Positions 1 through 64,000 of a stretch of 64,000 nucleotides of DNA are shown here, piece by piece (positions within the stretch are counted from its first letter, which is position 1; the number at the start of each line of letters is the position of its first letter). Below the pieces are notes generated by a model, which ran no database searches, was not told the DNA's origin, and worked only from the letters and a program-made list of their open reading frames with translations. The position numbers were made by a program, and so were the translations under genes. The stretch is taken from assembly GCF_963921235.1 (NCBI RefSeq), contig NC_086097.1:84508001-84572000 (forward strand). The letters run 5' to 3'. This DNA is from Mobula hypostoma. Taxonomy: Eukaryota.

Positions 1-309
1 TCTTCTATCCATATCAGTATTTTATATCCAATCAGTTCACCTGAATGCTATTCAATGAACTTCTCCCATAATGACCTAATTTCACCCCAGAAGATATTTC
101 AAGCTTGGTTTATTTTAAAACCAATTCTGTTGAGAAATTAAATTACAACAGAAATTTCATGACTCAACTTAAATTTGTCTGTCTGGACTAACCGCATCTT
201 TGCATTATTAAACATTGTAAAAATTTCTTTTGCCTTCACACAAACCCTGCTTACAACATTGATGTTACAGACTTATTTGTGTTTACTACATGCCTATATA
301 TGGTTAAGT

Positions 310-410
310 CCAGGCAACACACACAAAATGCTGGAGGAACTCAGCACGCCAGGTAGCATCTATGGAAAAGAGTATAGTTAACATTTTGAGCTGAGACCCT
401 TCATCAGGAC
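310..410 (-). mobile_element. Penelope-derived short terminal fragment with degenerate hammerhead
   Basis: Reverse complement matches the 3' terminus of the Penelope at 21440-21572 (CTGATGAAGGGTCTC...GAGTTCCTCCAGCATTTTGTGTGTGTTG). Confidence 0.7.
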
Positions 411-1439
411 AAAGCACCTGGAAATCCCACCGGTCGAACATGTCTTAAAAACAAACACCACACTGCAGACTACTTACTTACAACTACTCAATGGCATCAG
501 ACACCACTGTGGGGGAAAGTTATTAAACATAGGGGTAAAATCTTATGAAGATATATTGGGAAATAGTCAGCTTCTCCCTTTCTGAATCATGTATATGGAT
601 TTGCTAGAAGAAGCCTCCTCATGGAAACTAGTGTCCAGTTAGTGTCCAGCCAACAGTACTCAAGGTATTGCTGCAAAGTTCATTCTTTAAACAGAACCAA
701 CAAAGAGCACTGAAATAGTTGTCATTAGATCTTCTTAATTTCAGTATATGTTGGAGCCATTTCTGGCCACCACCAAGTGTCCAGATAGCCTTGTTACATC
801 CCTTCCTTGGCCCACCTCTACAAACTCCGCCATCACCCTTGCGACAACCCTATCAATTCCAAACAGTGTCTGCAACTTGCTGGTATAACAACATGATTTT
901 ATATCACAGCTTCACCAAAGTACAAATGTCCCAGTGTGAATGATAGGAATATTATTTTTATACTGAGCTAATTTTTGTTTTACTGCTTACTTGTCTTTTA
1001 AGATGTGGTAAGTCAGCACTTTCTCTTCAGAAGACTTTGGTGAGCAGTTTTCTGCAATTGTTGCAGTTCTTTTGGCCAAGATACTCTCACCCACTGCTAA
1101 GGTGATGGTGTCTAGCATTTAAACCAAATGATGACTTGGAGAGGTGATGTCCCTGGACATCAGCTGTGCTTACCCTTTTGTAGTAAGGTCATGTCTGAGA
1201 GGTACTGGAGGAGGGGAGGAAGTGGATTGGATAGGTGGGATGAAATGCCAATCAAGTGAACAACTTTTGTCCATGGTAACAATTTGCATCCAGAACAGTT
1301 TTCATAACCAATGAATTCCCACCCTGAAGCTCATTGGCTGTCGTAGAGGGCACTGAAAATGAAAGCCTATCTTTGACATTCAAACAGTGGAGAAAGTTTG
1401 AAATAAATAAAAGTATTAAACTGCACAAGATTATATTTA

Positions 1440-1900
1440 GAAACACACAAATCCCTGAGGGATCTGGACAGGGTGGATGTGGAGATGATGCTTCTTCCTG
1501 TGGGGACACTGGAGAACCAAGGTGTAAGTTTAAAAATAAAAGATTCTCAATTCAACAACAGATTAAGGTAATGTTTTTTCTCATAGAGAAGGGGTTCCCA
1601 ACCTAGGGTCAATGGATCCCTTGCTTAATGGTATTGGTCCATGGCATAAAAGGGGTTGGGAACCCCTTTCTTAGAGGGTTGCGAGACACTAGAATTCTCT
1701 TCCTCAAAATGGCAGTGGAATCAGTGTTGTCTGTATACTTTTTTTTAAAGGCAGAGATAGGTAGATGATGGATCGCAAAGTTACCATGGGTAGCTGTGAA
1801 TTCAGAGATAAGCACACAGTTAGATCAGCATGATTTTATTGAATGAGTAAACAGGCTGGAGGAGTTGAATAGCCTGCTGCTCCTTCTAATTCATAGCTTT
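1440..1900 (+). mobile_element. Degraded CR1/HER1-like LINE 3' end, interrupted by a hAT MITE
   Basis: CR1-like 3' ORF2/UTR motifs (GGATCTGGACAGGGTGGATGTGGAG, TTCTCTTCCTCAAAATGGCAGTGG). Confidence 0.6.
1589..1668. mobile_element. 80-bp hAT (Charlie/MER58-like) MITE
   Basis: TIR AAGGGGTTCCCAACC / GGTTGGGAACCCCTT; 8-bp TSD TCATAGAG / TCTTAGAG. Confidence 0.85.
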
Positions 1901-3136
1901 GGACGGTACTCATGTCTTATTTTAATGGGTTGCTATGCTTAAACCTAACTGGGAAATTTCCATTGTCCTGGATCATATTGTCAAGGAAGCACAACACTTC
2001 AATCTGCACTCTGTATATTCTGCAAAATCGCTCAGTCTAGGGCTTAAATGCCTAGAGATCTGCTGGCTTCCAAGTGAAAGGTCTGCACAATATGCTGTTT
2101 AAAATTAAGTGTTTCTTTCAGAGTGTTTTTGTTCCATTGAGGTTGTTTGATAAACCATGCTTTGATTGTTGCTTGAGTTTTAACAATCCTTACACCTTAT
2201 TTTAGTACAGCTATGTGTTCACATAATTTTCAATTAGAAACATTAAGGAATAAAATGCAAATAGCAAGGTGAGATTCTCAAAACTATGAGTGATTCGATA
2301 CACCTTAAAAGAAATTAAAATGGCAATCTTAAATCATTATTAGATCTGATGTGGTAGGCAGCAAGTTGTTCCTTACAAGACTGGCTATCAGGACATCCAA
2401 AGCATTTTGGGATTAATTGTCTTCTATTAGTCACAACTGAGTAAGTGTGCTTGAAGACCAAATGAAAAATTGGAGAGACTGGCCACATTGCACCACAAGT
2501 ACAAGATATGAATTAATATTAAATATTCAAACTGTTCCGGGTAATATCTATCTTCTCAGATCCAAGGCCAGGATTAAACAAATAGAGGGCCTTGGATCTT
2601 TCCCACGTGCAATTTATCCTTGCATGTTATTGCAGCAAATTTTAAATTGTACATTGAGCACTAATGATAAATCTACATCTTCAGTTTTGAGAGCTTCAAT
2701 TATACTGCAAGTTTTGGTTGATTGGTTAGGCCACCTCTGCACTACAATGGACATACCTTTGACTGTGTCTTTGTTTTCTTGCACACTTTTTTTCCCTCAG
2801 TCTCATCACTGTCTTGTATAAGTCATGTCTAATTTATATTGTGTGCGCTGCCTATACCTGCGTACCTGTGATGCACGCAGTTTTATACTGTGCCAATATC
2901 CTACTGTGCTTGTATACATGACGATAAACCCAGCTTAAATGACAGAAGAGCATAATCCACGGGTCTGAAATGAATTTCTGATTCCTCGTCATTTTTTTCT
3001 CACTCCACCCCAACCTCAGCACTGGGGACAACTTTGATTGTACAAGAATCAAATCATAATGTTGATCAGGGATTGACAGGACACAAATAAATAATACATA
3101 TTTAAAACTTGAAATATTGGGAACGCTAGACTTGCC

Positions 3137-3377
3137 GGCAGCATGGTGGCATAGTGCAATGCTTTACAGCGCTAGTTGTAAGATCAAGATTCCCTCCGTC
3201 ATCTATAATGTGTTTGTATGTTCTCCCTGTGACTGTGTGGGTTCCAACAGGTACTCTGGTTTCCTCCAACATTTCAACGACATACAGTTAGGGTAGAGTG
3301 GTGATGCTGGCACCAGAAATATGCCAGCACTTGCAGGCTGCCCAGAACAATCCTTGCTGATTTGATTTGATGCAAAT
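3137..3377 (+). mobile_element. tRNA-derived V-SINE (HE1-like); its tail resumes at about 4115-4165 after a Rex insertion
   Basis: tRNA-like head GGCAGCATGGTGGCATAGTG; V-domain-like TGTTCTCCCTGTGACTGTGTGGGTT...CTCTGGTTTCCTCC. Confidence 0.7.
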
Positions 3378-4110
3378 GAATTGAATTGAATTGACGTTAT
3401 TACTTACATCCTTCAAATACATGAGGAGTAAAAATCTTTATGTTACGTCTCCATCTAAATATGCAATGTGTAAGTATAGTAATTTATAATAAATATTAAC
3501 TACAACAGGATAGTCAATATAACATAGAAATACAGTTGTGTCAGCATGAATTAAGCAGTCTGATGGCCTGGAAGAAGTTGTCATGGAGCCTGTTGGTCCT
3601 GGCTTTTATGCTGCGGTACCGCTTCCTGGACGGTAGCAGCTGGAACAGTTTGTGGTTGGGGTGACTCGGGTCCTTAATGATCCTTTGGGCCCTTTTTACA
3701 CACCTGTCTTTGTAAATGTCTTGAATAGTGGGAAGTTCACATCTACAAATGTGCTGGGCTGTCCGCACCACTCTCAGCAGAGTCCTGCGATTGAGGGGAG
3801 TACAGTTCCCATAACAGGTAGTGATGCAGCCAGTCAGCTGTTGTGCTTTTGTCACCACACAGCTGGTATGTACAGACCACGTGAGATCCTTGGTGATGTT
3901 TATGTCGAGGAACTTAAAGCTGCTCACCTTCTCAACCCCAGATCCATTGATGTCAACAGGGGTTATCCTATCTCCATTCCTCCTGTAATCCACAACCAGC
4001 TCCTTTGTTTTTGCGATGTTGAGGGAGAGGTTGTATGCTTGACACCATTCTGCCAGGGTGATGACTTCTTCTCTGTAAACTGCCTCATTATTGAGATTAG
4101 GCCAACCAGT
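3378..4110 (-). mobile_element. Rex1/Babar-type LINE, 5'-truncated (RT C-terminal part, 3'UTR, (TTCAA)n tail)
   Basis: ORF 3541-4146 contains NLSLNIAKTKELVVDYRR, DLTWSVH, HKLFQLLPSRKRYRSI; pentamer tail at 3378-3395. Confidence 0.85.
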
Positions 4111-5299
4111 GTAGCGACACATTTCACTGTATGTTTCGATGTACATGTGACAAATAAAGCTAATTGATCGGTTAGTTAATCAGACTATGGCCTACCATGA
4201 TCCTCATATACCTTCTCTCCCTGGTGTGAAGGTCGATTGACCTGAACGCTTTCAATGGTTGATCATCTACAGCCCTCAGAGGCAGACAATTCCAAACCAG
4301 ACCTCTGTCTTACATGGGCATCACCTCTCCTGGGATCCTTTATTCTTGACTTTTCAATTATAGGAAACATCCTTTCAGCACTCATTCAATCAATCCCTCT
4401 CAACATTTTGAACTTGATCAGCTTTTCATCTTCTAAACTCCCTCTCCTTGAGTCAACCTCCATCCCAGAAGCCAATGCAGTGAACTGATGCTGACCTCCA
4501 AGGCAAGCATACCCTTTCAATGTTCACAATAAACAGCATGTGTAGCTTTAGGGAAGAGGTCAGAAGTAAAGAAACATCGCGTGTGTGGAGGTGGCTGGTG
4601 CACTCTGCTTGAGAAGAAAGCTGAGGTAGACCTCATCACACTGACTAAGTACTGGATGAGTAGAGAATCCACATTGCTATAGAAGTAGGCTGGATATTTC
4701 TTGTCAGCTGACTAATCTACTTTTGCATTGCGAAATGTGAGACACTCATATCCAAATTTGGAGGTAGCGCCATGTTAGTTGTGTTACATCTGAGTGCTAT
4801 GAACAGAAGGGTTACAGATTAATGTTGGTGCTGACAACTTGGTTGTAAGTTAAAGTTTGACTCAGACCGATGTGCTTTTAATTGTTATACAAGAGAAACA
4901 AAAGAGAAGCCCTCTTTACCGGAGGTGGATGCATTCAGAATTGCAAGGTCCTGGACTTAGCTATATTTCTGACAAGTTTCCAAGAAATCTGGGAAGGATG
5001 GAATCTGGAAAAATGATCCACTTCCCAACACTGTCAACCCTTGCCCTAACAAAAGTGCACATGTGAAAAAATGAAGATGATTATGTGAGAAATAATTTGG
5101 CAAGAGCAATATGCATTTGAAACTGTCACAAACAAAAAAAATTGACTGGAAGTTTTATTTAACTTGCACAGGAACCCAGAGACTCTGAGACATTTGGTCT
5201 CTAGCAAAATCAACACTCAGTGGAATTGGAATATTATCCTCACATCTATTGTGAGACCGTGGAAAATCTGAGTTTTGCAAGCCACCCATACAAATTAAA

Positions 5300-5610
5300 T
5301 TCAAAAGTACGAAGTCCAAAGTAAATGTACATCACCATATAAATCCCTGAGATTTATTTTCTTGCAGGCATACTCAATAAATCCATAATAGAATAATAAC
5401 CGTAACAACAAATAATAACAGTAATTATTAATAATAATAATAATAAAAGCAATAAATATTGAGAACATGAGATGAAAAGTCCTTGAAAGTGAGACCGTAG
5501 GTTGTGTGGACATTTCAGTGACGGGGCAAGTGAAGTTGTGTGACATTTATCCTCTTTGGCTCAAGACCCTGATGGCTGAGGGGTGATAACTATTCCTGTA
5601 CCTGGTGGTT
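5300..5610 (-). mobile_element. Rex1-like LINE 3'UTR fragment
   Basis: Same 3' end as the copies at 29205, 50040 and 56013 (TTCAAAGT...AATTTATT, GAGAACATGAGATGAA). Confidence 0.6.
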
Positions 5611-5743
5611 CATCACTGCTTTGAGGAAGGACAAAGGAAAAAACAATAATGAAATGCTGAATAGAATGTAACAGTTACAAGCGAAGTGCATTGCAGGTAG
5701 AAATAAGGCGCATTGGACATGATGAGGGAGACTGAAGTCCTAC

Positions 5744-8700
5744 CCACCCTTGGCTACGAAAACTTGTAAGGAAAAGATACCCCCTGAGTCAGTGAGAGCG
5801 GGGGTGGAAGATGACTTATCGGTAGACAAGCCGGCAACTGATACAGGAACGGAACAGACAATGAGTCGGATGATCAGCATACCTGAGGCTGCAGCAGCTG
5901 CAGTAGGAGACACGCTCCAGAGTTGCGTGTGTGGCTGGGCAAAGGTTACTTCCACTACAGGCCTGAAAATACATCAGGGCAGGAAAGGATGCCTGAAGAA
6001 GGGACAACAGGGACCTCGCATCGACAGCTATTTTTTGAGAAGCAGGTCGAGTCAGTCGACTGAAGTTCAGCTGCAGGACAAAACCCAAAGTGTGCAGGAC
6101 ATCAATACCCCTGTCCCAGTGGAGGAAGAGCAAGGCACAGGAGAGCAACCCGAACGAAGCCCATTATGACCTGCAACGGAAAAGAAGATCCAGGGGCGAA
6201 AGCTGTTGATCAAGTGGCCAAAATCCTGCGAGAAGACAATGTGGGAGGGGGTCAGTGCTGACCTCTCCAACATCTTAGAGATGCTCAGAGGCACCACGAT
6301 GGAGGAGTTGGAAAGAATGGGGGAATTAATCTATAGATATGGAGCGGAACATTTTGCAGTGCTGGAGAGGAAGAAAACTACATCGATGATCCCCACTAAG
6401 TCCAGGAGGCAGAAGGAAATAGATCGTCTAGTCAGAGAGAGGAGGCAGCTGAAGAAACAATGGAGGAAGGCCACAGAGGAGGAGAAGGAAGGCGTAAACC
6501 TGTTGCAAGCAGACATCCGGAGCAGACTCGCGACACTGAGGAGAGCTGAGAACCTGGTAAGGAAGTGCAGGAAGAAGGAACGGACAAGAACAAGCTTCTA
6601 TAAAGATCCCTTCAAGTTTGTGAAGGGTCTCTTTACAGGGGAGAAGAGTGGAAGTCTCTCAGTGTCAAAGGCAGAACTGGAAAAATACCTGGAAAAGTTA
6701 TACACAGACCACCGATGCCACGAAGATATCACACTCCCACCTGACGTGCCACCAATCCATCCACCGGAACACCAACTAGATATCAGCCCACCTAGATGGA
6801 GTGAGGTGGAGAACATTGTGCATAGAGCAAGGGCCGCATCAGCCCCAGGTCCCAATGGAGTTTCATACAGACTCTACAAAAATTCACCAGGTGTCCTGCG
6901 GTTCCTCTGGCGGCTCATGAAGGTGGTATGGCGTAAGCAGGAGATACCAACATCCTGGCAGAGAGCTGGAGGAATCCTGCTCCCAAAGGAAAAGGGTTCA
7001 TCAGAAATCGTCCAATTCCGCCAGATTAGTCTCCTAAACGTCGAGGGCAAAATCTTCTTTAGTGTGGTGGCTCATAGGCTGTCAAGATATCTGCAAAGAA
7101 ACCATCTGATTGATACATCAATCCAGAAATCAGGGATCTCGGGCTTCTCTGGCTGTCTGGAACACGCTTGCACCATCTGGCATCAGATCCAGATCACCAA
7201 GGAGAAGGGAACAGATCTTCACGTGGTGTTCCTGGACCTCACCAACGCCTTTGGCTCAGTCCCTCATAACCTCCTCTGGATTGCTTTCAACTTCTTCAGG
7301 GTTCCAGTGGCCTTCACAAGCCTCGTTAAGGCCTACTTCTAGGATGTGCAGCAATGTTTGACAACAGCAGATTACGCCACAGTGTGGCTACATCTGGAAG
7401 TGGGAATCAGGGCCGGTTGTACCATCTCCCTGCTAGCCTTCACCAAGGCCATGGAGGTGATCATTAGAGCATGTCGATGGGTGGTTGAAGGACAGCGCGT
7501 AAGACCTGGCCTGAGGTTGCCGCCTATCAGAGCATACATGGATGATCTCACAACACTCTCCACGACCAAGGCTTGTACTGTACACCTGCTGAGAAAGCTT
7601 CAAGAGAATATCGAGCAGGTTCAGCTGACGATCAAGCCGAGCAAGTCCGGAAGCATCTCTATCGTCAAGGGGAATCTGGTAGACTAACTCCTCTACATGG
7701 GCGATCAGATGATTCCAACAGTCTTTGAGAAGCCTGTGAAGAGCCTAGGTCAGTGGTATAACGCATCCCTCAAAGACACAGAGCAGGTAGGTCAGCTCAG
7801 GAAGGATGCCGTCAGTGGCCTCGAGAGCATCGGCAGAACCACACCCTCTGGCAAGTTGAAGCTCTGGTGTATGCAATTTGGGCTCCTTCCATGCCTCATG
7901 TGGCCATTAACCCTGTGTGAAGTTCCAACCTTGAAGGTGGAAAAGCTGGAGAGACTGATCGGCTCATATGTAAGGAAGTGGCTTGGTTTTCCCAGGAGCC
8001 TCAGCAGCATAGGGCTCTACGGCAAGGGAATCCTAGAGCTACCCATTTCCAGTCTTTCAGAGGTGTACAAGAGCGCCAAAGTAAGTCAGAGATGATGTTA
8101 ACAGAGGCGAGTGATCCATCTGTAGCACAAGCTGCCCACGTCCTGGATACTGGGAGGAAATGGACTCCATCAGAAGCAGCCGAGCAAGCAAAGGCGGCTC
8201 TCAAGCACAGGGACATCGTGGGCCGAGTGCAGCACGGGAGGAGCGGTCTTGGCCTTGGGGACAGTACACCAGCCTGGAGCAAGGCTGCTCCGTCTCAGAG
8301 GCACAGGCTCGTGATGCAGGAGATACGTCGGCAGTAGGAGGCAGCAAGGTGCGCAAAGGCCATTGCTCAGGCAAGGCAAGGGCAATGGATGAGATGGGAG
8401 GGAGTGGAGAAAAGAAAGATCTTCTGGAAAGAGCTGTGGGAGATGGGGACATTCAGAGCGAGCTTCACCATCAGGGCTGCCTACGATGTCTTGCCGTCTC
8501 CCATGAATCTCAGCCAGTGGTATGGAGAGGACCCCACATGCTCCCTCTGCCCGACTTCAGCAACACTAAAACACATGCCGGTGGGCTGCAAGACCAGCCT
8601 TACTTAAGGCCGATACACCTGGTGGCACAACCAGGTGCTAGGGTGTCTTGCAGTGGTGCTGGAAAGTCGGCGGATGAGCGTCAGCGCTCTCCCTCCCCCT

Positions 8701-9463
8701 TCATCCTGCTGGCCATTAACAGCATTTGTCCGGGAAGGTGAGGGTCAAGCCAGACTCAATACATCGAGACCAGACACCGGGCGGCTAGGCGGGGCACGTG
8801 ATTGGAAGATGGTGGCAGACTTAGGCCAGAGGCTCTGTTTCCCAACTGAAATCACGGAAACCAACCTCAGACCAGACCTTGTGCCTCGCTCCATCTCGTT
8901 TACATCATTGAGCTTACAGTGCCCTGGGAGGATGCAGTGGAGGAGGTCTACGAGCGCAAGAAGCTGAGGTACACTGAGCTTACAGTGCCCTGGGAGGATG
9001 CAGTGGAGGAGGCCCACGAGCGCAAGAAGCTGAGGTATACTGAGCGTACTGCCGATGTGCAACAACGTGGCTGGAAAGCAAGGGTCTGACAGGTCGAAGT
9101 AGGCTGCAGAGGATTTGTAGCCACATCAACATCAAGGCTACTCCGGGAGTTGTGAGTGCGAGGAAAGACACACTGACAGGCAGTCAAAGATCTCTCCAGA
9201 GCTGCTGTAAAGGGTAGTCAGTGGCTCTGGATGAAGAGAAAGGATTCCATCTGGGCCCCCAAGTGAGTGAAAGGCATCTGGGGGTGAGCCCAGGACGCCA
9301 GGATTCACTGCTGAACCCTCCGGAGGTGTCGTGGGCCTATCAGCGAAACACTGAGGAAAGAGGGCGCCCACTTGATAGCCCAGAAGATGCCACCACTCCC
9401 TTGGCCACCCCACAGAGTCTAGGCAGCATTCCTCAGGAGTGCAAATAAGGGATATTAACATCT
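5744..9463 (+). mobile_element. Near full-length HERO-like non-LTR retrotransposon with restriction-like endonuclease (RLE)
   Basis: N-terminal zinc finger CVCG...GLKIHQGRKGC; RT motifs PGPNG, FRQISLLNVEGKIF, VFLDLTNAFGSVPH, AYMDD; CCHC motif CSLC...LKHMPVGC; RLE motif RPDLV...IIELTVPWE...ERKKLRY; flanked by the direct repeat AGTCCTAC (5736-5743 and 9464-9471). Confidence 0.9.
5750..9266 (+). pseudogene. Disrupted single ORF (zinc finger-RT-CCHC-RLE) of the HERO-like element
   Basis: Consecutive ORF pieces at 5750, 6206, 7346, 7697, 8389 and 8635, separated by stops and frameshifts; ends WLWMKRKDSIWAPK*. Confidence 0.85.
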
Positions 9464-10038
9464 AGTCCTACAAACATTCAAGAAGTCCATTCAAGGGACC
9501 TAACAGCAGGATAGAAGCTGCCCTTGAACTGGGAGGTACGTGTTTTCAAGCTTTTGCATTTTCTGCCCAATCAAAGGGGGGAGAAAGAGAATATCTGGAG
9601 TGGAGGGTTTTTTTTGATTAGGTCCACATCTATTTTAATGCTGACAAAACAACCCGATAGAAGATTTCAAAGTGGAGTCACAGAAAAGCAGGGGTAAGGA
9701 ATTCCACACACATTCTTCCCATTTTAAAATAAGTTTCTCTTCCAGACTTAAATCCAAGACATACTGGCATGCACTCTCCTCCGCCTGGGATATCAACGTC
9801 ACTCCATAAATTCACTGCAAGAAGCATGCCAATGTTTTTCTCAACACTCCCAGCTTTAGAAAAGGAATTGAGGTTGACAGTTTCATAGAAGGCAGTTGCA
9901 TCTTCCATAACTTTAAAACTGTCAGAGAAGGACCTTCGGTATGCTGTTCCAACTCCGACGCACAAAAACGTGGCCAATTTGTAGGAAGCAATGCCTCCCG
10001 AACAACAATACATTTGTGACCAGGTACTCAGTTTCATT

Positions 10039-10302
10039 TGTCACGTACCCCATGACGGGTTAAAGAACCAGCAGAAATAGAAAACACTTTGGAGTCCAGT
10101 ATTGCTATTAACTAATAGTATTTATTAGTAACTACGCAATACAGTAATATAAATGCAGATATATCAAACAGGTTAGCAATGATTATGTATAAGTAAGTGT
10201 GGAAATGTATGAAAACCAAGCTTCTTCAAGTCTAGGGATAAATAGATAGTCTTACAATGACGAGTAAAGTTCAGTTCAGTTCATGGTATCGAGTTGAGTA
10301 GT

Positions 10303-10364
<62 letters not shown>

Positions 10365-10904
10365 AGTCATCAGGTGAGTTGATGCCATCGATCTTCCTGT
10401 TGTCCTCCAAAATCCTTTAGAAGTCACTGACTGTTCTGCTGTAGTGGAATTATGAACCCAGGTGAGGATTGGACACAAGCAACTCCCCACGGTCACTTCC
10501 TTTTCACACTGCAAGAGCCACTGATCGATCCGCCTGATCCATCCTCCAAAACCCACTTTTTCTGTGGGCACAAAAAAGCTCATTCAGTGTCCAAAACCAT
10601 GTGTCTCAGGTCTACCATCTGACCATCTATTTATCTCACCGTGCTGAATTCTAGCTGTCCATCAAGCAGTTCCTTCCTTCTCTGTCTGTAAGAATTTCCA
10701 AGCAGGCAGCATCCTTGTAGAAATGTCAACATGCTGCAGAAAACCCATAACATCATCCAAAGCTATCTTCGTCTCTCTCGCTCTTAAAAACAAAATGTCG
10801 GTGTTAAATATCTCTCTCTTTTTAACAAGGTGTTTGTGTTGGGCACCTCTCTCTCTCTCTTTTCAAAAGCACAGTTCATAGGGGTAATTCAGGACCCCGT
10901 CACA
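10039..10904 (-). mobile_element. Solo LTR (Gypsy-type, 866 bp)
   Basis: TGTCACG...CGTCACA termini; exact 4-bp TSD CATT (10035-10038, 10905-10908); strand inferred from a minus-strand AATAAA near the left end. Confidence 0.85.
10307..10360. repeat. (GA)27 microsatellite inside the solo LTR
   Basis: Perfect dinucleotide run. Confidence 0.95.
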
Positions 10905-11614
10905 CATTGATGTCAGTTGATCAGGCTGAAAGAAAAACTTCTCTCTCTTCAAGGTCACCTTGTAAACCCTAACATCTAGAGAGGGTTTTGGCTTAATCTC
11001 TCAATTGAAAGACTGTTAAGAGATTGTTCAGTGCTCAAAAGGTACTTTCAGGCAGGATTGCATTGTGTTATCCACCATATCTATGTTGGAATGTTCTTGC
11101 ACGTATGAGGTTCAATGTGTCCTTCACATCTGCAGGCACAAAATAGTTTTCCTTCCAACCGCTCCAGGTGGCAAAGCTGCCAGAATAAACCAGCGGTACT
11201 AGGGGAGAGTTCGGCAGGGCAAGCAAGTGGGGAAATTCTGAAAGAAATGGAAAATGCTGGAAACACTCGGCAGGTCAGGTGGCATCAGAGGATAGAGAAA
11301 TAGGATCCAGGACTTCAAATATTACTCTTTCCGTAGTTTGCAAAGGGCATCAAGGACGTCAGGGGAAGGGGCAGCGTGGGTTGGATGTGATAAGGCATTA
11401 TGGGATGACAGCAAAAGGGTTTGGTCTGAGGCAGAGCAAGATCTCTTATAGCACAAATAGTTGGAAGCAAGCACAAAGTGAAGAGGATGATGTCACTGCA
11501 AAAGTCAGGTGTGATTGCACCCCTTTCCAATTAAAGACAAAACAGTCTTTAATTCTCTAGCTAAGGCGTTCTCCACTGGACGCAATTTCAAATGTGCAAA
11601 CTCATTTTGCACGA

Positions 11615-12880
11615 GTAGATACTTTACTAATCCCAAAGAAAATTACAGTGTCACAGTAGCATTCCATGTGCACAGATATACAAATATTAGAAGAGAAGTA
11701 AGAAAGAATAAAAAGCAGTCTAACAGGAGGGGATCATCACTTCTCCAGATAAAGGTTGAGTCATTATAGAGCTTAATGGCGGGGGGGGGGGGGTAAAATG
11801 ACCTCATATAGCACTCTCTGGAGCAGTGCAGTTGGCTTAGTCTATTACTAAAAGTGCTTCTCTGTTCAACCAAGGTGGCATACAGAGGGTTGGAAACATT
11901 GTCCAGAATTGCCAAGATTTTCCAGAGGGTCCTTTGTTCTACCACAGCTTCCAGAGTGTCAAGTTTGACTCCTATTGGAGAGCCAGCCATTCTAATCAGT
12001 TTATTGAGCTTGTTGGCATCACCCGTGTTGATACCATTGTCCCAACACACCACCACATAGAAGATTGTACTGATGACAACAGACTGGTAGAACATGTGAA
12101 GGAGAGGACCTCAGTCTCCTTAGGAAGTAGAGGCAACTCTAGCCCTTCTTGTACACAGCCTCTGTGTTGATGCTCCACTCAAGTCCGTCAACCGGGTGCA
12201 CCCCCAGGTACTTGTAGGTCCTCACAACATCCACGTTCTCATCATCAATAGTAACAGGGAGCAGTGCAGGTTTAGTCTCCCTAAGGTCCATCACCATCTC
12301 CTTTGTCTTACTGATGTTGAGCTGCAGTTGATTCAGCTTGCACTATTTGACCAAATACTCTACCAGGGCCCTATAGTCATCCTCCCATCCTCCCTTTATA
12401 CACCCAACTATTGCTGGGTCATCAGAGAATTTCTGCAGCTGACATGACTCAGTGTTGTATCTGAAGTCCAAGGTATACAGGATAAACAGGAAGGGAGCCA
12501 ATACAGTCCCCTGCGGGACCCAGTGCTGCTTATAGCCATGTCTGACACACAGCTCTGAAGCCGTACAAACTGTGGTCTGCCAGTCAGGTAGTCTGATACC
12601 CTGGATACAATGGAAGTGCCAACCTGCATTGAATGGAGCTTTTCCCCCAGCAGTGAGGGGCTGTATGGTATTGAAGACACTTGAGAAATCAAAAAACATG
12701 ATCCTCACAGTGGTGCCCTGCTTATCCAAATGGGAGTCGGCTTTGTTCAGCAGGTAGGTGACAGCATTGGCAATTCCAGCATGCTCCTAGTAGGCAAACT
12801 GCAGGGGATCGAGGGCTAATCTGACCAGGGGTCTGAGGGGAGCCAGGACCAGCCTGGTCAAGGTCACTGGACGGTAGTCA
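11615..12880 (-). mobile_element. Rex1/Babar-type LINE fragment covering RT, frameshifted
   Basis: VRIMFFDFSSVFNTIQP, PQGTVLAPFLFILYTLDF, LQKFSDD, FYQSVV...YVVVCW. Confidence 0.9.
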
Positions 12881-14596
12881 TTCAAAATCTTCGGTTGGCC
12901 CTTCCTGTGTGAGTCATACAACATGTGATGTCACTGCACACAGGCAATGACTTCTGATACCCATGCACGTCACTCGCATCGAGAACCCAGAACAAGATCT
13001 TAGAAATGTACAATGCACACATAAAGGATCTAATCGCATTTGGCGAAGAGGCTGTTGGGCAAATTAATTCACAAGGTGTATAAAATGTTTTACACCACAG
13101 CAAAGCCGTTCCAGTGCAGTGCCTCTGAGAGAGTTGCAGTCCCACAACGCTGCACCAGAGCATCATCCCAGAAAACAGTGGAAATTGCCCAATTCTGTAT
13201 ACGTCATGCAGACAATATTTGAGAACTGCAGTAGCCAAAGCGAGGGAGGAAAAATAAGTCAGTACGTTTCCATTTCTGATTGCCACAGAGTATTTAGGAC
13301 ATTGTACAGCAGGTCAACACCACTTCAACTTGATTTAACTGTGAGTCTCAGAGTGGCTAGCTACCTTATGCACATTTCCTCATACAAGATCCTACTCCAG
13401 CACTATAACATTGGTAGAAATCTTTCTTGTAGTTTTTGAACAGAGCTTAGGTTCTTCCCCTCCAAAGTTACAGCAGTGGAATAAAAGAAGTCTGAGCATA
13501 TCACCGAGGAGACACAACAATAAATGGCCATGCACCACGTAGAAAGCATTCCGTTGCATGAACCTGCAGAGTTGTGGATGTAACTCAGCACACCACAAAA
13601 ACCAGCCCTCACCTATGTGAACTCTGTCTATATTACTCGCTGCCTAGGTGAGGGTGCCAACAACATAATCAAAGACTCTACCCAAGCCAGACATTCCCCT
13701 TACTCCCCTCTCCCACTGGGCAGAATATAGAAAGACCGAAAAGCACATGATTGCATTGCCTTATGAATGTTTTCCATCTAACTACATTGATTATATTTTT
13801 TAAGGTCCTTAACTTCAAAGGGAAGGTATCTGTGTTATACATTCAGTAAGTCTGGCAGTATCTGTGGAGGGGAATAACCAATCAACATTTTGGACTGAGA
13901 CCCTTCATCAATCCTGAAAATTTATTATACTGCTGTGTAACATGTAAACTAAAGTATGTTCAGGTCTTAAACTAAGCAGCTTTGAATAGTCAGGAAAATT
14001 TGCTAATCTGGTATCACCAGATCCTGAGGGTAACATGATTATAGGAGCTTTATCTTGGGCATATCCCTTCCCACCATTGGTAGTTGCCTCAGGAAGGCAG
14101 CATCCATCATTAAAGATTGCCACCATTAGGCTATGCCATCTTGTCATAGCTATCATCGGGCAGGAGGCATAGAAGCCCAAAATCTCACATCACCAGGGTG
14201 AAGAACAGTTATTTCCCTTCAACCTTTCTTTGAGTGGCTTCCATGGGTTTCTTTGTTTCCTGGCTGTCTGGAAAAGATGAATCTCAGATTTGTGTGCTGT
14301 ATACATACTTGGACAATAAATGTACTTTGGACTTTCAACCATTTAGTTCTAGAGTTAACCAGCAAAACCTGAATCACAACAGTTTAGCAACCTTGTGACC
14401 ACTTTACACTAAAATGGACTTGGCTTATGTTTTGCGTTCTAATTGTGTTTTCTTGTAAAAATTATGTATAATTTCTATTTATGTTTTCCTTATGAATGCT
14501 GCTTATATTATGATATGTGCCGGTGATGCTGCTGCAGGTTTTTCATTGCACCTGTGCAAACAGGTACTTGTACAGATGGCAATGAACTTCAAAGGT

Positions 14597-15424
14597 TTCA
14601 GAGGTACATTTAATGTCAGAGAAATGTATACAATATACACACTGAAATACTTTTTCTTCACAACCATCCATGAAAAACAGAGGAGTGCCTCCAAAACATG
14701 AATGACAATTAAATGTTAGAACTCCAAAACCCCGCCCTCCAGCTCCCCCCCACACGTAAGCTGCAGCAAGCAACGATCCCCTCTCCCCCACCAGCAAAAA
14801 AAATGCATCAGCGCCCACCACCGAGCACTCAAGTGTGCAGCAAAGCATCAGCAAAGCCACACACTTGCAGTACCCCAAGACTACTCGTTCACCCGATATT
14901 CCACGTACCACAGGCTCTCTCTCTCTCTCCCTAATAAGGGAGAAAGAGGTGTCTCCGTTTCACAGCCAGAGGGGAGACATAACAAACAACTCACTGATAT
15001 ACGATGTTAAAAGTCCATTGCGTCACTTTTTCCGAGCTCTGTGCCCAAAGAACTTGGGTCTCTGGGCACACAGCCAGCTGTCAGCTCACTGATTTCGATC
15101 TTCCGTCTCCCATGACACACCGGATGCCTGCAAAGACACCGACCTTTGGTCTGCCCATCTCCAGAGCCACGAGATCACGGATCCCTGAAGGCGAGCGAAG
15201 CTCTTAGGTTGTATCCTTGGCATATCAAATAACGGCCAGACGTGAAACCCCGACAGCAGGTCCCATTCCCGCAAAGAACCAAAGTCAGCATGCAACTCCA
15301 GGTCAGGGTCTTCAAAAGAACCCTGAAAGGGAAAAACAGAGATATTAAAGATGGAAATAAAGCTGTTTCTGAAGATGCAAACAAAGGAGTCTCCATTAGA
15401 CGCCATTGTCACCTCCTCCTCCAC
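14597..15424 (-). mobile_element. Non-autonomous retroelement of about 830 bp (no coding remnant; LINE-like 3' tail)
   Basis: Second partial copy in the opposite orientation at 29429-29780; 5' end GGAGGAGGAGGTGACAATGGCG. Confidence 0.65.
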
Positions 15425-15489
15425 TTAATTAATCTTGACCTTGACTTTACCTACAGTACTAAAGCAGGTCTGCAGACCCATACTCTGAG

Positions 15490-16430
15490 AGGATGAATCA
15501 GTCCTAACAACCATCCAAACAAAGCTTTGCAACCATTCTGTAAAACACAGGTTTGAATTATCAACTGACCATGCATTGTTGAATTGAGGACACCAAGCAG
15601 TTATTCCAATTGCTCTGAGAGATAGGAGTCTAGGTATGCTGTGTGTAAAACATGTTGGAATTGTCAATATGCAGGAGGTTGGCAGAAATACTTGTATTGG
15701 TCGAACATTGATAAAGTGCTGGAAGAAGATGTGTCCTACATATGGTTTGCTAGCAATGATGACCAAGGATATAGCCAACTCACCCCCAACAAGGAGCTCA
15801 TATTGAAGTTCTGATGAGGACTTTTGGACCATAAATATTAATTCTTTTTCTCTTTCAAAAAATACTGTCTGTTTTTAATTCAGATTACCATGTGATTTTT
15901 AATTTCATGTCAAATTTTCTCGATGATTAGCTTCTTGTGTTTTTCAACAGATACCTAAAATGGACTGGAGTATGAAACTGGGGAACTTGCATGGTAGCAG
16001 AGGAATTTCTTTGAAGAGCTGAATTAGGTCTTTGCTGTGAATGGAATCCTGGCAGAATTAGTATCTGACAATAGATCCCAGGTCACTTTGTACTTATTGA
16101 AGGGTTTTAATGTAAAGTAGTAGCAGTAACTGTGCATTCACTACAATGTGTTATCCTGCTTCTGATGGGACAGCAGGAAAATCTGTACAAGCGCTATAAG
16201 GAACTTCTGAGGAATCAAATGATCTAAGATTACTCCAGCTTCATGAGAAATCATCTAACTTTCTATTTAGGTACTGCACAACTCTACAACTACAAGCAAA
16301 GCTGCTAATGGACACATAATGTCTTGGCATGCAAGATACAGCCCAACTTAGAGTGGAGTATAGAGATAGCAATTGAAGCAGAAGGCATTGTTCCAGGAAA
16401 GGGAAACCTATTTTGACTGAGTGCAAGTTG
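15490..16430 (+). mobile_element. Ancient Gypsy/Ty3 integrase relic
   Basis: ELSTDHALLN*G..VIPIALRDRSLGMLCVKHVGIVNM then, after a frameshift, YLYWSNIDKVLE (H2C2 region); FAVNGILAELVSDNRSQ and YPASDGTAGKSVQ (rve core: SDNGPQF, YHPxSNGxAERxVQ). Confidence 0.7.
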
Positions 16431-16836
16431 GAGAATTTTTTTTAATATAAATAGTTTATTTTGAAATAAAAACACTTAGCTTTGAAACGCAACAAGTCTC
16501 AGCAAGGAGTCTTGGTGAAGGAGTTTAAATCTATTAAATTTTTCATGGAAACGTATCAGAAATGTCCACCTACACAGATGACTAAAACAAGAGACAGACC
16601 CATATCGTCTGATCTATAAGACTGCATCTGCACATAGTCAATACAGTTGAAGAGCCACAGAATAGCAGTGAGTCATGTTAGTGAGAGGTTAATTTCCTGC
16701 AAGATCCAATTTTACCATAACTGTCTTAAAACATAATGAGTTGTGATCACTATTTCCCCGCTTAAATGTTTACCTATTATCAGGTCTGTCAACTGGTGTG
16801 CCTCATTTCCCAAAACTAGGTCCAGTATGTTCATTC

Positions 16837-16971
16837 AACACACATCAAAGTTGCTGGTGAATGCAGCAGGCCAGGCAGCATCTCTAGGAAGAGGTACAGT
16901 CGACGTTTCAGGCCGAGACCCTTCATCAGGACTGACTGAAGGAAAACACAGTTTGTTTGTTGTTTGTTGTT
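16837..16971 (-). mobile_element. Penelope-terminus mini-insertion with hammerhead
   Basis: Perfect 16-bp TSD TCCAGTATGTTCATTC (16821-16836, 16972-16987); matches the Penelope 3' terminus. Confidence 0.85.
16897..16934 (-). ncRNA. Minimal type I hammerhead ribozyme (Penelope-associated)
   Basis: Minus strand reads CAGTC-CTGATGA-AGGGTCTCGGCCT-GAAA-CGTC-GACTG: stem I CAGTC/GACTG, stem II AGG/CCT, palindromic loopless stem III, GUC cleavage triplet. Confidence 0.75.
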
Positions 16972-17279
16972 TCCAGTATGTTCATTCCTCTGTTTGGACT
17001 CTCCACATACCGTTTCAAGAATCCTGCCTGGTAGCACTGAAGAAGTCCGGCCCGATCTTTTTGTATTAAGAAAGTTCCAATCAATAGATGGACATTTGAT
17101 TACAAATGTAATTAGTTCAGTACAACATTGTGGGCTGAAGGGCCCATTCCTGAGTTGTATGTTCTAGTTCTTTGCTCTAACTCCAGGGAGCTAAAGTCAT
17201 TCACAATGATAACCCTGTTGTCTCTACGTTGTTCCCTAATCTAAATACTCTATAATCGATAAGAGGATTATTGAAAGAC

Positions 17280-17910
17280 TTTATACTTTACTTTTACTTT
17301 ATATTTTATTGTCGCCAAACAATTGATACTAGAACGTACAATCATCATAGCAATATTTGATTGTGCACTTCCCGCTCCCTGGATTACAAATCGATAGTAA
17401 ATATTAAAAATTTAAATTATAAATCATAAATAGAAAATAGAAAAATGGAAAGTAAGGTAGTGCAAAAAAAAAGCGAGATGCAGGTCTGGATATTTGGAGG
17501 GTACGGCCCAGATCTGGGTCAGGATCTGTTCAGCAGTCTTATCACAGTTGGAAAGAAGCTGTTCTCAAATCTGGCCATAAGAGTCTTCAAGCTCCTGAGC
17601 CTTCTCCTGGAGGGAAGAGGGACGAAAAGTGTGTTGGTTGAGCTGATTGTGTCCTTGATTATCCTGGCAGCACTGTTCCAACAGCATGCAGTGCAAAGTG
17701 AGTCCAAGGACAGAAGATTGGTTTGTGTGATGTGCTGCACCATGTTCACGATCTTCTGCAGCTTCTTCCGGTCTTGGACAGGACAACTTCCATGCCAGGT
17801 TGTGATGCACCCTAGAAGAATGCTTTCTATGGTGCATCTATAAAAATTAGTGAGGGTTTTAGCGGAAAGGCCAAATTTCTTTAGTTTTCTCAGGAAGTAA
17901 AGGCGCTGGT
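17280..17910 (-). mobile_element. Rex1/Babar LINE 3' fragment with (GTAAA)n-like tail
   Basis: QRLYFLRKLKKFGL...TNFYRCTIESIL...RFENSFFPTVIRLLN. Confidence 0.9.
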
Positions 17911-18499
17911 AAAGAACCAACATGCATCAGGTTCTAGAAAGGAAATGGTCATTTAACTAAAGTCTTCAAGGTGCTTCAAGTGTTGTTGATTGAGAGCATG
18001 GGCCATAGATACTCAAAACTCCACAATCAGGAGAGAAAATGGCTCCACTGAAATTCTGCTGGGTTCCCAGAGACTTGGTAAAGCTACTGGGCAGAGGCAA
18101 GCTAGTAAATAAAACATCAGTGGGATTCTGTAACACCTCAGTAGCTACTGTTAAAGAAGAGCCAAATACTTGATGGGAAAAATGGGCAGCATGGAAGTGG
18201 GCAGCAGAAGGGTTCACTTCATGGTGTATGAATTCATGAATTCATGACTTCACGACATACAAGTGAGCACAGTGTTGAAACCGTTTAGAATCACTATTTA
18301 ATTGGGAAATGGGATAAAGTAGTGGATCAGCAAGATAAACTATACATATGCACAGTACAGTTGAACCAGTGAATCTTTCACAGCAGATGGAAAGAATGGA
18401 AATATTCTTTAAAACCAATAGTATTTTTATAGAGGATGAAAATACAGTCACACAATGGTGCAAAAATGGAGCATAAAACTTCTCGTATTTTGCATTGTC

Positions 18500-18735
18500 A
18501 GAGGTTTAGTCAGCTCCATCATGGACACTAATGTCCAGAGTATCCAGGACATCTTCAAGGAGCGATGCCTCAAAAAGGCGGCATCCATCATTAAGGGCCT
18601 CCATCGCCCAAGCTACGCCCTCTTCTCATTGCATATTATGTATTGTATTCTACTGCTGCCGCAAAGACAACAAATTTCATGATATATGCTGATGATATTA
18701 AACCTGTTTCTGATACAGTACTGATTCTGATTCTG
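18500..18735 (+). mobile_element. Rex1-like LINE fragment, internally deleted
   Basis: SIQDIFKERCLKKAASII...LFSL; tail CTGATTCTGATTCTGA. Confidence 0.7.
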
Positions 18736-18990
18736 ATGCTGAGAGCTATCACTGAGTTTTAAGTCCAGCACCCCTACACAGTACTAAAGATGGGCCATTC
18801 TCCATGATGAAGAAACTGGATTATTTTAATTCTCAGCCATTTAAATGATCAGAGAGACAAACTCAGCATCAGAAATCCAAGGACAGAAAAAACAGTAAGT
18901 AAAAGCATTATTGCATCAAAGAGTTAATGCAGACATTGCAGTTGGCCGTCATGGTAACATAGCGATCAGCATGACACTATTGCAGCTCAA

Positions 18991-21146
18991 CTGTCAGAGG
19001 CAGAGCGCTCTGTTCTCAGTAAGGGCCTCACCTTTGTCCCCCTTCGCCCACACCTCAGCGAGTTCCGTGTTCGCCATGATGCGGAACTCTTCTTCCGCCG
19101 TCTCCGTCTCCGTCTCCAAGACTACTTCTTCGGCAAGGGCTCTTCCACCCCCACCGATGACCCCTTCTCCCGTCTTCAACCCTCCTCTTCTTCATGGACA
19201 CCCCGCTCTGGTCTTCTGCCTGGTCTGGATCTCTTTATCGCTAATTGCCGACGGGACATCAACCGTCTCGACTTCACCGCACCTTGTTCCCATTCCAACC
19301 TCACTCCTTCGGAACGCTCTGCTCTCCACTCCCTCCGCACTAATCCTAACATTATTATTAAACCTGCCGATAAGGGGGGTGCTGTTGTAGTCTGGCGTAC
19401 TGACCTCTACCTTGCCGAGGCACAGCGACAACTCGCGGATACCTCCTCTTATTTACCCCTCGATCGTGACCCCACTAAGGAGCACCAGGCCATTGTCTCC
19501 CACACCATCACCGACTTTATCCGCTCAGGGGATCTCCCATCCACTGCTACCAACCTTATAGTTCCCACACCTCGCACTTCCCATTTCTACCTCCTACCCA
19601 AGATCCACAAACCTGCCTGTCCTGGCCGACCTATTGTCTCAGCTTGCTCCTGCCCCACCGAACTCGTTTCTGCATACCTCGACACGGTTTTATACCCCCT
19701 TGTTCAATCCCTTCCTACCTATGTTTGTGACACTTCTCACACTCTTAAACTTTTCGATGATTTTAAGTTCCCTGGACCCCACCGCTTTATTTTCACCATG
19801 GATGTCCAGTCCCTATATACTTCCATCCCCCATCAGGAAGGTCTCAAAGCTCTACGCTTCTTTTTGGATTCCAGACCTAATCAGTTCCCCTCTACCACCA
19901 CTCTGCTCCGTCTAGCGGAATTAGTCCTTACTCTTAATAATTTCTCCTTTGGCTCCTCCCACTTCCTCCAAATTAAAGGTGTAGCTATGGGCACCCGTAT
20001 GGGTCCTAGCTATGCCTGCCTTTCTGTTGGCTTTGTGGAACAATCTATGTTCCGTGCCTATTCTGGTATCTGTCCCCCGCTTTTCCTTCGCTACATCGAC
20101 GACTGCATTGGCGCTGCTTCCTGCACACATGCAGAGCTCGTTGACTTTATTAACTTTGCCTCCAACTTTCACCCTGCCCTCAAGTTTACCTGGTCCATTT
20201 CCGACACCTCCCTCCCCTTTCTAGATCTTTCTGTCTCTGTCTCTGGAGACAGCTTATCCACTGATGTCTACTATAAGCCTAGTGACTCTCACAGCTATCT
20301 GGACTATTCCTCTTCTCACCCTGTCTCTTGCAAAAACGCCATCCCCTTCTCGCAATTCCTCCGTCTCCGCCGCATCTGCTCTCAGGATGAGGCTTTTCAT
20401 TCTAGGATGAGGGAGATGTCTTCCTTTTTTAAAGAAAGGGCCTTCCCTTCCTCCACTATCAACTCTGCTCTTAAACGCATCTCCCCCGTTTCACGTACAT
20501 CTGCTCTCACTCCATCCTCCCGCCACCCCACGAGGAATAGGGTTCCCCTGGTCCTCACCTACCACCCCACCAGCCTCCGGGTCCAACATATTATTCTCCG
20601 TAACTTCCGCCACCTCCAATGGGATCCCACCACGAAGCACATCTTTCCCTCCCCCCCCTGCATTCCGCAGGGATCGCTCCCTACGCAACTCCTTTGTCCA
20701 TTCGTCCCCCCCATCCCTCCCCACTGATCTCCCTCCTGGCACTTATCCGTGTAAGCGGAACAAGTGCTGCACATGCCCTTACACTTCCTCCCTTACCACC
20801 ATTCAGGGCCCCAAACAGTCCTTCCAGGTGACTCACCTGTGAGTCGGCTGGGGTGATATACTGTGTCCGGTGCTCCCGATGTGGGCTTTTATATATTGGC
20901 GAGACCCGACGCAGACTGGGAGACCGCTTTGCTGAACACCTACGCTCTGTCCGCCAGAGAAAGCAGGATCTCCCAGTGGCCACACATTTTAATTCCACAT
21001 CCCCTTCCCATTCTGACATGTCTATCCACGGCCTTCTCTACTGTAAAGATGAAGCCACACTCAGGTTGGAGGAACAACACCTTATATTCCGTCTGGGTAG
21101 CCTCCAACCTGATGGCATGAACATCGACTTCTCTAACTTCCGCTAG
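18991..21146 (+). pseudogene. Penelope RT-endonuclease ORF: open from 18991 to about 20650, then a frameshift in a poly-C run and a small deletion near 20830
   Basis: Frame of ORF 19798-20727 is stop-free back to 18991 (LSEAERSVLSKGLTFVP); the GIY-YIG part is in ORF 20853-21146. Confidence 0.85.
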
Positions 21147-21435
21147 TGCCCCACCTCCCCCTCGTACCCCATCTGTTACTTATTTTTATACACACATTCT
21201 TTCTCTCACTCTCCTTTTTCTCCCTCTGTCCCTCTGAATATACCCCTTGCCCATCCTCTGGGTCCCCCCCCCTTGTCTTTCTTCCCGGACCTCCTGTCCC
21301 ATGATCCTCTCGTATCCCTTTTGCCTATCACCTGTCCAGCTCTTGGCTCCATCCCTCCCCCTCCTGTCTTCTGCTATCATTTTGCATCTCCCCCTCCCCC
21401 TCCAACTTTCAAATCCCTTGCTCACCCTTCCTTCA

Positions 21436-21475
21436 GTTAGTCCTGACGAAGGGTCTCGGACTGAAACGTCAACTG
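21436..21475 (+). ncRNA. Hammerhead ribozyme motif in the Penelope 3' terminus
   Basis: CTGACGA-AGGGTCTCGGACT-GAAA-CGTC core with a few stem mismatches. Confidence 0.65.
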
Positions 21476-22249
21476 CACCTCTTCCTAGAGATGCTGCCTG
21501 GCCTGCTGCGTTCACTAGCAACTTTTATGTGTGTTGCTTGAATTTCCAGCATCTGCAGAATTCCTGTTGTTTACTATTGCAGCTCGGGGTTTTCTGGAGA
21601 GTGGAGTTCTGTCCCAGTTCTGTTCTGTGAGGAGTCTCTGTCTGACCTCCCTGTGGAATATGTGGGGTTTCTCTGGTTCCACAATCTAAAGATATACTGG
21701 GTAGATTAAATGGTCTTTGTAAATTGTCCTGTGACAAGGTTAGAGTTAATTTAGGCTTGTTGGGGTTGCTGAGGTGCTGTGCCTCGAAGGGCCAGAAGAG
21801 TTTACTCCGCACTGCATCACTGAATAAATAAAGAAAGCAAATGACTCCCGTGAATTCTTAAACTGTGCAGAGTGGAAGAAGCTTGTACTTTGGGTGGGGA
21901 GAGTTGAATACCATGTGAAGTTTGCTTGGTTAAAGTCTCGATGGAAATGGCACCTCATCCATCACAAGCATGAAGGGGGTTCACAATGAGAACATAGAGT
22001 ATAAATACTATCCTCAAATCAGGGTCACCACCATGCGAGTCCAATTACAAAAGCTCTCATCACATTAGCAATAGTAGCTAATCAACACCGGGTGGCTCCT
22101 ATATAGGAGGTGAAATATTAATTGTATGAGAAGATGAGATACTTAACAATGATGCATTAATATAAGTCGAGAACAGCTAATCAGAACAGTGTTACCAGTG
22201 CAACATCTGCACAGAGGAAATTTGCCTGGCAGGAAAGTACAAGGGAGGG

Positions 22250-22400
22250 CTGCAGATCTTGGCACCTGGAGCTACAAATGGTCTGCTGCAGAAACTCAGT
22301 GGGTCAAGCAGTATCTGTAGGAGGAAAGGAATTGATGCAGGGTTCGACCTGAAATGTTGACAATTCCTTTCCTCCCATAGAGGCTGCTTGATTCATTAAG
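22250..22400. mobile_element. Fold-back Penelope-terminus mini-element
   Basis: AAGCAGTATCTGTAGGAGGAAAGGAATTG pairs with CAATTCCTTTCCTCCCATAGAGGCTGCTT. Confidence 0.65.
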
Positions 22401-22914
22401 TGCAGGGGAGGGAGGGCGTGTCACATTGAAGCTGAGGGAGTTGAAACGGAATTCGACCTGCTGCTATGGTATTCTTGGAAACTGGAGGGAGCAGGAGAAT
22501 ATGAAATGCAGAGAAATGGCCAAATCTCAGAAATGAATTGGGCACAGCAGAGATACACTGTATACCGCAGGAAATTCAGCCTTTGACACAAAGTGCAATT
22601 AGTCTCAAGGCACACATGGTGAAATATTGAAGGTGCTAGGTGATTAAAACTGTCAAAGCCATCTTCAACCTATTACATTTCTGTTCACACTAACATACCA
22701 TAAAAATGTCTTTCAATGGCAAAAACAGAGAAACACTGTTCAGCAGAACAAATGTTTCATTGTGCAGTAGCTAATGACTAAGCAAAGAAATAGTACTTCC
22801 AAAGGAAATAATCTTTATTTGTTCTGATAGGTCAGCAACTCAAAACACTAATTCTGGTTTTCTCTCTTGAAATGCTGCCTGAATTACTAAGTATTTAATG
22901 TGCTTTTTTACTCA

Positions 22915-23275
22915 CTTTAAGACCTCAGGCATTCTTGAAGCACATTGCAGCCAGCAAGCTATACGAGGTGTAATAATCACTGATGTAGTAAAGGTGGTAG
23001 CCAGATTTCATACAGCAAATTCCCACAACCATTTATATGATAAACAACTGCACTATCTATTTTGTGTCGTTGATTGAGGAATAGATACTAGCCGAGACTA
23101 CTATTTTGCACAGCAGTTGAATAAGGAACTAATTTTAACCTTCACCAATGAGAGGTCACCTCATTTTAAAAGGGAGCACTTCTAACAGTGCAGAACCTCA
23201 CTGAAGCACCAGCCTAGATTGCTATGTTCAAATTTCTGGAGTGGGAGCCAAACTTTAGCCATCTGATTCAACAGA
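22915..23275 (-). mobile_element. SacSINE1/DeuSINE-like ancient SINE
   Basis: GCACTTCTAACAGTGCAG...CAGCCTAGATTGCTATGTTCAAATTTCTGGAGTGGGA resembles the recalled Deu-domain SINE consensus. Confidence 0.6.
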
Positions 23276-23291
23276 TTAACCTGATCATAAT

Positions 23292-23515
23292 TGTTAATTT
23301 TTGTAACTTCAAAACAAGTAAATTAATTAAAATGAAGATGGGGGTCCAAAAATACGGCTCAACTTTGAGTGACACGTGCACGTATCACATGGTAGTGTGA
23401 TAACGTATGCAATTAATGTATTTTTACATATAACCAGTAATCAACTACTTAAAGGAACAAGAATACTTAATCAACCAATATATATGCTGGATTACTAAAA
23501 CATATTAAATACACA
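23292..23515. mobile_element. Short solo LTR-like element (224 bp)
   Basis: TG...CA termini with exact 5-bp TSD ATAAT (23287-23291, 23516-23520). Confidence 0.65.
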
Positions 23516-23614
23516 ATAATGGCTGTGATGTCTGAGATATTGCTCTGCATGCTTCGTGACATATCTACTGCAACGTCTGAGATATACACCACAACATTTT
23601 TACGGTGAAGACTA

Positions 23615-24843
23615 TCAGATTAGCTTGTTGTCATGCACATCAGAGTGCAATGAAATTTGTTGCTTGTGTGAAAGTCGCAGGGTAAACAGTGTATACAGTA
23701 TGAAAATGAGGAATACACAATAGTAAAGTAGTAATCACTGAACAGCAGAGTGGCACGGACTATAGGAGCACACGATGAAGAAGTGCAAAAAGAAATGCTG
23801 AGGTGGAGGTGACTTTCTACCCATAGGTACAACTGTAGGGTCAAGAACATGGTGACATCACCGGGAAGGGGACGTAAAAAATGCTGCTGTGGCTTCCAGT
23901 AAGATGGCGGCTCGTTCAGAAGCAGCAGCCTCTCAGTGGCCAATAAGTACTGCAGGTCTGCCCCAGCATCGTTGGCGGTGGATTTGGACTTGGTGCAGGC
24001 TGCGTTACTCCCTGCTTCAGAAAGGCATTGGAGTGCAGTCTGACAGCAAGTGACTGTCTTGGACGTTCCTCTGGCGATTGCAAGGTCCTGTTGGACATTG
24101 CTAATGCAAGGCACTTCAAGTCCATTTCCCTTGTTTGTTGGGGAGACAGATGGCAGCGCAGGTGCATGACCTAGGCTGTATGAGGACTAGGAGGGAGAGG
24201 GGGGAGGGAGAGAGAAGAGAGGGGGAGAGAGAGAAGGGGGGGAAGAGAAGGGGGAAAGAGAAGGGGGGAAGAGAAGGGGGAGGGGGAGAGAGGGGGGAGA
24301 GGGGGAGAGGGGGGAGGGGGAGAGGGGGAGAGGGGGAGAGGGGGGAGAGGGGGAGAGGGGGAGGGGGGGGAGGGGGAGAGGGGGGAGAGGGGGAGAGGGG
24401 GAGAGGGGGGAGAGGGGGAGAGGGGGGAGAGGGGGAGGTGGGGGTAGTGGTAGGGGTTAGGGGAGGGGGAGAGGGCAGAGGGAGATTGCCCGAGTGCAGA
24501 GGTCTCCAACAGCCGCATCTTCTGTCTCGATGTTCTGATCTCCACGACGTTCCAGTTGGCGACACCAGTGAGGAATCGAGTTGTCCACAGGGGCCTCCCA
24601 AGGCTGCTCCCCAAAGGTGGATGTCTTCCAGCCCGCTCCTGGAGATGTCGAAAACGCTAGGCTGCTCAGCGACCCCCGGCAGCTGGAACCCCCTGTTCTG
24701 TGCAGCTGCAGAGTGAGTGCAGCTGTAGATCACAGACCCCGACTGGACCCAAGCCTCCCTGAAAAGGAAAAAAGAGGCATTAAAGAGAGTTTTGCGGATG
24801 AGCTTGAAAAAGTCACTTTCAGCACCATCTTAGCTCCACCTCC
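23615..24843 (-). mobile_element. Non-autonomous retroelement of about 1.2 kb containing a purine-rich expansion
   Basis: 5' end GGAGGTGGAGCTAAGATGG; LINE/SINE-like 3' tail (TTTCATTGCACTCTGATGTGCATGACAACAAGC). Confidence 0.5.
24190..24482 (+). repeat. (GGGGGAGA)n-like purine tract, G-quadruplex/triplex prone
   Basis: About 290 bp consisting almost only of G and A, with many G4-G7 runs. Confidence 0.9.
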
Positions 24844-26159
24844 TTTTGCACTTTGACATCCTTTTGACGTGGTTTCAAGTAGTTTTCCTCACATGCCCAC
24901 AGCTGTGCACTTCAAGGAAGCCCTTATCCATGAATGTCTTGTCAGAAATTTGTAAAAATGAATTTGGGAGGTGGCAAGGGAATAGAGTAGGAATTAAAGT
25001 GAGTCCGCCAAATACTCCTTTTATCTTATTACTGCTAAAAGTCCTATGGTGGCTACAGGGGAGATAATTTATGGTGCAGTGGCTTATGGGAGTCCCATAA
25101 TTTGTTGGAATATTTAGAGCACAGCTTGCCCAAAGTGTACATGATGACATCATGCACCATAACAGTGCACATTAAGGAACTGAAATTGCTCCCCAACACT
25201 ACTTATAATGATTACATTAGCCTGATTTATGAAAGCCCTGTTTGTGCTACGTTAAGGCCTTCAAATTAAGATAAGTAGTCCAACAAATGTTGTAATGAAT
25301 TTCACACAACTTGCTACTATCGTTGTTACGATACCTCTGAGAACATTCTCACTCCTAAATGGCTTGCAAGACATCACAGGCTTTGATAATGTCTCTTCAA
25401 CTGTTCTCTATAGAAATGGTTTTGCTGGGGATATCTTGGTTAGAAAGATTTTTATCCCATTGTCTGTTTCCTTGGTAAGTTGCGGCAAGAAACATCGAGA
25501 AACGCAATTGTTTTGAACCAGCATCGCAGCGGAGCTTCAGTCAGGAATATTTGTTGGTTGACTGTTTAGCTATTTTCTCTGTTACTTTCAAATCCTTTCT
25601 CTCTTTCAAGTCCCATAAAGGTGTCAGGTAATACACAGAGATGTAAACACAGCAACAGATCTAAATGACGAAGTGTTTGATAGGAATCTGATCTTCATCA
25701 CGTCTCCACAAGGATATTTTAAAATGCAGACAGATGCTACCCAATACAATTATTCTAAACTAATGGGAGAATACCAAGCGTCTGCACCAATCGCAATCAA
25801 CTCCTATTGGTGCTCTATTGAATTATAAAACCCATAAGACATGGACAGCACTATTCAAAGATAAGGAACCCGTTTAAGAAAGGGGACTTACCAGTGGTTT
25901 TTCCTCCTTATTCCCATTTTTTTTGTCTCCCCACTTTGTTATTCTACATGCATAAGGATAGCAGGCTGGGTAAGTATTTCTACCTTACTATTAACAACTC
26001 ATTACACAAGTATTATTTATTTTATTTAAAATAAAATAAATAGAAGTCTCATAGCTAATGTGCTCATAATTGGCCCTGCAAAAGCATTTTGACTCATCCT
26101 ATCACAGATATTCTCTTTAATCTACACATTCCTTCCTCACCTTCCCTCACACTGAAAAT

Positions 26160-26290
26160 CCAAATTACAGCTTGCTCTTTTCCAGTTCTGACGAAAGCTG
26201 TAGGTCCCGACATGTTAATGTCTTCTCCTTCCACTGATGCTGCCTGATCTGCTGAGTGTTTTGAGCAGTTCCTGTTTCTGTTGTTAGGAT
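26160..26290 (+). mobile_element. Degraded Penelope-terminus fragment
   Basis: TTCTGACGAAAG...GATGCTGCCTGATCTGCTGAGTGTTT. Confidence 0.55.
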
Positions 26291-26684
26291 AGACCCAGCT
26301 TTAGAAATAACCACTGTTGATCCTCTTCTCACCTTCTCCACATTAAAATAGATCCTTTTAATGTACATTGATGTTACCAGGTCAACTTTGATAAAAGGAA
26401 ATATATTGAACACAGAGTACTTTTTAAACTGCAGACATCACAGTGATGCAGGAAATGCAACGGGGGGGGGTCAAACGGACAAGTTCAGTTGGGCAGGAGC
26501 AGGCAGAAACTGTGGGTCGACCCTTTGTTTAATTTGTGATCCTTGGCTAGGAGATGGAAATGGACAGAGAGGGGTTGGGGAATGTTGAGTTAGGAGGCTC
26601 ATTGCCACAGCCTCAATGCAACACGCACTTTGTACACAGCAAGTTCACACAACCAGAAAAATTAACCCTCCTCTGAGACTTTAT

Positions 26685-26948
26685 TTTTTTAGAGATAAGG
26701 CACTGAACAGGCCTTTCTGGCCCAATGAACCACACTGATCAATAACCCACCTATTTAACTCTAGCTTAATCACAGGACAATTTACAACGACCAATTAGCC
26801 TACCAGTCTTTGGGCTGTGGAAGAAAACCCATGTAGTCACAGGGAGGAACATGCAAACTCCTTACAGACCGTGTTGGAATTGAACTCTGAACTCCAACAT
26901 CCTAAGCTGCAATAGCATCATGCCAACCACTGTGCTACTGTGGTGCCC
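26685..26948 (-). mobile_element. V-SINE (HE1-like)
   Basis: Antisense V-domain ACCCATGTAGTCACAGGGAGGAACATGCAAACTCC; tRNA-like head at about 26900-26948. Confidence 0.7.
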
Positions 26949-28089
26949 CATTGGTTGAGAGATAAATACTGTACAAAATCTGGGAAGTAATCTCAACAGT
27001 GATCTCTTTTAGTGGTCCCTGACAATTTAATGTTTAAAGTTTTATACAGACTTCTACTTCTCCAGCATGTTTGGCACTCCTCATAGCACTCTCTCGCAGT
27101 AAAGGACAAATGTGCGGCAAAGGTCTGGTGAACGTTCCCCTGCCACTCTCCTAGCCCCCCTCCTCTCTCCTGCCACCTCCGGAGAATTATGAACAACTGG
27201 TTGAAGCCTGGAGGCATGCCTATTTCAGAAACAGGAGCATTTTCCCAATCACACCTACACGTCATTCCCAAACCACATCAGGCAAGAAGCTACACGTTAT
27301 AGAAACCAACTGGCCACTCATAAAAAAACTGCATCTTAGTTAACATAAACATAAGGTCTAATGCTAACCAAGGCAGAAGTCCCGATGGAACCATAGAATC
27401 CAGCAACAAAACTAAGTGCAAGCTACAACTCCCTGGTTTTGGCCCTGAAATTCAAAGCATGTTACAGAAGAATTATCTTGACCAATTGCCAGGGCTCCTC
27501 ACTGCAGTATCCAGCACCCACTCCCTGCTGGGTATTGGGAGTGAAATATCCAGGTTTTACTGCATCGGGTGATGTCCTGACTTTCAATAGCAGTTCAATA
27601 AGTATGGACATGTTTAGGCTTTAAAAAGTTTTGGGAATGGAGGCTGCTGGAGCTCAAACTGGTAGAAATGGAATAATGGCAAAATGGTTAATGAGATTTA
27701 AATGAAGTAGCAGTGTAAGTACAATGGGGGAGAGTGAATAGAGTGGGTGAGTTCAATGACAAATCAGGTGCAAAAAGAAAAATAAAGGAAAAGAAAGATT
27801 TGGTTGAGAGATATGAATACATTAAATAAATGGAAAGGAACTCTAGTATTTTATTTGTTTAATACCTCCATAAACTGTTAACAACCTTCGGGACAGAGAT
27901 TCTCCTCTGAAGCCATCCCTTAATTGTTTGCTTTCTGAGTCAGGAAGATTAAAATAGACATAGGGTGATAATAGCCAGATTTATGATTTTGTGTGCATTT
28001 GATTGGCAATCAACCCATAACAATGGACATCCATTTAAATTGAAAATATATATGCTACAAAACTTCATTAATGGAAATAACTCAAAACT

Positions 28090-28745
28090 ATGTAGCTCAG
28101 CTGATTGAGTTTTTCTCCAATCTTGGCAATCCATTTGCCAACGTTTCGTCATCATACGAGGAGACATCATCAATGCTCTGTTCACTGGTGGTGTTTCCTT
28201 CGAATGCTTGGCTTTTATATACTTAGCAATCAGTTGATTGGTCATCATTATGGAAATGCAATTATGATGTGGGGGGCATTGCTGATTGGTTGTGTGGCAA
28301 ACTCTGTGCATTGTCTGGAATTTTGCCCACATTGGCTTATAAATGAGATCCAGGTCTACATGTCTCTTTACAGAACTGTTTGTAGAAAGCCATGCTTCTA
28401 GGAATTCTCTTGCATGCCACATGCTTGTTTCGATTATGACTTTCACTGATGCCCAGTTGAATGCCCCTCTCGATCTTTAAGGGTAGAATCTAGGAAGGAA
28501 GAGTTGGTCATGTTGCTCTATAACCTGTTGATGTTCCAGGATCCTTCTAGACAGTTTTCTCCCAGTTTGGCCGATGCAACATTTGCTGCAGTCCCCACAC
28601 TGGATTTTGTAGACCACACTGGTTTTGTCCAACAGCTTGGTTTGTTCTTTAGATCTGCTGAGTTCTCTCCTCAATGTTGCTGTTGGTTTATGTGTGACTG
28701 AATTTCTAAGTTCTTGGAGCAGTGGGGCTGTCATGAAGGTCGAGA
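28090..28745 (-). mobile_element. Penelope family 2 fragment (GIY-YIG and terminus)
   Basis: TSVVYKIQCGDCSKCCIGQTGRKLSRRILEH; REFLEAW; hammerhead-like TGATGATGTC...GACGAAACGTT. Confidence 0.8.
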
Positions 28746-28749
28746 GGGG

Positions 28750-29108
28750 TACAGATTGGACTGGGCATCAGTACAAGCAAACATGTGGCATGCAAGATAA
28801 TTCCAAGAAGCATGGCTTTCTACAAACGATACTCTGAACAGACATGTAGACCTCGATCCCACTTACAAGCGAATACGAGCATAATTCCAGACAGCGCAGA
28901 GTTCACCACACAACTAATCAGCAGCAAGAACCACTCCCTATGTCACAACTGAGTTTCTGTAATGATGACCAATCAACTGATTGATAAGTCTGTGAAGGCC
29001 AAGCGTTCGGAGGACACACCACCAGTGAACAGCGCATTGATGTTGTCTCCTTGTATAGTGACGAAACGTTTGCAAATGGATTGCCAAGATCAGAGAACAA
29101 GTCAACCT
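28750..29108 (+). mobile_element. Penelope family 2 fragment, inverted relative to its neighbour
   Basis: Reverse-complement match to about 28100-28460. Confidence 0.75.
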
Positions 29109-29204
29109 AACTTTATTAATATTTTCACATGTTGTGTTACCCTGTGACATAATGTTGATATGTCAGTATTTGTCATTTATATACAACCCAGATGCAAACA
29201 GCTC

Positions 29205-30140
29205 AAAGTTCAATGTAAATTTATTATCAAAGTACGTATATGTCACCATATACTGCTCTAAGATTCGTTTTCTCGAAGGCATTCACAGTAGAACAAAAAA
29301 TACAATAACATAATGAAAAAACTACATACAAAGACAGACAGAACAATAAGAAAAAGAAGGGAAGGTGTACAAATACAAAATAAATAATAATAATAATAGT
29401 AAGCAAATAAATAATACAGAGAACATAAGATGTCTCCCCTCTCGCTGTGGAACGGGATCACCTCTTTTTCCCATATTAGCGAGAGAGAGAGAGAGTCCAT
29501 GGTATGTCGAATTACCGGGTGATGAGTAGTCTTTGGGATACTGCAAATCTGTGTCTTTCTTGATGCTTGCTGCATGCTTGAGTGCTTGGTGGAGGACGCT
29601 GATGCTTTTTTGCTGGTGGGGGTGGGAAGGTGTCGTTTCCTTGCTTATGCATGGGAAGGGGGTGCTGGGGGGGCTTTGGGGTTCTAACATTTAACTGTTA
29701 CTCCTCTGTTTTCGTGGATGATTGGGAAGAAAAAGAATTTCAGGATGTGTACATTTCTCTGACATTAAATGTACTGATTGAGTTATTGAAAGTGAGTCCA
29801 TAAGTTGTGGAATTAGTTCAGTGTTGAGGTGAGTAATATTAACTATGTTGTTTCAGGAGCCTGATGGTTGGAGGACATAAACTATGCGTGAAGCTGATGG
29901 TGTAGGACCTAAGGCTTCTGTACCTCTTTCCCGACGGCAGCAATGAGAAAAGAGCATGGGCTGGATGTTGGGGTCCTTGCTGAAGGATGCTGATTTCTTG
30001 TACAGTGCTCCCTGTAGATGTGCTCAGTGGTGAAGAGGGCTTTTCCTATGATGGACGAGGCTGTATCCACTATTTTTTGCACACTTAGGGCATTGGTGTT
30101 CCCAAACCAGGCCATAATGCAAACAGTCAGAAATGTTTTC
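29205..30140 (-). mobile_element. Rex1-like LINE 3' part, interrupted by an insertion at 29429-29780
   Basis: MAWFGNTNA...QKIVDTASSIIGKAL; shared 3'UTR and tail. Confidence 0.7.
29429..29780 (+). mobile_element. 5'-truncated copy of the 14597-15424 element
   Basis: Reverse-complement similarity to about 14600-14985. Confidence 0.75.
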
Positions 30141-30720
30141 CACAGTTTTCCCTATCACTGACATTAGACACACAACCCTTTAATTACTGGCTTATCCCCA
30201 CTGCCCTCCTGGAATAGGCACACCATAATCACTGTGCTCCAATCTTCTGGCAGCTCACCTTCAGCCTGCGAGGATTTAAAATTTTGGGACAACAACTGTC
30301 AGAACTTCTGTCCAACAAGTAGCTCTTGATTCCCAAGTCCGGTGTATCCTGACCATGCTAAAATAATAACTGCTGTTGGCAATAAGGAACACAACCTCTC
30401 TAAAATATTTCAGTGATCTACCTTCGTTCAGGGGCTCCATTGTTACCTGCTACTATCATTGAGCAGGAGATACAGAGACCTTAGGTCCCACACTACCATG
30501 TTCAAGGACAGTAATTGCCCTACATCCATCAGACTGTAGAACCAGTGTGGATAACTTCCTCACCTCAGCTCTGAACTCACACCACAACCTGCCATCTGGC
30601 AAAAGGTACCAAAGCATTCGGGCTTTCATGACCAGACTGTGCAACAGTTTCTTTCCCCCAAGCCATCAGACTCCTCAACACTCAGAGTCCAGACTGACAT
30701 CTACACAATTTATTATTATA

Positions 30721-32954
30721 CAGTCGGCCCTCCTTATCTGCGAGTTCCGCATGCGCGAATTCAACCAACCGCGAATCGAGAAAACCTGGAAGTGCTCTTC
30801 CAGCACTTGTTCGAGCATTAATCGCCCCGCGTCTTGTTCGTTTGCTACTTCATTCCTGTGAAAAAATGGCTCCTCAAAAGCAACTAGGTGGTCAAAGCAA
30901 TTCCTCAAAGGCTAAGAGGGAGCGTAAAGTGCTATCTCTTGCTGAGAAATTAGAAATATTAGATCTTTTGAAAAGTAGCATGTCGCATTCCGAAGGGCCG
31001 TAAGGTCAGTAAGAACAAATCGAGCATTTGCGCAATAAAGAAGAAAGAAGCTGAAATTCGTGGAAGTGGAAGTGCTGCCCCTACAACGGCAAAAATGGTC
31101 TCTCTGGTTCGTGATAAAGTGCTTGCAAAGACTGCAAAAGCATTAAGTGTGTGGCCAGAGGACATGTCACAGAAGCATATCCCCGCTGATGGCCAAATTA
31201 TACATGAAAAAGCTCTTAGCCTCTTTGACCACCACTGTGATGGGGTTGAGGGGAGCGAGAGAAAAGAGTTTAAGGCTAGTAAGAGATGGCTGGCTGGCTA
31301 TGTAAAGCGCTACAGCCTCAAGAACATAAAGATCACGGTAGAATCGGCATTGGCTAATGCCGAGGCCGCAGCAGCATTCCTAGAGGAGCTCAAGAAACTC
31401 ATCGAAGAGAAAGGATACCTTCCAGAGCAAGTCTTCAACTGTGATGAAACGGGCTTGTTCTGGAAGAAGATGCCCAATCGTACCTACATCCAGAAGAGTG
31501 CCCAGCAGGCCCCGGGGTTCAAGGGCTGGAAAGATTGCCTTACTCTGGTGCCGTGTGGCATCACAGCAGGCCACATGATCAAGCCAGGCCTCGTCTACCG
31601 AGCAAACAATCCCCGGGCCCTTAAGAACAAAAATAAAAATTGCTTACCTGTGTTCTAGCAACTCAACAAGAAGGCTTGGGTGACAGCGATCTTGTTCTTG
31701 ATATGTTTCCACCAGTGCTTCATTCCTGAAAGGAAGAAATACCTCGAAGAGAAGGGGCTGCCATTCAAGGCTCTCAACATAATTGACAATGCTCCTGACC
31801 ATCCCCAATCTCTCTGCTTCACCGATGATAATGCCTCCTAACACTACTTCACTGCTGCAGCCACTTGATCAAGGCATCATCAAGTGCATTAAGGCGACTT
31901 ACTCCCCCCTCACCTTCGGGAGGATTCGTGCTGCCCTTGATGCTAACCCTGACTGCAGCATCATGGATTTATGGAAGAAATTTACAACTGCAGATGCAAT
32001 TGTGCTTATTGCAGAGGCTGTAGACGCCGTGAAGCCCGAGACAGTTAATGCATGTTGGAACCCCCTATGGAGTGAGACAGGCAGTGATTTCAGGGGCTTC
32101 CCCACTATTGATGCAGAAGTCAGGAATATCTTGAATGTTGCAAGGGAAGTTGGCAGGGAAGGCTTCTCTGACATGATCGAGGACGATGTCGAGGAACACG
32201 TAGAAGAGCATAGAGAAACCCTCACCAACGAGGAACTCGACGATCTGCTGAGATCCTCTACAGAAAATGACGATGATGATGATGAAGATTTAGAGGAGGC
32301 AGGGCCATCAATTTGGACACTTGAAAAATTTGCAGCAGTTTTTCAACAGATGCAAGTGTTAAAGGATATGATCCTTCGATGGAATGAAGCCTCCGTGTCA
32401 CCCGAGGGATAACACCATGCCTAAAACCACTGCAAGATTTGTTTGAAGAGACAGCTTCCTATAACAATGTTTCTAACTAAACTATCTGCAATTCTAAAGT
32501 TTTGACGTTCAGTGCTTGAAGATCCTCACCCCTCAACCTCCGCAGCTCCTGACTTTAGTATTATTCAGCCTCCTGCAAAGCGTCCTTATTCCATAAACAA
32601 GACAGTGTAACAACTACTGTACAGGTATTACAAATTTTATTCGTTGTTTGATCATTATTCGCCTCGCGTCTCGTTCGTTCACTGCTTGTGTTGTGAGCGG
32701 GAGGGACATGGACCTTTTTTTTCTCGTCAATATTCCCTAAACAAACAACTATTTACATAGCATTTACATTGTATTAGCTATTATAAGTAATCTAGAGATG
32801 ATTTAAGGTACTTGTATATGGGAGGATGTGTGTAGGTTATATTCAAGTACTACGCCATTTTACATAAGGGGCTTGGGCATCCACGAATTTGGTATCTGCG
32901 GGGGGGGGGGAGGGGTCCCGGAACCAATTCCTCGTGGATAAGGAGGGCTGACTG
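30721..32954 (+). mobile_element. Full-length Tigger/pogo DNA transposon
   Basis: TIR CAGTCGGCCCTCCTTATC / GATAAGGAGGGCTGACTG; TA target duplication on both sides. Confidence 0.95.
30866..32560 (+). pseudogene. Tigger (CENP-B/pogo DDD) transposase, disrupted
   Basis: MAPQKQ...RKVLSLAEKLEILDLL; EFKASKRWL; QVFNCDETGLFWKKMP; PPNTTSLLQPLDQGII; multiple stops and frameshifts. Confidence 0.9.
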
Positions 32955-34656
32955 TATTGTAATTTGTCTTCTACTGTGCCTATTGCCTTGCTTATTAATT
33001 ATCGTACTGCCCTGCACTGTTTTGTGCAGTTTATGTAGTCCTGTGCAGGTCTGTAGTCTAGTGCAGTTTTTAATGTTGTTTTACGTAGTCTAGTGTAGCC
33101 TCGTGCTGTCTCACATAGTCTAGTGTAGTTTAGTGTTGTTTCATGTAGCACCATAGTCCTGGAGGAACATTGTTTCGTTTTTACTGTGTACTATACCAGC
33201 AGCTTATGGTCAAAATGACAATAAACTTGACCTGACTTGACTTGAACCTATAGACTCACTTTCAAGAACTCAGCAACTCAAGTTCCCAATATTGTTTATC
33301 TACTTTTTAGAAAAAAATATTTGCATGATTTGCCTTCTATTGCACTTCAGTTATTTGCCAATCTTCGTATAGTTTTTTTTTGTAAATTCTATTGTGTTTT
33401 TACACTTGTAAATATGTGCAAGAAAATGAATCTCAAGGTAGTATATGGTGATGTATATGTACTTAGATAGTAAAATTACTTTGACTGCTCTCCAAGCTGG
33501 TTCTGTTAAGGCACACTTGAACTGTTTAGAAGCGGATTGTAACTCTGCATTGGTCAGCAACAATCCATTCCATGTAAAACCTTCTGACCCACTTTTTCCT
33601 CCACCTGATGGCGTATAGTTAACCTTTTATTCTGACAGCCAATCATAGAAATTGGAAGAAGTTTATTTTTCCCATTTTCTTAGCGTGAATCATTTCTCAG
33701 TCAAAAGCAATACTTAGATTTAAAATCCTGAGCACCTGAGAGAATGAATATACAAATATATCTCAGCATTTGTTCAGTCCATAATACACGTGAAACCTGC
33801 AGTTCCTTTATTAGAACAGCTGCAGGCTGTAGCTTTAGTGAAAATGAAAGGATGAATGCACAGAGTAATGGAACATTTTTCACAGGTGCTCAAACCAAAT
33901 CCAGATTTTGGCATTTCTATAGAACACACATTTTTCACGTGGTTTCTTTTTTCAACAGCCAAGCACTTCAAAAGCAAAATAAATGAGACCATTTACCAGG
34001 CACCAATGAAAAAAAAAACTACACATTGCAAAAGTCATCCAAACAGAGCAAATCATTTTTACATTTCTCGAGAATTAACCGACTAAGTATGCCTTGTGTG
34101 TTGTGGCCAATAGTTTTTTTTTGATATTTTACTTTTTTTTAAATGACTAACGTGAATAGAGAGCCCAGCAATGAATTCTTTAAAAAGTTAAAAGTACAAA
34201 GATCGAAAGAAAAATTAAAATGCTGATATATAAAAAAGTAATAACATCTAGAAAAAAGAAGTTTAACTTTACAAGTAAAACTTTAATCAGGACTCAACTC
34301 ACTGCATTTCCAGTACTTAATTTTTTTTCAAAGAAATGAAAAAATGAATATCTTGCTCCATCTTACATGTAGGTTTATGGCCTCCGTTTTCTTGGATTAT
34401 CTGTTCATCGACCCTATTGAGGCATAAAAATGTTCCTTCAGCATACTTTCAAGTTAATTATAACCAACATTGATTTAAATCAACCAGTAGAAATAACGTA
34501 ATTAAAATTGGATTAGAGAGCTTCAGAATCAGAAGTGGTCCAGTTGACTTTTGGCTAATCAGTTTCTGCTGATGAAAGTAGAAAGGAACATTTTGTGCAA
34601 AACTGATCAAAGTTTGCCCCCACCCCTCCAAAAATAAAACCACTTGACAGTGCAAC

Positions 34657-35640
34657 ACCGTGCTGCTGTTAGTATAGCCTCTGCCTCATAACTCAAGCAG
34701 CCGGGGTTCAATCCTGACCTGGAGAACGCTGCATGGAGCTTACACCTTCTGCGTAAGATGGAAAGCCTTCTTCAATATGGCGGTGATATTACTGATTTGG
34801 AATAATCACACATGACGATGGGTCAGCTTAACAGAGCGAGACCTTATTGAGCGATACCACAAAATCGTCCTCTCGCTCAGTGTCAACAAAAATGAAGAGT
34901 TGACTCCTGACTAAATAGAGAATGTTAACCAGAGATCGGCAGTAGGTTCAGCAGCTTTAAATTTCTGGATTGGATGATCTGTCCTGGACTTAGCATATAT
35001 ATGTAATCATAAGGAAATCGTGCCAGTGAATTTTTCTTTCATAGGAGGTAAGGAGCTGGTCAGCAAACACTCCAACAAACTTCTAGACGTACTGTTTAAA
35101 GTATGCTAACTGGTTGCATCATGGTCTAGTATGGCAATACAAATACACAGGGATGTAAGAAGCTGCAGAGGATACTGGACTCTGTTCTATACAAAACACC
35201 ATGGACACATTCCTCCACACATTGGTAGTCCCTGCAGGGGGCGCTGCCTCAAGAAGATCCCCACCATCCAGGCCATGCCATCATTTCGCTGCTACCATAG
35301 AGCAGGAGGTCCAAAAGCCTGAAGTCTCACATCACCATGTCCAAGAACAGCTATTTCCCATTCACCATTTGGCTCTTGAAGCAATGGGCACAACCATAAT
35401 CATTACAGTTTTGCAACACAACACGCACTTTGACAACTTCGATTAAAATGGACTTTCATTTGTTTGAATCGTGTTTTCTTGTAAAAAATTGTGTATGATT
35501 TATGCTTCATTTTTGTTTTTCTTGTGGATGCTCATTATATGATGCTGTGTGCCCGTGATGCTGCTGTGGATAAATTTTTCATTGCTCCTGTGCTTACATT
35601 AACTTGTTACTATAACAAAAAAGACAGCTTTGACTTTGAT
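34657..35640 (+). mobile_element. V-SINE head fragment followed by an old Rex1-like LINE 3' half
   Basis: CCGGGGTTCAATCC box B; CTCTCGCTCAGTGTCAACAAAA, AGCTTTAAATTTCTGG, TGGTTGCATCATGGTCT; tail CTTTGACTTTGA. Confidence 0.6.
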
Positions 35641-36243
35641 ACATATTCACTTAAAATCTAGTTCTTCAGCCTAAAGAAGGCTCAATTCCAGAGACAAAGG
35701 CATTTCAGGACAACTAGACCAACTCAGACATACATGTTTTTGTTGAAATAAGGGGCTTAGAAAGAAGTAGCTATGAACCACCTGGCGGTTAAATTCAATG
35801 TGCAGGTAGACTGAAAAAAAAACAGGCTGGCACTGGATACCAAGAGAAGGAATTTACAGAATATTCCTGGGGTAAAGTTCCTTTCCAAGTCAACACAAAA
35901 ATGAGCAAGAAGGTCCTGAAGAGTGGGGGCATTTCAATAGCCTTAAACAGCTGCTGATTTTTATTATAGGAGATCAAAGCAGAATATAAATTTACTACTT
36001 GCAAACTTTTCTCTATTTGACACTACCCAGGAAACAGCACGCAAAATAAAAGCAGGATGAAGGCAGAAAATATATTCAATAGCACCAAATCCAGAATTGC
36101 TTTTTCCTTATGGGCATCACCAGAAGCTGCTCTAAAAAGGCACCTTGTAAACATTCTATAAATTCCTTGTCTTGGCATCCAGAGCCAACCTAATTTTCTT
36201 TCAGACTACCTGCACATTGAAATCCCCCATGCCAACTCTAGTA

Positions 36244-36397
36244 CAGGTCAACCTTCAATAATCCGACTACCTGTAATCCAGTTCCTTGGATAATCCGGCA
36301 CAGATTATGTTTAATGTGATCCTTCTGTAATTCGGCACTTCCACTAATCCGGCACTCCTCAGGTCCCAGTGGTGCCGGATTAGTGAAGGTCGACCTG
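36244..36397. mobile_element. 154-bp Tigger/pogo-type MITE inside a minus-strand CR1 fragment (about 36180-36555)
   Basis: TIR CAGGTCAACCTTCAATAATCCG / CGGATTAGTGAAGGTCGACCTG; TA TSD; internal TAATCCGGCA repeats. Confidence 0.9.
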
Positions 36398-36559
36398 TAT
36401 TACCTTTCTCACATGACTTTTCTATCTCCTGTTTAATTTGTACATGGCATCCTGGCTACTGTTTGGAGGTCTGTATGTAACTGCCATCAGGATCTTTTTT
36501 ACCCTTGCAGTTTCTTAACTCTACCCCCAAGGACTCTACATCTTCTAATTCCAAACAAT

Positions 36560-36900
36560 TTGTTTATAGATCACTACAGAATGTTTCTCTGGTGCTTCCC
36601 TCTCACTCCCCTCTCCCTGGTGATTCCTCTCTCCCTGATGAAGTCTCGGCCCGAAACATTGACATCTCTTTTCCATAGATGCTGCCTGGCCTGCTGATTT
36701 CCTCAAACATTTTGTGTGCATTCCCTTCTCCCATTCTCAGTCCACATTAGAGACCACTATCAGAATCAGGTTTATGTGTCATGATACCTTTTTGCAGCAG
36801 TGTGTATAAAATTATTACAGTACTGTGCAAAAGCCTTAGGCACCCTACCTTTATACATATGTGCCAAAGATTTTTGCTCTCTGTTGTATATATCACATCT
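36560..36900 (+). mobile_element. Penelope-terminus fragment with hammerhead motif, plus small adjacent repeats
   Basis: CTGATGAAGTCTCGGCCCGAAAC at about 36635; GATGCTGCCTGGCCTGCTG. Confidence 0.6.
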
Positions 36901-37350
36901 ATAAGAGCAGGTCAGAGGCTGGGGGTCCTGTAATATTTCTCACCTTCTGATACAGATGATACCTTTCCACCATCTACTCAGCATGTCAGGAAAATAGTGA
37001 AGGGACTGTGGCTGCAGTGTCCGCTGTGTACGAAATGAACTGCCATGATGTGTCCAGACCATTAAATCTATAATGTTTATAAGCAAGGAGGTCAAGGAAA
37101 GCAGGATCAAGGGAAAGCGATTTATTGAAGTAGGTTATGAGGATTGAATTACCTTTAAGATATCCTTCAGTGAAGATAATCAACATTCATCTGAACAACA
37201 ACACAAAGCATTTCAAAAGATTTTCAGTAAAAGGAAAAGATAACTCTTAAAAGTTACACACAGTCAGATATAACAAAGAGCTTCCCTTTAAATGTAAAGT
37301 ACACATACTGTGATACTCTTTGTGTATATGTAAAATTTTATATTTTAGAG

Positions 37351-38082
37351 CTGGGGTTAATAACATTTTTTATGCCATGGACCCCTTTGGCAGTCCACTG
37401 AAGCCTATGGCCCCTTCTCAGAATAATGTATTTAAATATATAAATTAAATATATAGGATTGCAAAAGAAACCAATTATATTGAAATACAGTCATCAAAAT
37501 ATAATAAAACAAATTTGTGATAAGTAACAAATGTGCTTCCTAATTCATTAAATAACAAGACCATACATTAAAATATAGACAACTTAAAATTAAATTTTAT
37601 TTTTTAAAGATGTATTGGCGTGAAGGCTGTTGCTGCTTAGCTTGAATAAGAAATTAAACTGTGGGGTGGTCTTTGACAGAGCGACATACATGTAATATTA
37701 GACATCCAATGGATTTCAATTTTTTGTTATAATGGTTACAAGTGTTGAAAATCCTGATTCGCAAATATATGTTGTTGCAAATGAAATTAAAGTTCTATAG
37801 CTTATTTTACAAGGTGAGAATAGGCTTCTCTCACTCCAATAGTAGTGAGTAATGTAAACCTTACACAGTAATGTGCTATGAAAATATCTGTGTCTTCTAT
37901 TGGTGACAAAGTCACAGGTACTGCTAGTACTACTGTGGTTTGTTGCCAACAATCATAATTGAATGGAATGCTAAATTTCAGATAGAAGTTAGTGAAAAAT
38001 AGATGTAAGTTTTTCCCCATCCAAGTTCATGGACCCCCTGGAATCCATCCACGGACCATAGACTCCAAGTTAAGAACCCCTG
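37351..38082 (-). mobile_element. Internally deleted hAT (Charlie/Cheshire-like) DNA transposon
   Basis: Exact 8-bp TSD TTTTAGAG (37343-37350, 38083-38090); termini CTGGGGTT / AACCCCTG; hAT dimerisation motif FATTYICESGFS on the minus strand. Confidence 0.9.
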
Positions 38083-41000
38083 TTTTAGAGTAGCGCAGTT
38101 CTTAAGTTTAAACTTAAACATAGATTAACTTTATTCTTTTGCCCCCTTGACCCCAAAATCCATTTGATAAACTAAATTCAACATCCCCACACTATTTATT
38201 CTATGCATTGACAATTACAATTATCGCTCTCCAAATATATTCTATATGCGTTGGGCATTTTCATGCCTTACAAGGGGCAGATTGGAAGTCTGTGTGGGGC
38301 GCCACTTAGAGGTAAACCTGGGGTTAATAGAGTGGGTGGATTTAGAGATGGATCAGAGAAAACAGGATAAGGTACTGGTACAAGCAAAGGGCTCGGAGAG
38401 GGTATTTCTTGGCCTGTCTTTGAATGCTTTCTAACTCTCAATGATTACTGATAGAAATGGAGGTGGGGCAGGAGGACAATGGAGAACCTCAGAAAATTAT
38501 CATATAGGACATGAGCCTACTCATTAAACATGTAAGTAATAATCAGATGAGGACAAAAGGATGGAGGAGAAGGCTCAACACAGGAAAAGAAATAGTGCAA
38601 GGATGTTTGTTTACATTATTTCTTGAACTTGGTTTGGGTGGGGGGGGGTGCTGGTGGGGGTTGATAGTGACTGTGAAGGCCATTTGATTGAATGGAGAAA
38701 AGCATTTAACACAGTAGTAGAAGAAGAATGATTATTGTCATTGTGTCCAGATCCAATTGTATATTCGAGTTATATTGTTCAACAAGTTAGATTAGTTCAT
38801 ATCTGGAATCACTGCCTTTGTAATATTCTTTATGAAAAGTTCACCATTTATTACTACGTTAAAATTGGGCCGTGAGTGCTGCCAAACTGAAAGACTGGCA
38901 AAAGGAAAAATCTGGGGGAAAAACTGGGGGGAAAACAGACTATCCTTTTTTAAAATTTGCATTTTCACTTATAACATGTTAAAACTCCCCCAAATTGTGA
39001 CAGCAATAGTCCAACATGGAAAATTCATCTGCAGTGGGATTTTTAACTTTGCTCATATGAGAATATCAGCTTTCACACACAGGTCAGACCAAGCTGAATC
39101 AATTGTCATGTTCACAAGTATTGGAACAATGAAAAATGTGCTTACCAAAATGGCTACCAATACCGTCTCCCGTAGAATGTTGCTTTTAAAGGACAGACAT
39201 CAAAATTACATTCTTTGTCCTCAGTGAGAACACAGAACTCCTGCAATACCAAGTGCAGCCTCATTTCTGCTTTCATTGCTTTCCTATGGGGGACAGGATT
39301 ATGGTCACTAACTTTCAGCTGCCTAGCCTCAGGAGTCCAGATTCTCCTGCTGACCCCTGCTAAATCTCAGAGTTTGTTGCTTACTGCTGCATTAAGCAGG
39401 TCACTCAAACTCCATAAACATGGAGGGAAAATTTCATCTACTGGAACTGACGCTTCCCCATTGGGAGTTCTCCCAAAGAGAGGATTGCAGCCGTATTTTT
39501 ACGGAGACCTCTCTGGAAACTCATTACCAGTCCTGTAACCACCCACAGCTGGTGTTAGCACTTCTCATACAGTGCACACCTTTTGTTCACTTCCAGCTTC
39601 CCAGGTACATTTGGGGTCCTCTCCCATCATATCCATCATTGCCGCATCCATTCATTCAAAAGCAACAATCCCTACAGGGGCCTTGCTGAAATTGTGCATG
39701 TTTCTTCAAGAGGTGACCGCAAAGATTTTACCTGCTGCGCTACATGCTGCTGGAATGTAGCAGATTTCCAGTCGTACTGTGTACTGTTGTACAGGTAAAT
39801 GTGCTCCATATAATGTACTCTTCAACAAAAGAAACTGTACACAGATAATAACATTCATGATGAAAGGTCAATGTAAGGACACTGTATATGTAAAATCAGC
39901 TCTCTATGTTCTTATCATTTCAATACTATTCCATGAGAACAGATTATGCTCAATTACCAAGACTCAAGTTAAATCATTTGACAACATTCTCCATATACCT
40001 CTCTCTCAATGCATTTCCACTCAAATCTTCCTGTGACAGCAAAGGTTACACTAATGCAAAACTCTTAAGCCTGTGGCTCTCACAGCAATATCAATTCTTT
40101 TTTCTGCTTCTGACCAATTCTGTTCCATGACATGAAGTAGTCATTTTTAAAGTGACTGAGAGAAACAGAAGTTTGTGTAAAACTTAGATTAACCTTCAAC
40201 CTTTCTGCATGGAGTAAGTACAAACAAAGCACGAAGTACAAGTAAGCAATTCAGAAATAAACAGGCCAGGGCTCTCAATGCACACATCAAGCCAGCCTCA
40301 CAGTTCTCCTGCAGTTTTTATCTTTTAATATGTATGGTAAATCCATTTAATTTTATTTTTGTCTGCAATTGGCACCCCATCTGTTCTGCTACTGTTAATG
40401 GCGCCATTACATTTCAGACCTGTTTGAAGACTCCCCGCATGCAATCTAGTTTGGCAAAATCTAGTACACCTTCCTGGCAAATGAACTGAACAGCATTTGA
40501 CTATTAAAAAAAAGGGCACATCTGCTCAACATTATAAAATACTAATTCACAACAGCAAAACCCATAACTTTTAACAGACAGAAGGCTCCATGAGTAATAT
40601 ATTATGATTAAAACAACACTTTAAGCATATACACAACCTGGTAGAAAATAATTGATTATTAATACTATTGATTATTTAATACCCATCATATTTAAGTGAG
40701 TGACTATGTTTGGACTTAGTGGATGACCAGGGACTCTAGGGTAAAACATCACCCTGGAGCATCAGAGCAATTTTATCACAAGCTCCCTAAACTGCATGTA
40801 AACTGTTTTCAGCTGTGCAGTGCTGCTCAGCTGATTTATGGATGAGTGGCTGAGATATGCAGGTCACCAAAGTGCCTGCCTCCCTCCCCAGGCAAGTGCT
40901 GTTTTAGCTAATCTCAGGCAAATATGTGCCTGGTTCAGACTTGGCCTGTATTAATCATATGTGGGGCTGCACTAAAGATGCTATAACTGGGATAAGTTCC

Positions 41001-41199
41001 CAGCAATAAGGAGGATTAGTGAAAGTTCCTGCACATAATGGCAGCACAGTGAGAACAAAGAGTTTAATCAGCAGTGTAACAGTGAGTGGATGTGAATCTA
41101 ACAGTGATTATAATAGGACCCAAGTTCAATACAGAATTTGAAAGAGGAGGACCAGGAAGCAGCACTTAGATACTAAATTTGCACAAAGCTGGCTTGTCC

Positions 41200-43330
41200 G
41201 TGATATGATAGGTTGTCCATGATAAGCTCAGCAAGACTTATGAATAAGGAATATCATCAAAGATGGTGCGAAAAAAGAATTTAACCTGATACTACACTAG
41301 CTTATAACCCAAGGGATAAGAGTGCTGTTTGCCCAAAAAAATTTGCTCAAGGACACTGAAAGATGGAAGGGGGCAAAATAATAGCAGAGGATAAGCCAAT
41401 ATTTGTACAGGCCCTGGCAACCAAGAAAGATGCATAGCAAATCAGATCTTGATAAAACTGTTTTAAGTCCAAGGGAATGTTTAGAACAACTTGCAAGAAA
41501 TATCAAAAATAACATTGGTCCACAATTTGGAAAATGAGCAACCTCTTAAAGGCATATAATGATGACATAAAAGGAATTTAAAAAGTCAATATGGTGAACT
41601 ATTACCTTACATTGATGTTTATAGTGAATGGAAAGGAAAACATACCAGGCATCCTGAAATTACTCATGAGTAAATTGCTACTCATGTCTGTGTTCACTGT
41701 CTACGGTCCCATCAGCCTGGACAAGTGCCTACCAGGTGCAGAAGATGGAGGCAGCAGAGGCCCCTCCCATAGTATCCTGATGGCAGTTCTAATGGAGACA
41801 TTTAAAGGGATTCAGTTTAAAAATAATACAATAAAATAAACGCAATTAAAATCAAAATATTATAGACCCATAGAGTAATATAGGACAGAAACAGGCCTTT
41901 CAGCCCAACTGATCCATGCTGACCACAGCATCCTAATCTCCATGCCATGGTCAGCACAGACCAATGGGGCTGCCAGGCTTTAGAAAGTAATCAAAAACTT
42001 GACATTAAAGAAGTTGACTCATTTACCATTCAATAGATGGGTCCAGCCCTACCTTTAGAGTGTAGCAAAGCAGAATAAGGTCAGGTGCATGATCTTCTGA
42101 TCTTAAGGATGTTTCAGTGTATGCAGACAAGTTTGAAACTTCCTGGATATCAAAAGGCTGATCACCATAAACCACTGATGACAGGTAAGCGCAGTTAGCC
42201 CCTTAAATAAAATTTGGGATATAGTCTTAGTATAATCCAAATCAATGAATATCACAATTACAGAAAAAAAGTGGAACTGAAGGTAGAAATGAAGATGATG
42301 TTCCATTTCAGAATGTTAATAAAAGAACCTGAAAACATTTGAAGGTTAATATATGGGTGATAATTCCAGAATTGTTCCTTTGATTGGAAAATTGTACACA
42401 ATACTCCATTATTTAGGAAAGCCAAGTAGGTTTAAAAAAAAACAATTGTCTCAATATCTGCTTTCTTGAAATGGCTGGAGTTTACAGTTAAGGATGGAAT
42501 GATTAAAAACCTTGAAAACTTTTGTGTATTTGTAAAAGGCCAGCTGTTTCTGACTAACCTGACTGAGTGTTTTGAAGAGATAGCTAAAGAAAACAAAAAT
42601 ATAAATGATGAGGATGTTACTTATCCTGATGTCTTGATGAAGAGTCTTGGCCTGAAACGTTGAATCTTCATTCCTCTCCGTAGATACTGCCTGACCTGCT
42701 GAGTTCCTCTAGCATTTTTTTTGTGTGTGTGTGTTACTTAGGATTTCCAGCATCTGCAGAATCTCTTGTGTTTGTGAGGATGTTATTTATGTGATTTTGC
42801 TACATAAAGTACCTCACAAGAGACCAATAGCTAATGTTTCTGCTTATGCACTTTAAACTATTGACCAGGTTGAGAAGAGCGGAGATTATAAAAAGGCAGT
42901 CAGTCTGGCAGTGCATTCCTGGGTGTGGTTTCTAAGGTCCCTGCTTTATTGTTATTATTATTATTATTCTGCCATAACTAATCCAATTTGTCAAAAAACC
43001 TAACCAAATGCAGAGTCACATGCAATATGATGGCTGCATAAATTACAAAGATTGAACGAATCAATTACAAGAATAAACAAGATTGTGGTAAATCAATTTT
43101 GATACAGGCAAGCTATTTGATAGAACTCGACAAAACTCTTTCCAAACACTGAACAGCAAGCAGCTGTGATGGGTCGATCAAATGCAGTGCATATACATGG
43201 ATTGTTAAAGTGTCATTGACAACTACAGAAGATATCAAGGAAAGCAAATAGAATCCCAGCTGCGTAAAAGCATGGTAAGATCTCTGATAAACAAAGACAA
43301 CTGGTCTGAAATTATCTGGACTAAACTACG
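41200..43330 (+). mobile_element. Highly decayed CR1 LINE with nested insertions
   Basis: FVKGQLFLTNLTECFEE motif (GFxKGRSCLTNL..FFE); AAGTACCTCACAAGAGAC. Confidence 0.55.
42625..42774 (+). mobile_element. 150-bp Penelope-terminus insertion starting at the hammerhead
   Basis: 16-bp TSD TGAGGATGTTA(C/T)TTAT (42609-42624, 42775-42790); TGATGAAGAGTCTTGGCCTGAAACGTT. Confidence 0.8.
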
Positions 43331-44959
43331 TATACAGGAAATCTGAGAAAGGAGAATTGTCCTGTATGGTACAAAATAGCACCACCTTCAGAATCAGCTA
43401 AAATCAGATGACAACTAGAAGAATTTCATTTAGACTTTCCAGTTCTTTGATGATTATAGAGGCTAAAAATACTGTGTGTTTGGACTACCTACTGCTTTGT
43501 TACAAGGAACTATCAATGTTTTGGATTGAAACCTTGCATCAACTAACACTGACAATTCCTTTCCTCCCACAGATGCTGCTCGATCTGAGTTCCTACAGCA
43601 GATTTTTTTATTGCTCCAGACTCTGTAGTCTCCATATTGCTTTCTTAACTGGTTTCATCATTCAATGCAAGTGTAGGTTCTGCCTTTCAATATAATGTCA
43701 ATCCAACTACTTTGTAATGTCAAAAATCAAATAGGACTAGCTAGTCATTGGTGATAAGAGATGAAATCACCCTAAATTAATGAAAATTTAAAAACCACTG
43801 AGGATGGAAGGAAACTGATAGAAGATCAGAAAATGTTGGAAACACTCAGCATATAGGAAAGGGAAAGTAGAATTCAGGGTTCAGACTGGAGACCCTTTGT
43901 TTCTCTCACCACAGACACTAAGTTTATTTTTCATCAACTGCTGGGTTATTTCAGGACCTAATGTAAGAAGGCTCAGAACATCTCCAGAAATGGCAACAGG
44001 ATCTCAATGAAGATTCATGTCCTGTTAGCTCATCTATTCTTCTTGTAGGTTGAGTAGCATAATGGTCAGAATGGTCCAACACTAAAGATCAAGGGGAAGT
44101 AAATATCATATCATTCCTACAAGGTAGAGTAACATGTGGATTCCACTCTGGTAAAATGGATTCTTTCCAATCTGAGAGAAGAAGCTAACATCAGATTGGA
44201 AGATGAACATTGTAATTATAAAGGCAAAAAAATGTATTATTATTTATTTATTATTATAATTTCTTTCTTTTTGTATTGGCACAGTTTGTTGTCTTTTGCA
44301 CACTGGTTGAATGCCCAAGTTCTGAGGTCTTTCAATGATTCTGTTATGGTTGTTATTCTATCATGGATTTATCGAGTATGCCCACATGAAACTGAATCTC
44401 AGGGTTGTATAAGGTGACATCTATGTACATTGATAATAAATTTACTTTGAACTTTGAAGATACATCGGGTTGCTGCAGATTATGAGGGGATTAATAAGAT
44501 ACAAGAGAGGCTCTTCACTGGGTATACCATATTCAAGTGCTTGAGACATTTCTCAAAGTACCAAGCCACTCTCTATGTACTGATCTCACCCAAGGCCAGA
44601 GTTCATTCCCCATAAGCTGCTAAGCCAAAGGGAGTGCAACAAATGGTACCAATAGCGAATATATCAGGCCTACACAGTCCACTACAGGTGCAAACCCATG
44701 AGCCCTTGGGATTGATGGCTGTCTACTATAGTGTAACATGATGTATTAAGGTTCCTGAAGTATAGTAGATGCTACAAGCATTATGGCTGCAAATCTGGAA
44801 CCCAATTATGTACTTAAGTTCCAAATATTCAGCAAAAGAAATTACTTGGTAAAAATAGATTTTCCATTGTGAATAACAGCAGGACAACAACAAATGCCCG
44901 CTAATAGAATTTTACATATGTAAACATGAACCACTTGAAGGATGCTTGAGAAAATTGTT

Positions 44960-46250
44960 CAAGTTCTTTTAGCCTGTAACAGGGAATGTCAATACAGGAG
45001 AACCTGTAAATATCATGTACTTGGATTTCCAAAAAGCATTAGACAAAGTGTCATATAAGAGACTGGCACATAAATTAGAAGCCCATGGTATCAGAAGAAA
45101 TGTGTTAAAATGGACTGAAAACTGGCCATTTCAAAGGAAATGGAGATTTGGAAAAAAGTTGTTCTTTTTTTCCAGACTGGAAGGAAGTAACTGGTGGAGT
45201 ACAGTGGGGGAGGGGGGGGTCAGTATTTCTCCTGCAATTGATGACTATTGTATTGTGCAACATTTTCAACTTAGGTAAGAAGGGGAATGTTGTGATGTGA
45301 TTCTGCAAAGGGATATGCAAAGATTGAACAAGTGGGTAAAGGACTGGAAAGCAGAGTGTAATGTGGGTAACTGAGAAGACATGTACTTTGGTATCAGAAA
45401 TCAAAAGGCAGGTTATTATCTAAACGGATGGAGAGTGAAAATGAGTGAAATACTGAGGGATTTGGGTGCCCTAGTACATGAATCACAATAAGGTAACAGG
45501 CAGGTCTAGCAAGTAGTTAAGGTGGCAAAGGACATATTACCCTTCAATGCAAAGGAATTAGAGTTTAAGCATAATGATATTTGACTGTAAATGTACATGA
45601 TGATGACATGGCCTCAACTGGAATACTGTGTACAGTTTTGGCCTCCTTACCTAAAGAAAGGTGCAATAACATTGGAGGGAAAGGAGATTCACCAGGCTAA
45701 CTCATGGGATGAGAGTGTTGCCTGACCAAAAGAGACTAAATAATTTGAGCCTGTGCTCCTTAGAGATCAGAAAAATGAGGGGTAACCTTATTCAACTATA
45801 TAAGATCCTAATAGGGCTTGACAGTGCAGATACTGGGGTTCTTTCATGAGAAGCAGAGTCTTGAACAAAGGACATAAAGACCAGATGAAACATTTTAAAG
45901 TGGAATAAATAGAAATTTATTCTAGCAGAAGGTGGTGAATTTCTGGAATTCTGTGTCCCAGCAGGCGATCAATGTTGGATCTTTAGAAATAATGAAATCA
46001 AAGGTGAATAAACTTTTAATCAATCAAGGAATGGGAGATGTGGCAGCTTAGATTGGTCATGATCATACTAAGTGTTTCAGGGTGTGACAGAAAGAGTGGT
46101 AGGTGCCCAGGAATGCACTGTTGGTGTGGTGGTAGAGGCTGATACGGGAGGGACATTTAAGAGACTCTTAGATAGGTACATGGATGTAAGAAAATGGAGA
46201 GGGTTATGTGCTGTGTAGGAGGGAAGATTGATAGTACAGTAGGTTTATAT
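44960..46250 (+). mobile_element. CR1/HER1 LINE RT and 3' end (two adjoining fragments)
   Basis: YLDFQKALDKVSYKRLAHKLEAHGI...KWTENW; GGAATACTGTGTACAGTTTTGG. Confidence 0.85.
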
Positions 46251-46552
46251 AGCCTCCAAGAGGCCCACAGCCTTGTCATAGGATTTGGACACTTGTGTAT
46301 CTCAATAATCCGGAGAGCTATGTTGGCTGGAGTCAGGGCCTTGTGCTTTGGCTCTTGGTAGGGTCAACCTGTCAAAAAGGTCAAAGGGTAGAGGCCAGAC
46401 TAAGAGTGATCCAAAGGTCCTCAGTGTTTGGGTTTTCAGCTCAGGTCTAACAACCATGACTGGTTTAAAAAAAAAATTAAGGAAACAGCAATGAAGAAAA
46501 AGTACTCCATTGCTGCCCTAAATGCCAGTGGCGTAACTGGCAGTAGGTAAGC
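46251..46552 (+). mobile_element. Short non-autonomous RTE-type element
   Basis: RTE-like 5'UTR (CCTTGTCATAGG...GAGAGCTATG...GGTCAAAGGGTAGAGGCCAGAC) joined to an RTE-like 3' end with a GTAAG-type tail. Confidence 0.55.
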
Positions 46553-48164
46553 AAGGTCTATAAGAGATTGTACTGTGCTGTATTGTCCCATCTTCTATGT
46601 CCAAATGTCTCTTCCAGACAAAATAGTAAAAGCATCATTATTACTGACATATAGTCATCATGAGATGGGTGAAAAATAGCCATTACTCCCAAAATAAAAG
46701 CCAGCTTGCCAGTACTTCAGAACCAAAGGCTCACACAAGTCTGGTAAGAAAATTGGCTGTGGCTTTTTCCTCAGTGATGGCTCAGCCACACATTGGTTTC
46801 AATGTAGAAAAAGTTCAGCAACTTTTAGATAGGGAAAATATATTTAAAAAACAGCAATCTATGGTGGTGAGACAGAGAAGATTTGAGAAAGCTTTTAACC
46901 TTTGTCTGCCTGCAGCAAGCAAGGATGCTAATTTATGAACATAGTATTTTTGGACAGCCAAGTTCTGGAGTGACAAAGGATTTATATGACTTTTTGATAG
47001 TTCTTTTACTTCTTGTATCTTGTGATGGTTGCAACACCACCACAAACTCCCCCTGTCGACACCACCAACCAACATGTGTTTGAAGCCAAAGCACTGTCAG
47101 TTTGTTGTAACTCACTTGCCTTGTGTTCCCCAAAAGACTTCAATAGAAAACAGGGTGTTAAACTTTGAATTATGGCTGCACTGAACTGCAAACATTTCAC
47201 TTGGGTTTTGCTGTATAGACTCTGTGGAGTCTGTGAAGATAAAAAAAAAACGGCTTCTGAAAAGACAGGCAACTGTTACTGTACATGACCTTGATCGTGC
47301 TGCAGAAACCAATTGGAAAGCCAATATTTTAAATTGGCACCATACTAACAGTGTTAGTTTACATCATTTGGATCCAAAGTGAGTGTTTATTGTGGGTACA
47401 ATCATTATCCAAGTTTTGGGAAGAGGGTTTTTCTTCAGTAAGAATGAATATCTTACGGGCCAATTTGAATAAAGCAGAGCATGTTAATTAATAACGCAGA
47501 GATGGGGCCCTCTTCCAGTTCTCCCCGGCTGTATATGTGGCTTGTTGAGATTTTCCAGCTCCTGTGGTAAAATATAAACTCTGAAAGAAAATGGAGTTGG
47601 ATGCATCGTGGCTGTATTTCAAATACAATTCTGATCACCACAGGCAAGCTTTCTACATTAGAATCATATAGCAGACTCTGCAGCTCGCCACGTCAAATGC
47701 TGACCCTCAAGCACTCACTTATACTCATCCCATTTATCAACACTTGTGCTGCAGCCTTCTATGCCTTCGTGATGCAAGGGCTGATCCAGAATGTTGTGAG
47801 GTTACCTGCACCCACCATCTTCTCAGACAGTGTGTCAGTACTTGTTCTTACGAGGAATGGCATGCTCATTCTCTATAATTTCCTAAATCTATACATTGTA
47901 GTCAGAAGCCTTACCTGGAATTCAAAAACAAAAAAAAAGGCAGCATCTGGCCCAGGATCATGGGCTCAGTATTTGAACTGCAAACCAATTAGTCCAGATC
48001 CCTGCAAGATTATTCTTCAGGTTTCCCATTCAGCCTATCAAATCTATACATGCTCTTAGATAATCTTTTCCCTCACGTATGAGCTATGAGAAAGGGTTTA
48101 TTAATACAATCCATTCTCCCTCCCATGCACAGCAATCCCACACACCTCCCCTGCCATTCACCTG

Positions 48165-48335
48165 CTCTAGGGGCAATCTACAGTGGCCCATTCACCCTCC
48201 AAACTGTACAGATCTGGGATGTGGGAGGATATCAGAATGTCTGGGCAAAACCCACACAGTTGAAGTGAGAACGTGCAAACTCCACACAGACAGGATTGAA
48301 CCCAGATTCGGATTGAACCTGGGTCACTGGAATTG
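48165..48335 (-). mobile_element. V-SINE fragment
   Basis: GAGAACGTGCAAACTCCACACAGAC; GGATTGAACCTGGGTC (antisense box B). Confidence 0.7.
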
Positions 48336-48989
48336 CCTCATTCCATTTAAATTCCTTAATAAACCTGTGCCCATTTCAAACACTAAATACAGGCCAGCAA
48401 CAAACTGATTCCCCCTTATGTTTACTCTAGCTCTCTCACAAATGACCAAATTGTCCAAAACAAGTTCTTTAAAATGGCTGAAATTTCAGAACAGTTAGAA
48501 TAGCAATAATTTCAGGGCAAAATCCAGCCACGTACCCTCTGAGCTCATGCCAGCATTGTGCATCAGAATTCAAAGCACTCCACTCCTGGGCAAGAGAATC
48601 CAATTCACTCCATTCCTGGGCTGCATCCTTCCAGTGATGCTCTTTGCTCTTGAATATTTGTCTTAGCCAATTCCTCTTTGAAAGCCGTAAGTGAATTGAC
48701 TTTCATAATCCTTCCAAGTTTACCCTCCCTGATCACAGTGACCGAGTGCAAGGAAAATTGTTTATTCTTGTTCCTTTTGTTAATTTGATTATCTCGAGTC
48801 TGCATCCTTTGGTTCTTGACCCTTGATACAATTTGTCTTTGTTTTGAGCGTTTCCATCAAAACCCACTTCAAGGAGAGCTATTCCAGGTTTATTGGTGGG
48901 TCCTTATAATTGAAGTCTCTCAACCCATAATCTACTCCAGCTGGCCTTTGCTGCCCTATCTGCAAGCAGAGTAACACAGGACTCCATAA

Positions 48990-49222
48990 AAATATTTTTA
49001 TGCAGAGAGAGGTGAATCTGTGGAATTCATTGCTACAGACAGATGAGGAGGCTAAGTCATTGGGTATATTTAAGGCAGAGCTTAATGGGTACTTATTTAG
49101 TAAGAGTGTCAAACATTATAGAGAGAAGACAGGAGAACAGGATTGAAAGAGAAAAGAAATCAGCCATGCTTGAAAGGGGCAGAAATAGGATAATTCTGCC
49201 CCTATTTCTTATGGTCTTATTA
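48990..49222 (+). mobile_element. CR1 3' end
   Basis: GGTGAATCTGTGGAATTCATTGC...TTCTTATGGTCTTAT. Confidence 0.75.
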
Positions 49223-49355
49223 TGTGGGCAAACCAGTGCCTTATAGTTTTCTTCAGTCCTGTACTTGGTCTCTTTTATAACAATCAGGATTTCAAATCTT
49301 TCAACAAGCTCTGCTGTCAGGACATGTACATATCTACATATATATATATCTCGAC

Positions 49356-49434
49356 GAGGGGATCCCAAACATCTTATGCCATGGTCCTTACCATTAACCG
49401 AGGAGATCCATAGACCCCAGGTTGGGAACCCCTG
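49356..49434. mobile_element. 80-bp hAT MITE (same family as 1589-1668)
   Basis: TTATGCCATGG...CCCCAGGTTGGGAACCCCTG. Confidence 0.75.
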
Positions 49435-49517
49435 CTGCCCTAGATCTTTCTTCTTCTGCACCCTTTTAGAATTGCTGTTTTAAATTGCATTGCCTCATTA
49501 TATGTTTGTTCTCGTGT

Positions 49518-49546
49518 TCTCTCTCCCTCTCTCTCTGTCTCTCTTT

Positions 49547-49585
<39 letters not shown>

Positions 49586-49609
49586 GCACGCACACACACA
49601 CACACACAC
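49518..49609. repeat. Compound (CT)n/(CA)n microsatellite
   Basis: Direct reading of the sequence. Confidence 0.95.
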
Positions 49610-50039
49610 TTACATGCAGTATGCAGTATATTGGCAATGGCCAACATTTATTCCTCACACCCAACTGCTCTTGAGAAAGTGGTGATGAGCAAACTTCTCG
49701 AACTATTGCAAATTCTCTGGTGGCGGTAGGCCAACAGTGTGTTGGGAGGGAACTCCAGGAACTAGATCCAGTGGTGATGAAGCACCAGGTATTCTTTTCT
49801 AAGGAAGGATCGTGGACCACTTGGAGGTGATGGTGTCCTTATCCTTCCTGGTGGAGGTCATGGATTTAGGAAATGTTGTTGAAGTAGCCTATGCAAGTAA
49901 CTGTAGTGCACTTTGCAATTGCATGCATTGGGTGGTAAAAGAATGAATGTTCAGGATGGTTGATGGGGTACCAGTCAACATGGGCTGCTTTGCCCTGGAT
50001 GGTGTTGAGATTTTTGAGAGTTGTTGACACATCAAGGCA

Positions 50040-50385
50040 AAATTCAAAGTAACTTTATTATCAAAGTACTTATGTGTCCGCATACACAACCCTGAGATTC
50101 ATTTTCTTGAGGGCATACTCAATAAATCAACAAAACATAATAGAGTTAATCAAAGACTGCACCCAACAGGATGAAAAAGCAACCAATGTGCAAAAGACAA
50201 CAAACTGTGCAAATACAAAGGAAATAAAGAAAAATATAATCATCATAATTATAAATATTGAGAACATGAGATGAATAGACCTTGAAAGTAGGTCCATGGG
50301 TTGTGAGAACAGTTCAGTGATGGGACGAGTGAAGTGAGTGAAATTATTCCTGCTGGTTAAAGAGCCTGATGGTTGAAGGGTAATA
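50040..50385 (-). mobile_element. Rex1-like LINE 3'UTR
   Basis: Same family as 5300-5610 and 56013/57570. Confidence 0.65.
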
Positions 50386-50497
50386 ATATATCAACCATGA
50401 AGCTCTTGTAAGTGGAGGATATTGCATAATATTCCTCATTCGTGCCTTGTAGAGGGTGGAATGGCCTTGGGATGTCAGGCTTTGAGTCACTCATAAG

Positions 50498-50985
50498 AAC
50501 CATAGAAAGGGTGCAGAGGAGACTTACAAGGATGTTGCCTGGATTGGGGAGCATGCCTTATGAGAATAGGTTGGGTGAACTCGGCCTTTTCTCCTTGGAG
50601 TGACGGAGGATGAGAGGTGACCTGATAGAGGTGTATAAGATGATTAGAGGCATTGATCGTGTGGATAGTCAGAGGCTTTTTCCCAGGGCAGAGATAGCTA
50701 ACACGAGAGGGCACAGTTTTAAGGTGCTTGGAAGTAGGTCCAGAGGTAATGTCAGGGGTAAGTTTTTTACGTAGAGAGTGATGAGTGTATGGAATGGGCT
50801 GCTGGCAATGGTGGTGGAAGTGGATACAATAGAGTCTTTTAAGAGACTCCTGGATAGGTACATGGAGCTTAGAAAAACAGAGGGCTATGGGCAACCCTAG
50901 GTAATTTCTAAGGTAAGGACACGTTCGGCACAGATTTGTGGGTCGAAGGACCTGTATTGTGCTGCTGGTTTTCTATGTTCTATGA
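50498..50985 (+). mobile_element. Young CR1/HER1 3' end
   Basis: RVQRRLTRMLPGL...RLGELGLFSLE*RRMRGDLIEVYK; tail TTCTATGTTCTATG. Confidence 0.9.
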
Positions 50986-51731
50986 TCTATATCCAAACTC
51001 TGACCTACTTTTGCAGTTACCATGTTTTGTGACTAATCCAACAGAGAGTACAGTCAACATTGACAATAATATCAAGATGCAGTGGTTATACACTCTCGTA
51101 TTGGAGATGTTCATTTTCAGAAACCTCTGGAGAATGATCATTGCTTGCCATTTCTCATGTAGCTTGAGATGTTGAGTGACTGAAGCCAGCAATGGTTGTT
51201 TTGTTCACTAGAGAGTTGTGAATGCAGTCAAATGCTCTACAATCATGACCAAACTTAACAACTTCTGACATCTGTTTGCACCACACTGCAAAATGTCGAT
51301 CTATTACAGCATTATTGGTCCAATGGGAAAATACCTTTTTAAGCATTAGATAGTGAAAAAATGGATAAACTTACCACAAGTTACCAACCTGTGAATACAA
51401 TAGACAACTTGTCAGATTCAACCCTGTTGTTCACAAGTACCCTGCCAGAACGCAGGCATTATGTCGCATGTAGTATGTAGTGACACTTTTTCAAGCTGAT
51501 TCAGCCAGAGCTCATGCCAAGGAGCAAATCCTGATTGCTACCTCAGAAGCTGCTGCACAATGCATGTGGATATACACACTGAAAACCGTGCACCATATGG
51601 CACGGCTGAATTGTTGCGTCCACAGCGGCTGTTAAAGTAAGGCTGTTTACCAACAATGGAATGAAGTTTGGATGGAAGATCTGTTCTATTTACTTACTCA
51701 ATTAAGAGAGAATACAGGCAAGATGCCATAT

Positions 51732-51809
51732 CAGGGTTTCCAGCTTGTTTTATGCCATGGACCAATACCATTAAACAAAGGGTCCATGGACCCAGTGTGG
51801 GAATCCCTA
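51732..51809. mobile_element. 80-bp hAT MITE
   Basis: TTTTATGCCATGGACCAATACCATTAA, antisense to the 1589-1668 copy. Confidence 0.75.
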
Positions 51810-53184
51810 CTCTACATCATGATTCCTACCAGCTCACATTGCTTAGCACTGCTCAGCATTTAAATTTCATCTGCCATGCATCAGCCCATCACTGATGGTG
51901 ATCACTATCTCTCTCACTGAAAACATTAGGAAAGTTCCTCCCAGACGATTGCCTTTTTTCAGGCTTCCCTGTCACCACTGGTGATAAATTGTAAAGACTC
52001 CTGGTTATTCACAAACCTTATTCCCCCACAAAAATAATGTGAAATTGTCTTTGTTCCTGTATTGTATAGTTAAGCCTGGGTATCAATATCCTGCTTTTAA
52101 GAATCTCCAAGGCAAGCAATCCCATGGACAGCTTTCCTAAACAACTTTAAAGATGATTGTCCTTTTTCACGACTACAGGACTTAAAATCCTGTGGCATTA
52201 CACTGGATCACCCACACTTAATCCTGCCAGGAATGGTGGAACAGACTCAATGGCCTAATTCTGCTCCTTTATTTTATGTTAAAAAGTGGTGTTCCTATTG
52301 AAGAATTTGGAATACCTGGAGCTCATCCAGAATCATTCTAATTAAGCCGATCCAGAATCAACGGCATGGACACTGCCAGTGACATTTCACCACACTTCTG
52401 GCATGGATCGCGTCCCCGTGGAAAGTCTGGGCTGAAGTTTATTATCGCTTCAGCCAACTTGTCAAGAAAGAAATATTGAGGTAATCGCTCATGCGGATCA
52501 AGTTTATATTTTAATCCAAACCCATCAGTCATTTCCTTTCCACCAAAAGTTTCTCAAGGGTGAGACTGGATAAATTTTCCCCAAACGTTTCACTGACGTC
52601 ATGGAAAACGTCAGGTAAGCTTGAAGTTATAATCCATTTAACCCATACATGTCTTTATGTCAGTAAAGTCACCTTATGAACATTCAGAATAAAGACATGA
52701 TTGTATTGTACATTCAACATCACACAGCCCATGATGTCCAGGATGCATTTTAGTTTAAAGTTGGTTTGCTTCACTCAACTTCACAGCGTGGGCAAGTGAC
52801 TCAGATGACAAAGGGAACTATAGAACACTTAGAGATCAGTAAACATAGTTTGATGAGTTTTAAAATAGCTATAGAATAGCACAGATCTGGTCCAGAGGTT
52901 TAAGTTCTAAATTGGGGCATTGCAAGATGTTGATGGTGTAAGAATGGAGCTTGCGAAGGGTGCTTAAGGGATGTTTGGCAACTGGGAAATTTATAAACAT
53001 GTGATAAAGAGAGCTCAAGGTCTGCATATTCTTTTTGAAGTAAAGTGCACGGCTGGTTGGAGTTGGGAACTCTGGATGATGAGATATATTGAGAATCTAG
53101 CCGGGATAAGGAGGCATGGGTCAGGTACAGACAGTGGGGATCAAGTGAATCCCTGGAGAAGGATTCAGGAGTGTACTCAAGAAG

Positions 53185-53832
53185 GAATTCAGTTCAATTC
53201 AGTTTTCCTTTATTGTCATTTAGAAATGCATGCATTAAAAAATGATATAATGTTCCTCCAGAATGATAGCACAAGAAAACACAGGACAAACCACATAATT
53301 ATTTCATATAGTTACAACAGAGCAAAGTAATACCATACTTTGATAAGGAGCAGACCATGGGCACGGTGAAAAAAAGTCTCAAAGTCCCGATAGACTCATC
53401 ATCCCACGCAGGCGGCAGAAGGGTGGAACTCTCCCCACCATGAACATCCAAGTGCTGCCAACTTGCTGATGTAGCACCATTGGAAGCACCCAACCACAGC
53501 GGACTCTGAGTCCGTCCAAAAACTTTGAGCCTCCGACCAGCCCCTCTTACACAGCCTCTCCGAGCACCATCCTCTGCCGAGTGTTTCGACCCCACCCTGG
53601 CTGCCAAGCAACAAGCAAAGCCGAGGACTTGGGGCCTTCTCCTCTGGAGATTCTGGACCGCACAGTAGCAGCAGCAGCGAAGCAGCATTTCAGAAGTTTC
53701 ACCAGATGTTCCTCTGTGCTCTCACATCCGTCTCCATCAAATCAAGATAGTGCACGGCACCCTACTTGACAAATAAAGGACATCACCACTGGAGTGGCTG
53801 CTGTGAGCTGCATCGCGCCACCATCTTCCCGC
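53185..53832 (-). mobile_element. Non-autonomous retroelement of about 650 bp inside CR1
   Basis: 5' end GGGAAGATGGTGGCGCG; 3' end GACAATAAAGG followed by a (CTGAA/TTGAA)n tail. Confidence 0.6.
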
Positions 53833-54174
53833 CACCAGACGGGAAAATCAGTTGAGCAAAGAGAGAGCAGGAAATACTGTAGCTTTGGCAAAGAAAATTA
53901 AGAAGCATCTAAAGAGATTACATAAGTATATTAAATAAGTAATATAAGTATATTCAAGAAACGGGAGAGAGAATGGGGCACCCAAAAGACAAAAGGGGTT
54001 TGCAGGAGATGGGCAAGGTGTTCAATGAATATTCTTCCTTGGTTTCTACTGTGAAGTAAGACATGAAGATTCAGGGAAAGTTAGTGGAGAAGTCTTGGGG
54101 TTAGTCCATATTACAATAGTGGAGGTGCCGGGCATTTTAAAATGAATGAAGGGAGATAAATCTCCAGAGCCTGA

Positions 54175-54371
54175 AACAAACAAGAGAAAATCTGCAGATG
54201 CTAGAAATCCAAGCAACACACATAAAATGCTGGAGGAACTCAGGAGGCCAGGCAGCATCTACGGAAAAGAGTACAGTTGACACTTCAGGCTGAGACCTGA
54301 TGAAGTTGACTGTACTCTTCTCCTTAGATGCTGAGTTGCCTGCTGAGTTCCTCCAGCATTTTGTGTGTGTT
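54175..54371. mobile_element. Fold-back (hairpin) Penelope-terminus mini-element
   Basis: Perfect 14-bp TSD TCTCCAGAGCCTGA (54161-54174, 54372-54385); inverted arms of about 65 bp. Confidence 0.85.
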
Positions 54372-54734
54372 TCTCCAGAGCCTGACCTGGTTTATCCAAG
54401 AACACTGTGTGAGGTGAGAAAAGGAATTTTAGGAGCCATGGCTGAGAAATTTGCATCATTGTTAGCCACGGGTAACATGCCAGTAGATTGGTGGGTAGTG
54501 AATGTTGTGCATTTAAGAAGGACCGCAAAGAAAAATTGGGAACTATAGAATAGTAATTCTAATACATGTGATAGATAAGTTGCTGGAGAGGATTTTGAAG
54601 ACAAGGGTTGATTACGGGTAGTCAGTATGGCTTTATGCTTTGTAGAGTATTCTTTATAAACTTTATTGAATTTTTTTGATGATTTCACCATAAAGGTCAA
54701 TAAGGGGAGGACAGTAGGCATGATCTATATGGAT

Positions 54735-55410
54735 GAGGTTGACAACGCACCGACCAAGAAGGGATCAAACAAGTTGTCCTTCCACATATTCGAAATATCT
54801 TGCAAATTACGGCCAACTGCTCCGAGAACATAGAAGCCAACAGCAATGTTGAGGAGACCAAAAGAACAAACCAAGCTATTAGACAAAACCAATGTGGTCT
54901 ACAAAATCCATTGCGGGGACTGCAGCAAATATTACATCAGCCAAACTGGGGAAACCTAGCCACAAGGATCCATGGACATCAAATGGATGTAAAACAACCT
55001 GACGAACTCTCGCGAGTATCGACCAATGAAGATTGAGAAGAGCGCAAATTTGACTGGGCATCAGTGAAAGTCCTGGTGCAAGCGAACAAGAGAGTTCCTA
55101 AAAGTGTGGTTTTCTGTGACCGATTCTGTAAACAAGCACATGGACCTCGATCGTATATATGAGCCAATGTGGGCAAAATTCCTGACCACAATGCACAAAG
55201 TTTTCCAGATAGCCAATCAGTGATGAGATTTCCTCCCCACATCACAACTGAGTTGGCAAAATGACATCCCGTCAGCTGATTGAAAAGTATATAAAGGCCA
55301 AGCATTCGGAGGACACACCACAATTAACAGCACACTGACAATGTCTCCTCGCACGGTGACAAAACACTTGCAAGTAAATTGCCAAGATCAGAGAACAACT
55401 CAACCCAACT
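54735..55410 (+). mobile_element. Penelope family 2 fragment
   Basis: NVVYKIHCGDCSKYYISQTG; terminus similar to 28750-29108. Confidence 0.8.
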
Positions 55411-56525
55411 GTCTGTACTCCAGTAAAGCCTTTAATGAGGTTCCACATGGTAAACTGCTTTGAAAGATTAGATTGTATAAAATTAGGGAGAGTTGGTTAA
55501 ACCGGATACACAATTGGTTTAATGCTAGGAAACAGACAGTAATGATGTAAGGTCGTAATTAATGGTGTACCTCAGGGGTCGGTTCTGGGACATTGTTGTT
55601 TGTCATCAATATCAAAGATTTGGATGTGAATGTACGAGGCATGGTTAGCAAGTTGCCAATGACTGTAAAATAGGTGGTATTATGGACAGTGAAGAAAGTT
55701 ATCAAAAATTATAGAGGGATCTTGATCAGCTGAGTAAAAGCAAGTGGAGTTTAATTCAGATAAATGTGAGTGGTTGCATTTTGGAAAGCTCAATCAAGGT
55801 TAGGACTTTCAGAGTGTATGTTATCCCTAGGGGAATGTCGTAGGATGGAGGGACCTTATAGCTCAGATACATGATCCTCTGAAAGTGGAGTCAAAGGGAG
55901 ACAGGATTGTGAAGAAGGCTTTTGGCATGTTGATCTTCATCAGTCAGGGCACTGAGTCTAAATGTTAGGAAGGCATGATGCAGTTGTACAAGACATTAGT
56001 GAGAACATACTTGTTCAAAGTTTAAAGTTCAAAGTAAATTTATTATAAAGTATATATATGTCGGAGATTCATCCAAAAACCATAACAGAATTAACGGAAG
56101 ACCACTCCTAAAGGGTGGACAACCAGGGTGCAAAAGACAATAAACCGTGTAAATACAAAGGAAGAAAAAAGAAATAATTGCAACCCTCCACTGGTACTCA
56201 TATACCAACTTGGCTCGTTAGCTAACTCTGCTAACAGCCGCCTGACTCAGCGGTGAGAAGGCCATCTTTCATAAGCAATATACGTCTGGGGTTGGTATGA
56301 TTTGGAGCTCAACCAAACAAGAATGTCAGGATGTTCCAAATGATGGAAACTCGATTTGAGCAAATTCTGTATAAATACTGCCCATACACAATTATCGGAG
56401 GCCAGAAATGACAGATAATACACCAGCATAAAATTATAAAGTATATGTACTGAATTTACAGTTACTGAAAAAAAAGGAAAAATGAAAAGGCTCATTACAG
56501 TTAAACAGTCCAATATGTACATAAA

Positions 56526-57059
56526 CCATGGTTTTCGGTCCGGCGCCGGACGCTTGGAGCGATTCGGTGGGAGGCGGGTGTCTGGTGCTCGGCTGGGGGC
56601 CGTGGTCGGCGACTTGGGCCGGGCCCCCCACCGGACTTAGTCTGGTAAGGAGGGTGTGAGGACACCCAGCAGGACTTAAAAAAAGACCTGACAAAGGGCG
56701 GATGAGCTCCTTGTGATCCAATGGCCATCTTCCATGGAAGAGATTAAAGCCTCACCACGTATCTACGAATCGTATGCTATGCACCTAGTTAGAAGAGACA
56801 TGATGAAATTGGGCGCTGCACCGTGTGCCTGGACCTGCCCAAGGCCTCCGCCTAAGGAAGGGCCGAGCTCGAAGAAGCGGCCGCGGCTGGAGGCCGACAC
56901 GACCTCGGGCTCGAGTTCAGCAGGGGCGGCGGCAGGCGATGCCAAGGTGGCTAGCAAGAACAAACTGGAGGAGAAGCTCTACTTGGTGCTGTCACAAGAC
57001 TGAAGAAGATGGAGGTGCATAGCTGCCAATCCTGGATTCGGGACAGCACCCACTGACTG
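56526..57059 (+). mobile_element. Chimeric short retroposed insertion (RTE-like 3' end plus captured host sequence)
   Basis: 11-bp TSD ATG(T/C)ACATAAA (56515-56525, 57060-57070); VRRDMMKLG...LSQD*RRWR resembles the RTE ORF C-terminus; ACTGACTG tail. Confidence 0.65.
56815..56992 (+). pseudogene. ZFTRAF1: Circularly permuted 178-bp fragment of the ZFTRAF1/CYHR1 N-terminal coding region
   Basis: 56851-56992 encodes PKEGPSSKKRPRLEA...[12 protein letters not shown]+T and 56815-56850 is GC+[11 protein letters not shown]; joined they give [22 protein letters not shown], versus recalled human [22 protein letters not shown]. Confidence 0.85.
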
Positions 57060-59149
57060 ATGCACATAAAAATTGGAGCTCATTTCTGGAGTAGTCTGGG
57101 GTGGATCATTTCACTCACATGCTGAACCCATGTTCTGCGTGAAAGCACCTGCCACAGTCTGAATTTCCCTCAAAGACCATCTCAAATGAACTGCCTCTCT
57201 CAAGAGTATTGGCCCTTCTTCCTTGGAGTTACTCATCTGCACAAAGCACTTCTTGCCAGGAGACTCTCCTTCCACCGGCATTCTGCAGCATCTTCCCTTG
57301 TGTTCCGCTCCACAGTTCCTGCTAACAGGACCCCAAACCAGATGACTGTCCTTCAGAAATCTCTTCCTGCCCAGCTTTCTAGAACCTTAGCTACATCTCA
57401 CAGTCCTGACTGGCTGACACAACATTCCTAGGTTGGACAATATGACTTCTTATTTTTAACTGAAGCTAAAACACTCTTACCAGCAGGATACACTGCTTTT
57501 ACAGAAAACTGCTAACATAAAATACCTCATAGCATAGTGGTAGAAATCTTAACCGGGGCATTACATATAAATAATAATAAATAGATCAACAGTAAGTATC
57601 AAAACATGAGATGAAGAGTCCTTGAAAATGAGTCCATAGGATATGGGAGCATATCAGTGATGGGGCAAGTGAAGTTCTCACCTTTGGTTCAAGAGCCTGA
57701 TAGTTGAGGGGTAATATCTGTTCCTAAACCTGGTGGTGAGAGTCCTGAGGCTCCTGTACCTTCTTCCTGATTGCAGCAGTGAGAATAGAGCATGACCTGG
57801 GTGGTGAGGGACCTGGCAATGGTTGCTGCTTTCCTGTGACAATGCTCCGTGTAGATGTGCTCAATGGTTGGGAGGGCTTTACCCATGATGGACTGGGCCA
57901 TATCCACTACTTTTTGTGGGATTTTCTGTTGAAGGGCATTATATTTCTATACCAGGCTGTGATGCAGTCAGTAAGTATACTCTCCACTGCACATCAGTGG
58001 AAGTTTGTCAAAGTTTTAGATGTCATGCCGAATCTTCACAAACTTCTAAGGAAGCAGAGGTGCTACCATGTTTTCTTCACAATTGCACTTACATGCTGGG
58101 CGCAGAATGGATAGGTCATCTGAAATAATAACACTGAGGAACTTAAATTTGCTAACCCTCCCCAACTCTGATCCTTGGAGTATTGTGGAGTAGTTTGAGT
58201 ATTGTGTTCAGTTTTGGTCACCCTGCCATAGGCAAGATCTGAAAAAGATGCAGAAAAGATTTGCAAATACGTTGCCAGGATTCAAGCGAATGAGTAAAAG
58301 AGAGCTTGGGCAGGTTAGGACTTTTCCCATGGGGTGTACGAGACTCATAGGTGATCTTATGGAGGTATCCTGGTGATCTTAAAATATCAAAGAGGGGTAT
58401 CAACAGGGTGAATGCACTTTTTCCCACATATTGGGGATTCAAGAACTAGAGGGAATAGGTTTAAAGGAGAGGGGAAATATTCAATAGGAACCTGAGGGGT
58501 ATCTATTTAACATACAGGGTGGTATGTATGTGGAATGAACTGCCAAAGGAAGTGGATGGGCTTGGTACAATAGCAACTTTTAAAAGGTATTTGGACAAGC
58601 ACAGGGATAGAAATGCTTTAGAAGGTTATGGGCCAAACACTGGCAAATATAGGGTCAATTTGGATGGGCATCTTGATGAGCAAGAACTAGTTGGGCAGAA
58701 GGGCCTGTTTACAGGCTTTATGAACCTTTGACTCTATGACTGTGGCTACCAAGTGTCTGGAACAGTATAAGAGCATTGTACAAATATTTGGCCACTTTTC
58801 TAACCACAGGATAAAGTTCTTTTTTCATACTTTAATGGATCCCTCATCTATCAACTGCTGTTCACTGTTCCATTTTCCATTATCTGAAAATGGAAGTATT
58901 CAATTTCTGATTACTTCTCCACAGCAATTAACCCTAACTATGAGGCAAGGAGTAAAATCCTTGGTAGCCCCATTTGGAAAAAAAATGCAGACAGTTGCTC
59001 TCAAAAGTACTAATAAATAAGTTAACTAAGAACAACTTGGCATTATTACAAATAAAAAGTAAGATTATGGGACAAAAATGGATATATCTTTCACAGACTT
59101 GGGTCATTTCTAGGCACTGCTGGTAAGAGTTCTTTGTGATAAAACTCTA

Positions 59150-60730
59150 GGTACAAGATGATGTAAACAGAAAATATGAGCCATTATACCATTCAATATA
59201 ATCATAACTAATCACCCAAATTCAGTACCCTACCCAAGCCATCTCCCACAGCCCTTAATCTCTATCATCACTGGAACTATTTCCAACTTGTTCCTGAAAA
59301 CATTTAGTGATTTTTGTTTCAACGTCCTACTGTGGTAGAAAATTCCACAGGTTTACCATTCTCTGGGAGATGCAATTTCTCCATAGATCAGTCTTAAATG
59401 GCTTTACCCTTATCCTTAGACTGTAACACTTGGTCCTGGACATCCAGCCTGCATCAAATCTGTCCAAGCCTTTATAGCCAATGAAAAAATAGATCCCTTT
59501 GTACAATAGAAAAAGCAGTTTGCACCCAATTTCACCACCTCCTCTGTTAGCAAATTCCAGATGTCAATTAGTCTACATTTTAAAAAAACATGCCTCAAAT
59601 CATCTTTAAAATCTTGTACCTCTCACCCTAAAACTATGTCATCTTGTTCTTGATGCACCTATATAGAAAAATGATTTAGACTATTTACCCCATCTAAGTC
59701 CCAAATAATGTTATAAACTTCTATCAGGATACCCCTCAGTCTCTTTCATTCAATGATAAGTAAGCCCAATCTATCCACTCTGTCCTGAAACTAAAATCTT
59801 CTAGTTCAGGCAATGTCCTGGTGAATCTCCTCATCACAATCACATCCTTTCCTTATAACCACATCTTCCCATAGTGTAATGACCAGCACTGCACACAATA
59901 ATTCACATTCGATACTTGAGTGTTTTGCAAGCTTTCAACATAACATTCCCACTCTTATGTTCTATGTCCTAACTGGGAAGGCAAGCATGCCCTGCACCTT
60001 CTTCACCTCCCTGTGCAAGGAAATAAGGACTTGGACACCGTAGGTCTCTCTGTTCATTAACATTCTACAATTTCCTGTATATGTTCTAACACTAATTGAT
60101 TTCCTAAATTCCATCAGATTGCAATTGTCAAAATTAAATTCTACTTGTTAACTTACTTATTTACTTAAGCCCATCACCCCTTCTGGTAATAGGCTGCCAA
60201 CAGCAGCTCACTAGAGTCCTCCGTTCTGGGCCAGTTTTTCACTTCTGGGTGAAGATCCTTCCTCTTCCAGGGATGAGGTCCTTGGAGCTCTTGATGGTGT
60301 TTCTGTAGCACTGATGGGTTTTAACCGCATTGGGTTGCTAGCCCCATGCAAACCCTTCTCCTTTTGCAGCTGGGCTTGGGAACACCCAAAGTGGAGTTTA
60401 CTTGTTGACACTCCACCCAAATTTCCACCGGATCATGTATCCTCTGATGTCTTAGACCTTTCTTGCAAGCGACACCACCACCAATTTTCACGCTATTTGC
60501 AAACTTAGTAATCATTCCTCCTACATTCACAACCAAGTATACAACACAAAATCAAGTGCCCCAGCATCAATTCCTGTCGTACACCAATGGTCACAGACTG
60601 TTCTGCATTCCTGCTCCATCCTCTGCCTCCAAGAAATTTTGGCTCCAGATAGCCAGGTCACCCAGGATCTCATGTGCCTTTATTTTCTTGACCAACCTAC
60701 CATGTTGGATCTTGTCAAATATCTGTAAGT
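59150..60730 (-). mobile_element. CR1 fragments with an RTE-like short element nested at about 60150-60400
   Basis: FDKIQHGRLVKKIKAHEILGDLAIWSQNFL; CAGGCAATGTCCTGGTGAATCTCC; nested element with (AAGT)n tail. Confidence 0.75.
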
Positions 60731-62019
60731 GAAGCTTATGAGAGGGTACATAATAAAAGATAATAATGGAAAAACCTTGTAGATTTGAATAATGAAAGAA
60801 GATCACTTAAAAGATTTTCCCAGGCATAACCATGGAAAAAACAGATATGGCAATGAAGACTTTGGAAGGATGGCGTGGTTAGGGACATATATATTCTCCC
60901 ATCTAGGTGAAAGGATTGATGAGGAGCCCTTATCCACCACAATCTTACACATGGAGGTAAAAAGAATGACAATAACTTCTGGAGATCTGAAAACGCCCTT
61001 TTATCCATTCTGGGCATTGCTGTTAAGGGAAGCATTTATTGCCCTGGCCTAGGAGCCCATGTGCAGCAAGTCACCTATTTGAACCCCTTCAGTGAAAGTA
61101 ATTCAACAATGTGCTTCCAAAGTGATCTCCATAATTAGGACTAAACCACACTGTAGAAAGAACAATGCATCTCCTATATGTTTGAAAGATTTACTCCCCA
61201 AGTTTGCAAGTGAAAAATAGTCTCTATGGTAATAAATTTATCAACTTCATGTCACCAGATTCAGCCCTGGCTACAAAGCGTCTTTAAAGGAAGCAGCTAC
61301 AGAAACCATAGTTCTTTCTCCATGCATTTCCCTTTATCTTACACATGAAAATAATGAAACCATGTAATAATTGAGAAGTTCAGAAGACTTGGCTAAGGGA
61401 GTTTACTTCTATCTCTGCAGAAATGATTCATATTGTTTTGCAAATAATATATATTTTATTATTTCTCCCTGAAATTCTGTAACAGATATTCTAGAGTCTT
61501 AAATCATATCACAATGCTTGATCTCTTTAGTTGAACTTGACGCACATATGAAGTGAATTAATTACATAAAATTGATCTTTCCGTATTAGGAGAGACTGAA
61601 CACTTTCTACATTTTGTTCACAGAATTAATCCATAATATGGAATTGTCCACATTCAGCACTATTGAAATGTATAATCTTTTTGTTGACCTGCTCATAATC
61701 CAAAACCCAAGTTGGGTGACAGAATAAATTGCAAAACAGTTTAGGTGTACTCTAACCTGGGTCCAAATCAAAGTGAAGACGAAATAAGGGAGAGAAAGTT
61801 TTTGCATGTATTGCCATGGTTTGCATTGGATATGGGCCCATGGGATGTACAGGTTAATCTGCAGTTAGAAGTCTGAAGCTATCGGAAAGTGGACACCTGG
61901 ATATCCACGCAAATTAATGAGATAAAGAAGGCAAAATTGAAGAGGTCAATTCATTGGTATTGGTTTAATATTGTCATATGTACTGAGATACTATCAAAAG
62001 CTTTTGTTTGTGTCCCATA

Positions 62020-63100
62020 GATAAAGACCAAGGAACTGATTGTAGACTTCAGGAGAGGAAAAATAGAGGATCATTGGAGGATCAGAGGTAGGGAGAGATA
62101 GCAACTTTAAATTCTTTGGTGTTACCATTTCAGAGGACATATCCTGGACCCAGCATGTACATTCAATTGCGAAGAAAGCACAGCAATGCCTCTACTTCCT
62201 TACGAGCCTGCAAAGAATTGGCATGTCATCAAACACAATCACAAAGTTCTATAGATGTGTTGTGGAGATTATATTGATTGGCTGTATCATGGCCTGGTAT
62301 GGAAACACCAATGTCTCTGAATGGAAAATCCTACACAAGGTCGTGGATTTGATCCAGTGCATAACAGTAAAGCGCTGCCAACTATTAAGAACATCTACAT
62401 GAAATGCTGTCATAGGAAAACAACATCCGTCAGAGATCCTCACTACCCAGGCTATACTCATTTTTCACTGCTGCTATCAGGTAGAAGGTACAAGAGCCTC
62501 AGGACTTGCACCACCAGGTTCAAGAAGAGTTACCACCCTTCAACCATCAGGCTTTTGAACATAAGGGGATAGCTACACTCACTTGCCCAGCCATTGACCA
62601 TAAGACCATAAGATATAGGAGCAGAAGAAGGCCATTTGGCCCATTGAGTCTGCTCCACCATTCAGTCATGGGCTGATCCAATTCTTCCAGTCATCCCCAC
62701 TCCCCTGCTTTCACCCCATACCCTTTGATGCCCTGGCTAATCAAGTACCTATCTATCTTTGCCTTAAATACACCCAATGACTTGGCCTCCACAGCAGCTC
62801 ATGGCAACAAATTCCACAGATTTACCACCCTCTGACTAAAGTAATTTCTCCAAGTATATTCGTAGTTGCTTGGATGCAACAGGCAGCTGTGGAATTCCTA
62901 CAAAATAGATATATAGAACGCAACTGGGTGACCAAAAACCATCATAGAAATTCACAAAATTTATAATATTGAAAACAACTCATTTTGTAATTTACCCTCT
63001 GGTCAAGTAAATATTCCTGGTCGCATGTCATCTTGTTCTCATTGAGATGTTCCCACAACTAATGATTTCACTTTAAGGACTCTTTATCTTGTTATTTCAT
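62020..63100 (+). mobile_element. Rex1/Babar LINE 3' half, with a minus-strand CR1 3' end nested at about 62597-62850
   Basis: KTKELIVDFRR, FKFFGVTISEDISW, FYRCVVE, SGRRYKSLRTCTTRFKKS; CCATAAGACCATAAGA tail. Confidence 0.85.
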
Positions 63101-63628
63101 CAGAATCAGAATCATGTTTATTATCACTGGTATGTGACATGAAATTTGTTAACTTGGCAGCAGCAATTCAATGCAATACATAATCTAGCAGAGGAAAAAA
63201 ATGATAAATAAAATAAAAAAAGTAAATCAATTATATATATTAAATAGATTTTAAAAATGTGCAAAAACAGAAATACTGTATATTTTTTTAAAAAGTGAGG
63301 TAGTGTCCAAAGATTCAATGTCCATTTAGGAATCGGATGGCAGAGGGGAAGAAGCTGTTCCTGAATCGCTGAGTGTGTGCCTTCAGGCTTCTGTACCTCC
63401 TACCTGATGGTAACAGTGAGAAAAGGGCATGCCCTGGGTGCTGGAGGTCCTTAATAAAGGACACTGCCTTTCTGATACACCGCTCCCTAAAGATATCCTG
63501 GGTACTTTGTAAGCTAGTACCCAAGATGGAGCTGACTAGATTTACGACCTTCCTCAGCTTCTTTTGGTCCTGTGCAGTAGCCCCTCCATACCAGACAGTG
63601 ATGCAGCCTGTCAGAATGCTCTCCATGG
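63101..63628 (-). mobile_element. Rex1/Babar LINE 3' fragment
   Basis: ESILTGCITVWYG...HPGHALFSLLPSGRRYRSL...RFRNSFFPSAIRFLN. Confidence 0.9.
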
Positions 63629-64000
63629 AAGTGATATTATTTATTGATATTTATTTATATTTGCATTTGCATGGTTTATTGTCTTCTGGTTGATCTTTCA
63701 TTGATCCTGTTGCAGTTACTATTCTACAGATTTGTTGAGTAAGCTCATGAAATTCTGTTTGCTAAATCACACCTGCTCCAGCCACAGGCAGAGATGAAGT
63801 TACTTTATTGCTGCTGGTGCTGCTCATACCTGGTGCTCAGCACGACAGAACACAAAGAGAAATCAACATTTTTGAAGAATGTTGTCTTCTCCATAGCTTC
63901 ATCGGAATGTATCAGCTGGATCAGCCAATTGTGCTAAATGCTCTGTCTACTCCACCAAGCATTCCCACAAGTGTGTAATTCTATTCAAAACTAGAATTTA

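Follow-up and report, generated by a model that had tools for sequence, protein, structure and literature searches.

The permuted piece of the ZFTRAF1/CYHR1 gene in the window (the whole 64-kb stretch of DNA analysed here) is the central module of a non-autonomous retroposon, probably lineage-specific and mobilised in trans by a LINE, whose founder was probably permuted by template switching. The element has a modular anatomy with LINE-derived arms, bears the hallmarks of retrotransposition and is dispersed through the genome in hundreds of copies; its permutation arose once, from a single collinear parent. The initial annotation had explained the same piece as a 178-bp circle that was opened and integrated at this locus. 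That explanation is contradicted by the copy number, the locus being one of at least 759 retroposon copies that share the permuted junction, and again by the LINE-type 3' end, the (CTGA)n tail, the 5' truncation and the target-site duplications. The apparent single-locus "circle fossil" thus proved to be a copy of a repeat, and a genome-wide copy check is therefore needed before any such claim.

Judged from the open-access literature, repeat databases apart, a LINE-dependent composite retroposon family built round a permuted piece of a host exon is previously undescribed; no published account of a permuted ZFTRAF1/CYHR1 retroposon was found in that literature. The family documents, in a cartilaginous fish, a composite retroposon that combines both ends of a LINE with a piece of a host exon.

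The permuted exon segment and its parent gene

The full element measures about 575 bp and consists of a head (H) of about 100 nt, about 220 nt from the 5' region of the partner LINE (L5), two exon blocks of 40 nt (B) and 138 nt (A), and the last 68 nt of the LINE (R) followed by (CTGA)n. The window copy is laid out as follows.

56519-56525, + strand: 5' target-site duplication ACATAAA, read in the window; the same 7-mer stands at 57064-57070
56526-56602, + strand: head module H, GC-rich, source unassigned; the window copy is 5'-truncated here by about 27 nt
56603-56814, + strand: module L5, an internal part of the 5' region of the partner LINE, from the LINE alignment; it ends GATGAA(A/C)TTGGGC
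56815-56854, + strand: block B, 40 nt forming the downstream part of the segment from ZFTRAF1 exon 1, by BLAST to the parental locus L009
56855-56992, + strand: block A, 138 nt forming the upstream part of that exon-1 segment (EGPSSKKRPRLE…KLEE-LY-VL-), from BLAST to L009
56993-57060, + strand: module R, the terminal 68 nt of the partner LINE, with the ORF end, the stop codon and the first CTGA units, from LINE 3' loci
57064-57070, + strand: 3' target-site duplication ACATAAA, separated from the tail by TGC (57061-57063)

Comparison with the genome shows that 178 bases which are contiguous in exon 1 of ZFTRAF1/CYHR1 recur at window positions 56815-56992 in exact circular permutation, as the initial annotation had claimed. 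When the window is compared with L009 by BLAST, two matches abut each other with their order swapped: block A (window 56855-56992) corresponds to L009 1651-1514 at 90.6% identity and block B (window 56815-56854) to L009 1513-1474 at 97.5% identity. The two blocks are neighbouring bases in the parent and the outer break neither loses nor gains a base, which agrees with the proposal that joining base 56992 to base 56815 restores the gene. The inner, circle-closing junction B|A had been placed at 56850/56851; alignment to L009 moves it to 56854/56855. The check that had been suggested, two abutting swapped hits in the parental exon, came out as expected, and in the single parent the order is collinear and the segment is not tandemly duplicated. 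A 26-nt pattern across the collinear junction, searched with up to 2 mismatches, has 1 match in the 3.48 Gb genome (L009, at 0 mismatches), and reversed-pattern controls have 0.

The parental locus contains an exon of 109 codons with an ATG start and the end CCAG|gtacag. Its product has 76 protein matches, of which the named ones are ZFTRAF1/CYHR1 (best 1.4e-39), and these orthologues confirm the gene of origin that had been proposed from the sequence. Identity to ray, skate and shark ZFTRAF1/CYHR1 is 72-78%, the best matches being sawfish, skate and catshark proteins, and the C-terminal stretch is 100% identical to many vertebrate orthologues. The bases 'CCT AAG GAA' had been given as the first of the upstream part of the gene; they are not the protein N-terminus in this species. 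The S>L change had been read as CpG decay of TCG to TTG, and this reading stands: TCG is the codon in the parent and in 21 of 28 aligned copies, with TTG in 6 and TGG in 1. The 47-aa translation of block A has no match to a longer protein at E <= 0.01, whereas the parental exon-1 protein gave matches.

The edges of the segment were examined for traces of how it was released. In the parent, these edges read CTGG|AGGAAGGG and GTCTA|CCAGGT, with a direct repeat of 0 nt, so the microDNA-like direct repeats that had been suggested as a check are missing at the circle junction. Splice sites, the circRNA-like outcome of the same check, do not fit either: block B, with the end GTCTA in the parent and GCCTA in the element, falls 4 nt short of the donor site of exon 1, and the first bases of block A, AGGAAGGG, lie mid-exon in ZFTRAF1 exon 1 and follow parental bases CTGG (GG, not AG). 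The minimum-free-energy structure of the parental RNA has no stem closing the 178-nt segment, the ends of which are unpaired (z = -1.83). A 4-nt inverted repeat, CTGG/CCAG, flanks the segment in the parent, and no weight is placed on it.

Dispersal and structure of the family

A first look with the 178-base block picked up 913 candidates across the genome, and every one of the 40 scored has full or almost full length: 39 of them are 91-94% identical, and the remaining one is the window itself. A 26-mer spanning the B|A junction, searched with up to 3 mismatches, has 759 matches genome-wide (369 forward, 390 reverse; at least 100 exact) spread over many contigs, with 0 for reversed controls. 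Because there are 759 copies, it is very unlikely that the permuted junctions are assembly artefacts. The window holds no further copy, BLAST of the element against it returning only the element itself and the R pattern occurring once.

All three internal junctions are identical in 28/28 aligned copies (the window copy and 27 others): CTTGGGC|GCTGCACC at L5|B, G(C)CTA|AGGAAGGG at B|A and GGTGCTGT|CGCAAGATCG at A|R. A genome pattern search found no element copy with collinear A|B or multi-turn order, the collinear junction being unique to the parent gene. Identical junctions in all aligned copies and a collinear junction confined to the parent mean that the permutation arose once, before amplification.

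The ends of the copies differ in kind. The 3' end is constant at window position 57060 in the 27 copies aligned, 25 of which plainly run on into a (CTGA)n microsatellite. The 5' ends vary between copies (window-equivalent positions 56524, 56538, 56556, 56572, 56591, 56628, 56688 and others), and an apparent cluster at 56602 arises because BLAST alignments break at a small tandem unit missing from the window copy. An internal tandem duplication, GTGGTCGA/GTGGTCGG, is present in most family copies and absent from the window copy. The longest copies reach about 27 nt past the window copy, up to CTTCCGGTTTGGTCGCC. Exact flanking repeats of at least 7 nt accompany 22 of 64 copies, as against 1.15 on average and 5 at most in a control in which flanks were re-paired between copies.

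A shared LINE 3' end, target-site duplications, a fixed 3' end, 5' truncation and dispersal place the family among the LINE-mobilised non-autonomous non-LTR retroposons. The window copy is a decayed, 5'-truncated member that differs by 6.9% from the 575-nt family majority, which was built from 66 rows (65 distinct copies and the window copy). Its membership, together with the LINE-type 3' end, the 5' truncation and the target-site duplications, indicates that it arrived by retrotransposition; the insertion would have proceeded through target-primed reverse transcription of a family member.

The head H is GC-rich, spans about 100 nt in full-length copies and contains ACCATGG. No source for it was found outside the element: the best 30 of 332 H matches are all full-length element copies that start within a few bases of one another. 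H is missing from 10/10 LINE copies with aligned 5' regions, which share a different, mutually conserved upstream sequence, and none of 14 LINE 5' loci matched it in BLAST with a full-length element copy. The single match of a junction pattern ending in V was considered as a source of H and proved to be a 5'-truncated element copy. ARAGORN detected no tRNA, and in the window copy and one full-length copy Rfam gave no credible match and no self-cleaving ribozyme family at E <= 1. The Rfam matches Yar_1 (outside the element), sR32 and P15 were rejected, their scores falling far below the gathering scores. The tRNA-, 5S- or 7SL-derived Pol III head required of a canonical SINE was not found, and the element is not classed as one.

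The partner LINE and the age of the family

The 3' arm of the element led to the partner LINE. The first 23 nt of R preceded by a non-T base have 121 exact matches, mostly preceded by G, and 12/12 such loci examined are 5'-truncated copies of one LINE, of which R forms the final 68 nt. At these 12 LINE 3' loci, R is preceded by GCCAGAAAAAGAG and a long open C-terminal reverse transcriptase frame, with the stop codon and tail. The last 68 nt of the element with (CTGA)n match 12/12 LINE 3' ends at 90.8-97.3%. Longer LINE copies carry Exo_endo_phos and RVT_1 domains within one frame (APE+RT), and one of them (L054) spans at least about 3.3 kb. By architecture only, the partner LINE may be described as RTE-like.

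The 5' arm derives from the same LINE. An element copy compared with LINE 5' loci matches the full 174-nt L5 stretch at 85-89% in 8/14 and shorter or longer L5 stretches at 79-91% in 5/14, with 1/14 unmatched. At the end of L5 the two part company: the LINE has CTGGGC(C/T)CCTTGCGAGCG and proceeds to its own ORF and its endonuclease domain, whereas the element has GCTGCACC. The exon piece, which is wholly exonic and has the same orientation as both LINE arms, thereby replaces about 2.9 kb of LINE in the element. A non-element source of L5 was also sought with a pattern that covers the L5|B junction and ends in H, and 10/10 loci examined were element copies with CpG>CpA decay. The LINE-specific continuation past L5 has 28 matches genome-wide with up to 2 mismatches. 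The element thus far outnumbers the LINE copies that retain the 5' region (759 vs 28 matches, the two counts coming from different patterns with a stricter mismatch limit for the LINE).

The B+A majority of the family differs from the present parental exon at 3/178 positions (98% nucleotide identity). Copies diverge from the majority by 6.0% on average and by 3.1% outside CpG sites, and the window copy by 6.9% and 3.7%; the 66 rows behind these figures were top-scoring or exact-pattern matches, a choice that is biased to young copies and makes the figures low. The exon was probably captured later than the splits from other rays and sharks, because the captured piece is 98% like the exon of its own genome and the exon protein only 72-78% like those of rays and sharks.

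Public sequencing runs also contain 31-mers of the element. Of 42 31-mers sampled from one element copy, a fraction of 0.33-0.62 occurs in runs under five other organism labels and in three skin-metagenome runs. The run of another organism label contains only 0.12 of the 42. The 31-mer content of the former runs fits an occurrence of the family under other organism labels.

Origin of the founder and comparable systems

The preferred route to the founder is a series of template switches. A LINE reverse transcriptase would have copied 68 nt of LINE RNA, switched at GTGCTGT onto ZFTRAF1 exon-1 RNA and copied back to AGGAAGGG. It would then have resumed at GTCTA, which lies 40 nt downstream of where it had entered, halted exactly at that entry and returned to LINE RNA in the 5' region before reaching H. 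A chimeric insertion that retains the LINE 3' recognition end could then be transcribed and amplified. A same-sense LINE 3' end, exon-only content and abrupt junctions, the marks of a LINE template-switch chimera, are all found in the sequence; from them we infer the switching itself, the RNA-level route and what kind of ZFTRAF1 template was used. Among its alternatives the initial annotation had listed two switches of a reverse transcriptase onto one mRNA; this comes near the preferred reading of the founder.

Template switching is the simplest reading in that one event covers both the 178-nt insert and the missing stretch of about 2.9 kb of LINE. It requires a same-sense insert, whereas capture of DNA gives this orientation half the time. 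The founder junctions are blunt, with 0 nt of microhomology, and because all are blunt they do not separate jumps of a reverse transcriptase from DNA end-joining. The number and order of the switches are incomplete, since the source of H is unassigned.

The exact halt can be accounted for in more than one way. It would be expected from one full turn round a small closed RNA circle of 178 nt; it would be expected equally if the enzyme re-entered the same linear RNA and was stopped by the RNA:cDNA hybrid left from its first pass, or by a 5' end produced by cleavage there. Tentatively, B-A may be the one-turn copy of a closed 178-nt circle of ZFTRAF1 exon 1, either a non-back-spliced RNA (a ligase product, for instance) or an eccDNA of mononucleosome size, that served a LINE reverse transcriptase or the repair machinery as a template in the germline; this is possible, if somewhat doubtful. 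A circle of RNA or DNA as a possible one-off founder intermediate is what survives of the circle origin first proposed, which holds neither for the window locus nor for an ordinary back-spliced circRNA. If the circle reading is true, the product went on to seed the family of about 760 copies instead of dying as a fossil, and a circle-templated event in a cartilaginous fish is thereby recorded naturally and in amplified form.

An ordinary back-spliced circRNA was rejected as the template because B|A does not lie at splice sites, the junction being off the donor and lacking an acceptor. Back-splicing near the inner junction (CAG|gt to GGAG|GAAGGG) predicts GTCTACCAGGAAGGG, the CC of which is missing in 28/28 copies, and it was rejected as a simple explanation.

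Capture of a DNA circle by the founder is the strongest rival to template switching, and an unlikely one. An eccDNA (microDNA) from the CpG island of exon 1 would have been cut once and ligated into a broken full-length LINE with the loss of about 2.9 kb of LINE. A single cut yields an exact permutation with no loss of bases, and the junctions are blunt. The segment also resembles small eccDNA in being 178 bp long, GC-rich, at the 5' end of a gene and circular in topology: in the portion of PMC10581685 considered here, the sizes of germline eccDNAs have a peak near 180 bp, with enrichment in gene-rich regions and at 5'UTRs. The parent has no direct-repeat microhomology at the circle junction, although this feature is not obligatory, being found in only about one third of eccDNAs in the same portion of that source. 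The sections considered likewise do not describe heritable reintegration of microDNA (PMC10581685), and the window locus is a retroposon copy with the hallmarks of retrotransposition and not those of circle integration. Capture further needs a separate large deletion in a LINE copy and then the replacement of the LINE 5' end by H. The observed same-sense orientation would be a 1-in-2 outcome, and the segment keeps within the exon, ending 4 nt before the intron.

A chimeric RNA formed before reverse transcription is very improbable. Cleavage and ligation, for instance by an RtcB-type ligase, would circularise the exon fragment, reopen it and join it to LINE RNAs, all of which would be copied in a single reverse transcription. 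Same-sense orientation, blunt junctions and exon-only content are expected on this route, and for U6/L1 chimeras the part of bioRxiv 10.1101/2025.02.02.635956 drawn on here weighs two mechanisms, one of them RNA ligation. The route needs at least 4 ligations and 3 cleavages in the correct order, however, and the sequence does not tell ligation from template switching. Least probable of all is a multi-step DNA rearrangement before the main amplification, from a collinear A-B element through a tandem A-B-A-B to B-A by two deletions or inter-copy recombination: internal tandem duplications such as the GTGGTCGA/GTGGTCGG unit are known in the family, but two independent breakpoints must hit the same parental nucleotide, and a search allowing up to 2 mismatches places the collinear A|B junction in the parent gene only, with no intermediates.

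LINE-mobilised composites, among them SVA/LAVA-type and LINE-derived SINE-like elements, are short and modular and may include pieces of host genes; they end in a 3' sequence that the LINE recognises, bear target-site duplications, are truncated at the 5' end and reach hundreds of copies. The present element resembles them in all of these respects. Unlike SVA/LAVA-type and SINE-like composites, it has neither a Pol III head nor poly(A), depends on an APE+RT LINE with (CTGA)n and carries a permuted exon core. A tripartite LINE chimera has reportedly been found in Magnaporthe.

Template switching and RNA ligation are both presented as accepted routes to LINE chimeras (U6/L1 and others) in the sections of bioRxiv 10.1101/2025.02.02.635956 used here. 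The founder proposed above is like the chimeric retrocopies described in those sections in joining a LINE 3' end to other RNAs in the same orientation, through multiple jumps and with blunt junctions. Those retrocopies, as that part of the preprint has them, are mostly single insertions that are dead on arrival, whereas the present family propagates. It further differs from them, to the extent that they are covered there, in retaining both the LINE 3' recognition end and the 5' region and in having copied one template in permuted order. The exact one-turn permutation constrains the origin of the founder and offers a test case for whether a LINE reverse transcriptase copies small circles, or re-enters the same RNA, in vivo.

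Retrozyme RNA circles measure about 170-400 nt. Metazoan retrozymes are non-LTR elements that cycle through small circRNAs and are thought to be copied by LINE reverse transcriptases, according to the portions of PMC7229834 and PMC7761336 considered here. The possible copying of a small RNA circle by a LINE reverse transcriptase would be a point of likeness. Retrozymes as treated in those portions have hammerhead ribozymes and tandem units; the present element, in contrast, matches no ribozyme family and is dispersed as single units.

The nearest parallel among circle-derived sequences is the circRNA-derived pseudogene. Dong et al. (2016, Cell Res; PMC4897178) described non-collinear host-gene fragments that have multiplied with retroelements, mouse circRFWD2 reaching 33 copies, and also allowed for reverse transcription through open-ended RNAs with neighbouring ends. 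Like those pseudogenes (PMC4897178), the present family is a multicopy, retroelement-associated host-gene fragment with a non-collinear junction and no poly(A). Unlike them, it has its junction within one exon and off the splice sites, not at a donor and an acceptor; it also differs in making exactly one turn, lying between the 5' and 3' parts of a LINE, ending in a microsatellite tail and numbering about 760 copies, and in belonging to a cartilaginous fish. If any copy is transcribed, these roughly 760 "back-splice-like" ZFTRAF1 junctions would mimic circRNA reads in RNA-seq of this species. A similar worry was raised for circRFWD2, whose circRNA-mapped reads look like the pseudogenes derived from it (PMC4897178).

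The open frame across the junctions

The majority sequence of the family contains an open frame of 122 codons (nucleotides 201-566) that runs from the L5 piece of the partner LINE through the two permuted ZFTRAF1 blocks, B and then A, into the terminal LINE piece R. This frame does not match that of ZFTRAF1 in B, but it coincides with the native ZFTRAF1 frame in A and with the frame of the LINE itself in R, and it ends within the tail at the LINE stop codon. The equivalent frame in the window copy retains 103 of the 122 codons and is closed by a premature stop that arose from CGA>TGA decay:

56692-57003, plus strand, open frame equivalent to nucleotides 201-566 of the family majority

The in-frame joins may matter, for example by allowing translation to proceed up to the stop codon of the LINE, or they may be due to chance, for which the expectation is 1 in 3 per junction.

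The head module and its boundary

56526-56602, head module H, as in full-length copies such as those at loci L072 and L028

H spans ∼100 nucleotides in full-length copies, is very CpG-rich, starts near CTTCCGGTTTGG, and carries a Kozak-like ACCATGG. Among the best 30 of 332 genome candidates for H, all were element copies, each full-length with a sharply defined 5' end (30 of 30), and no source of H was found. H is absent from the 5' region of the partner LINE in the 10 LINE copies aligned there. The promoter of the element may come from H.

Where H meets L5, the GTGGTCGA/GTGGTCGG unit is tandem in most copies, whereas the window copy has a single unit (56600-56610). This difference generates a BLAST break at 56602 that falsely resembles a truncation hotspot.

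Abundance and parental flanks

The B-A junction has 759 matches genome-wide (26-nucleotide pattern, up to 3 mismatches), compared with 28 for a different pattern (up to 2 mismatches) marking partner LINEs that still have the corresponding 5' region. This excess, expected from 5' truncation of the LINE, is a measure of the success of the chimera. Three matches to the R pattern, of the same variant and on one strand, lie within 58 kb of one contig (G000:C36:108941845-108999686, minus strand) and may reflect a segmental or tandem duplication at this place, with an element or LINE end inside it. In three sequencing runs labelled as skin metagenomes (X12-X14), 43% of the sampled words of one element copy were present, presumably as host DNA in the samples.

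In the parent gene (locus L009), a 4-nucleotide inverted repeat surrounds the 178-nucleotide segment:

1652-1655, minus strand of L009, CTGG just before A
1470-1473, minus strand of L009, CCAG just after B, the final 4 nucleotides of the parental exon

This inverted repeat is not used in the predicted fold of the parental RNA.

Other LINE-like frames in the window

Four further open frames were identified by eye:

62067-62402, plus strand, LINE reverse transcriptase C-terminal-like
63315-63650, minus strand, LINE reverse transcriptase C-terminal-like
57689-57946, minus strand, LINE reverse transcriptase C-terminal-like
58465-58731, plus strand, LINE reverse transcriptase C-terminal-like

These resemble C-terminal parts of another, abundant LINE reverse transcriptase, and on inspection that LINE appears unrelated to the partner LINE of the element. 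The pattern seen in these frames is ...FYRC.VE..L.GCI..WYG...LPSGRRY.SL...

What the first reader, a model, noticed from the sequence alone, without database searches (positions are those of the whole stretch)
56526..57059. Short RTE-like retroelement carrying captured host-gene cargo: single event or new chimeric family
Seen in sequence: a 534-bp unit bounded by an 11-bp near-perfect TSD, with an ACTGACTG tail. Its RTE-like C-terminal remnant (VRRDMMKLG / LSQD*RRWR) is split exactly by the permuted ZFTRAF1 piece. CpGs are well preserved compared with the flanks, which suggests a young insertion. Inference: either the cargo was captured during or after this one insertion, or a master element already carrying it is propagating as a gene-fragment-shuffling SINE family.
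Basis: partly seen in the sequence, partly recalled or inferred. Interest (0 to 1): 0.7.

Follow-up and report, generated by a model that had tools for sequence, protein, structure and literature searches.

The report
Short retroposon carrying rotated host exon
This is a complete copy of a short jumping element that carries, in the middle of its tail, a 178-base piece of a host gene with its two halves swapped as if a tiny circle had been cut once; it is probably one of many copies of a family that captured the piece once, long ago.

Summary
The 534-bp unit is real. It has an 11-bp target-site duplication (10/11), an (ACTG)2 tail and a 178-bp cargo that reads as one frame when its end is run into its start. 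New here: the first 80 bases form one long hairpin with 11 G·U pairs and no A·C mismatch, on the + strand only (z −5.2; rank 2 of 5114). A perfect 11-bp inverted repeat closes across the cargo (0 of 1000 shuffles), so both sides are one tail. Two corrections: the CpG excess lies in hairpin and cargo, so it does not date the insertion; and the cargo-free join as drawn is out of frame. Best reading: a two-ended non-autonomous RTE-type element whose founder captured a small circle of a host exon once. I could not test copy number, the RTE identity or the ZFTRAF1 identity: no genome was held, no reads were laid, and all protein searches were blank. The scan has found this structure before on other DNA of this genome (12 unchecked AI notes, most claiming about 700 to over 1000 copies). 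Verdict: new variant of a known kind.

The parts
56515..56525 (+). Left target-site duplication (11 bp)
   Evidence: 10/11 match to 57060-57070; G+C rises from 30-40% to 70-80% just after it
56526..56605 (+). 5' terminal long hairpin: 29 pairs (16 G-C, 11 G·U, 2 A-U), two single-base bulges, no A·C mismatch; only 5 A in 80 bases
   Evidence: -48.1 kcal/mol, z -5.2, 0 of 500 shuffles; minus strand -16.4, z +0.3; pair list; rank 2 of 5114 80-mers of the window
56606..56775 (+). Rest of the putative 5' leader, with several short hairpins; about 56749-56772 can pair with the loop of the long hairpin. The right border is inferred.
   Evidence: fold of 56526-56810 z -2.8, 1 of 200 shuffles; loop-to-leader duplex -24.4 kcal/mol, 14 of 500 shuffles; 56650-56790 alone is not beyond chance, z -0.45
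56776..56814 (+). Left part of the LINE-like 3' region (frame AMHLVRRDMMKLG); 56776-56786 is the left arm of an 11-bp inverted repeat
   Evidence: translation; inverted repeat I19; 0 of 1000 shuffles reach 11 bp
56815..56992 (+). 178-bp G+C-rich cargo with two blocks in swapped order (about 35 bases, then about 143), ZFTRAF1/CYHR1-like by recall; no duplication of its own
   Evidence: end-to-start reading in one frame and border scan; 66% G+C, 14 CpG; gene identity not confirmed by any search
56993..57059 (+). Right part of the LINE-like 3' region (QD*RRWR frame, short 3' UTR); right arm of the inverted repeat at 57013-57023; (ACTG)2 tail at 57052-57059
57060..57070 (+). Right target-site duplication; its first base, A, continues the tail repeat by one base
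56734..57003 (+). 89-codon AUG-started frame running through the cargo; not longer than chance
   Evidence: 54 of 500 shuffles give a frame as long

Best explanation
The unit is a full-length copy of a short non-autonomous retroelement built from the 5' and 3' ends of an RTE-type LINE. It was inserted whole by target-primed reverse transcription, using a partner LINE's protein (insertion anatomy shown; RTE parentage and partner inferred). The 178-bp cargo was captured once, in a founder copy, inside the 3' region between the arms of an 11-bp stem, and was then copied along with the element (position shown; founder and family inferred). The swapped block order with no gain or loss at the rejoined ends is what a small circle opened at one point gives. 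I rate the capture routes, given the family model, as: a nucleosome-sized DNA circle from a G+C-rich exon patched into a break, about 0.5; the reverse transcriptase copying a circular RNA for one turn and jumping back, about 0.3; several jumps on a linear RNA or a tandem duplication in the source, about 0.2. The cargo is most likely a passenger.
For: One 11-bp duplication brackets the whole unit. The short repeat tail and a duplication starting with A fit animal RTE LINEs (PMC6007223, passages). The hairpin starts at the first base of the unit and works on the + strand only, the strand of the tail and the frames, as expected for an intact transcribed 5' end. The perfect 11-bp inverted repeat across the cargo is reached by 0 of 1000 shuffles, so the cargo interrupts one piece. 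The cargo has no duplication of its own and rejoins in frame. Two-ended non-autonomous elements are reported for only four LINE clades, RTE among them (PMC5786205). [quoted passage not shown]
Against: No second copy of any part lies in the window (blastn; nhmmer on 4 parts). No search tied the flanks to RTE or the cargo to ZFTRAF1. Three short motifs looked up in the RTE/SINE alignments of PMC5786205 gave hits only in unlike contexts. Copy number rests on unchecked AI notes alone, and the scan's own sequence look-ups for this stretch returned nothing. The 11-bp stem has only 0.14 pairing probability in the whole unit, and the cargo-free 3' part folds no better than shuffles (z -0.44). No T-stretch lies about ten bases before the duplication. 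In the human set 80 of 82 circle insertions stayed on their chromosome of origin; I do not know where the source gene lies.
Confidence: 0.72

Rival explanations
1. One-off event. A cargo-free two-ended element inserted here, and the exon piece entered this copy alone, during or after insertion.
For: No other copy in the window. The anatomy of one copy cannot separate this from the family model.
Against: A rare composite is more likely to be met in a sampled window if it is multi-copy (inference). Unchecked notes report the same piece at other coordinates of this genome; these are leads, not tested here.
Confidence: 0.12
2. The flanking parts are not RTE. They come from another LINE clade or a host transcript, and the short peptide likeness is chance.
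For: The likeness covers about 20 residues and is recalled. Pfam, HMMER and Atlas searches gave nothing usable. No RTE alignment of PMC5786205 matched beyond 7-8 bases.
Against: There is no poly(A) tail and no tRNA head. The repeat tail, the A-start duplication and the structured 5' end fit RTE. A pattern for the tail motif hit this spot and 1 unrelated spot in six frames of 64 kb.
Confidence: 0.1
3. The 5' 80-100 bases are a second captured piece (a host CpG island or a fold-back made during insertion), not the element's own head.
For: It is G+C- and CpG-rich like the cargo. An unrelated G·U-rich hairpin elsewhere in the window (41895-41980) shows such stems can arise outside this element. 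Another note reports host exon pieces at LINE fronts in this genome (unchecked).
Against: 11 G·U against 0 A·C is not what strand-neutral decay of a DNA palindrome gives (about 1 in 2000 if each were a coin toss; my calculation, and the fold was chosen to maximise pairing). The hairpin loop can pair with the downstream leader (14 of 500 shuffles).
Confidence: 0.15

Closest known systems
Bipartite ORF-absent non-autonomous RTE elements: Bov-A, RTESINE1/2, WALLSI3, RTE-N2_Lch (PMC5786205; parts 1-4 of 5 read)
   Same: Short, no small-RNA head, a 5' leader-like part joined to a LINE-like 3' end, repeat tail, target-site duplication.
   Different: A 178-bp host coding piece sits inside the 3' part; the parts read describe no such cargo. 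No parent LINE was identified here.
SVA_F1 (MAST2 exon 1, 84 elements) and pt_SVA_D6 (STK40 exon 1, 94 elements) (PMC6139936; passages)
   Same: A G+C-rich host exon piece carried by a non-autonomous retroelement and, if the family model holds, amplified with it.
   Different: There the exon is colinear, at the 5' end, and gained by splicing. Here it is internal and block-swapped, and the carrier is LINE-derived.
eccDNA-mediated germline insertions with AB->BA order (bioRxiv 10.64898/2026.09.03.749254; passages) and microDNA (PMC6511871; passages)
   Same: Cyclic block order; size near one nucleosome; exon or CpG-island source; no duplication of its own.
   Different: Those are single insertions, nearly all on the source chromosome. 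The passages seen describe none carried onward by a retroelement.
circRNA-derived pseudogenes (PMC4897178; part 1 of 2 read)
   Same: Non-colinear order of gene pieces, same strand as the carrier, no poly(A). circRFWD2 gave at least 33 copies, with LTR sequence enriched in the flanks.
   Different: Their junction is an exon-to-exon back-splice. Here, by recall of the gene, the junction lies inside one exon; this was not testable.

Membership tests
Non-LTR retro-insertion | Target-site duplication around the unit | tested here: met
   11 bp, 10/11; 2 matching places in 64 kb
Bipartite non-autonomous RTE | 3' microsatellite-like tail, with the duplication starting on a base of that repeat | tested here: met
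   (ACTG)2 then A; pattern from PMC6007223. Only two units, so weak.
Bipartite non-autonomous RTE | No tRNA, 5S or 7SL head | tested here: met
   ARAGORN 0 genes; Rfam 3 weak hits, all far below cut-off, none a head RNA
Bipartite non-autonomous RTE | 5' and 3' parts align to one autonomous RTE LINE | not testable with these tools
   No genome held; no eukaryotic repeat library; motif look-ups in one supplement uninformative
Bipartite non-autonomous RTE | Many copies with distinct duplications | not testable with these tools
   0 further copies in the window; no reads were laid; counts exist only in unchecked notes
RTE insertion signature (PMC6007223) | T-stretch about ten bases before the duplication | tested here: not met
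   Only TT at 56501-56502; the paper reports just a slight T excess for a lizard RTE LINE
Twister-headed RTE (Perere-3 type) | Twister ribozyme core at the 5' end | tested here: not met
   No Rfam twister hit to E 5; core motif from PMC8501958 gave 0 matches at 3 mismatches
eccDNA-mediated insertion | Cyclic AB->BA order against the source interval with full coverage | tested here: inconclusive
   End-to-start reading is in frame, but the source gene was not obtained
circRNA-derived pseudogene | Junction at a back-splice between exon ends | not testable with these tools
   Source gene and its exon borders not obtained; by recall the junction is inside an exon
SVA_F1-type exon capture | Colinear first exon joined at its splice donor to the 5' part of the element | tested here: not met
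   Cargo is internal, between arms of the 3' inverted repeat, and block-swapped

The most novel reading that the evidence does not exclude
A nucleosome-sized DNA circle from a host first exon entered the germline inside a two-ended RTE element, and that founder then spread to hundreds or more sites. This would be a single microDNA integration amplified by retrotransposition, with the G+C-rich cargo possibly helping the element's transcription. The A-poor, G·U-rich 5' hairpin may be either a selected RNA end structure or a fixed footprint of A-to-I editing of the founder RNA.
Probability: 0.3. Interest if true: 0.72.

Novelty: new variant of a known kind. Interest (0 to 1): 0.48.

Why it matters
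Host exon capture by non-autonomous retroelements is known from primate SVAs, and circle-derived insertions are known as single events. An element that joins the two, with a circle-shaped exon piece fixed inside a LINE-derived tail, would keep one small-circle capture in many copies. The ancestral junctions could then be read exactly and the DNA-circle and RNA-circle routes told apart. Hundreds of copies of a coding fragment could also mislead gene annotation and read mapping for the source gene. No function is shown, and this copy is probably an ordinary member.

Tried and rejected
Genome-wide copy count: no whole genome is held. Laying public reads on the locus gave no result, so the empty site, copy number and source gene stay open. 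The run list showed 4 DNA rows of one organism with 0.65-0.85 of the words, 4 of a second with 0.41-0.44, small unlaid shares in others, and no RNA holder listed; none of this is used as evidence. Protein searches were blank: word-indexed search 3 of 3, HMMER on 1.84 billion representatives 0 hits, Atlas no usable hit, PDB 0, Pfam only DUF6248 at E 0.034, below cut-off. The queries were 49-103 residues and partly low in complexity, so the blanks are weak. Collection scans were blank: one 23-base pattern in metagenomes 0; protein patterns 0 of 598 and 0 of 406 candidates confirmed. Rejected: a twister head; a tRNA head; the 89-codon chimeric frame as a new gene (54 of 500 shuffles); CpG content as a clock; my early idea that the first 100 bases were CpG-island cargo (weakened); kinship of the 41.9-kb hairpin with the unit (alignment scores within the shuffle range). 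Literature, listings only: RTE/SINE/shark/stingray (20 of 34 listed), ZFTRAF1 or CYHR1 (25 of 123), CYHR1 with retro (19 of 19), gene names with SINE or retrotransposon (15 of 9,670, none holding the gene names); none describes this element by title or abstract start. Searches returned 0 papers. Repbase and Dfam could not be searched.

Full report
Setting. The window is 42% G+C with CpG observed/expected 0.30 and many decayed repeats. It looks like a vertebrate genome; other notes of the scan call it a cartilaginous fish (unchecked). No whole genome is held and no reads could be laid. What I tested myself is therefore the anatomy of this one copy.

Borders. The 11-mers at 56515-56525 and 57060-57070 match at 10 of 11 bases. 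No other 11-mer pair with at most one mismatch joins the two border zones searched, and no third place on the + strand of the window matches. G+C jumps from 30-40% to 70-80% just inside the left repeat. The unit ends in ACTGACTG and the right repeat begins with A, continuing the tail by one base. Animal RTE LINEs often end in short repeats and have duplications that start with A, with one or two bases of overlap (PMC6007223, passages). The T-stretch which that paper finds about ten bases upstream is absent here.

The 5' end. Bases 56526-56605 fold into one hairpin that starts at the first base after the duplication: -48.1 kcal/mol, z -5.2, 0 of 500 shuffles. The minus strand gives -16.4, z +0.3. 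The stem has 29 pairs (16 G-C, 11 G·U, 2 A-U), two single-base bulges and no A·C mismatch, and the 80 bases hold only 5 A. I chose this stretch after seeing it, so I folded 5114 80-mers across the window on both strands. It ranked second, with the largest strand gap among the 14 best. A DNA palindrome decaying without regard to strand should collect A·C as often as G·U, so the stem points to an RNA-level cause: selection on the transcript, or A-to-I editing of a founder RNA (inference). The hairpin loop can also pair with about 56749-56772 (14 of 500 shuffles; fold), which loosely ties head and leader together. No twister core or tRNA head was found. A second, unrelated G·U-rich hairpin at 41895-41980 shows such stems are not unique to this element.

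The 3' region and the cargo. VRRDMMKLG and LSQD*RRWR lie in one frame either side of 56815-56992. A perfect 11-bp inverted repeat, 56776-56786 with 57013-57023, spans the cargo; the best of 1000 shuffles reached 10. The two sides thus belong to one piece that the cargo interrupts. Against a working stem: its pairing probability in the whole unit is 0.14, and the cargo-free 3' part folds no better than shuffles. The cargo is 178 bp. Read from its end into its start it keeps one frame and runs into Cys-Cys-x-x-Cys; of 49 border choices only the stated one gives the double Cys. It has no duplication of its own; the longest border repeat is 4 bases. It is in frame if base 56992 is shared, and by recall RTE proteins have several more residues here, so the cargo may have replaced a short stretch (inference).

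Age. CpG is high only in the hairpin (1.11) and the cargo (0.74). The RTE-like parts give 0.58 and 0.21 against 0.39 and 0.12 in the flanks. The surviving CpGs argue against great age; one mismatch in the duplication and a stop inside the tail motif argue against a fresh insertion. The age is not measured.

Identity. The names ZFTRAF1/CYHR1 and RTE are recalled. Searches with the whole open frame or the longer cargo block were blank. Three short motifs found only unlike contexts in the supplement of PMC5786205. These blanks are weak because the queries are short, but the names remain unconfirmed here.

Single event or family. The window holds no second copy of any part. In the scan's notes, 15 of 215 notes on 209 windows of this genome mention ZFTRAF1 (8 shown). 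Across I saw 12 notes on a ZFTRAF1 piece in such an element, most describing it as swapped and 176-180 letters long: 7 notes at 6 other places on this piece of the genome, and 5 on other pieces. Most follow-ups claim about 700 to over 1000 copies. These are unchecked AI notes. They changed my reading, from 55% one-off to the family model, but I could not test them, and the scan's sequence look-ups for my stretch returned nothing.

Mechanism. Shown: whole-unit insertion with a duplication, a strand-specific 5' hairpin, and cargo inside the 3' piece in cyclic order. Inferred: an internally deleted RTE derivative mobilised in trans, as for Bov-A, RTESINE and WALLSI3 (PMC5786205, parts 1-4 of 5 read), with one capture in a founder. 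For the capture I favour a small DNA circle opened once. The size fits microDNA of about 180-400 bp, which is enriched from exons, 5' UTRs and CpG islands (PMC6511871, passages), and cyclic AB->BA order is the published signature of such insertions (bioRxiv 10.64898/2026.09.03.749254, passages; its supplements were not seen). The RNA route is a real rival: the cargo lies in the sense of the element, and a reverse transcriptase copying a circle would meet its own product after one turn (inference). Published circRNA pseudogenes, however, have exon-to-exon junctions (PMC4897178, part 1 of 2). The 89-codon frame through the cargo is no longer than chance (54 of 500).

Known and new. It works like a bipartite RTE element, and like SVA_F1 in carrying a G+C-rich exon (PMC6139936, passages), but fails the SVA_F1 test on position and order. 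Membership of the bipartite RTE class is likely, but its two main tests could not be run. Four paper searches, seen as listings only, showed no description of this element; repeat databases were not searchable. PMC8501958 and PMC3747384 were seen as passages. Verdict: a real feature, a new variant of a known kind, interest 0.48.

Noticed in passing
window 41895-41980 (-): A near-perfect hairpin with an unbroken 24-pair stem (34 pairs in all, 6 G·U; -59.4 kcal/mol; z -6.3 on this strand, -3.9 on the other). It is the best-folding 80-mer of the window, unrelated to the unit, with only a weak Rfam miRNA hit (23 bits against a cut-off of 104). By recall one arm resembles a CR1-type LINE/SINE tail, so it may be a fold-back copy.
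   Followed up: partly
window 5726-8741 (+): A LINE in several broken frames; the 390-residue frame 6170-7342 hits Pfam RVT_1 at E 3.4e-07. Clade not tested.
   Followed up: no
window 18958-20727 (+): A 589-residue stop-free frame with a weak RVT_1 match (E 0.001, below cut-off); Penelope-like by recall, not tested.
   Followed up: no
window 30972-32412 (+): A Tc5/pogo-type transposase remnant in two frames; HTH_Tnp_Tc5 at E 2.9e-08.
   Followed up: no
window 54212-54374: A palindromic element of about 160 bp with related pieces near 306-410, 16830-16944, 21428-21572, 36634-36726 and 42630-42775; MITE-like.
   Followed up: no
window 57566-58175: An older repeat about 500 bases right of the unit, 73-75% like stretches at 5426-5609, 29780-30079 and 62078-62588; not part of the unit.
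   Followed up: no
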